Notes: a model not told the origin generated them from the sequence alone. Shown: positions 1-63,049, counted from the first letter of the whole stretch. The stretch: DNA of 63,049 nucleotides, filler included, from Intoshia linei (GCA_001642005.1; 6 parts of 6 records of this genome joined end to end with filler, not necessarily neighbours in it), one strand, 5' to 3'. A program made the numbers and translations.

Positions 1-199
1 TGTGTTATTAATTTTTTAATTAAAAATCAAATTTTTTTATATATGCGACATGCGAAAAAAATTTTTGATCATGCTTTTAGGTACGGCGATTTTTTAAAAT
101 TTCATCTTAAACCACACAATAAAAATCCAATTCTACCATCACCTACTAACTTTTATTCCTATCTTACCAAATTTTATGAGCAACAACTTAATTCAAATA

Positions 200-370
200 A
201 AAAATCCTCTTTTTCCAATTTTTTTGGAAAATACAAAAGATGTTCCATCATTTTTCAATTAAAGCAATTCTTCTTGATATTTAATAGCAACTTGAGTTAT
301 ATCAGTAACAAATGGATTGATTATTTAGGTTTATATTTTCATTTCAATAATATCTTTAAAACTTATAATT
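200..370 (-). pseudogene. Degraded hAT (Buster/ZBED8-like) transposase fragment interrupted by the LTR element; continues to the right of 2240
   Basis: Joining the flanks across the ATGTC TSD reads KLKNDIIISFKDIIEMKI..IINPFVTDITQVAIKYQEELL*LKND, resembling the Buster-type 'RF.D....IP.WVINPF...QEEL.EL.ND' segment; contains stops and a frameshift. Bases ~15-85 are an inverted match to 13806-13870. Confidence 0.6.
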
Positions 371-375
371 ATGTC

Positions 376-473
376 TGTAATAAATATGATAATTATTTAA
401 AGATTCTTGAGTTATTGAGTAAAAATTAGTATCTCTATAACTTTAGTAAAATGGTATGTATAGAGATACTACA
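376..473 (-). repeat. 3' LTR (98 bp; 61 bp shorter than the 5' LTR)
   Basis: Matches 2082-2105 and 2159-2240; the missing 61 bp is bounded by ATTATTTA microhomology; 13-bp inverted arms at 427-439 and 459-471. Confidence 0.88.
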
Positions 474-482
474 TCTCCCTCC

Positions 483-2081
483 TTAAGATATTGTAATATT
501 GTTAGCATCTAGTATACTTTTGATTTCATTCATTACAAAATGATGACCAAAAGTTTCGTTGATAATTTTTATTACATTCAATAATGGAGGATTAAAATTA
601 TTTAACTCATTAACTTTGCTTATATTCAAAATATAATCCTTAAACTTTGTAGGTTCTATAGAATTGCGTTTATTTCGTCGTTTGAAAATTTTATGATCTT
701 TTGATTTTTTTGGAAGTATTGGCTCATAATTTTCATGATGGTAACTTTTTGATTTTTGTACCCTTATCATAGTTGTGTTTCATTCTTTCAATATATTTTC
801 GTTGATACTGTTCTATTATTTTAAATTCTATTGGTTTTTTTCCGTAAACTATTTCAATTGGAGATAAACCAGTTCTCTGAGATGGCAACATTCTAATACT
901 CGTGGAGACATGTTCTATTTTGGTATCCCAGTTTGATCCTTCTTCATTACACATTATGCGTAATTTTTCTCTAATTCCTCTGTGTAAGCGTTCTACTTTT
1001 CCTGTTTCTTCAAACTTCCCAATTGCTTAAGATTGCTTGGAATTTTTAATTTATTGATAGCTTTGATTTTATACGGATCAGTTCGAATTCCATTCTCATC
1101 TATAATTTTTCCAAGTATTTTTAATTTACAACTACCAATATTACATTTATTAGGTTGTAAATGAACACCAGCATCCGAGAGTCGATGAAAAACTTTTTCC
1201 AAATCAGTTTCGTGGGTTTCTTTGTCCGGGGAAGCTATGATAATATCATCCATATATATGGTCACGTTATTCAAATCTCCTAATAAATCATCCATAATTT
1301 AATATTTGGAGTAGGATAAGAATTAGGTTTGGTAATTCCATTGAGTTTACGATAGTCTACTACAAATCTGTATTTACCATTTTACTTTTTAATTAACATA
1401 AAAGGAGAACAATAACTCGAACCTGGGCATCTTTATTATTCCGTTTTTCAGCATGTCTTTTAATATTTGTTCTGCCTCATTTTGAAGGTTGAGAGGTACT
1501 GGGTATATTGGACATTTGGTGACTTTATGATCGCCAATTAATTCAATTTTGTGTTGACTATTTTTAATAGTACCAGGTGTTTAATTGAAAATATTTTTAT
1601 AAACTTGAGTTAATTTTAAAAATTTCGAATTAACATAGTTTATTTTATCCTCCGTTGAACTATCATCAATTTCGATAATATTAACCAGAAGACATATAAA
1701 TTTCAATTTTAAACTATCTCTAAGACCTAGTATATTTGATTTACATTTGGCAATAAAAAATTTAATTACTTCATTATTAATTTTAAATTCTACTATACCC
1801 AAATGATTTATTACTGTTCCATTTGCCGCTAATAATTTAATTGATGACGGAACTAGTTTTGGAATTGAGAAAAATTTTTGTAAGGCTTCACTATTGATTA
1901 AATTAACCGATGAGCCAGTATCAATTAATATGTCGGTGCTGACTTTTTCAGTATTGTACGTTAAAGTAATAGGTTCATGTAATTCGTAACTCAAATCGAT
2001 TTTCTCTGCATTTATTCTCCAAATTGATAAAGTTGAATTATTCTCTATTCTAGTATTCGAATTCTTTATGTTAAATAATCT
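483..2081 (-). pseudogene. Fragmented pol: aspartic protease, partial reverse transcriptase, partial integrase
   Basis: LIDTGSSVNLI (protease); YRFVVDYRKLN and IYMDDIII (RT); NWD..SIRMLPSQRTGLSPIEIVYG (integrase). Stops, frameshifts and deletions; no gag or RNase H visible. Confidence 0.9.
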
Positions 2082-2240
2082 TGTAATAAATATAATAATT
2101 ATTTATTATTTATTAAGCTAAAATACAATTAACATTTACATTTACAATTAATATTTACATTATTTAAAGATTCTTGAGTTATTAAGTAATAATTAGTATC
2201 TCTATACATACCATTTTACTAAAGTTACAGAGATACTACA
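2082..2240 (-). repeat. 5' LTR (159 bp)
   Basis: TGTAGTATCTC...ATTTATTACA on the minus strand; inverted arms at 2194-2206 and 2226-2238. Confidence 0.88.
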
Positions 2241-2623
2241 ATGTCATTCTTTAATTTTCTCTGGAGAATTTTAAATCTTAGGGATTAATATTGTTTTTTA
2301 CAATTGTTAATAAGAGTAACATAGTTACACTACTAAACTTCAATCTCCATACACAAAATATATTATCAACTAAATATTAATTACAAAATTTCATTAAATA
2401 CTTAATATATTTGCCATTATAATAAAATAAATATTTTTCAATTTATATCGAAATAATATTATAAAACTTTATAATTTGTATTATAAAGTGTATATTAATT
2501 GAATTTAAAATTATAATGTATACCGCCCCTAAAATCTCAAAACGCCCCAAATTTTGAAATCGCACCCATGACTGATATCGCCCCGTTGAAGACCCTTGGT
2601 CTAGAATCTACATTTGAGTATAC

Positions 2624-5600
2624 CTATATATATAGATTTGTCAGTCACCATATATTTATTGTGATTAACTCGAGAGTGCGGTATTAATTCTTGTTCTTTA
2701 CTATTTATTGGTATAATGAATGTTTTCTAAATTATTAATTAAATATTTAATAAGTATGATTACTTTTTTATTTTTAAAATGACACCTTGAAAAAATACAT
2801 TCTAAAAATTCAAATGTGATACAATGTTCACATTTATTAACAAAAACTATGAATTTATATTTTATGGGTTCCTTCGTAATTCAAATTTCTGTATAGAAAA
2901 TTTCTGTAAAATGGCTCATTTCATTTCTCATACTCATGTACACTGTAGATCAGGAGTTCACAATAATTTTTTCAGAAGGCCCACATTTTATAAAATTTTA
3001 CAAAATAATTTAGAACCATCACGGGCACAATTTTTATTTTATTGTTAGAAACTCTATGAAAAAAAAATTTTCAAGAGGATACCAGGTTGCGAATAACTGT
3101 TGTAGAATCTACACAATTTCAATTTAGTTAAACACTGTTATTAAATCAGTGGTTTCCAACTGATACAACTTCGCCATCCACAAATGAACATACAAATGTA
3201 CATTGTACATGTAATTTAAAATTGATTTCATATAACAGGGCCCTCACCCTTTGGACGGTTGGGCACATTTCATAATATTAATAGTTTCGTGGACACCAAA
3301 TTTATCATTACTAGAAATTAATTTAAAAAACTCAATTTTTTTTTTTGGCCCGTAAAACTTTTTTATTCATCAATTTCATCGCAGTGGATAATGGCTACTG
3401 TAAATGAAGCAAAAATTTTTATTTTTATATTCTTCCATTAAATATTATTACTACTTGGATTCCGTTAATTTCATTTAAAGATTTCCAAAATTGAAAGCAA
3501 ATATGATCGGAATATTTCCATTTACTAACAAGTAATTTAACTTCCACATTTCGTTCTATTGCAGCTTTTCTTAAGGCGTCATCAAAATATGGATAGAATC
3601 TAATTTTGAGTTAAAATTTAAATGTTGCTCTAATATAATTAAAATTAAACACGTTATTTTTAGATTTTCCATAAAGAAAGACTGGACAATAGTCCATTAC
3701 GGCAATATAAATATATTTCTCGGCATAAAGAATTCCACATAACAATGAATCGATATCTGATTGAATATTTGAAAAGCCAAAACATAGCGGAGATGACTAA
3801 ATTTTTATAAAATGTAATATATAATATATTCAATATGGCTATTCTATTTTAGACTTTTTTAAAATGTAAAAAAGATTTATATTATTAATTATTATTAAAT
3901 TGTCACTGAATTAATTACAATTCTGTTTTGATTGACCTGTTATATCAACCTCAAAAAAAATGACCTAACGTTCATTTTTTGAAGTAACGAATATTTTTTA
4001 AGAGTGAAACTGAGACAGCATAAAATGGCTGGGAAACACTGACATAAACTAACTAAGAAATATAAAATAAAAAACAAATCAAAAGACACGGGTTTTTTGG
4101 ACCAAAATGAAAACTATTTAAGTCGCTCTATTAAATGGAACTACCAATATACAAAAAAAATCAAAAATGAAATAACCCTAATATTCAGTTAATATTTGTT
4201 ATTATATTATTTATATTATTATTATTATTAGTTAATATAGTTATTAATACTATTTGTGAAAAACAAATATTTCCCTAATTAAAATAAAATTTAAAAATTC
4301 ACTCCAATATGCACAAAAAAATTAGGATATTCAATCGAATCTTTATCAAACTTTTCATAACAATAATATTCATTTTTGTTTACTAATAAAAAATTATGAA
4401 TATATAAAATAAATTTAAAATTTAAATATTCTTGACTTACATACATGGTTAGATTCCAAACATTTTTCATTGCTATTCAAATATTTATCTTGTTTGATAT
4501 CGTGTGAAATATTGTCCATGGTCTGAATGGGGTTAGCATTTTTAATATATTTGTCAAAGATGTGAGTAAATTTTTGGACAATTTTAGGACAATTTTGACC
4601 ATAAACACCTAGTTCCTTTACCTAAAAAATAATCCATTTTACAGTTTTAGTTAATATAAGTATATAATAATATATATAATAAATAAATATATCATAATAT
4701 AATTAATAGTTAATATAATTAAGTTAAGTTAACATAACTCGAATTTACAGATTATACAGTCGCAGTTCATAAATAATGCATACTCAATTATAATTATAAT
4801 TACTAATCATATATTTTAGTCCTATTATTAATATTAATAATACCTGACTGAGAGATCGCCAATCCATATTTGCACTTCCAATATAAAAATTGTCATCCAC
4901 AATAATTAATTTGGTGTGTAATATCCCCAAACCATTTTTATTAACGTTTTTCATGTTTAACAAGTAAATATCTACATTGTCATTATTCATTTCCATTAAA
5001 TTGTATAATTCAGTAAGGTTTTGGTTTATCGAAGCATCATTTACAATTTCCAATTTAACATTTTTTTCTCGTATTTTGGACAATAATTTTTGGTAAATTA
5101 TGTCGCCCTAATTTGTTTTATAAGAATAAAAATAATGAATATATAACACTGAACAACACTCAAAAAACGATCTCATTAAAAAATATATGTTTTTATATAT
5201 TTTTTAGTTAAAAAAATTTATCTATACGATTTCACTATCGATATTATAATAATTACAACCGATGTGATAATAGCTAAATTCAAAATGGAATAACGATTTC
5301 TAATGTGATAACAATTTCAAGCGATACAATAACCATTACTTTCAATGTGATAGTGGGGTCTATTCAAAACTTCATATGTAAATATAAATAGAAACTTCGT
5401 TGAAACTAATAAAAATTATAACCACTATTATATGGGCCAAAATTTCTATTTTTCTACGTCAGTATTGAGTCATATCTAAAAATCCCCTTTTTCTAAATAC
5501 TGTTTTAATGAATTCTTGATATTATTTGATATAATAAATATATATATCGTATAGAATGTGTAAAACTTTCATTTATATTTTAGTTTAATTTTGTGTTTTA

Positions 5601-7018
5601 ATTATTTTTTTTAAACCAAACTTTCAAGAGGAGTTTTTTAAGATTTAATTTGAACCAAAATTTCAGGAGGGGTTTTTAAGAGTTATCTAAGTTATTTTGC
5701 ACGCTGTTATTTAACCCAAAATTAATCTGGTTTAAAATACACTGCTCAATTACTTTGTTTTGTTAGTGTAATGCTGTTTCTATATTGATATCAATTATCG
5801 TTCAATTGATAGATATAAAATTTTTCACGACGACCCCTCTTGAAAGTTTAGTTTAAAAAAAATTTCCTAAAAACCCCCCTTAAAAGTTTGGTTCAAAAAA
5901 AAACCTTAAAAAACCCTCTTGAAGGTTTTGTTAAAAAAAAATTTCTAAGAATTATGGAGCATATATATTTAATATTCATATTGTGATAAGAAATAGAAAT
6001 ATTTTAATATATCAAAAAGTAGATTTAAAGTTTTGTCAAATAATATTTCCTGCTAGTTATTTCGGTAACTACGAATTATAAATATCTATAAATTTCAAAT
6101 AATTTATTTATTTCACCCCTCTTCACTTTCTGAAGAAAATTAGTTAGATCGTCGTCAAAAAGTTGATTTGTGTAATCGTTTAATTCAGAGTTTTCTAATT
6201 TTTTTCGTTTACATTACACGGTTGTATGGAACAATTTAATTTTAAGTATTTTGGCTTTTTTAGTAATACAGTTTGTACAGTTTATATTTTGCAAAATTTT
6301 AAGGTTTGTCGAAACAATATTTTAATTAATGTGGATAGAAAAAAATGTAAGACAATTGTCAATACATTCTTCGGTGCAGTTCGGTTTTGACATTATAATG
6401 ATCATTGATCATAGTTGCTGAAACTTATCTCTGGTCCAATTCAGTGATCACTGATCAAAATTACAATTCTAGCCGAACTGTCCCGATTTGAAAATTTTTA
6501 ATTTGGAAGGTTGTCTCTATTTTCATGATCAGAATTGAATATTTTTTATCCTTCTTACTATTAATATTTTAAGAGTCCCATTGCACGTGTGAATCATTTT
6601 ATGATTCTTGATTTACATATTACACTTAAAATTACATAGTGGGTAGGATTTTTTATATAGTCTGTTTCTGAATTCAAATTCCAATAGAACGAAGCGATTT
6701 TGATAGAATTAACAGAATTATCAATTAAATAACTCCAAGCTTCAAACGTATTCAAAAATTCACCATCCGTTTTATTTAATTCGACATCTGACGGTATGGA
6801 TTCGACTATATTTAGTCTAAATTAATTTTTACAAAATTGTCTACTTATTTCTAATTTTATCTAAATTTATATAAACCATATATGGTATAAAATTTACACT
6901 GGTACTGAATTGATATAATAGTTTCTAATTGATGAATGTTTAAAAATAATTACCTACAGTTTTGACTGCGAATGGAGTATAGTAAAAACCAAACTATTAC
7001 AAAAATTGAAGGATACAT
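2624..7018 (-). CDS. PLD3: Phospholipase D3-like 5'-3' exonuclease; last exon(s) not found, probably left of the window
   Basis: Exons ~7018-6954, 6816-6636, 5107-4844, 4621-4445, 3796-3651, 3599-3452, 2726-2624. Hydrophobic N-terminus, IVESIP, SFYW, first HKD-type motif LHTKLIIVDDNFYIGSANMDWRSLSQ, AVMDY, second motif RVNHNKYMVTD. Confidence 0.92.
5603..5945. mobile_element. Foldback-like MITE with inverted arrays of ~35-40-bp subterminal repeats (PLD3 intron 2)
   Basis: Two units like AACCAAACTTTCAAGAGGAGTTTTTAAG on the left; three reverse-complement units (ACCCCTCTTGAAAGTTT..TTAAAAAAA) on the right. Confidence 0.6.
6371..6486. repeat. Imperfect ~115-nt inverted repeat (hairpin)
   Basis: TCGGTGCAGTTCGGTT...TGATCATTGATCA pairs with TGATCACTGATCA...AGCCGAACTGTCCCGA. 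Confidence 0.6.
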
Positions 7019-8187
7019 CTAAAATTGTTATGTAAGCATTATTTTTAAAATAAGTTCTTTTCATTTTACTGAGTTGTTAATATTTTACATATAATCAAAA
7101 TTTTAGACAATTTTACATTTCTGCAATTAATTGGTATTGTAGAACGGATTTGACTCTCAGATTGGACTGCAGAGAAGAATATATTTACATTAGTTAAACC
7201 TGATAATGTTAAACCCTTAAATATGAGACATAGCTACAATATATTGATCCAAGGCCCTAATATAGATTTAATCGCCTTTTTAAGTTTTTGGATCCGTCGT
7301 GAAGTCAGTAGTAATAAACTTAAAACTAAAAAAAAACTGATTCTTATTCTAAACTAATTCTTACATTTTGGAGAAAAAAAAATAAATTTGAACATTATTA
7401 TTTAGAATAGTCAAAAATTAAAATTGCATAAGTAACAATTACTCTAATTGCTATAACCACATTTAGATAAAGAAAGTTATTATTCAATTAAATAACGTGT
7501 TTAAAATAAACTTTAGGATTGTTATTTTAAATCGCTTTCCGTATACTTCTAAGTTCTTACTGCATAATTGTATGATAATACTTATTTTAAAATTTTAAAA
7601 AACAAATTTACCAAAAACTTGTATCAATAAACAGATATTCTGCTAATGAAAGTTTGAAATGTTAAATTAAAAAATAGTTTATTTGTGCCAACTCTGGTAC
7701 TGTATGGATTTACATTTCATTACATAAAATTTGAATTTTACAATTAAAATAAAGTTTTATTGTCAATAATATCTTGTAATGAATTCAGAATCGACAGAGT
7801 ATTTTTAATTTAAATTTAAATAAAGTAATATATATATATATATAGTAAATTTAAATAAAAATTATATAATTCATTTTATGATGTTTCATTTATTTTCTTT
7901 AACCTATCCCACCAATGTTCCCGAAATATAACATGTTTTTCTGGTATTGTTTGCTGTTCATTATTATTTGTGTACTATATATGATATATGTATCTTATCA
8001 GATCAATATTATTATCTATCATCCCTAGTAAAATTAATATGTTATATCCATTTGATCATGTTTCAGGTAATGATGAACTAAAATTAATGAAAATGTGTAT
8101 TTATTGAAACATTTTTATCGATAGCTATCGATAATTTATCTATTTGGCTATAGTCAGCACTGATTTACATACTGTTCAATGATTTAG

Positions 8188-11100
8188 CAACAAAAAATAT
8201 GATATTGTGGTTTTTGGAGCTACAGCTTTTACAGGAAAATATGTTGTACGAGAAATGCTGTTTAACAGCAAATATAATAGTTCAGTGAAATGGGCTATTG
8301 CTGGAAGAAATTTGGATAAATTGACATTTGTGTTGGAAGAACAAAAAATATACCTGGAAGGTAGTTGTTTAAATTTCTATTTTTTATAAAATTGAATCAT
8401 TTTATTTATCCGATGTGCATTGCACAATGTGCACAAATTTTATCAATATGCTATGCGATTTTTGTTTGTGTGTGTGTGTTCCACTTTATTGAAATAACTA
8501 TCAGTCTTAGAATTTTTTAAAGACCACATTTCAATTACAGTTTTTTCCGGGACGTATAATAAGATAAATTTCAACCTCCCAATTTCACATCTTACGTATC
8601 AAAAACCCCAGTTGTCCTTCTTTTTGAAAATCAAACGAGTTGGATAATTTAAAAAAATATATACGCTGATACGGATTTTAAAATCATAAACATTACCATA
8701 AATTTAAATGCTGATGCGGATTTTAAAATCATAAACATTATCATAAATTTAAATTTAAAAAAATACACTGATGCGGATTTTAAAATCATAAACATTATCA
8801 TAAATTTAAATTTAAAAAAATTATATTTTCAGAGCCAAAACCCCAAATTACCCTTCTTGTTTTAATGAAAACAGGCCTAGAATTACAACAAATTTACAGG
8901 TGGTACAGTTGTATCCTGTTAACACACACAAAAAATTTTAATCAAATAAGTGACGACTTCACGGTCAAAAAAGCATTTTAGTATTCATATATTTTTTTCC
9001 GAAATATATTTTATTAAAACAAAAAATGTGAATAATTTAGTCTGAAAATTTAAAAAAAACATTATTCTGATAGAGCTTATTCCAGTTGATATAAATACGA
9101 ATCTACGTATTCCCGGTGAAATAATAATTTTTAATATATTATCAACCAATATTTTTCAAATATTTCGATTAAAATAAAATGAAAATGCAAATTGATCTTA
9201 CAATTTCAAAAAAATGTGCATTGAACATCTACACATTTCCAATAAAGAAATATGGGTGAAAATCTATATAATTCATTCCTTCGGAATTTTTTATGTTAAT
9301 GTTATATTTTTTAAAGTGTATTTATTGTACATCTAATCTATTTTAGATAACGAAGGAATTAGTTTTTCAGACGTGGAAGTTGGTTTAATAACGGCAAATG
9401 TTAATGATTACCAATCTTTGCTAGAAATGGCCGGTAGTACGAAAATGATAATCAATATTGTTGGACCTGTATATTTTAATATATAATACTACATATATAT
9501 TATGTACTTTATAAAAAAAATTGGAAGATTGAGGTTTTGATATGTGATGTTGTGACCAAGTTATATTCTGCCAAAATCTAACTATAACGCTTAGTTACTA
9601 GAGTCAGATTATACATGTATGATGAATTCCTATGTATAATGTATAAGAATACATTTATAATTAATTTCATAACAGTTAATATTTTACTAAAGCTTTGCTA
9701 GAATCACCAAAACGTTTCTGTGAACCACTGATGTAAGAAATCCCTGTTCAATGTAAATAGGATAACTATTTATTGTTACCGATGTCCAAATTGTTTTTTT
9801 ATAATTACACAATTTAATTTTATTATTTTAAATTTAGTATAAAATTTATGGAAAATATGTTGTTAAAGCTTGTGTTGAAAATGGTACTCATCATTTGGAT
9901 TTATCTGGAGAACCTGGCGTACGTATTTCATATTATTAAGTTTCCTTCACTTTTCCCACCATTTCAATATCATATTGTTAACTAAATCATACACTTAGCC
10001 ACTGAGTCTTAGCCTAAGTGACTAAGCTAATATTTTCAAAATTTAAAAAAATATACCGTATCATAATTATGACTGAGAATTACTAAAACAGATGAAGGCA
10101 TTTCATAATTTGTATTTATCCGTTCGTCCATCATCGAAAACTCCTGTACCAGCATTAATAGCGTAACATCATTTAATTAAATTTACAAACATTTTGGTAA
10201 TTGATTGAATAGTTTCTTGAAGAAATTCAACTCAATTATAGCGATAAAGCTCTAGCTAAAAACTGTTACATTATTGGATCTCTAGGGTTTGATAGTGTTA
10301 TAGCAGATTTAGGACTTGATTATTGCAAGCGAAATTTTGATGGTATTATAACTTAATTATTCAATAATTTTTAAAATAGGAAAACTATTGGCTGCGGAAA
10401 GTTATGTATACTTTGGAGGCAACGAACAAGCAAATGTATTTTTAATTAAAAAATTCAATAAATTAAACATAGCGACCTTACTTTCACACAGGAACTTGGA
10501 ACTCTATTATCAATTCTATTAAATCTAATAACCAAAAAGAATTAAAAGCGACTCGACGCAAATTGTTTTCTGGTAAAATGAAATATGATGCAACTCCTTT
10601 AAAGAAAAAGTATTTTTAATTAATAATGAACTGTTATGTCCCATCTCTTTAAATACAGTGTTTATTAGGGTGTCACACTTTTTGGAAATTTTTTTACGAA
10701 TATACTCGGTGATATATTCTAAATATTTAGATTATAATCTAATTATACTTAAACTAGGTTGACTGTTATGTACTACGTACAAACATCACCTAGCTGTGCC
10801 GTGGGCACATTTTTATTCTAACAAAAAATATATTTTTGTTGAAAATCCTAATATTCACTATTATGAATCTTTTAAAGGAGTGGTTCCAAACTTATTTCAA
10901 GTGGAACCATCATATCACATTATTTTTTACTTTAAAGTGAATTATTCTATCTTAATTTTTTTCTTATTTTAAATATATCTTGAATAAATCTTTACCGATC
11001 TAAAATTTTTTTCGAAATATGCTTAAAATCAAAAAAGGTATAAACGTGAAAAATGGTTTCCCTAGAAAACAAAGCGGATATCTTAGTGGATATATTGAGA

Positions 11101-13180
11101 TGGGACGCTGATATATAAATTAAAATTATTATATGCATTGTTTTGATTTGTAGAAATATACACAAATCTACACGTGATCGTTACGCATTGCCGTTCATGG
11201 GTTCAGACAAATCAGTAGTTCAAAGAACATTACGTTATAACTATAAAAACAGTGGTGAAAATACAGTAATTTTAATATTTATACAATCAACTATTGGTTA
11301 AATGTAACTTTTAGATTCAATACATGCCGTATATTGAATATTCTCATTTAATTGTGGTAATATGTCTAATTTTTATGTTTACAATGATGTACATTTTAAT
11401 GCTTATTCCTGGAGGAGAATACTTGTTAAAAACGGTATACTTGATAATCTTGTGTATATTTATAGTTTATTAACATTTTGATAAATGAATCTACGTGGTT
11501 GTTAATGTATTCTATTGCCAGTCGGAATTTCCGACTAATATAATATCAACATACAATCAACCCCATTTTTATAATCATTAATTCCATCAATAATAATGAA
11601 TGTCAAATGTTCGCGATATGTCCCAATATTGAAAAATAATAAATTATATGAAACCGAAATACGAATAATACAAATAGTGTCTTAAAGAAATTACTGGTTT
11701 AACTAGGGTTGCCGACTCTGTCCAAAAAATTAAAGTCCGTGAATATTACTATAATTAAATTGAATTTTCACAATTTTACTCTTATACCCATAATTATAGG
11801 TTTTGATAAGATCTAATACGATACTGTAATAATAAAGAGTGGCCAGTGGCCACCCTCGTAAAATTCAATGATAATGTTTAATATTAATAAATATTAGTAT
11901 TATGTAGTATCGATACCTAATTTGGTATTATACAGTTACTGAAAACATGATTAAATTAAATTTTTTACATGACAACTACAAATAATGCGAATATTAAGTA
12001 CTGGACATGCCAAAATTTAACAACAGTTTAGCCAAAAAAAGTTGAATCTTTTTATGTAATTCCTTCGAGCGAAAAACATATTGAGACTGTTGGCATATAT
12101 TTAAATTTTTGTCTGGTCCACGCTTGGATAATATTAGTCAACAGGGTTCAGAACAATTTTATTTAGCTAACATCTAATTTAAATAAGTTTATCCATGGAT
12201 ATATACATTTTAGACCCATTAATTTTATATAAATATATATAAATAAAATATAATAATATATTATTACTTTATATTTATCAGTTTAGCCTATTTTCATTCC
12301 CAGTTTGACTATAAAGTATAAGTCCTTATTAATTTAATATGGAATTTTTCCTATAGAAACACCCTTGTTAACGTAATATAAGTTTTTGAAATAAAAACCA
12401 TTAAATGGTCATATTTCTTGTTATTGTGAGTTTTTGAATAATACAGGACCAAGTAATATACACAAAACATAATCTACGGGTCCACGGCAGTTTTTTGGGG
12501 TCCATAAATTATTTACATAAACAAAATAAAGTTAAAAATAATATTTCCGCAATGATAGTAACTATTTCTAATTAACGCCATCTAATTTAATATCTATTAA
12601 AAATTTAATTTGAATTTTTTCGTTTATACAAATTCGTTAAGAAAAAATAAATATTTAAAATTCCGTTAATAAGGACTTAGATGGTATTTCAATTAATATA
12701 TTAATCTAATTTTCAATATTATTAGTATCCAAGATTTTTTTCTTTTGGTGTATTTTCTGAAGAAGGACCATCTGAAAAAAGTGTAATTTAAAATATTAAA
12801 AAATACGATGAAAGAAATCATAGATTGCAAATACTTATATAAAAATGCATTTTAAACTTTACGGATCATCGGACGGTTCGAATAATGTCGATAAAATCAA
12901 ACACACTGTCGTTAGTGGTCCAAGTATTGATTTTATTTTTAATCTGAAAATTATTTAAAAATTAGATGCGGGGTACACTGGAACTGCAAGTCTCGTTGTT
13001 GCAGCAGCATTCACTATTTTGGAAGAAAATGTTAAAGATATTAAGTAATTTTTGTAATCATAAATATTTAATTTTAAATTATTTAGAGGTGGTGTCTTAA
13101 CACCTGCCGTGGCTTTATCAAATAGTTCATATATAGACAGAGTGGAAAAAAGAGGATTCAAATTTAGTCTTGTGGAATAA
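8188..13180 (+). CDS. SCCPDH: Saccharopine dehydrogenase-like oxidoreductase; first exon unresolved
   Basis: Exons ~8188-8360, 9347-9468, 9838-9918, 10213-10342, 10380-10435, 10473-10609, 11154-11265, 11315-11434, 12726-12782, 12824-12923, 12966-13044, 13087-13180. Motifs YDIVVFGATAFTG, WAIAGRN, VGPY, DLSGE, GFDSV, PFMGSDKSVV, GGVLTPA. Confidence 0.93.
8400..9260 (+). mobile_element. Non-autonomous dispersed repeat, Helitron/Helentron-like, with a (GT)n tract and an internal tandem triplication
   Basis: Direct copy at ~47480-48031, inverted copy at ~39780-40455, fragments at ~16955-17050, 36178-36250 and 53400-53458. Three ~45-57-bp tandem units at ~8660-8820 correspond to one unit in the 47670 copy. 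Confidence 0.6.
10754..10950 (-). mobile_element. Helitron-like 3' terminus (hairpin + CTAG); other copies at 52481, 53559-53610 (+) and 61213
   Basis: The 53559 copy reads GCTGTTTGTAC-GTA-GTACAAAACAGC hairpin followed by CAAGCTAG|T; four copies end at the same CTAG. Confidence 0.6.
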
Positions 13181-14035
13181 TTGATTAAATAAACATTAAA
13201 CCTATTGTTAATATTTTAAAAATATTTTTATTTGGATATGGTTATTGAAAAAACACCAATCTCAATGAACCTTCATGAAAATTTCATTTAATTTTATATA
13301 TAATATTTTTAATATAACATGTAATCTTGGATTGTAAGTTCTTTTGGTACAACATTTTGTCAGATAACCTCAAAAAAAATTTAAATTAAATTTTACTCTT
13401 ATTTTCGACCGGGAACTACCTACATGATAATGCAAGATAGTGATGGGAATCAAATTTCTTACTTTTGAGATTATATTCGAAAATTATTTTCTCGTGTTTT
13501 CTGATAAAAAAATTGTTATTCAGCCTTCAAATTTAAAGAAAGCTAAATTTTCTATCTATATGAGAGAAAATGAGTAACATTTTTCAACAAGCTTTTCAAT
13601 GATGCGCTAGTGAACCTTTTTTACTCATGTAATATATTTCTTTTATGGTTTAGTTCCGATCAAATTACCAGTTAAGGTATATATATAATAAATAAATGAT
13701 GGCGCAATTCACATGGATGAAAATTCAAAATTATTATTATTCTAAGGCAGTGTTTCTCAACCTTTTTGACTGCGCGGAACCCTTATGAAATGTCAAAAAA
13801 TCGCGGTACCTATAAGCATGATCAAAATTTTTTTTCGCATGTCGCATATATAAAATAATTTAATTTTTAACCCTTACGAGACAATTGCATGTATAGATGC
13901 CAAAAACTACAATTATAAATTTACATTGGTTTGTATAAAAACCATAATAAAATAAACGTGTTTATTAGCGACATACACGAAGTTCTTCTTTCCCGTTTCT
14001 TATGTTTAATTGCTGTCAATCAAAGTATCTTTCAT

Positions 14036-15132
14036 CAGTGGCGACTCTCCAACTCGGGTTACTTGGGCAAGTTGATATTTTTAAATTTTTTGAAAAATTA
14101 GAAAAATATTAAAAAAAATAAAATATTTAATATTTTCGAGTATTAAATTTATTAATAATTGTTAAATTAATTTCTAATTTGTAAATATGAGCACAATTAT
14201 ATACAGTGGTTTCTGTTCAATATGAATTTCATGAAAATAAAAGTTAGATTTGTATAGTATTTATTATGAGAAAAAGTTTTTAATATGAATTTGTGTAAAT
14301 AAACATAAATTTGTATTAATTTTCTATCATGTGACTTATAAATTTCAGAAAAGTAACCATTCAATATGAATTTGAATTTGAAGATAAAAAGATTTTTCGA
14401 TAAATGATAAAATTAAACATTGGACATTAAATATAAGTATAATTGACAATATATTGAAAGAAATGACGCTGGAAATTGCCAGTCTTTTGAATTTGAACGA
14501 TTTTAAGCCTCTACTGGTTGTTTCAATTCTTTTTTAACCAGAGATTCCATTAAATCAAAAAAAATTGTAGGAGAATCAAAATTAGTAAGCGAGTATAAAA
14601 TAAAAAAATGGAAAGAATTATTTTCTGAAAGTGTAGAAAAATAAAAACATGATAACCTATTTAACTGATGAAACCAGATCTTACAAAAGAAAAAATTGAA
14701 AATAGCAACAAAATTAGAAACTATTTTTCATTGCAAAAATAAATACTTATACGTTTGTGTTAAAATTCACTTCATTCTTAATTCATATTCATATTGTACA
14801 ACCAACTCTATTATGAATATTCTAAATATCCAGTCCCTTGACATTCATATTGTACAGAAACCACTGTATTCAGAAAAGATTATTCACTTGACAATCACTA
14901 AGCGAAATATTTGCATAAATGTTTAAATCAATTTAAATTATAAATACATATAACTCTGGCATATTTAAATTTGCCTAGTAAATAAATCTATAGATTAAAT
15001 TTATATAGCGGTTACATCTAAAATTTTAAGAAATTATTTATGTTATGTTAATGTTATGTTAATTTAAAAAAAATGTGTGGTTGTCATAAAAATTTTAGCC
15101 CGAGTGATCTCGATTAGCCAGAGTCGCCACTG
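14036..15132. mobile_element. Nested hAT-type element with a perfect 8-bp TSD
   Basis: 13-bp TIR CAGTGGCGACTCT / AGAGTCGCCACTG; TCTTTCAT at 14028-14035 and 15133-15140. Confidence 0.88.
14204..14866 (+). mobile_element. Deleted pogo/Tigger element with CENP-B-like transposase remnant
   Basis: 24-bp TIR CAGTGGTTTCTGT(T/A)CAATATGAAT, TA TSD; frameshifted LEIASLLNLNDFK..TG..IKSKKIVGES..W..N.DET. Confidence 0.85.
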
Positions 15133-15809
15133 TCTTTCATATATATATGTATAATTTTATATACATTATATATAACACTAATCCATTTTATGACTGGTTT
15201 TGATCAAAATAAATACTGAACATATTAAAATGCAGAATTAAATTATAGGAAATCAGACAAACTGGCTTAGAATAAATATTTTTAAATTCTAAAAAATATA
15301 ATTTAAAATAAACACAAATAGTATTTTAATTAAGTTGACCCATCGTATTTATATTAATTAAAAAAGCATATCAAAATATGATTTTTGGTTCTATTAATTT
15401 AGAAACTTTTCAATTTATTTATTTTAAAAAACTTTAAATTGAAAAATATCGCATTTATATTTCACGGAACCACTGGGTTCCGCGCAACACGGATTGAGAA
15501 CCACTGCTCTAAAGCTTAGACACTTTGATTGTTTTTTTAAAAGAAATACGTTGTATTTTCTGTGTATTAAATGCACACCACCCTAATATGTATAGTAGGG
15601 CGTCACATTTTTTGGAAAATTTTAGAACTGGATGGGTAATTAGCACTAAAAGTGTGTATTTTTAAAATAGAAAAACTAATTCACAATCAAAAACATTTAA
15701 CGCTATCTATTCGAGTTGCGTTTGACATTTTAAATATTACTGTCAAAATATTATGGAGAAATTAAAACTGAAGTATATTTTAACGGAAATTGGCGTTTGA
15801 GCCTTTAAA

Positions 15810-16435
15810 CGTAGTATCGACTTTATAATATTGTTCTCTATGTTTAGTTATTTAGTTTATTTTTATTTACATTTTTACATTATGTAATAAAATGTAAGTG
15901 TAAAAACGATTTAGTAATTTTAATTCAAGACGATAAAACAAATAATTAAATAATCTATGGATACCATCTATAGTAAACATATGTTTACCACACCTCCCTT
16001 GCAAGTGTAAAGTTACGGTATTTAGATTGTGTCTTGACTTGATGATGAAGTCTTCGATCTCTAAAGAGGGATTGTTTTTTTGATTTTATTGGTTGATTTG
16101 GTTCGTAATTATTGAAATTAAAAGAGTTTTTTATGACCTTCGTGTCATGGAATTTTTTCATTAGATTGCGGTAGCTTTTTATTTTAGAATAGATATGGTT
16201 TTCTAATTTAGCACCGTGAAAAATTGTTTCAATCGGCGATTTAAATGTGCTACATGCAGGTAAAAATCTCATGCTGGTGAGAATATTTGAGATTTTTTTG
16301 TCCCAATCGGAGAAATTATCTTTGCATAGTACACGTAGTTTTTTTCTGATTGTTCGATTATTCCTTTCAACCTTACCAATGTCATTGTGCATGTAGGGTT
16401 TGGCCAATGTGTGATTGAAATTGAAGGTTTTAGAT
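15810..16435 (-). mobile_element. 3' end of a second, related Ty3/gypsy element (integrase fragment, PPT, ~183-bp LTR), cut by an assembly gap
   Basis: ORF 15985-16407 GKVERNNRTIRKKLR..WD..MRFLP..SPIE; PPT AAGGGAGG at 16000-15993 followed by TGTGGTAAAC; distal LTR end near 15810 is tentative. Confidence 0.8.
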
Positions 16436-16535
16436 NNNNNNNNNNNNNNNNNNNNNNNNNNNNNNNNNNNNNNNNNNNNTTAATTAATTAANNNNNNNNN
16501 NNNNNNNNNNNNNNNNNNNNNNNNNNNNNNNNNNN
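16436..16535. other. Artificial contig join (also 36078-36177, 48032-48131, 53459-53558, 61303-61402)
   Basis: Identical 44 N + TTAATTAATTAA + 44 N at all five sites; the 12-mer places stop codons in all six frames. Confidence 0.97.
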
Positions 16536-16787
16536 TATAATTTTTTGATAATTGTGTATCATTCAACCCCATCTTCCACGTATGGGGTGCCACTTTTGTA
16601 TTTTCGCAAAAAAGTGAAAAAATTCACACTCCTAATTGACACATTTTAAGATTTATTTATAAAGAAAATTACTGAATATAAGCCAAAAAATGTATGGATT
16701 TGTGATTAACAACTTCTGAAATCGAAATATTTGTGGCAAAACAAAAAAGGAGAGGATAAAAATTTTATTTGTTATGTCTAAGAACAT

Positions 16788-16860
16788 TGTCGTGGAATAA
16801 AATGAGTTTTAACACAAATAAACAAATACTAACATAAAAAACTCATTCTATTCCACGACA
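16788..16860. repeat. 73-nt near-perfect hairpin
   Basis: TGTCGTGGAATAAAATGAGTTTT ... AAAACTCATTCTATTCCACGACA; 22 of 23 positions pair. Confidence 0.8.
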
Positions 16861-17803
16861 TAGGTGAAAAGGCTGATGCCGTTTTTATTGGAATATCAAA
16901 AAATTTTCTTCGCATTCCCTGAAAAAAAGTAAAGTAATAGAATTTAAAAAATCTATGTGTGTGTCTGTGTTACCGCTAATTGAAAAAGAATTTACAGTCG
17001 TAGAAATTAAAAAACTCAATTTCTAAAACAGTTTTTCCAAAAATGTATTTATATCTACTTTTCAGTTTCCGGATTTGAGTTCTTCAGGGTAAAAACCTCA
17101 ATTTCCCCTTATGCTTAAAAAAATCAGCACAAAACGTCATAAAACATACATTCTGAGACGCGTTTAAAACTCATTAACATTGTCCAAAATCTTAACCTCA
17201 AAAACGCATACCTTCATAAATAAAAAAATAATACCTCATCAATTGTATAGTATTTGTCATCAAAAATTTCAGGTATTTTAAAATTGTAAATATTGGATAA
17301 AGAATCGCAAAACAGTAAACCATTTTCAATATTTATAAAATCCAGTATTCCGCAAGAATGATAAAACGTTTTACTTATGGGTTCTTCATCAATTAAAACT
17401 ACTTGTAAAGCTCCTTGTTTCTATAATATGTACTTGTAGATAAATACCATAGATAATTTTAGTCAATATTTTACTTTTAATTTTTCACTTTCTTAACCCT
17501 TTTACACGTATGTGTATTATATAATATACACAGCATAATTTTGAAAAACTTATTAATTAAATTTAATTTTTAATTCTTTTTTATTTATACACTTTCACAT
17601 AGGTAATTTAAAATTAATACAAGTTTAAATTAAAACATAAATTCCAGGCGTGTGGTGATATTACATAAAATTGCATCAGACAGTGAAATGGTTAATAAAG
17701 TGAAGTTTTAATAAATTTACATTCAAAACACACTTTATATCGTTTAATTTAGGTCACTTCAAATTTATTAATTAATAAAAATTAATTATGCCAAAAAACT
17801 TTA

Positions 17804-18077
17804 CAGTCAACCCTCTATAACGTCAACTTTTCCAATAATGAACAACTCAAAAAATTTGTTATAGTTTACTATGAAAAAAGTAAATTAATTGTGAACATTC
17901 TACTACGTGAACGATGAAGTTCATCGCATAAACATGATTTATCCAAATTAAAGTGAAGTTTTTATTGTTATTCACAATTGTTGTATACAAAACGTGCTTT
18001 TCGAAAAATTTTTATTTCTGCAACATGAACACTCAAATATTCGAGTCGCAAATGTTCACTTAGTAGAGGGTTGATTG
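17804..18077. mobile_element. pogo/Tigger-type MITE
   Basis: TA|CAGTCAACCCTCTA ... TAGAGGGTTGATTG|TA; the same TIR occurs at 60720. Confidence 0.75.
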
Positions 18078-19001
18078 TAAGTACTTATGGACACTCTACA
18101 TAAAGCGAAAACTACTTATCTATGATGATGAATAAAAATTTTCGGCTTAAAATTTATTCCAAATAAACTAAAAGTGATAGTCCGTATTTTTCTTGCCACT
18201 TTATTTAAATGAAAGATTATATTGGAAAAAATTAGATTTCATTAAAATTTAGTAGAAAATAACTTATTTTGAAAAATGGTTTTAAAACTTTTAGTTTATA
18301 TATTAAAATAATGGCGAGCTGTGGAGAGAATACTGTAGTATAATTAATAACAACAAATAACAAATATTACCGATTTATCATCTTGATACTGATACATATT
18401 GCAAACAAAACAGGATTCTTTCACGTATTTAACCCCACACACATTGAGCTGTGTCAGCAATTTTTGAAATTTACATATTTGCATCAAATTAAAAGTTAAT
18501 GCAAAAAACCAGACTAACAACTAGAATAAAAAATGCATCTTATTAAATATCATCTTAAAAATAATAAATTTATGTTGATAAATGATATAAAATTACAAAA
18601 ATTTCCAAACAGGGAATTCAATATACATATATGTAATGTACAATAATTCGATAATAAATCAGTAATGTAATTCGAACTTCTAATAAAATTAAGGAAAATG
18701 ATAATGAATTAATTCAAGAGTGGTGAAAACAGAATAACTTTATTTTCGATGTAAATTTAAAGCATGTTATTGACAATAACTTTACACTTGCGATCAACTT
18801 ACCACCCTAAAAATCGTAAATAATCCGTCATTGCAATGAGTGTAAAAAAAATGACTCATGCCCCTGACTGATATTGTAATATTTCCACAACTAATTCATT
18901 AATTTTCTATTACATGTAGTAACTAAGAAGATCTATGCTTTAAAATGTAAAGTTTATTCACATTATTTTGGAAACAAGTTATATATAATATCGCTATAAT
19001 C

Positions 19002-20023
19002 ATGGTTAAAATTTCAAATAGAGATTATCCTAAAAAATAGTAAAATTTATAATTTAAAATATAATATTTTAGCAAAAATATTTTAAAAGAAGTTAATAAA
19101 ACAAAGGTTGAACGAGATCCCGTTATTGAAGGAAGAAAAGAAATTGATGTAACTAAACCATTTTATCCATGTTATGTATTGTTTATAGATTGTTGACAGT
19201 TATTGTGATCAACTGGTGAAATCACCTTACAGACCTCATTGTTTCAAACCGACAGATAAAGGGAAATCATTCTATGGAATTTATCAAAATTTCCCTAATA
19301 ATCGAGTTGTTCTGTTGTATATAGGATATGGCAATGCTAAATCGCGTCTCCATAATCATTTTAATGGAAAAATATTATCACCGATTGATATGTATTTGAG
19401 ATCATTAGATACGAAAACGAAGAAGAGTGTTTATGTTAAAACTGTCAGGCATAATGATATTATTAGAAATGTAATTTTTATAATCTACTCAATTGAAAAC
19501 GGTAAATTGATAGTGCTACGATTCTATCACAACCCAACACCTTTTTTCAAAGATAATATAGCAGTTAAATTATGATTACTATCTTTTATTTGACTATTTA
19601 AATTTAAAAAAACACGACGTGTATGCCTATTCAAAGTTGGTAACCAATATTTCAAATAGGTGGACAATATTGAATATAGGCATTACCACGGTGATATTAT
19701 CAAATTCACTGAGTTATATTCGATATTGGTTACCAATTTCATAAGTTACCCACGTCGTGTTTTATCCAATAAATAATATTACAATTATTTACATGCAAAT
19801 TTAAGAGCCAGAAGCTATTTTGGTGTCAAAATTTTCAATATAAAAAATTAGCTACCATGTATAGTTAATTCACAGAATTTTATTATTGATAATTAAATTG
19901 TAACTTTAACATTTAATAATTTAATTTTTCAATATTTAGGTTGTGGACCTTGATCAATTTATTAGATGTATGGCAACTTTGTACAATAATCGAATCAGAC
20001 CACCTTTCAACATAAAAAATTAA
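19002..20023 (+). CDS. Stand-alone GIY-YIG nuclease-domain protein (~159 aa, 4 exons)
   Basis: Exons 19002-19039, 19073-19148, 19189-19470 and 19940-20023 join in frame via GT-AG introns of 33, 40 and 469 nt. Motifs YGIYQ-x10-YIGYGNAKSRLHNH and C-terminal DQFIRCM..RPPFN. Confidence 0.78.
19609..19763. mobile_element. Palindromic MITE-like insert in intron 3 of the GIY-YIG gene
   Basis: AAAACACGACGTG..TTGGTAACCAATAT / ATATTGGTTACCAA..CACGTCGTGTTTT. Confidence 0.6.
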
Positions 20024-20602
20024 TATTTCTTCATAAATGCAATAAACTCTAAATTTACATTTCAAATTTGGTATTTTATATAATCTGTAATATTACCCTT
20101 TCTGTTGATCTTTGTACTTGATGTGTTACTTGTTCCTATTGCAATCATTATAGATGCCTCCAGTAAATTTATATTTTCTCCCATATTTTCCATAATTCTT
20201 TTCAATTCTGCTGTAGATAAATATCCGTCCGAGTCTGAATCGAATATCGTAAATATTGCAGAAATTTTATCTTCTGAATCTGTTTTTTGAATTAGCGACA
20301 TTAACTGAAGAAATTCCTCGAAATTTACATCCCCATTTCCTAAATCATTGAATTGAGAATAAATCATTTTAAAAATTACCATCTTCATCAACCATACGTA
20401 TCGTAACATGTAAATCGTGATCTCCAATTCCCTGGCCTAAACTATTCAATATACTGCCAATTTCTTTGATATTAATTTTGCCGTCTTCATCTTTGTCGAA
20501 AATATGAAATATTTCTCTGTATTCTGAATAAAAGTATTATTATTCAGAATGGTACATGAAACTACCTTCAATTTCATCTTTAGTAAAATTAACACTGCCC
20601 AT
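20020..20602 (-). CDS. Calmodulin-like EF-hand protein (150 aa, 4 exons)
   Basis: Exons 20602-20566, 20523-20380, 20339-20097, 20048-20020. EF loops DKDEDGKINIKE, DEDGNGDVNFEE, DSDSDGYLSTAE; fourth loop degenerate. Confidence 0.9.
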
Positions 20603-20679
20603 TACTTATTAAAACAGGTCACTTTTATTGTGACAACAAATTAACAAATATTTAATGTACAAAAACAAGTATAACAAAT

Positions 20680-23600
20680 TTACAAATTATGTTCTATTGT
20701 AAAATTGACCTTTTCCGAATCGTTCAATTTAAAGGTTTCGCTTCTCAAAGATGAGCGTAAATTAGATTCTTTAATTTTGCGGTCAGGTAAAGTTCTTTTA
20801 AATTTTTTAGAATTTTTCCAGATTGTTGTATCTGATTTATATCGTATATGAAGAGGCACATTATTTTTTTTCTTTGGATAGATAATAGAATCGAATTTGA
20901 AAGAATTACTAATGGTTCGTGGTTTTATATTATTTACAGTGAGTTCATTTAGCAAACATTCTGAATCTTTGATAATAGATTTTGGTGTCGGCGGATTAGG
21001 TTGTTTAGTGTATTTAAAACTAGGTACATTTGGAAATTCAATGGACGATGCAATATTGATGGGTGATATAGCATTAGAAATCATTGAAATATCCGGATCA
21101 AAAAAACGATTTTGATTTAAATTTGAAAATGATCGATTTTTAGAATCACAACTCAATCTAGTATAATTGAAAGATTCAGGTTTAGTGTCAGAGTTTCGTT
21201 TGATCGATAAATTAAAGAGAGATCCCAATTGGTTTGAAATTTTTGATGTTATATCACGTTTCGGTAAAATGGGCGATGTTGCATATTTTATATGTGGATC
21301 CATTTTGTCAAAACTGTATCTTATAGTATGGTCATCATAATTGAATATACTGGTCCCAAATTTTTTCATTTGTAGACATTCAATCATGAATTTTAACTTT
21401 TCTAATGTTGGTCTGCACTCGACTTTACGCCAACATGTCAACATTATTTCGTATCTAAATTATTAATAGTGTAAGTTTTACATTGTTAGTTACAATTCTC
21501 TCCCCTTGTCGATATTGTAACGATTTATATATTCTGGAACGCTTCCTTTTAAAATTTGATATATGGTATCCATATCTGAATATTTATTAAATGGCCTATC
21601 CGCTAATGTCAACAATTCCCACAAGACAATACCATACATCCTAAGATTTAATTTAATTATAAAATAGATTTATGTTACCAAATGGTAGTTTGATAAGTTG
21701 CCTCTTTTATTTGGATAACATTATTAGAAATTATGTTTTCTGGAGGGATCCATCTTATTGGCGCCAATTGACCATTTTCCAAAGTCATGTAATCGTTCTA
21801 ATTTAAATTAGTTAAATTTCCATTTCAGTTTTTACTGGAAAGAGTCGTTCAATGTTTCCATAATCTCCAATTTTTATACGCATAGAATGACCAATCATGC
21901 AACTTCTTGTTGATAGATCACTAATATAATTATTTATACTAATGTAAATTGTAAAAGAATATAAAAATTTTTTTAAATTATCCACAATGTACCTATGAAT
22001 AAAGCCAAAATCGTTCATACCAATAACACCGTTAATAATATCTATGGAGAAACAAAAAATAATATTTTTTGTCGTTATTTCACTGGAAATTTTAGAATTT
22101 TTCAGAAATGTTTTCAAATTACCCTACAAAATTATTATTATTATTTTACAATATTACTCACATACCATCGGACACCATTCGTACAGCAAAATATAAGGAA
22201 ATTTATCAACACATCTTCCCAAAAATTTTATGACATTTACATGTTTTATTTCTCTAAAAACAAAATTTATAAGGGAACAATAAGATTTAGGTAAATTACT
22301 CATAAGGCAAAGATTGTTGGAGAAATAATAATTGATTTGGTACATTTTGATCATTTTTCATTACTATGGCAAGAAATTGTGTTCTAGAATATCCTTTGAT
22401 TATATATCTTCCTTCTCCGTAAATTGCCTAAACAAAGTTACATCAAAATGTTAAAACTATTGCAGATACATATTTTATGTATATTTTTTACAGCAGAAAT
22501 TAGAAACCTTTACTATTTGTCTCTGTTATGTTCATTTGTTAATATTAAAAAATTTTCATCTTTAACCGTTTCACTGTTTGGCGGTACTCAGTAAATATAG
22601 TTGTAAAAATTTATTTATGCTTTTAAAGCTTTTAGTCAAATCAAATAAAATTTTCTACATTTGCGCATGCATCAACCACATCTCATAATAACTGAGAAAG
22701 CAATAATTTTATTTAATATTTTTATCTGGACCAGTGGTTATCAACCCGCGTTCCGCGGAACCCAGGGGTTCCGTGAAATATAAATGCGATATTTTTCAAT
22801 TTAAAGTTTTTCTAAATTACTGTTGTATACAATGAAACAACATTACTTCTCAAATTTACGGATTTAGGATTTTTCTAAAAAATCTTTGATAGCCCCAATA
22901 GCATATATTTATTTAAAAAATTACCGTATATTTCTGAGCATTCCTAATTATTATTTTTAACAGAAGAGTTTCTATGAAAAATTAAGAATCAAATGGTACA
23001 ATATATAGTTAAAAAAAAATTTCCCTTACAAGATCCTCATATAAGGCGCACTGGCGTATAAAGCACATTCCTAATTTTTCATGTAAAAGGGTGCACCTTA
23101 TACTCCAAAAAATTCAGTATGTTACTTGATTGTATATTAAATTTATAACGTCCATTATTATTTTGTTGATGTTACTTTTAAACACACATAGTGTATTACT
23201 CAATTATCTCGATTCCTATTATAATGGTTTCCAAAGGTGATGCTAAAAAAAATTTATGATGCAACCCGCTGAAAAATGTTCAATATAATGCGGCCGATAA
23301 TAGACGTATTTGAGTTTGATATTGCTGTTTTAGATAAAGATAAATTTTAGCTTATTTGGTGTTAAATGTAAAGCCAAAACTACTTATCTATGATGACGAA
23401 TAACAATTTTCGGCTTAAAATTTATTCCAAATAAACTGAAAGTGATAGTACGTATTTTTCTGGCCACTTTATTTTAGAGTCTAAAATTCAAAGTATTCAG
23501 ACAAATTTAAACATTAAAACTAATTTTTCAGATTTAAATTTGTATATAACGTGGGGTTATTTGTAGGGTGTAATAAAATATTTTTTTACCTTTCCAAAAT

Positions 23601-25541
23601 TTCCTTCTCCAATTTTCCGTATTAATTGAATATTTGATCGTTTGAAAGTGGAATGATAATCTAATAATATGTTATTGCCAATACTTACTTATATAAAGTA
23701 AGCGTTGCTAAAAATGAGTCTGTGTAACCAGTTATTGAGATAACTCAGTCTCATAAATTTCCCCAAAAAAATTAAAACTCAATTTAAATTTTTCAAGTGA
23801 TTACAAGTGAGTACACTGTACTTAGTATTCTGTACTTGACAATAATAAAAAAATCGTCATAAAATCAAAATTTTTCTGTACACTCCAGGGGTCCATGTGT
23901 ACCACATTAAGATTGACTGAGATAGCACACTGAGAATTTAATCATTATCATTAAATTCCTGATTGGTTTTAATTATTTTTATATAGCTTTTAACAATTAT
24001 TAACTATTTTTGTAAATTTACTTACTTTCAGAGTGAGTAATTAAACTTTATACAGGGACTTTACTTTACAACAACTTTAACATTTGAGGAATTTTTAGTA
24101 AATAATTTTATTTACATTGAAATCATAAAATTGGGGTTACTAAACTATTTTTTGGGAACCACCAGTCTAACCCAATTCATATGATAAAACAGGTTAAATA
24201 GAAAAATATATACACATTTTACAACTGTTTTAAACAAACAATAAATAAAACATACTGATTCCTCTGATAGGATCACTCCTGTTGTAATTGATAGATTTTT
24301 TGATTCTAACAACACCAGAGTTGCTATTTAAAAGTGAATATTTAAAATTTGGGATAGATTCAGGAGAATTTTTAAATTTTTTATCATATTTGCGAATAAT
24401 TGACCTTCTCAAAAATTGCTTAGAAAAACATTCAAAAGTGTCACTCTTATCAGGTGAAATGAAATCATTTTTAGATTTCAGGATACAATTTTCTGCATCA
24501 AAGACTTTATTATCATACGTGTCATCGACGTCTTTTAAAATAGAATTGGTTTCAATTTGATTAATATGAGGTAATATTTCAAAATTGATAGCCAACAAAG
24601 AATTTTTATAACCATCATTTTCAAAGGAAGTGTAATGTAAATTGTCTTTAGAGTCTTGATTAGATGGTGGGTTTAAACTTTTGCGTTCTTCGTTAAAATA
24701 TTTACTGGTAGACATGATTGTTCGAACTGTGGATAGTTTAAATGCATTTGATTTTGTTAGATATTTTTTGTAGTCTTTTTCATACGATTCTTTTCGATAT
24801 GAATCATCGGCTTCAAGAGCATCATATTCGTCCTTGTATGCAACTGCGCCAACCTCGAATCTCATGTTTTCTTGAATTATTTTCTAGAATTATACATGTA
24901 AGATTATTTTAATTATTATTAAAATTTTAAAACGAGATGTAATGGAGTTATCATTTTTTGAACTTTTTTAAGATAACCGTAATTTAACAATCCAGCTTTT
25001 GCGACCACGTTAAATGATTTAACTTACATCTATGTTAAGAAAAATTATGAAATTTTTGCAAATTATATTGCGGACGACCAATTAAAGGAACTCATATATT
25101 TGTTTATTTTTGTTTTGTAATAAAAATTGAAAGAGTGTAAACTAACAATTATACATCAAAAAGTACAATTTTCAAATATACATTGATTTTTGATGGCTAC
25201 GTATAAGTATTTATATATTACAAGGTAACATTAAATAATTTTCTTTTTCTAAAACGTGGTTAATGGTCTACTCAGTAGATTCTACTTGTTAATGGTTCGT
25301 TCTTATGTAACAATGCGGTCAGATATTTTCACAAAAGACTTAACCTAATTATATATTATCTAATATAATGTATATGTATTAGATAATTAAGCTTATTTTC
25401 GTCGCAAATAAAATTCACCTTGATATTATTTTGTCTTTTACGATATCTTTTATAAAAAAATAAAAATATCAAAAATCCGAGTAGGAGTATTCCACCTATA
25501 CTGCTGCAGACTATTATCCATGTTGGCGTCTCCGTATCCAT
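20680..25541 (-). CDS. Lemur tyrosine kinase (LMTK/AATK)-like membrane kinase, probable pseudokinase
   Basis: N-terminal TM exon 25541-25419; exons 24883-24256, 23660-23590 (IGEGNFGK) and several short exons between ~22427 and 20680. LMTK-like FLQQSLPY, PYILLYEWCPMGNLK, HSDLSTRSC, KIGDYG, PIRWIPPE. Confidence 0.85.
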
Positions 25542-41800: not shown

Positions 41801-44800
41801 AAATATTATTACAACACGATAAATCTTCACATATAACTTCGATTGATGAGAGTTTTTTCTTTTTTGAGTTTCTGAATGATTTAAAATACGACATTTTATC
41901 TTGGATTAATTTAAAATGAGAAATCAAGTTATCTGATCTTTCTTGAAACTGTCTCGCAAAAGTTTTTGCCGTTTCAATTTTTTTTGATTTAAGATCCATG
42001 CATAACTTAATTTTTGACCATAACTGTATCAATTTACGCCAACTATCGACAATGCCCTGTTCGTGATCATTAGTGCTAAAATAATTTTCTAGCTTAAAAA
42101 CAGTTTGCTTGTGTATATCCAATTCGTTCAAATGAAGATTATGAATGCGATCTATATTATTGACAGTTTCAACATCTCCCCCTACTTTAAACTGTAATTG
42201 GTGGTTTAAGAAATCCACGCCCTGGTTAGATTCGATGTCTTCAATACTAGTTAGATTACGCTGATTAGAATAAAGCCATTTGTAAATACTTGCGATTGCT
42301 GCAGCGTACTGTCCAGAGTTAATTAGTGATGTACAGATAACGTGTTGGCTATTCATTATTTTAGAACGGAGAATACACCATTGTCCCTTCAAATTGGATA
42401 TCATATCATTTAGTATTCCTCTTTCGTGGTCTTTGACCGTACATCTATCCCTAAGAGACCTGCCTATTCTTAAAGTCACGTGTAGTTTAGGTCTATTAAG
42501 ATAGATTGAATTTTCATATTCTTTTGATTTTTCAATATAATTGTCCTTCTCCAACTGTCTTTGAGTGTCTATATTGTTAGACAAGGTTTGTATGAATTCA
42601 AACATTTCTTTGCATCCATTTTCGAATCGAACATCTTCCTTGTACCCCAAATTCAATAATACGGTTCTTTCGTGTGCTCGACTATAAACTCTACGCCATG
42701 ACATTTTGACTTTAAGCAATTTTTTTTTAATAGAAAATGAACCATAACTTCCACCATTGTACTTTAGATATCCTCCTTTTTTCTCCAATTCACAAACTTT
42801 TGAGTAATGCTCATCCAGAGTATCAATAACTAGTTTATGCGATTCAATCTGCTTCAATACTGTCTTCACAATTTTTGATACATGGTAAGAAAGCGAAATA
42901 TTTTGAAATAAATCTTTCATAAACAATTCATGTTCATCAAATTTGTCGTCGAAATAAGCAATTAAATGCAAGTGTTTTTCAAATTCTACTTGTTTTGAAT
43001 TTGTTCTGTCCTTTAAATCAATCATAATGTTTTTTAATGAATCTAAATCGCGATACAAGTGTTGGGAATCCCCATCATTGCAATGATTGCAAATATCTTC
43101 GCCATCATTAAGAATATTTTGTATCTTTTCACATTTATCATTGAATATAGAGACAAAAGATTGAAATGTCCCATAAACCATTTTGGCGTGATTAATTTCA
43201 CATCCCAAGTCGGCATAACTAGACAAATCTTTTCTATATTGAATCATCCAATTATAAAGCAAATGTACATCCAATTCAAATTGCTTTATTTCACTCAACA
43301 AATCAATCACGTATATAATTTTATTGTTAAGCATCAATTTTACGTTGGTAAGAAACTCACACAGTGAGTTAAATTTTTTATCCAATCGATTTCTAGGAGA
43401 AGATCGATCAATATTCATTTTATCAATTTTTGAAACAACTTTCTGCATGTTATTGATAACTTTTTCTTGCAAATTCAACTCATTTCTAAACTCCTTGAGT
43501 CGTTGGTAATATACAGCGTAAATTTCGTTTCCATTTTGATTAAAGTCTGCCAACAGGATGCTACTTTCCAATTCTTCGATATACGAATATGTATGATCAA
43601 AATGATCGTCAAGTTCCACCAATTGACCATAAATTTTGTCCAAATTTTCTTGCACGTCGGTAATCCCTCGCGTCATTTTATTCCATTTATTATTCAAAAG
43701 CTTAGTTTTTTCAGTTAAAAGATCAGCCGTTGTCGGTGATAAAAAAATGAAACCTCTATAAGATTCATTCATCATGTGAATATTGGAAAAGTGTTCTTGG
43801 ACCGTTAATTTAAACATTTTCAATTCGTCCATATGAATTCCCAACGTTCTAATTTGAGTTGGAAATTTTTTCAATGACTCTAGTTTCTTTTCCGCCAACA
43901 AGAAAAACTTTTCAATTTCTTCCACAGATTTTTCATACTTTGTTACTAATTCTAAAGCAATCATTAAGCCCTTTTTACGTTCTTCAATTTTATCGTTCAA
44001 AATTTCTTTATTTTCGTCAATTTGTTTTAATCGGTATTCAATCTTTATCATGGAAGTTTCAGTGAAATATGAATAACATTTTGATGCAACTCGACGGCAA
44101 TCCGCAATCATTAAATTAGCTTTTTCGTATCTGTTTTCCATGTTTTTCATTTCGCAAGTTTGTTGGACAATTTTAGCAGATTCGACGCTTATTGGTTCCA
44201 TTGCATCCATTTTATCGTTCAATTTTTTTAATAACTTAGTTGTTTCGTCATTCACATCGAAATACTTTTGAGCGTAGTTGAAAATCATCCTTAGAGTCTT
44301 GAGGCGTTCTTTAAAGTCGTGTTCCAATTTTAATCTATAATTTTCAACCACGTTTAACTTGTCATTTAAAGATTTGTCATGATAATTTTTTAGTTTTTTA
44401 TTCAAATTGTACATTTGTTTGCTGTATTTTTTTATGTATTCTCCCTTTAATTTCAAGTCATTTGCTTTGCATTCAGTGTTTTCAATTTCGTTCGATATTT
44501 TAATTAAATTTACGGGTAAACTTTCCACGTGTTTTATTTCAAAGTTTAATTTTTCCAATTCATTCAAAATTTTGTCAACTAAAATTTCAATGTTTGAAGG
44601 GTTACTGTAAAGTAAATTTGATATTTTTTGCTTTAAATTGGTCGCATTTAAATCTACAGTGTTAAATTTATTCGATAAATCTTTTACTCTGTGAGTTGCA
44701 TTTAAAATTACGGAATGTTCATTATTATTATCAAAGTACTCTTTCATTTTTTCCATTCCATCAGTCAATTGGTTAGTCATGACTTTGTTATCATTAATTT

Positions 44801-46888
44801 CATTTTGAATGCTCTCTACATTGTCCAATTGTTTTAATAAGAAATGTACATTTGTTGCCGTTTCATTTTTTTCAAAAGATGTGTCAATTTTATCACGATC
44901 CGATTCAGAATCAATGTTTGATTTATTCAAACTTATGTTGGTTAAATTGGAATTTAAACATTTCATTTGATCCAGACTACGTATGGATCCATTTTCGTCA
45001 TATTCCATTTCATTAAACATGTTATCAATATCGTTCGCCGAAGAATTCATTTTATCCATTTTTATTTTAATGGTTTCCAAATTATCCAAAGATTTAAAGG
45101 TACCAATCAGGTCATCAGTGCTAGATATATTTTCATCCAATTCGGGTAAAAAGTAGGTACTTATCTTTTCATTTTCGTCGACATCTACAATTTCGTGATT
45201 ATCACAATATGATTCAAATTTATTAAAATTTATTTTTAATTTTTTACTAGTGGTATCTACAAATTTATCGAGAAGGTTGAAATTTTCATAGAAATAGATA
45301 AAATGAGGTGACACTTTGCTTAAATCTTCAATTTTATCATCCAACGTTTTAATAAAACCATTAGCTGTAATGTCCAAATTTTGCACAGTCTTTGAAAAGT
45401 CTATAAATTTTCCAGAGTTTTCATCAAAATTTAAAGAATGCCACATTGATTTCACATGATCGCAATCTTGTTGAAAGTGTTTTACTGCTGACAAAATTTC
45501 TTTCTTGACAGTTAATAATTTATTACATTCGTTATTCAATGAGTTTTTAACATTTAAATCGTTGACATCTTTTATTGTGTCAATTTGACCAATTAGATTA
45601 ATTTCTTTACACTCTATATCAGTTTGGTTGAAATTTTTCACCTTCTCGCAAACATTTTCTAGGTTAACTCTCATTTTTCCATCCTGGGAAATGGTATTTA
45701 GATATGAATTCATGGCGTCGACTTTATCGTTTATTTTTGTTAAAATTAAATCTTTCCATTTTTGCTTCAATTTGTCCCATTTTGATAATGTACTATGAAA
45801 CATTTCAGACAATACCACTTTATCTTCAATGTATTTTGAATCTATCAATTCAGTGTAGTAGTTTTTCAACAGATCAATATCATCAGATATAAGTATACGT
45901 CTTTCAATTATACCTAGACATAATGCAGACGTTGAAATTTCATTAAAATTTGAATTAAATTCATCATTTTTGGCTTGCATTTTTTGTAAAAGGGAAAATT
46001 CAACACTAATGTGTTTAGCAATGTCCAGGGTAATCAATTCAATATTATTTTTTATGTTTATTGCCTTATTTGACTTGTTCAAGCAAGAAAGTAATTTGCT
46101 TTCGATAACCTTCACGTCCGATAATGTTATTTCATTTTCATCAGCCGATTTGTTATTCAACTTTTGGCAAACTTCATAACAATCGTTAATATGCAAATTA
46201 ATTATTCTCAATTGGTATTTAAAAGTTTCTTCGTCGAAAGATGCAGTTTTCAAGTAGTTTATTACGTCTTCTTTTTGCTTTAACCATACGTTTTTGTTTT
46301 TATAACTACAAAGTATTTCATACCAGTTTTTGTGCGGATAAACAATGCTTCGATCCAGCAAATTTTCAATACCCGACACTTCTAAATTCCCAAAATTGTC
46401 ATAATCTTTTATTAGCCAAGTATGTTCGTTGGTACTACAAAATGATACGACTGGTCCAGTTATTAACACGTCTGTTGTTTTTTTAAAATTAAATGTTGTG
46501 TTTTTATCAACAGACTGGTAGGTTTCATAATTAAATGAATTTTTACTTTTAAATTTAAATTTTTGTTTGTTATATGTGTTTAAATTTTGCAGTAGACAAT
46601 CCGTTTGGTTTAATTTACGTTCAGGTAAACTTTCATGATTAGATAACGAAAATAATTTATCATATCTAAAGACGTGGTTTTCTTTGATGCTTATTTTTAT
46701 TTTTTCCATTTTATCTCGGTTTATCGATTCGGCATAATCGGCAATTATTAAATTATTTCTCATTGCTTCAGAGAATGAATACCATTTTCTACCGCGCCAT
46801 AAATATTTACCATTTTGGCAATCCAGTATACCCTGTTGTAATGCCATTCCCATTGATATTACCCTGTTGTCAATTGAATCATAAACAC
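38853..46888 (-). CDS. Spectraplakin (MACF1/dystonin/Shot/VAB-10-like), 3' portion
   Basis: Giant exon 46888-40965 with a plectin-like repeat, a spectrin-repeat rod and EF-hands (FDQDEKGSLSRSEF); GAS2/GAR exons 40913-40779 and 40742-40624 (IRVGGGF..YLKKHDPCR); Ser/basic tail to 38853. Confidence 0.9.
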
Positions 46889-48131
46889 CTAAAAAATAAT
46901 TCAATGTATGTATTTATTTTTTTGATCATCTTGTCAACTGATACCTAAAATACTGACAATTTAATATTTTTACTGAAAAACCATTTAAAATACTGACACT
47001 CTACGGATTAAAAACTGACGCTATAAATACAAGCCTTTGAAAAAAATCCATTGATAATATACATGTATTAACAATTATTTTTCACCGAGAAAGCATTGAC
47101 TTCTTGCTTGAAATTTTTTAAGTACTTGTAGATCTACTAGAATAAGTTGTATCAGATTTTTAATTGTAGGACCATTACTTTGATTTTTTTTAATAAAATA
47201 GTCATCAAATAAAATAATATGAATACTAAAGTGCTTTTTTGATAGTAAAGGCGTCACTTTGTTAGAATGAAATTTTTTGTGTGGATTAATTGGATATAAC
47301 TGTATCAGCTGTATTTTTTTTAAATTCTAAGACTATTTTCATTTTTTAAAAAAAATAGTAATCTGTGGTTTTGATCGTGAAAATTCACTTTTTTGAGTTA
47401 TTATTTATAATAATGCTTATGATTTCCCAAACAAAATATCCCAGAATTTATTCTTACTTATATAATATGCTTTGTTAGTCTGTGTGTCTGTGTTATCGTT
47501 TATTTCAATAACTACCAGTCTTAAAAATTTATAAAGTCCACATTTCAATTAGATTTTTTTCCGGGTGTTAGCAAATAACTTTTAACCTCCCAAACTTACA
47601 TTTTACGGGTCACAAACTCCAATTGTCCTTTTTTTTGAAAATCAAACAAGTTCAAAAATTCAAAAAAATATACACTCTAATACGGATTTTAAAATCATAA
47701 ATATTACATACATTTAAATTTATAAAAATATATCTTCATGGCCAAAACCACAAATTACCTTTTTTTAAATAAAAACAGTCCTAGAATTAAAACTATACAG
47801 GTTGTACAGTTGTATCCTGTTAACACACACAAAAAATTCAATCTGAATACGTGAGGCCTTCACGGTTAAAAAAGCATTTTAGTATTCATATATTTTTTTC
47901 CAAAATATAAATGTAAAACAAAAAATGTGAAATAATTAACTTTCCAAAAATTAAGAAAAAACATTATTCTGATAAAGCTTATTCCAGTTGATATAAATAC
48001 AAAATTTCAACCCCACAAATCTACGCATTCCNNNNNNNNNNNNNNNNNNNNNNNNNNNNNNNNNNNNNNNNNNNNTTAATTAATTAANNNNNNNNNNNNN
48101 NNNNNNNNNNNNNNNNNNNNNNNNNNNNNNN

Positions 48132-48700
48132 AATATATTTTCTTCAGTTGACATATCATAATTAAATGATGGACTACCATAAGATTTACATTGACGGGAT
48201 ATACGACAATTTTTCTTTTTAATATAATAGTTTTTTCACTTTTACTGGTACCCAATATTTCTTTTTTATGTGGATGATCATTTTGTTCCCTGGCCATATA
48301 TCCTGTTCCGATTTTTTGCTTTTCGAGAAAATCTATATCTTCACTAAGTTTCTTGCTTTGGTCGAATTTGGCAATCTCAAATAAAGCATTTAAGTCATGT
48401 TTAAAATTGTTTGATACATGAAAATTAGGATTTCTTAATGCATTTTTGTAATTTTGAAATAAATATTTTAATTTAACATAAATACGTTCAATGCCTATTA
48501 TATTCAATCCAGTTTTACAATATATATCGAAAATTTCTCTTGCAATACCACGAAATGGCAATATTATGTTTTAATTCTTTTTTGACAATATTCTGCAAAG
48601 AACATTTTTATTAGTAGGTTTTTATTATTAGTACCTTCTGTTCATTAAAAATGAAACCGACATATGGACCAACAAAAATATCTCCTATTCTTGTGGTCAT
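48132..48700 (-). pseudogene. Degraded hATm-like transposase N-terminus
   Basis: IYCKTG..KLKYL..ALFEIA..EDIDFLEKQK.GTGYM pattern; upstream stops. Confidence 0.5.
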
Positions 48701-49077
48701 TTTTGGTATTTTAAAAGATTGCAATAAAATTGAATTGAAATTGATAATGATATAAAAATTGTTTATATAATTTGATGTTAAATGTTGATATAAAACCACG
48801 TTTTCTTGTTCATTCTTGGAGAAGTTCACTTTACACAGGGTTCACATTATAGAGGTTTGGCTTTATATGATATACTATATCACAAATTATTTCCATATGT
48901 AAATTTTCAAACATAATACAAACATATTTTGGTGTGAAATTTTTTTTTACTATACAAAATCAAATGTATAACTACACACTTAAAATAACCCCTGACATCG
49001 ATTCTATTTAATATTTTCCAAAAAAATAATGTTAAAGTGTACATTATGTAATTACATGTTCAATTAAAAATATTTAG

Positions 49078-52000
49078 CTCTAAACCGCGAAATAAAAATT
49101 TGTTCAACATTAAAGCATTGCAATATATTGCAATTGCACGAAACATTTCTGGAAGAAAAAGAAAAACTATATCTAATTTACGAAAAGTAGGAAAATTTAT
49201 GAATCTATAATTAAAAAATTAAATATAGAATAACGGGGAATGATTTATTTTTTGAAATAGAACATAAATGTAGTGAAAATTACGTGTTCAGTGAATCTGT
49301 CATATGGTAATTTAAAATAAAATATATAGTGTATACCAGAGTTTCTCAAATTCCGGCCACGGTCTAGTACTGGTTCGTGAAATAATTGTGAAAATTTTTT
49401 TACTAATTAAGAGTCAATTTATTACGTTTTTTATCAAATTTTGTTTAACATTGCCTAGTAATTTCACTTTAATGGTCCGCAATAAAATTTTATAATCTAT
49501 TGCCGTTACGCCGTAAAAAAAGTGTGGGAAGTTCTCACTGGGAACCCTTGGTGTATACACTTTTTATATATTATCCATCCATTAATATACATTAGTAATT
49601 TATAAAAATATACATGTCTCATTTATCGATTTAGTCATTATATGAAACAATTATTTGATGCAATAGAATACATTCACGATAGAAATATAATTCATGGTGA
49701 TATTCGACCGCATGCTATAGCTTTAGCCTCAAAGAATGATGATTCTATATTGAAAATTACGTCCTTTAGTTGCGCAATGTATGAAAATAAAGAATATGGT
49801 AATTTATTATATTTATTCATATCACAATACTACAATTGATCAATACTGCAATGACTATAATCATAGGTCAATATTAATTTTTTCAATCTTGTAAAATGTA
49901 CATTTTAGAGTGTATCAAAGAAATTTCTCAACTAGTTACACAAGAATGGGTTTATGTAGAGGAAAGCCGTAATGGTTAGGATATTTAACAAATTTTCTTA
50001 ACATTAAAAATTAATACAAGATAATTAGTAGGAATCATTTTACTTAATTTAGGATTAATTGGAATGGCAGATTATAGTCCAGTAATTGAAAATGAAAAAA
50101 TTTCAAAATCGTTGGACATGTGGTTATCAGGAGTGTTTTTGTATTTAATGTTGTGTGGAAAATTACCTTTTTTGGTTAAAAATTCTTTTACTCAATATTT
50201 AAACCTTTTTCTCGTGGAATCTGACAACGTTGATATCAAGGTAATATTGAGTAAATTTATATATTTGAATTGTGTAAATAATATATATGCATCGGTAAAG
50301 TCGGACGTGGAGAGTCGAAAGTACGCCTGGGTTATGAGAATTATCACTTATCATTATACATTTTTGTGTCTGTTCCGAAAATATATTTGTCATTGTATAC
50401 GACATATACATATCAAACAATGTATTATCATCAAACCTTAAAAATAAAATAAATATCCATATAATGAATGGAAAATAAAAATACTCCACTGTTGACCTTA
50501 CGGTTGGGTCATATGATCTGTTTGCACTGTCCACGGCGCTCATATTAAAATAATATAATAATAAATAATAATAACATATTAAAATTAAACATACCCTTTT
50601 TATAAAATGTAAATTATGATGAATAATTACGATTGAAATTGAGTGAAAATGTTACCTGTTTCCAAAAATATTAAATATTGCGCCAATTTTTTGTATTGTT
50701 TATTTTTTATCAACTTATTTAACTTTTAAGCATTCACAGAACGAATAAATTGTATCTATTCATTAATATTAACTGATGGCAGTCATGTATTAATATTGAG
50801 AATGCAGATATTTTTATATTATAAATGCATCTAGTTATCTCCTTAACATTATCATTTTATATTATAAGCGCAATTTCATAAAATATTATAACCAGGTAAT
50901 ATTCATGTTTATATTTTAAAAATTATATCCACCAAATTTTATTTTATTTTATATTATATGTGTATTATTATTTATAAAAAATTTTGTTCAAGGCTTTGAC
51001 TGGGACAAGGTAATTTTAATTATTTTTTTTCAAGTTTACAAAATTGAAAATCCTCAAAATTTTAAATGTATGTTTTATGATATGAAAATTTGTAAAGGTG
51101 AGATGAGGTTTTACAGAAAATTTTTTTAATTAACAATAATGATAATTATTCGAGGTTTACATCAAACTATTAAATTTTTACTATTTAGATGGATGGAAAA
51201 GAATGGCAGCCTATTAGTAAACCTGCTAAAGATTTGTGTCGAAGACTCATGCATCCTATTTCAAACAATTCATTTTCTATCGAACAGGCTATTAACCATC
51301 CCTGGTTAAATGTAATAAATACTTTGCTGTAATATATCAAAATTTGTAACCTTCCTATATCAGATTTCCGCAAAAATTTTAAAAGATATATCCCATTTAA
51401 CAGCATGAAGATTTGTATGGCCCTTAATGGTATAAAAATTGTGTTAATTTTCTTATGAAAATTACACGCATTTGAATATAAAAGTTATCCAGTTTTTTTC
51501 TGTGTAATACTTCAGATAAATACATACAGTATGGTTATGTATCAGGATGAATGAAATTCTTATATTGAATTACGATAGTATTATAAAATTAGTTAGATCC
51601 TTAAGTTTGATGGCTTTTCAAGTTTCAGAACTAATGAATATTTTACTAACAATTGTAAATAAAACAATTATATTGTATGTAAAATAATTTATTTGGTAAT
51701 TAATACTTAATAAATCCGTGAAATTTGTACGTTCATTAAAAAATAAAAAAATTATTTTTGCGTTTAATTTTTTATCAGATTGAATAAAATAAATAGTAAA
51801 TTCCTAAAGTAACAGTGAAAGCATCACTTTTGGAGATTGAAATTTTGTCTAAGAAAAGCTGTACTAGACATTATTTTTTTAAATTTGGAGACTTACATGT
51901 AGTTTAAATTTTTCATTTTTTGAAATAATGATAATTTAGGTTTTGACCATAAAAGTGTATATTTTAGGTAATTATATTTATGAGACTGCACTAGCCTTGA

Positions 52001-52391
52001 AAAATTGTATTCAAATTTGTGTTTTCAAAATTCAGGCAATCTTTTCTTTTTTTCATTTTTTAGACAATCAAAATAATAAAGAATAAGTAATTTCTAGTTT
52101 TAACCGTGAAGATGCAAATTGCTGAGAGTAAAATTTATTTTAATTGGTGAATCCAAAATATATATTATTTTGTTCTCACTAAAATGATTCACATTCATAT
52201 TAACTCGCTGGCTACTTTTGCATTAATTAAAAAGGTATTTGTGGAACTCAGGTTAATAAACGTACAAATATATACTTGAAAAATGTAATATTTTCAAACA
52301 TAAAATTCACATTTAGAACAAAAATTTAAATTGTAATTTGAAAGAATCTGTTTACAATATTAGAGAATTTAATAAAATTAGAAGGCTAAAG
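49078..52391 (+). CDS. CASK: CASK/LIN-2-like CaMK pseudokinase domain (partial)
   Basis: Exons give LNREIKICSTLKH, GNDLFFEI..VFSESVICHYMKQL, IIHGDIRPHAIALASKND, DMW.SGV.LY.MLCGKLPF, ISKPAKDL..HPWL and IREFNKIRRLK, collinear with CASK. Confidence 0.82.
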
Positions 52392-54487
52392 GTTATTTAT
52401 TATTTTTAATTCATGCCTATCATGTAAGACGGTAGGAGAAGTGTAGAATATATGGAAAATATATAGAACAATATATTATACTAGGTTGACTATTATGTAC
52501 TACGTACAAACAGCTTCTAGTTCTGCCGCGGGCACATTTTTATTCTAACAAAAAAATAAATTCACATTGAAAATCTAACTTAAAAATCCTACTATTCACT
52601 ATTATCAATCCTTTAAAGGAAAAAATAAATTCACGTTGAAAATCTAATTTAAAAATCCTACTATTCACTATTATCAATCCTTTAAAGGAGTGGTTCCCAA
52701 ACTTGTTTCAGGTAGAACCGTCATATCACATTACTTTTTACTTTAAAGTGAATTATTCCATATTATTATGTTTTGATAACATTTGCGTAAACAATTTTAA
52801 AAACAATTGTTATCCCAATTTTTTAATTTATTAAACAGACAATATAGCAATAAAGCACAATATAAATAAGCACAATATAGCACAAAATAAAAATAAAGCA
52901 AAAACAATTAAATCCTAAAATCCTAAAATCCTAAAAATTGTCATGAATAGCTTAAATTCTAGAAAAATAAAATTATAAAAACCTATTTTGTCATTTTCAA
53001 TATATATTCAGTACCAATTTAATAAATACTTAAAAATACCAATTATGTATCAATAATTCACGGAATCAGCACTTTATAAACATATTTCAAGTGAATTTTA
53101 CCAATATTGGAAAGGATGGTAATAAATATAAAAATGATAATAACAAAGTTGTATTACTTTTAATAATTCGTTGTTGTAGTTATAATTTAAATTTTAAACA
53201 GAATGTTTTGAAAATTAGAATTGAGATTGAAAAATTGTGTAGCAATGAAAAAAATTCAGTAGGAATGAATTATATAGATTTTCACCCATATTTCTTTATT
53301 GGAAATGTGCAGACATTCAATGCAATTTTTTTTTGAAGTTGTAGGATCAATATTTAATATTATCAATTTGTATTTGAGGTCAAATGTATCTTAATTGCAC
53401 CCGAAAAAAACTGTAATAGAAATGTGGACTTTATAAAATTCTAAGACTGGTAGTTATTNNNNNNNNNNNNNNNNNNNNNNNNNNNNNNNNNNNNNNNNNN
53501 NNTTAATTAATTAANNNNNNNNNNNNNNNNNNNNNNNNNNNNNNNNNNNNNNNNNNNNCCCTCGGCAGAGCTAGGTGCTGTTTGTACGTAGTACAAAACA
53601 GCCAAGCTAGTTTTATTATAAAATAAATTATATTTTCTATGTACAAGTGGTTTTATATTATTTTTGTACTTTATTTATAGACATATTATAGTTTTGTTCA
53701 AACAATTTTTAAAGTACAAATATAAAAACATGTATACCCAAAAAACAATTTTACATGGATAGAGTGGAGCGTTGATGAATTTTTTGGGTTGTAAGGAGAT
53801 ATTTTTATAGAAAGTTTGGATCCACTGATATAAAAAGTGACAGTAAAAAATATATATACGACGTAGTCGAAAATTTTTTTAGGGGGCGTTGAGAAAATAT
53901 ATTGCTAAAAATGGGTTTGGGAACCCCTGATCTAGATTATAAACAACGAAATGAAACATTTATAATTATATTATAGGTGATATAAATAAAGATATTGGTG
54001 GAAATCCTAATGGTAATCGATTTTTACAACTAAGTGAAGATAGTAGCGACTTTAATTCTAATTAACATCTCAATATTATCGTTTGTGTATATTGTAAATA
54101 ATAAAAAATATAAATGTTCATATTTATTGAATGATTGAAATAAAAGGCCAATATATTTCAATACATGTCCTTGAAAAGTGGCACATTTTAATTTAAAAAC
54201 AATTGAAGGGTATTAAGTTGCTATGAATGTTGAAACATTTTTTCATTTTTAGAATTAAACTAGATTTTAATTCTTTATAAACAATCGCCCTTCCAAAATT
54301 GCTGAGTACTTTTTTATAATCAATTGCAAAATTTTCTATATAACCGATGATACGCTGATTTTGGTGGCTTCGAGGAGAGTAGGAAAAATATGAAGTAGCG
54401 GTTAATATAAATCGTTACTTTTAGTGATAATCGTCCAGATTTACAGTATCCATAATTGTAGTGTTAAGAAATTTTTTAATATGCCTA

Positions 54488-54819
54488 CTGTCTTTTCTCG
54501 ATTATAAGAAATGTTCTTACATTCGAGAGTAGAAAGAAAAATGCTTATAATCAAAAACAAATAGACTTTTAAGCAGACCTTGAAAAATATAAAAAATACA
54601 CTAAAAATTTTTTTCTAATTAGTATAAACTTATAAATTAGACATTCTATTGTATGAAGGAAGTTATTTTTTAGAAATAAATTGATATGTTGTCTATTTTT
54701 TGTTTAAAGTTTTTTCTTTCGAATACAAGCAGAAACTGCTTATATTCAAATTTTATTTAGTTAAAAATTTCACTGAAAATTTGTATTTCAGTGATCTGCT
54801 TATAATTGAGAAAAGACAG
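54488..54819. mobile_element. Tc1/mariner-type MITE
   Basis: TA|CTGTCTTTTCTCGATTATAAG ... CTTATAATTGAGAAAAGACAG|TA. Confidence 0.75.
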
Positions 54820-54993
54820 TAGGGTTTCACATTGTTTTTTCAGAAAATTACCACAAATTTATAAAAAAATGTGAAATCATTTTTTTATATTTTATATTGA
54901 TTGGGGTAACTGACATTAATTAAAATTGACTTGAAATAAATATATAAAATATTTTAATAGGCTTATAATATTCACAAAAATACATAAATAACT

Positions 54994-55469
54994 TTACTCT
55001 AATCGTGAAGTTGAATTTAATTGTCTTCCTAATTTTGATAGTTTTTCTTGGTATTCTATAGGTATTTCTCCATAAACTGTAATGGCGTAGATTCCTGGTA
55101 TGCAATTAACTAAAATATGCATTAAAACTAATTAAATGTGGAGATATTACCTAATCCTTGCCATTTTGCTACCCAACTTTTCTTTGGTTGGGTCAAGAAA
55201 ATCATGCTAAAATGATAATTACTTCAAATTTATAAAGAATAACATTACCCACTAAAATTATTGGACGTAAACTCTCTGACTTTATCAACATTGCTTTGAA
55301 ATTCGACAATTCTTTCACAATTATCACATCCTTCTTCTACAAACATACTTTCAGACTATGTATATGAAATTAATCACATTTTCATTTAATTATTGAAAAT
55401 TACCTTAATAAGAGAACATAGAAGACAAGCTCGGAGATTTTTTACATTTTCGCTAATAAAATTGTACAT
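54994..55469 (-). CDS. SUPT4H1: Transcription elongation factor SPT4 (4 exons; absent from the ORF track)
   Basis: LRACLLCSLIK | GCDNC..TSNNFSG | P.KSWVAKWQ | PGIYAITVYG, joined by short GT-AG introns. Confidence 0.93.
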
Positions 55470-55750
55470 TCTAATAATCTTAAATTTTATTTATTTCAAC
55501 TGGTAAATTATAATAAACATAATTTCATTTCAATGTTATCATTGTCAATGTTATAATAATTTTTCTAAATTAGGATTTAAATTAAATTTTAATTTATGTT
55601 GTATTTGCCATATCTAATCTTATTTTTCTAACATTGTATAAATTATCTAAAATACACACAATATTTTTACAATTGTAATAAATAATATTTTTTATATTAC
55701 TATAAAAAATAAACACTTAAATAAATTTAAATTTATTTTATTAATTCGTA

Positions 55751-56970
55751 ATGTATCTTTATTTTTTATTTTTTATAATCATTTTATCTTATTTGATTAT
55801 TAATAAACCATATAAAGTTTTAAATAAACCCATCATAACTATACAACAATTATGTGTCAAGTGGCTAACAAAAGCAATAAAACTTGGACCAATCCCTTCT
55901 CACATAGCTGTATGAGTAATTTGTATTTATTTAATTTTTGTAGATAATTATGGACGGGAACAGAAGATATGCTAAATCCAACAACATTCCACTACTTTGT
56001 GGGCATAAAGCCGGGCTAGATACATTAAATAATGTTTAAATTAAAATTTTTCAAAATACTAAATTATTATAATGTAGGTGAGTGAATGGTTTTATAGCGT
56101 TGGAGTCAAAGAAATAACTATTTTTGCTTTTGCTATCTCAAATTTTAACAGACAAAAAGACGAAGTAGATTATTTAATGAAAATGTTATCTGATAATATT
56201 GATAAATTATTAGATAGTCGGTAATTGTATTAAAAATTTATTAATTTCGTTTATTTATTGAAGCCTAAAATTAATGTTGTCTGATCTCACTATTCGTTTT
56301 ATAGGAAATTCACCTTTACTCGACAAGCATCTTATAGCCAATATGATAAAAATTGAATCTTTAACCCAACCAAACCCAAAGTAAATTTTTTATTAAATGT
56401 AAATTGTCATAATTTTTAATCTGTTCAGAAATATCCTTAATGTTGCTATTGCATATGATTCAACATCTGAATATACCGATACAATATTTAAACTTTACAA
56501 CAAACAACCAAAAGATTTGTTTCTTTTTTTATGATATAAATAATGTCGTTATTTTAGAATAACTCATCGTAAAGTTTGTCAAAATTTATATACTTATAAA
56601 TCCCAAAAATTGGATTTAGTTGTTCGTACTTCTGGAGAAACGCGTCTAAGCAATTTTATGCTAATTCAGGTATAATAATTATTCATGAACCGACAGCCTT
56701 TTTCCGATAGTGGTTGAATGTATAATTTACTCATGGTTGACAAGCCGTGGGTTTAAGTTTTTAAGTTTATCTTTTTTGTTAAATAAATTATTATTTGTTA
56801 TGCGTCACTACTCTATCTATCAATTGGCTGCTGACCCTGTTAATTTAAATTTATTTTAGTCTTCTTATTCTCAAATTTATTTTGTTCAAAAATTTTGGCC
56901 TGTTCTGTCAATATTTGATCTACAAAAATTAATCATTTTATACCAAAAAAATTACTTGTACAATAAATGA
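55751..56970 (+). CDS. DHDDS: Dehydrodolichyl diphosphate synthase (cis-prenyltransferase; absent from the ORF track)
   Basis: GPIPSHIA|IIMDGNRRYAK, GH, TIFAFAISNFNRQKDEV, LNVAIAY, DLVVRTSGETRLSNFMLIQ, FWP; stop at 56968-56970. Confidence 0.93.
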
Positions 56971-57892
56971 TTAAAACATCTACAAAAATATTAACTGATT
57001 CCTAACATTTTTCAAGGCGTCAACCTGAAAAATCAAACCAAAGTCTCTACTCTACTGGTCATATTGATTAAAATCTAAATGTTCTGTAGCAAGGTCAATT
57101 TTTAGCTTAAAGCTCCGCTAATGAGATCAAAATTTGATCACCTCTGAAAATAAAAATATTACCCCTTCAAATACAACCTAATAATTATTTTAAAACCCTG
57201 CTAAATTAGTGCGAATTTGAAGCATTTCAAATACAGGCTAATTCCTCGTCAAGTTAAGGGAATAATTGTTTCTGAAAAAATATTCTCGTTAACGGAATTT
57301 TTTATAAATAATGATACGTTAAAGCAGTGGTTCCCGATGGGAGTTAAAAATTATGATCTGGGAAACCGTGAGATTCAAATACACCTGAAAAATTTTTATA
57401 GAAGAATTTTTAATGTTTATTACAGAGTTTCTAGATAATGATTATCCAAAATCCTTGATGACTACATTATTATTTCAAAAATCCCACTTTTATCCACCAT
57501 TAATAAAATCTAATAAAAAATACCATTTCTAGCGGTAGGGAAAAATTGACTTTTATCGATATTTTTTTGAAAAATCCAAATTTACCAACCCTTAATAAAA
57601 AAATCTTTTTCCAATATTTTTTTTGAAAAACACGATTTTACTAAATTCTATAATGAAAAACCTTTAATTTTTGCATTAATGTTTCCCTTGGTTCCAAAAT
57701 AAATATTTTGAAATGGGGATCCGTGCACTATTTGAACCGGAAACCTCTGCATATAAACAATGAAAATATTTTTATTCCACTATATTTGCATTTCATTTCA
57801 TATAATTCATAATCAAGAAAAAAAAATGTTTTACGTATCTAAAGTTTTTAATTTTATATGAAATAACTTTAGTATAATCCTAACTTATATAA

Positions 57893-58290
57893 CAGTGTTT
57901 TACAAAATATTTATCTAACGGCACCCCAAATTTTATTGACCAATTAAAAATCAATTTTTAAATATGAAGTATATAAACATAAATATTAATGAATTTATTT
58001 TAACTAATATTTAATTTATGGTAGATACATAAGCTTCTTTTGATTTTGAGATATCTTTTATATTTAAATCAAAATTTGATAGACACACTCTGAGTTCTTC
58101 GTCAATTGACTGTAATCTTTCTCTTTTTTTAGTTTTAATATTGGTTAAAGCTGAAAATCCCTGTTCGAATAAGTATGATGTGCTGAATTGTAACAGTATC
58201 ATTAATGGTTTTCTAGCTACATTAGGATATTCATGTAATAATTGAAACCAAAATTTGTTAAGAGAAATTTCATTAAATCTAAGTATAAAT
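57893..58290 (-). mobile_element. hAT (Buster/ZBED5-like) element end with transposase C-terminus
   Basis: FW..EYPNVA..LLQFSTSYLFEQGFSALTNIKTKKRERL..EELRVCLS; CAGTGTTT terminus at 57893. Confidence 0.85.
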
Positions 58291-58530
58291 ATCCTTTATA
58301 CCTTTTAAAAAACTAAAAGGCAGACCCAAAAACCAACATAAAAGATTTTAACGTAAAATTTAACTATTGAATATATTTATTCCTTCTAGAGATTTTTTCA
58401 GCTTGTTGATGAAAATCTAATTTATAATAAGTTTTATAGCATTTTATAAAATTTTAATTGCGTATAATGTATTTATTATATTAAAATTTTACATTTACAG
58501 TGTTATCTATAAAATTAAATCTAGTATTAA

Positions 58531-59116
58531 CCCTTACGAGACAATTGCATGTATAGATGCCAAAAAGTACACTCATAAATTTACATTGGTTTGTATACAA
58601 ACCATAATAAGGCGGTACGAATATAAATTTTGAACAAATTACTGCTTATACAATAACATGTAATATCCGTAAAAATTAATTTTATTAACAATGTTTACTT
58701 TGTGTCAACAATAAAATAAATATTTGAAATGCAATAGACGCGATATGATTGTAATTGTGTGTCATAAATTAAATATATTTTATTGCTAATTCTTAGCCAA
58801 ATTTAAGTTGTTCACTTTACAAATCAATGACATTTGTGAATTTTGAGCTTTAGATTTTAGTGTTTTTTAACATTTCTGCAGTAGTAATGAATGAAATCTT
58901 GTAAGATAAGTGATTAAATCTGAAGGAATCTTGTAGATTTAATGTCCGAAACAAACATTATTATTTATCAATAAAATACACATGCTCAACTAAGTTTATT
59001 AATATTAAAGTGAAGTTACAGCTCAGTTGGAACTGTTACTGTAACTTCACTATTACAACAATTTCAAAAGTGAAATTTTTTGCTTTCAATTTTGAAAATC
59101 AGCAGTCTCGTAAGAA
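58531..59116. mobile_element. piggyBac-like non-autonomous element
   Basis: TTAA|CCCTTACGAGAC ... GTCTCGTAAGAA|TTAA; the first ~80 bp recur at 13871, also after TTAA. Confidence 0.7.
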
Positions 59117-59399
59117 TTAATCAATTTAATATCGTTGTGTTACTTTGGAAACAGAAAATCCGGTGTGCAAATAGTCTCTTGCCATCTACTGAGTACATTA
59201 TCATGCATTGTACAAAGAGAATTCAAATGTCAATTAAAATTAATAAAAAAATTAAATGAATAATGTTTTATATTCAGTATCGGTTTTAATTAGTGTTGGC
59301 AATTTATCGAAATATTTTTATCGATAAAAAATAATAAACTAATTTAATTGAAAAATTAATTACAAGTGTTATATTATTTATTTTTGTTTATAAAATAGA

Positions 59400-59850
59400 A
59401 TTTCAAAAACACCAAAGCATTAACAACATTGGTGATATTCTGGATCTTTTCTTAGTTATATAATGACCAGTTATTGAGAACGCCCTTTCAGCTTCACAAC
59501 TGGTAGGTTTAATAGACATAATTAATTAATAAAATTTATCGTCCATAGTGATAAAAAATCTCATTCCCTTGTCACATTTATCTTGCAACATTATTTTAAG
59601 TTCTTCCTTTTTTTATTGTAAAACGATAGAATTATTCTTTTTACAGAGTTATGGCAAGTGGAAGAAGTATTGTCATATTCACTGTTTTTTAAAACTCGTT
59701 TTTTGCTATTCTATTAAATGCTACCATTTTGGATACCTCTTCTTCCATCGATTTTTTAATAACAAGAAAATCTATCCTTCGCAATTTTGTTTATTTGTAT
59801 TTTCGTTCAAATTAATATTGTGAACATTTTTGTGCATATACATTTGTAGC
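59400..59850 (-). pseudogene. Deleted hAT transposase remnant
   Basis: KPTSCEAERAFSITGHYITKKRSRIS dimerisation motif; multiple stops. Confidence 0.7.
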
Positions 59851-60719
59851 TTCATTACTATTTACTAATATAAAATAATTCCATACTTTAGATCAGTGTT
59901 TCCCAACTTGGGTGATATCGACATGTTCCATTTTGGGAACATTGACGGGTTAAAGGTTAATATTAATAGTTCATCATTTCGCAAAAATAGAGTACTCCAT
60001 GTCTTTTGATCATCATTCGTTTCACCCAAATGTAATGATTCATTAAAAATTGTCATTATTATTTATTTTTTTAGAATCCACAGGTTTTATGTAATATTAT
60101 CTTAGGGGTCCACAGCGAAAAAAAATTGAGAATACCTGGTATAAATCATACATGCATGAAAAATAGTTTTACATTATATAAATTATTTAAACTTTGAATT
60201 TAAACAATTGTTGAAAAACAAAAGCAGAAGAACACAAAAAAAGATATGTAAAACACTTATTCATTCATCTTTAACTGTTGTGTAAATAGAAAAATGTTTT
60301 GACTAAAATTATAACTTATTTCAGCTGATTTGAAGAAGTTTAATATTTTCGTTAAAAATATTGACATAATTTGTTAACTAGAATATACATTCTAAGTAAA
60401 AAAGTCTACCTTCATCATAGCCAGCTACTGTTTATAGTATAAATAAAAGTATAACTTTATACGAAATACATAACAGCTAAGCATATATGAAACCGTCATA
60501 CAAATATATTTACTCAGTTGAATATATTGGGCAAAAATTTAATAATTATATTTTTCTAAATTGAAACTAAAATTTCATTATTTTTATTTTATAATGGGAG
60601 TCGACCCTATCGTGTTCGGACACATCCACTGACATATCAACGCAATTTTTGTAAAATAGGCTTCATTTTTCCAAATTGATGGTTTAAGCTTTATAATCTT
60701 TACTTATATATTATATATA

Positions 60720-61200
60720 CAGTCAACCCTCTAATAATTACGTTTCTGGTGTTTCTAAAAAAACTTGAATTTGAAAAAAATTTTTAATTACGATCTTTTA
60801 ATTTAATAAGCTTTAATTCTGTTTTTCTCTTTATTTATAGAGATTAGAGACTTTCTTAAAAGGATAAGCTGTTTTTTCGATCAATAGAAAAATTATTATC
60901 TTATGAAATATATTTGTTTAAGTTTTTCAACCATTTTTAAGCAATCAGAATAAGTAATTTCAGATGTTTCTTCAACGCAATCCCTTTTTTCTTTAGAAAA
61001 ATCTGGAGATAAATTTGCTTTTTCATTCTCACCACTTTCTTCAATTGACATCACGTTGTTTAAAATTAAAGTCTCATCATTTTCGTTTACGATGAGATCT
61101 TGTATTTATGTTTTGAGTGGTCTTGTGTTGTTCGTCATGTTTGGTTATTCACTTTGCATCCTTAAATCCAATTCTACCTCATTTATTTTTAGTGAAAATT
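60720..61200 (-). mobile_element. pogo/Tigger element end with an acidic C-terminal remnant
   Basis: TA|CAGTCAACCCTCTA TIR; degraded acidic reading frame on the minus strand. Confidence 0.5.
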
Positions 61201-61640
61201 TTTATAAAATTACTAGCTTGGCAGTTTTGTACTACGTACTAACAGCAGCTAGCTCTGCCGAGGGCACTCTTTTATTATACCAAAAAAATAAATTCACGTT
61301 GANNNNNNNNNNNNNNNNNNNNNNNNNNNNNNNNNNNNNNNNNNNNTTAATTAATTAANNNNNNNNNNNNNNNNNNNNNNNNNNNNNNNNNNNNNNNNNN
61401 NNAAATTATGGTGGGGCGTAGAAATTTCGTAAGGATAAAAGTGGGGCATGACACTTAAAATGTTGGGAAACACTGCTCTAGATACTGCAAACTAAAATAA
61501 TACAAATGCGTGTTATTTGGAATCAAAAGACTAAATCATTAAATAATATTAATCTAATCTGAACAAGACCAACAGTTCGCTTTGTATGGTCCTTAATCTC
61601 GTTTAAAATGTACCCATTTACACGAATAAAATAAAATTAC

Positions 61641-62833
61641 TCTATGGCTAAATGCTTGTAGCTATTGTACAATTGTTCTCCAACTACTTTACAAAAGTAT
61701 ATAATGTTAACGTTAATCTAAATATCAAAAATTGTATGAAGAATAATTTTCTATCAATATAGTTTATTACCGATTCAAAAATTTTAAAAAAAAATTATAA
61801 TACATGTCTGTAGAAAATAGAGGTCGGATTAATTTTAGTAATGAAATAAAAAATGCATCTATTTGGTATGTTCCCGTATAACACGGTTTGAAAATAGTCC
61901 ATATATGAATCCTGTGCCATAAAAATAATTGGGTTATATTTAAAATGTTGATCACTAATCAAGGGTAACTATATTGTATTTTATTAATAAACATCCTAGT
62001 TTAATACACTTGTAATTAACAGAATATCATGATATTCCCAGTTATCCGGATGAAAAAGACACCTAGGACATAGGTGACATTACTGGCATATCACGTAATT
62101 GATGATAGCAATACAGTTGTTATAATATTTAATATATACCTCAGATTCCAATTCTTCGTATAAATACATGTGTGGAATTTTTTTGTGTATATAATTTGCT
62201 GCATCGTTGTAAATTTCAAAAGTGTAAATGCAATTTCTACATTTTAATAAATTATAAAATTTAGAAATGGCCATTTATCACAATATTCGTCTCGTGTCAA
62301 TGTTTTTTATATTATGTGACATGTAAGTGTTACAGGGACTATCACATTTTTGTTAATTTAGAAACACTACTACTTTGTAGTCAAGAATACCTTTATAAAT
62401 AACAGAAAATTATATTACATAAATTCAGTATCATCCTTAGTAGTAGCAATTTTCGAAGATAATATACTTGGCATTGATAAGTACAATGGATACTAAATTA
62501 AACTTTAAGCAATTATTTAAAAAAATAAAAATACTTGAATTCTATCATGTTTACAAAATTCAATATGCATTTCCCTGAACCATAAATAAGAAAAATCACA
62601 TGATTTACGAATTATATCTAAAAGTTGATTAATGTATTAACAGTTATAAATAACTGGATACTATATTAAGTAAATTTAAGTAATCTAAAAAATAAACCTT
62701 TTGATATATACATTTGAGAAATATTCTCCGTCATAACTAAAAATTTTTCACTACATTTTTCAATTTTTGAAGATTTTATGGATTTCTTATCCTTCTTTAA
62801 AGAAATGTACAATGCTTCTCTAATACAAAGTAT
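61641..62833 (-). CDS. CYFIP: Divergent CYFIP/Sra-1 (WAVE complex), internal exons only
   Basis: Exons 62833-62698, 62617-62535, 62492-62419, 62236-62140, 61717-61641: CDFSYLWFREMHIE..RIQYPLYLSMP.IL..IYNDAANY..LYEELESE, collinear with CYFIP CDLSQLWFREF..RIQFPIEMSMP..LYNDSA..LYDEIEAE. Confidence 0.88.
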
Positions 62834-63049
62834 CTAGATTAAGGAATTATCTAATTACTACACGTTTTTTCTAGGTAAATATACCAGGGGTTCTCAACCT
62901 TTTTCAACCAACGCCCTCATTACACCATAATTTATAAATTTCAAAATCAACGCCTCCATCATAAAATAAACTAGAATTTTTATAAAATCAATAATGAAAA
63001 AAAGGTAAATAATACTAAGTATAAATTAAAAAAAACACAATTAATGTAG

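What the first reader, a model, noticed from the sequence alone, without database searches (positions are those of the whole stretch)
19002..20023. Intron-containing stand-alone GIY-YIG nuclease-like gene in an animal
Seen: four exons splice in frame into ~159 aa with GIY-x11-YIG, the downstream RLxxH and a terminal PPFN that appears only after splicing to exon 4. No TIR, LTR or RT is adjacent. Known: animal GIY-YIG domains mostly occur in SLX1 (with a RING-like domain), ANKLE1/LEM-3 and Penelope-type retroelements; none of those partner domains is present. The metal-binding Glu position appears to be Asp (VVDLDQFI). Inference: a domesticated or horizontally acquired small nuclease or nucleic-acid-binding protein of an uncharacterised family, retained in a compact and TE-rich genome, possibly for defence or repair.
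Basis: partly seen in the sequence, partly recalled or inferred. Interest (0 to 1): 0.8.

Follow-up and report, generated by a model that had tools for sequence, protein, structure and literature searches.

The report
Small stand-alone GIY-YIG-fold gene, Intoshia
This is a real four-exon gene of the parasitic worm Intoshia linei that encodes a 159-residue protein with the fold of GIY-YIG nucleases; it belongs to an undescribed family shared with snails, and the public gene model has the wrong 3' end.

Summary
The piece is Intoshia linei contig LWCA01000727.1. The gene is hypothetical protein A3Q56_05089.

**Gene model.** A profile built only from foreign homologs picks exon 3 (E 5e-16) and exon 4 (E 0.012) as the two best of 873 six-frame fragments, colinear. 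It ignores the read-through tail. Introns 2 and 3 lie at the same aligned residues and phase as in the snail Gigantopelta.

**Family.** Homologs are 162-181 aa proteins of gastropods (Gigantopelta, Babylonia, Hua transcript) and unplaced transcripts. None has a Pfam hit.

**Fold.** AlphaFold of homolog P0005 (pLDDT 77, core 84-93) matches only GIY-YIG nucleases: R.Eco29kI Z 7.6, T4 EndoII 7.0, UvrC 5.8, I-TevI 5.0.

**What it is not.** It is not SLX1, ANKLE1 or a Penelope fragment, and not a recent transfer.

**Activity.** Intoshia keeps Tyr, Tyr, Arg, His, Asp and Asn at catalytic-type positions. Several snail orthologs have lost Arg, His or Tyr, so nuclease activity is plausible in Intoshia but unproven.

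This is a new animal family of a known superfamily, of moderate interest. The joined Intoshia protein was not searched or folded, by rule.

The parts
19002..19039 (+). Exon 1 (ATG, 38 nt, ends in phase 2); basic N-terminus
   Evidence: Sequence. Identical to the start of NCBI protein A3Q56_05089. The Babylonia ortholog also has a short first coding exon ending in phase 2.
19040..19072 (+). Intron 1, 33 nt, GT..AG
19073..19148 (+). Exon 2 (76 nt, ends in phase 0); lysine-rich linker
19149..19188 (+). Intron 2, 40 nt, GT..AG. Same aligned position and phase as in Gigantopelta and Babylonia.
19189..19470 (+). Exon 3, 94 codons, the core of the GIY-YIG-like domain. By order in the homolog's model it holds an N-terminal helix, the beta1-beta2 hairpin with S-F-Y/G-I-Y and Y-I-G, helix alpha1 with R-L-H-N-H, two short helices and beta3.
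   Evidence: E 8e-7 to P0002. E 4.7e-16 to the foreign-homolog profile. Gigantopelta exon 3 is also exactly 94 codons.
19471..19939 (+). Intron 3, 469 nt, GTAATT..TTTAG. Its first 105 nt (to the stop at 19573-19575) are what the public model translates as a read-through tail.
   Evidence: The read-through tail does not align colinearly to any homolog. The intron position is shared with Gigantopelta, and lies within one residue of the Babylonia position.
19609..19763 (.). Palindromic, MITE-like foldback element inside intron 3 (13-nt terminal and 17-nt internal inverted repeats)
   Evidence: I8, I11; 2 matches against 0.04 expected.: -30.9 kcal/mol, z -5.8.
19940..20023 (+). Exon 4, 27 codons plus stop. 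It encodes the C-terminal helix with D-L-D-Q, and the family-invariant Y-N and F-N.
   Evidence: E 0.007 to P0002 residues 125-148; second best of 873 fragments, profile positions 131-155; starts at the same aligned residue as Gigantopelta exon 4.
20041..20046 (+). AATAAA, 18 nt after the exon 4 stop; likely poly(A) signal
   Evidence: Sequence only; inference

Best explanation
**Shown.** Positions 19002-20023 (+) hold a genuine four-exon gene of Intoshia linei for a 159-residue protein. It is the orthonectid member of a small family, conserved in spiralians, of stand-alone proteins of about 160-180 aa. So far the family is known from Orthonectida, three gastropod lineages and some unplaced eukaryotic transcripts. 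Their core has the GIY-YIG nuclease fold: beta-beta hairpin, helices, third strand, C-terminal helix. The public three-exon model is wrong at its 3' end.

**Inferred.** The Intoshia protein probably acts as a small metal-dependent nuclease or nickase, or at least binds nucleic acid through the GIY-YIG cleft. In the canonical order it keeps:
- an aromatic Tyr in strand 1;
- Tyr-Ile-Gly in strand 2;
- Arg and His at the start of helix 1 (R-x-x-x-H-F, as I recall for I-TevI);
- an acidic residue (Asp, not Glu) at the start of the last helix;
- an invariant Asn 11 residues later, and a second one 19 residues later.

The lysine-rich N-terminus encoded by exons 1-2 would fit nuclear targeting or DNA contact. 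Like SLX1, it may need a partner. The snail proteins carry a conserved C-terminal P-x-N-F-S-I-L motif that Intoshia lacks.

**My odds.** Real gene with the exon 4 model, about 0.9. GIY-YIG fold, about 0.85. Catalytically active in Intoshia, about 0.45. The single confidence figure of 0.6 is a blend of these.
For: **Identity.**
- the query is 100% identical to A3Q56_05089 of Intoshia linei.
- contig LWCA01000727.1.

**Homologs.**
- an exhaustive HMMER search found P0002 at E 8e-7.
- these added P0005, Gigantopelta LOC121377727, Babylonia LOC143290795, P0008 and P0007.
- P0008 comes from RNA-seq of the snail Hua wujiangensis, so a spliced mRNA exists in a homolog.

**Exon 4.**
- E 0.007, colinear with P0002.
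- exons 3 and 4 rank 1 and 2 of 873 fragments, at profile positions 36-124 and 131-155. The next fragment has E 0.55.
- intron phases are 2, 0, 0 in both Intoshia and Babylonia. Exon 3 is 94 codons in both Gigantopelta and Intoshia. Exons 3 and 4 start at the same aligned residues in those two.

**Fold.**
- AlphaFold of P0005 with 8 rows gave pLDDT 76.9, pTM 0.74, core 84-93.
- of 48,161 chains only 15 reach Z 2. The top 7 are all GIY-YIG proteins: Eco29kI 7.5, EndoII 6.5, AtGRXS16 N-domain 6.2, UvrC 5.8 (82 of 89 residues, rmsd 2.8), I-TevI 5.0, PD-T4-3 4.5, Hpy188I 3.6. The next is 2.5.
- 25 of 999 chains reach Z 2, and every entry listed is a GIY-YIG nuclease.
- the Foldseek top hits in PDB and BFVD are GIY-YIG proteins.
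- the ESM Atlas neighbours are GIY-YIG clusters (score 0.95 for P0005).

**Residues.**
- column table.
Against: - No sequence profile recognises the family. Pfam, NCBIfam, PHROGs, PADLOC and PDB sequences gave nothing. The best result is P0005 against PF20815 at E 0.12.
- hhalign against T4 Seg/I-Tev domains and EndoII found nothing.
- The fold rests on a model of a homolog, built from a shallow alignment. Structural Z values of 5-7.6 are middling.
- Canonical catalytic positions are not conserved across the family. The Arg column reads R, L, R, L, Q, K, R. The His column reads H, H, I, I, L, N, H. The Tyr columns include F and C.
- Which Tyr, which Asp and which Asn are the structural equivalents could not be settled without residue-level superposition.
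- No expression data for Intoshia were available here.
Confidence: 0.6

Rival explanations
1. Pseudo-nuclease. The fold is kept, but the conserved role of the family, Intoshia included, is non-catalytic. It would be a scaffold or a nucleic-acid- or protein-binding module.
For: - Arg, His and one or both Tyr are replaced in Babylonia, Hua, Gigantopelta, P0002 and P0007.
- Non-catalytic columns are invariant instead: Y-L-S-S-F-P, W-x-K-W, K-Y-N and F-N.
- There is a precedent in animals. The ANKLE2 Unc-1 domain looks like GIY-YIG but showed no nuclease activity (PMC13179284).
Against: Intoshia evolves fast. It keeps only about 11 of 28 columns that are invariant in the other members. Yet it retains Tyr, Tyr, Arg, His, Asp and Asn together, as does P0005. 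That suggests these residues are ancestral and still under constraint in some lineages.
Confidence: 0.35
2. The public three-exon model is right and exon 4 is a chance open frame. The protein would then end in the read-through tail.
For: - The read-through frame stays open for 35 codons in 26% GC DNA.
- A 469-nt intron is long for Intoshia, where the median is 57 nt (PMC6543705).
- The ESM Atlas model of that 166-aa protein still resembled GIY-YIG folds.
Against: - The tail aligns to no homolog, while exon 4 does.
- The intron position and phase are shared with two snails.
- P0007 shows the same kind of read-through in another assembly.
- About 155 nt of the intron is an inserted palindrome.
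Confidence: 0.05
3. A fragment or domesticated endonuclease of a Penelope-like or other mobile element, or a recent horizontal acquisition by Intoshia.
For: - The nearest look-alikes by language-model features and by fold are small bacterial and phage GIY-YIG proteins.
- A MITE-like element lies in intron 3.
Against: - No RT, LTR or TE protein is on the contig.
- No paralog turned up among the collections' proteins, which include the annotated Intoshia proteome.
- Orthologs with the same introns exist in gastropods.
- Nothing related was found in prokaryotic, viral or metagenome contigs.
- An ancient transfer before the spiralian radiation cannot be excluded.
Confidence: 0.07

Closest known systems
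R.Eco29kI and T4 endonuclease II (small GIY-YIG nucleases)
   Same: They are the best structural matches to the family model: Z 7.5-7.6 over 123-127 residues and Z 6.5-7.0 over 102-105 residues. The match includes the helix before strand 1. They are of similar size, single-domain or nearly so.
   Different: About 10% identity and no profile-level sequence match. They are bacterial or phage enzymes, whereas this is an intron-bearing animal gene. The catalytic Glu is Asp here, and Arg is not conserved across the family.
UvrC N-terminal domain and I-TevI catalytic domain (archetypal GIY-YIG)
   Same: Almost the whole domain superposes: UvrC 82 of 89 residues at rmsd 2.8, I-TevI 82 of 92 at rmsd 3.0. 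The order of Tyr, Tyr-x-Gly, Arg, acid and Asn is the same. Intoshia R-L-H-N-H-F mirrors the I-TevI R-x-x-x-H-F, which I cite from memory.
   Different: Those domains are fused to DNA-binding or other domains. The hairpin here is about 5 residues longer, and there is no detectable sequence homology.
SLX1 (GIY-YIG plus RING), ANKLE1/LEM-3 (ankyrin, LEM, GIY-YIG) and the Penelope endonuclease
   Same: They are the known GIY-YIG proteins of animals.
   Different: None of their partner domains is present. The protein ends 27 residues after exon 3. There are no Pfam hits to their families, and no SLX1 chain is among the structural matches.
ANKLE2 Unc-1 domain
   Same: An animal GIY-YIG-like fold with degenerate motifs, found only by structure (PMC13179284).
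   Different: It is part of a large multidomain protein and lacks GIY and YIG entirely. The Intoshia protein keeps them.
AtGRXS16 N-terminal domain (plant)
   Same: A eukaryotic GIY-YIG-fold domain, Z 6.2 over 100 residues.
   Different: It is fused to a glutaredoxin, is of plant origin, and has no sequence relationship to this family.

Membership tests
GIY-YIG nuclease superfamily | Alpha/beta fold: beta1-beta2 hairpin, helices, beta3, C-terminal helix | tested here: met
   The AlphaFold model of homolog P0005 has E66-75, E80-90, H91-100, H106-112, H116-121, E122-128, H139-150. Every structural match of Z 3.6 or more in the search of all 48,161 chains, and every entry listed in the second look, is a GIY-YIG protein. 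Intoshia exons 3 and 4 align over the whole core. The joined Intoshia protein itself was not folded.
GIY-YIG nuclease superfamily | Significant match to a sequence profile of the superfamily (PF01541 and clan) | tested here: not met
   No hit for the Intoshia exons or for P0001 at E up to 10. The best in the family is P0005 against PF20815 at E 0.12. hhalign against T4 GIY-YIG domains gave probability below 1%.
GIY-YIG nuclease superfamily | Tyr in strand 1 (GIY) and Tyr plus Gly in strand 2 (YIG) | tested here: met
   Intoshia has S-F-Y-G-I-Y and Y-I-G-Y-G. Across the family the columns read Y/F and Y/F/C, and one Gly is invariant. Whether Tyr 67 or Tyr 70 is the equivalent is unresolved.
GIY-YIG nuclease superfamily | Arg at the start of helix 1 | tested here: met
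   Arg is present in Intoshia (R-L-H-N-H), P0005 and Gigantopelta. It is replaced by L, L, Q and K in P0002, Hua, Babylonia and P0007.
GIY-YIG nuclease superfamily | Metal-binding Glu in the helix after beta3 | tested here: inconclusive
   Intoshia has D-L-D-Q at the start of that helix. The homologs have D-D, D-E, E-E or K-D. There is no Glu in Intoshia, and residue-level superposition was not available.
GIY-YIG nuclease superfamily | Conserved Asn after the last helix | tested here: met
   Two invariant Asn residues (K-Y-N and P-x-F-N) lie in exon 4 and in all full-length homologs. The first is 11 residues after the Asp. From memory, that is close to the 12-residue Glu-to-Asn spacing of UvrC and Eco29kI.
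GIY-YIG nuclease superfamily | Nuclease activity | not testable with these tools
   Needs a biochemical assay.
SLX1 | C-terminal RING/PHD-type zinc finger after the GIY-YIG (URI) domain | tested here: not met
   The protein ends 27 residues into exon 4 and has no Cys/His cluster. No Pfam hit.
ANKLE1 / LEM-3 | Ankyrin repeats and a LEM domain N-terminal to the GIY-YIG | tested here: not met
   Only 38 lysine-rich residues precede exon 3. No Pfam hit.
Penelope-like retroelement endonuclease | GIY-YIG domain fused to or next to a reverse transcriptase; multicopy | tested here: not met
   No RT-like ORF or called gene in the 2.4 kb upstream or downstream. No second copy in the piece and no paralog among proteins of the collections. 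Spliceosomal introns are shared with snails.

The most novel reading that the evidence does not exclude
A previously unrecognised family of animal GIY-YIG nucleases, restricted to spiralians. It is stand-alone and invisible to sequence profiles. It would be still catalytic in some lineages (Intoshia, P0005) and turned into a pseudo-enzyme in several gastropods. It may descend from a small bacterial or phage GIY-YIG gene captured before the spiralian radiation.
Probability: 0.3. Interest if true: 0.65.

Novelty: new variant of a known kind. Interest (0 to 1): 0.5.

Why it matters
From memory, animals are credited with very few kinds of GIY-YIG protein: SLX1, ANKLE1 and the Penelope endonuclease. 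PMC13179284 adds the inactive ANKLE2 domain and counts only SLX1A and ANKLE1 as annotated in humans. A fourth, stand-alone family, kept even in the stripped-down 43-Mb genome of an orthonectid, would add a candidate DNA or RNA processing enzyme to spiralian biology. It also gives a natural series in which catalytic residues are kept or lost.

On the practical side:
- It corrects a public gene model.
- It flags what looks like the same read-through error in a second assembly.
- It shows a family that profile libraries miss and that structure prediction recovers.

Tried and rejected
1. **Family libraries.** Pfam, NCBIfam, PHROGs, PADLOC and PDB sequence searches on the exons, on P0001 and on all homologs gave no meaningful hit. 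The C1q-related hits (E about 0.5) are noise.
2. **Single-sequence fold.** AlphaFold of P0001 alone gave pLDDT 34 and was unusable.
3. **P0003.** This 747-aa repeat protein (E 3.6e-4) matched only query residues 40-78, through four tandem repeats. It has no GIY-YIG features, and I rejected it as spurious.
4. **Read-through tail as the C-terminus.** By eye the tail (S-I-E-N-G...Y-H-N-P-T-P-F-F) looked like a GIY-YIG C-terminus with Glu to Asn spaced by 12. No homolog aligns to it, so I dropped the idea.
5. **hhalign.** The family against T4 SegA/F/G and I-TevI/II N-domains and against EndoII found nothing.
6. **Related loci.** Scans of prokaryotic genomes, viral contigs and JGI metagenomes found no relatives (searches failed on the alignment; some searches were empty).
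7. **Source organisms.** The organisms of SRR11676186, ERR6349661/52 and GCA_022702875.1 could not be found in the paper library.
9. **Not done, by the operators' rule.** The joined four-exon Intoshia protein was neither searched nor folded. Exons were handled one by one, by reference.

Full report
**What the piece is.** The word search returned a 100% match of exon 3 to NCBI hypothetical protein A3Q56_05089 of the orthonectid Intoshia linei (P0001, 166 aa). The protein is encoded on contig LWCA01000727.1 of assembly GCA_001642005.1, which is 19,542 bp long. The DNA is 23-28% G+C.

Neighbours on the opposite strand:
- an EF-hand gene, whose stop lies only 38 bp from the exon 4 stop;
- an 800-aa protein kinase gene.

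The 2.4 kb upstream holds no ORF of 60 aa or more, no called gene, no tRNA and no Rfam match.

| Exon | Coordinates | Length |
|---|---|---|
| 1 | 19002-19039 | 38 nt |
| 2 | 19073-19148 | 76 nt |
| 3 | 19189-19470 | 282 nt |
| 4 | 19940-20023 | 84 nt, including the stop |

The intron phases are 2, 0, 0 and the product is 159 aa. The public model uses exons 1-3 but ignores the donor at 19470/19471. It reads on for 35 codons to a stop at 19573-19575.

**Which 3' end is right.** I tested this without joining exons.

- The exhaustive HMMER search with P0001 found one true relative, P0002 (162 aa, E 8e-7). It matched only query residues 40-125, which lie within exon 3.
- Exon 4 alone aligns to P0002 residues 125-148, directly after that match (E 0.007). 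The read-through tail aligns nowhere colinear.
- I built a profile from five non-Intoshia homologs only and ran it against all 873 six-frame stop-to-stop fragments of the piece. The best fragment is exon 3 (E 4.7e-16, profile positions 36-124). The second best is exactly the exon 4 frame, 19940-20020 (E 0.012, profile positions 131-155). The third has E 0.55.
- The Babylonia areolata ortholog has four coding exons with phases 2, 0, 0.
- In Gigantopelta aegis, exon 3 covers residues 34-127. That is 94 codons, the same number as in Intoshia. Exons 3 and 4 begin at the residues that align, without gaps, to the first residues of Intoshia exons 3 and 4.
- An AATAAA follows the exon 4 stop by 18 nt.
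- The intron is long for this genome: 469 nt against a median of 57 nt (PMC6543705). About 155 nt of it is a palindromic, MITE-like insertion.

**The family.** Profile and word searches gave the following members.

| Protein | Length | Source |
|---|---|---|
| P0005 | 181 aa | two Logan transcript-like contigs |
| P0006 | 168 aa | Gigantopelta aegis LOC121377727 |
| P0009 | 168 aa | Babylonia areolata LOC143290795 |
| P0008 | 170 aa | Logan SRR32833658 |
| P0007 | 110 aa | GCA_022702875.1 |
| P0004 | 206 aa | a longer call of P0002 |

- SRR32833658 is RNA-seq of the freshwater snail Hua wujiangensis (PMC12222893). A homolog is therefore transcribed and spliced.
- The P0002/P0004 contigs share a 5' end and carry a long 3' UTR, as mRNAs do.
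- P0007 is exon 3 plus what looks like a read-through of the same intron. It is probably the same annotation error in another assembly.
- None of these proteins has a precomputed or fresh Pfam hit.
- Nothing related turned up in 185,579 prokaryotic species genomes, in IMG/VR or in JGI metagenome contigs. Those scans are pattern-limited.
- No paralog from Intoshia appeared in either protein search.
- No paper in the library links GIY-YIG with these taxa.

**The fold.**
- AlphaFold2 on P0005 with the 8-row alignment A3 gave mean pLDDT 76.9 and pTM 0.74, with the core at 84-93. A3 contains Intoshia exons 3 and 4 as separate rows.
- The order of elements is helix, strand, strand, helix, helix, helix, strand, helix.
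- VIA-align against 48,161 PDB representatives found only 15 chains at Z 2 or more. The top seven are all GIY-YIG proteins: R.Eco29kI 7.5, T4 EndoII 6.5, AtGRXS16 N-domain 6.2, UvrC N-domain 5.8, I-TevI 5.0, PD-T4-3 4.5 and Hpy188I 3.6. The next is 2.5.
- In the second look at Foldseek's own candidates, 25 chains reach Z 2 or more. Every entry listed is again a GIY-YIG nuclease.
- The Foldseek top hits in PDB (E 0.015, probability 0.98) and in BFVD (E 0.009) are GIY-YIG proteins.
- ESM Atlas neighbours by features (0.85 for P0001, 0.95 for P0005), and by structure for the Atlas model of P0001, are GIY-YIG and Eco29kI clusters.
- At sequence level the link is not detectable.
- The Z values are middling. 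What carries the case is that only one fold family matches, that small domains are covered almost completely, and that there is a clear gap to unrelated chains.

**Catalytic positions.** Intoshia has the following, in order:
- S-F-Y-G-I-Y in strand 1;
- Y-I-G-Y-G in strand 2;
- R-L-H-N-H-F at helix 1;
- D-L-D-Q at the start of the last helix;
- Y-N, and then P-P-F-N.

P0005 has the same set. Across the seven family members in alignment A3 (P0005, P0002, P0006, P0008, P0009, P0007, Intoshia):

| Column | Residues |
|---|---|
| Strand 1 aromatic | Y, Y, F, F, F, Y, Y |
| Strand 2 Tyr | Y, Y, F, Y, Y, C, Y |
| Arg | R, L, R, L, Q, K, R |
| His | H, H, I, I, L, N, H |

- Each full-length protein has at least one acid in the two acidic columns. 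P0007 has no reliable residue there, because its read-through tail begins before them.
- Both Asn residues are invariant.
The conserved G-[FY]-[YF] three residues earlier is the likelier motif counterpart.
- I could not get residue-level superpositions. The exact equivalents of the GIY Tyr, the Glu and the Asn therefore remain open.
- Intoshia is a fast-evolving lineage. It keeps about 11 of 28 columns that are invariant in the other members. That it still retains Arg, His and both Tyr suggests constraint on them, and hence possible activity.
- Their loss in several snails argues that the family-wide role need not be catalysis.
- ANKLE2 gives a precedent for an inactive GIY-YIG-like fold in animals (PMC13179284).

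**Comparison with known animal GIY-YIG proteins.** There is no RING (SLX1), no ankyrin or LEM domain (ANKLE1), and no RT (Penelope). No copy multiplicity was seen. Dunin-Horkawicz et al. 2006 (PMC1564403) list no such stand-alone metazoan family. I file it as a new, divergent family within the GIY-YIG fold superfamily, not as a member of any named family.

**Origin.** Introns shared between an orthonectid and gastropods place the gene at least in their common spiralian ancestor. A recent transfer or a TE origin in Intoshia is rejected. An ancient capture of a small bacterial or phage GIY-YIG gene cannot be tested with the sequences at hand.

**Limits.**
- All statements about it come from exon-by-exon work and from homologs.
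- No Intoshia expression data were accessible.
- The taxa of P0002, P0005 and P0007 are unknown.

Noticed in passing
window 19609-19763: A 155-nt palindromic, MITE-like foldback inside intron 3. Its terminal inverted repeat is AAACACGACGTG(T) and its internal 17-nt inverted repeat is AAGTTGGTAACCAATAT. DNA fold is -30.9 kcal/mol, z -5.8. There is one copy only in this 19.5-kb piece.
   Followed up: partly
window 19471-19575: The public model A3Q56_05089 translates 35 intron codons as its C-terminus. The NCBI protein should be 159 aa ending in ...PPFNIKN, not 166 aa.
   Followed up: yes
L008 1312-1644 (GCA_022702875.1, JAKGBN010041240.1): P0007 (110 aa) is exon 3 of a close relative of P0005. 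After ...PYE it appears to read through the same intron, which looks like the same annotation error in another assembly. The contig (2.4 kb) is too short to hold exon 4.
   Followed up: partly
window 20062-20427 (-) and about 20680-25650 (-): A convergent EF-hand gene ends 38 bp from the exon 4 stop, so the 3' UTRs must be tiny or overlap. Behind it lies an 800-aa single-pass membrane protein kinase gene with many short introns.
   Followed up: no
structure row 4: The ESM Atlas model of P0001 also resembled chordate MSANTD2 (TM 0.49 over 110 residues). This is a lead that MSANTD2 might contain a GIY-YIG-like module.
   Followed up: no
homologs P0002, P0005, P0006, P0008, P0009: All non-Intoshia full-length members end in a conserved P-x-N/G-F-S-I/L-L motif and start with a K-rich M-x-x-K-K-K-x-I-K-L-P stretch. 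Intoshia lacks the C-terminal motif. These could be a partner-docking motif and a nuclear signal.
   Followed up: no
window 32909-33187 (+): A 92-aa ORF with a Cys-x2-Cys...His-x4-His-like stretch (C-L-R-C-N-C-N ... H-Y-V-Q-V-H). It may be a zinc-finger exon. The only hit was a chance-level one to ERM_C.
   Followed up: no
L005 about 23875-24000 versus annotated gene end 37431: In Gigantopelta the frame stays open past the last residue of P0006 (...FSILG), and the annotated gene runs 13 kb further. The annotated 3' end may use an extra exon or be mis-modelled.
   Followed up: no
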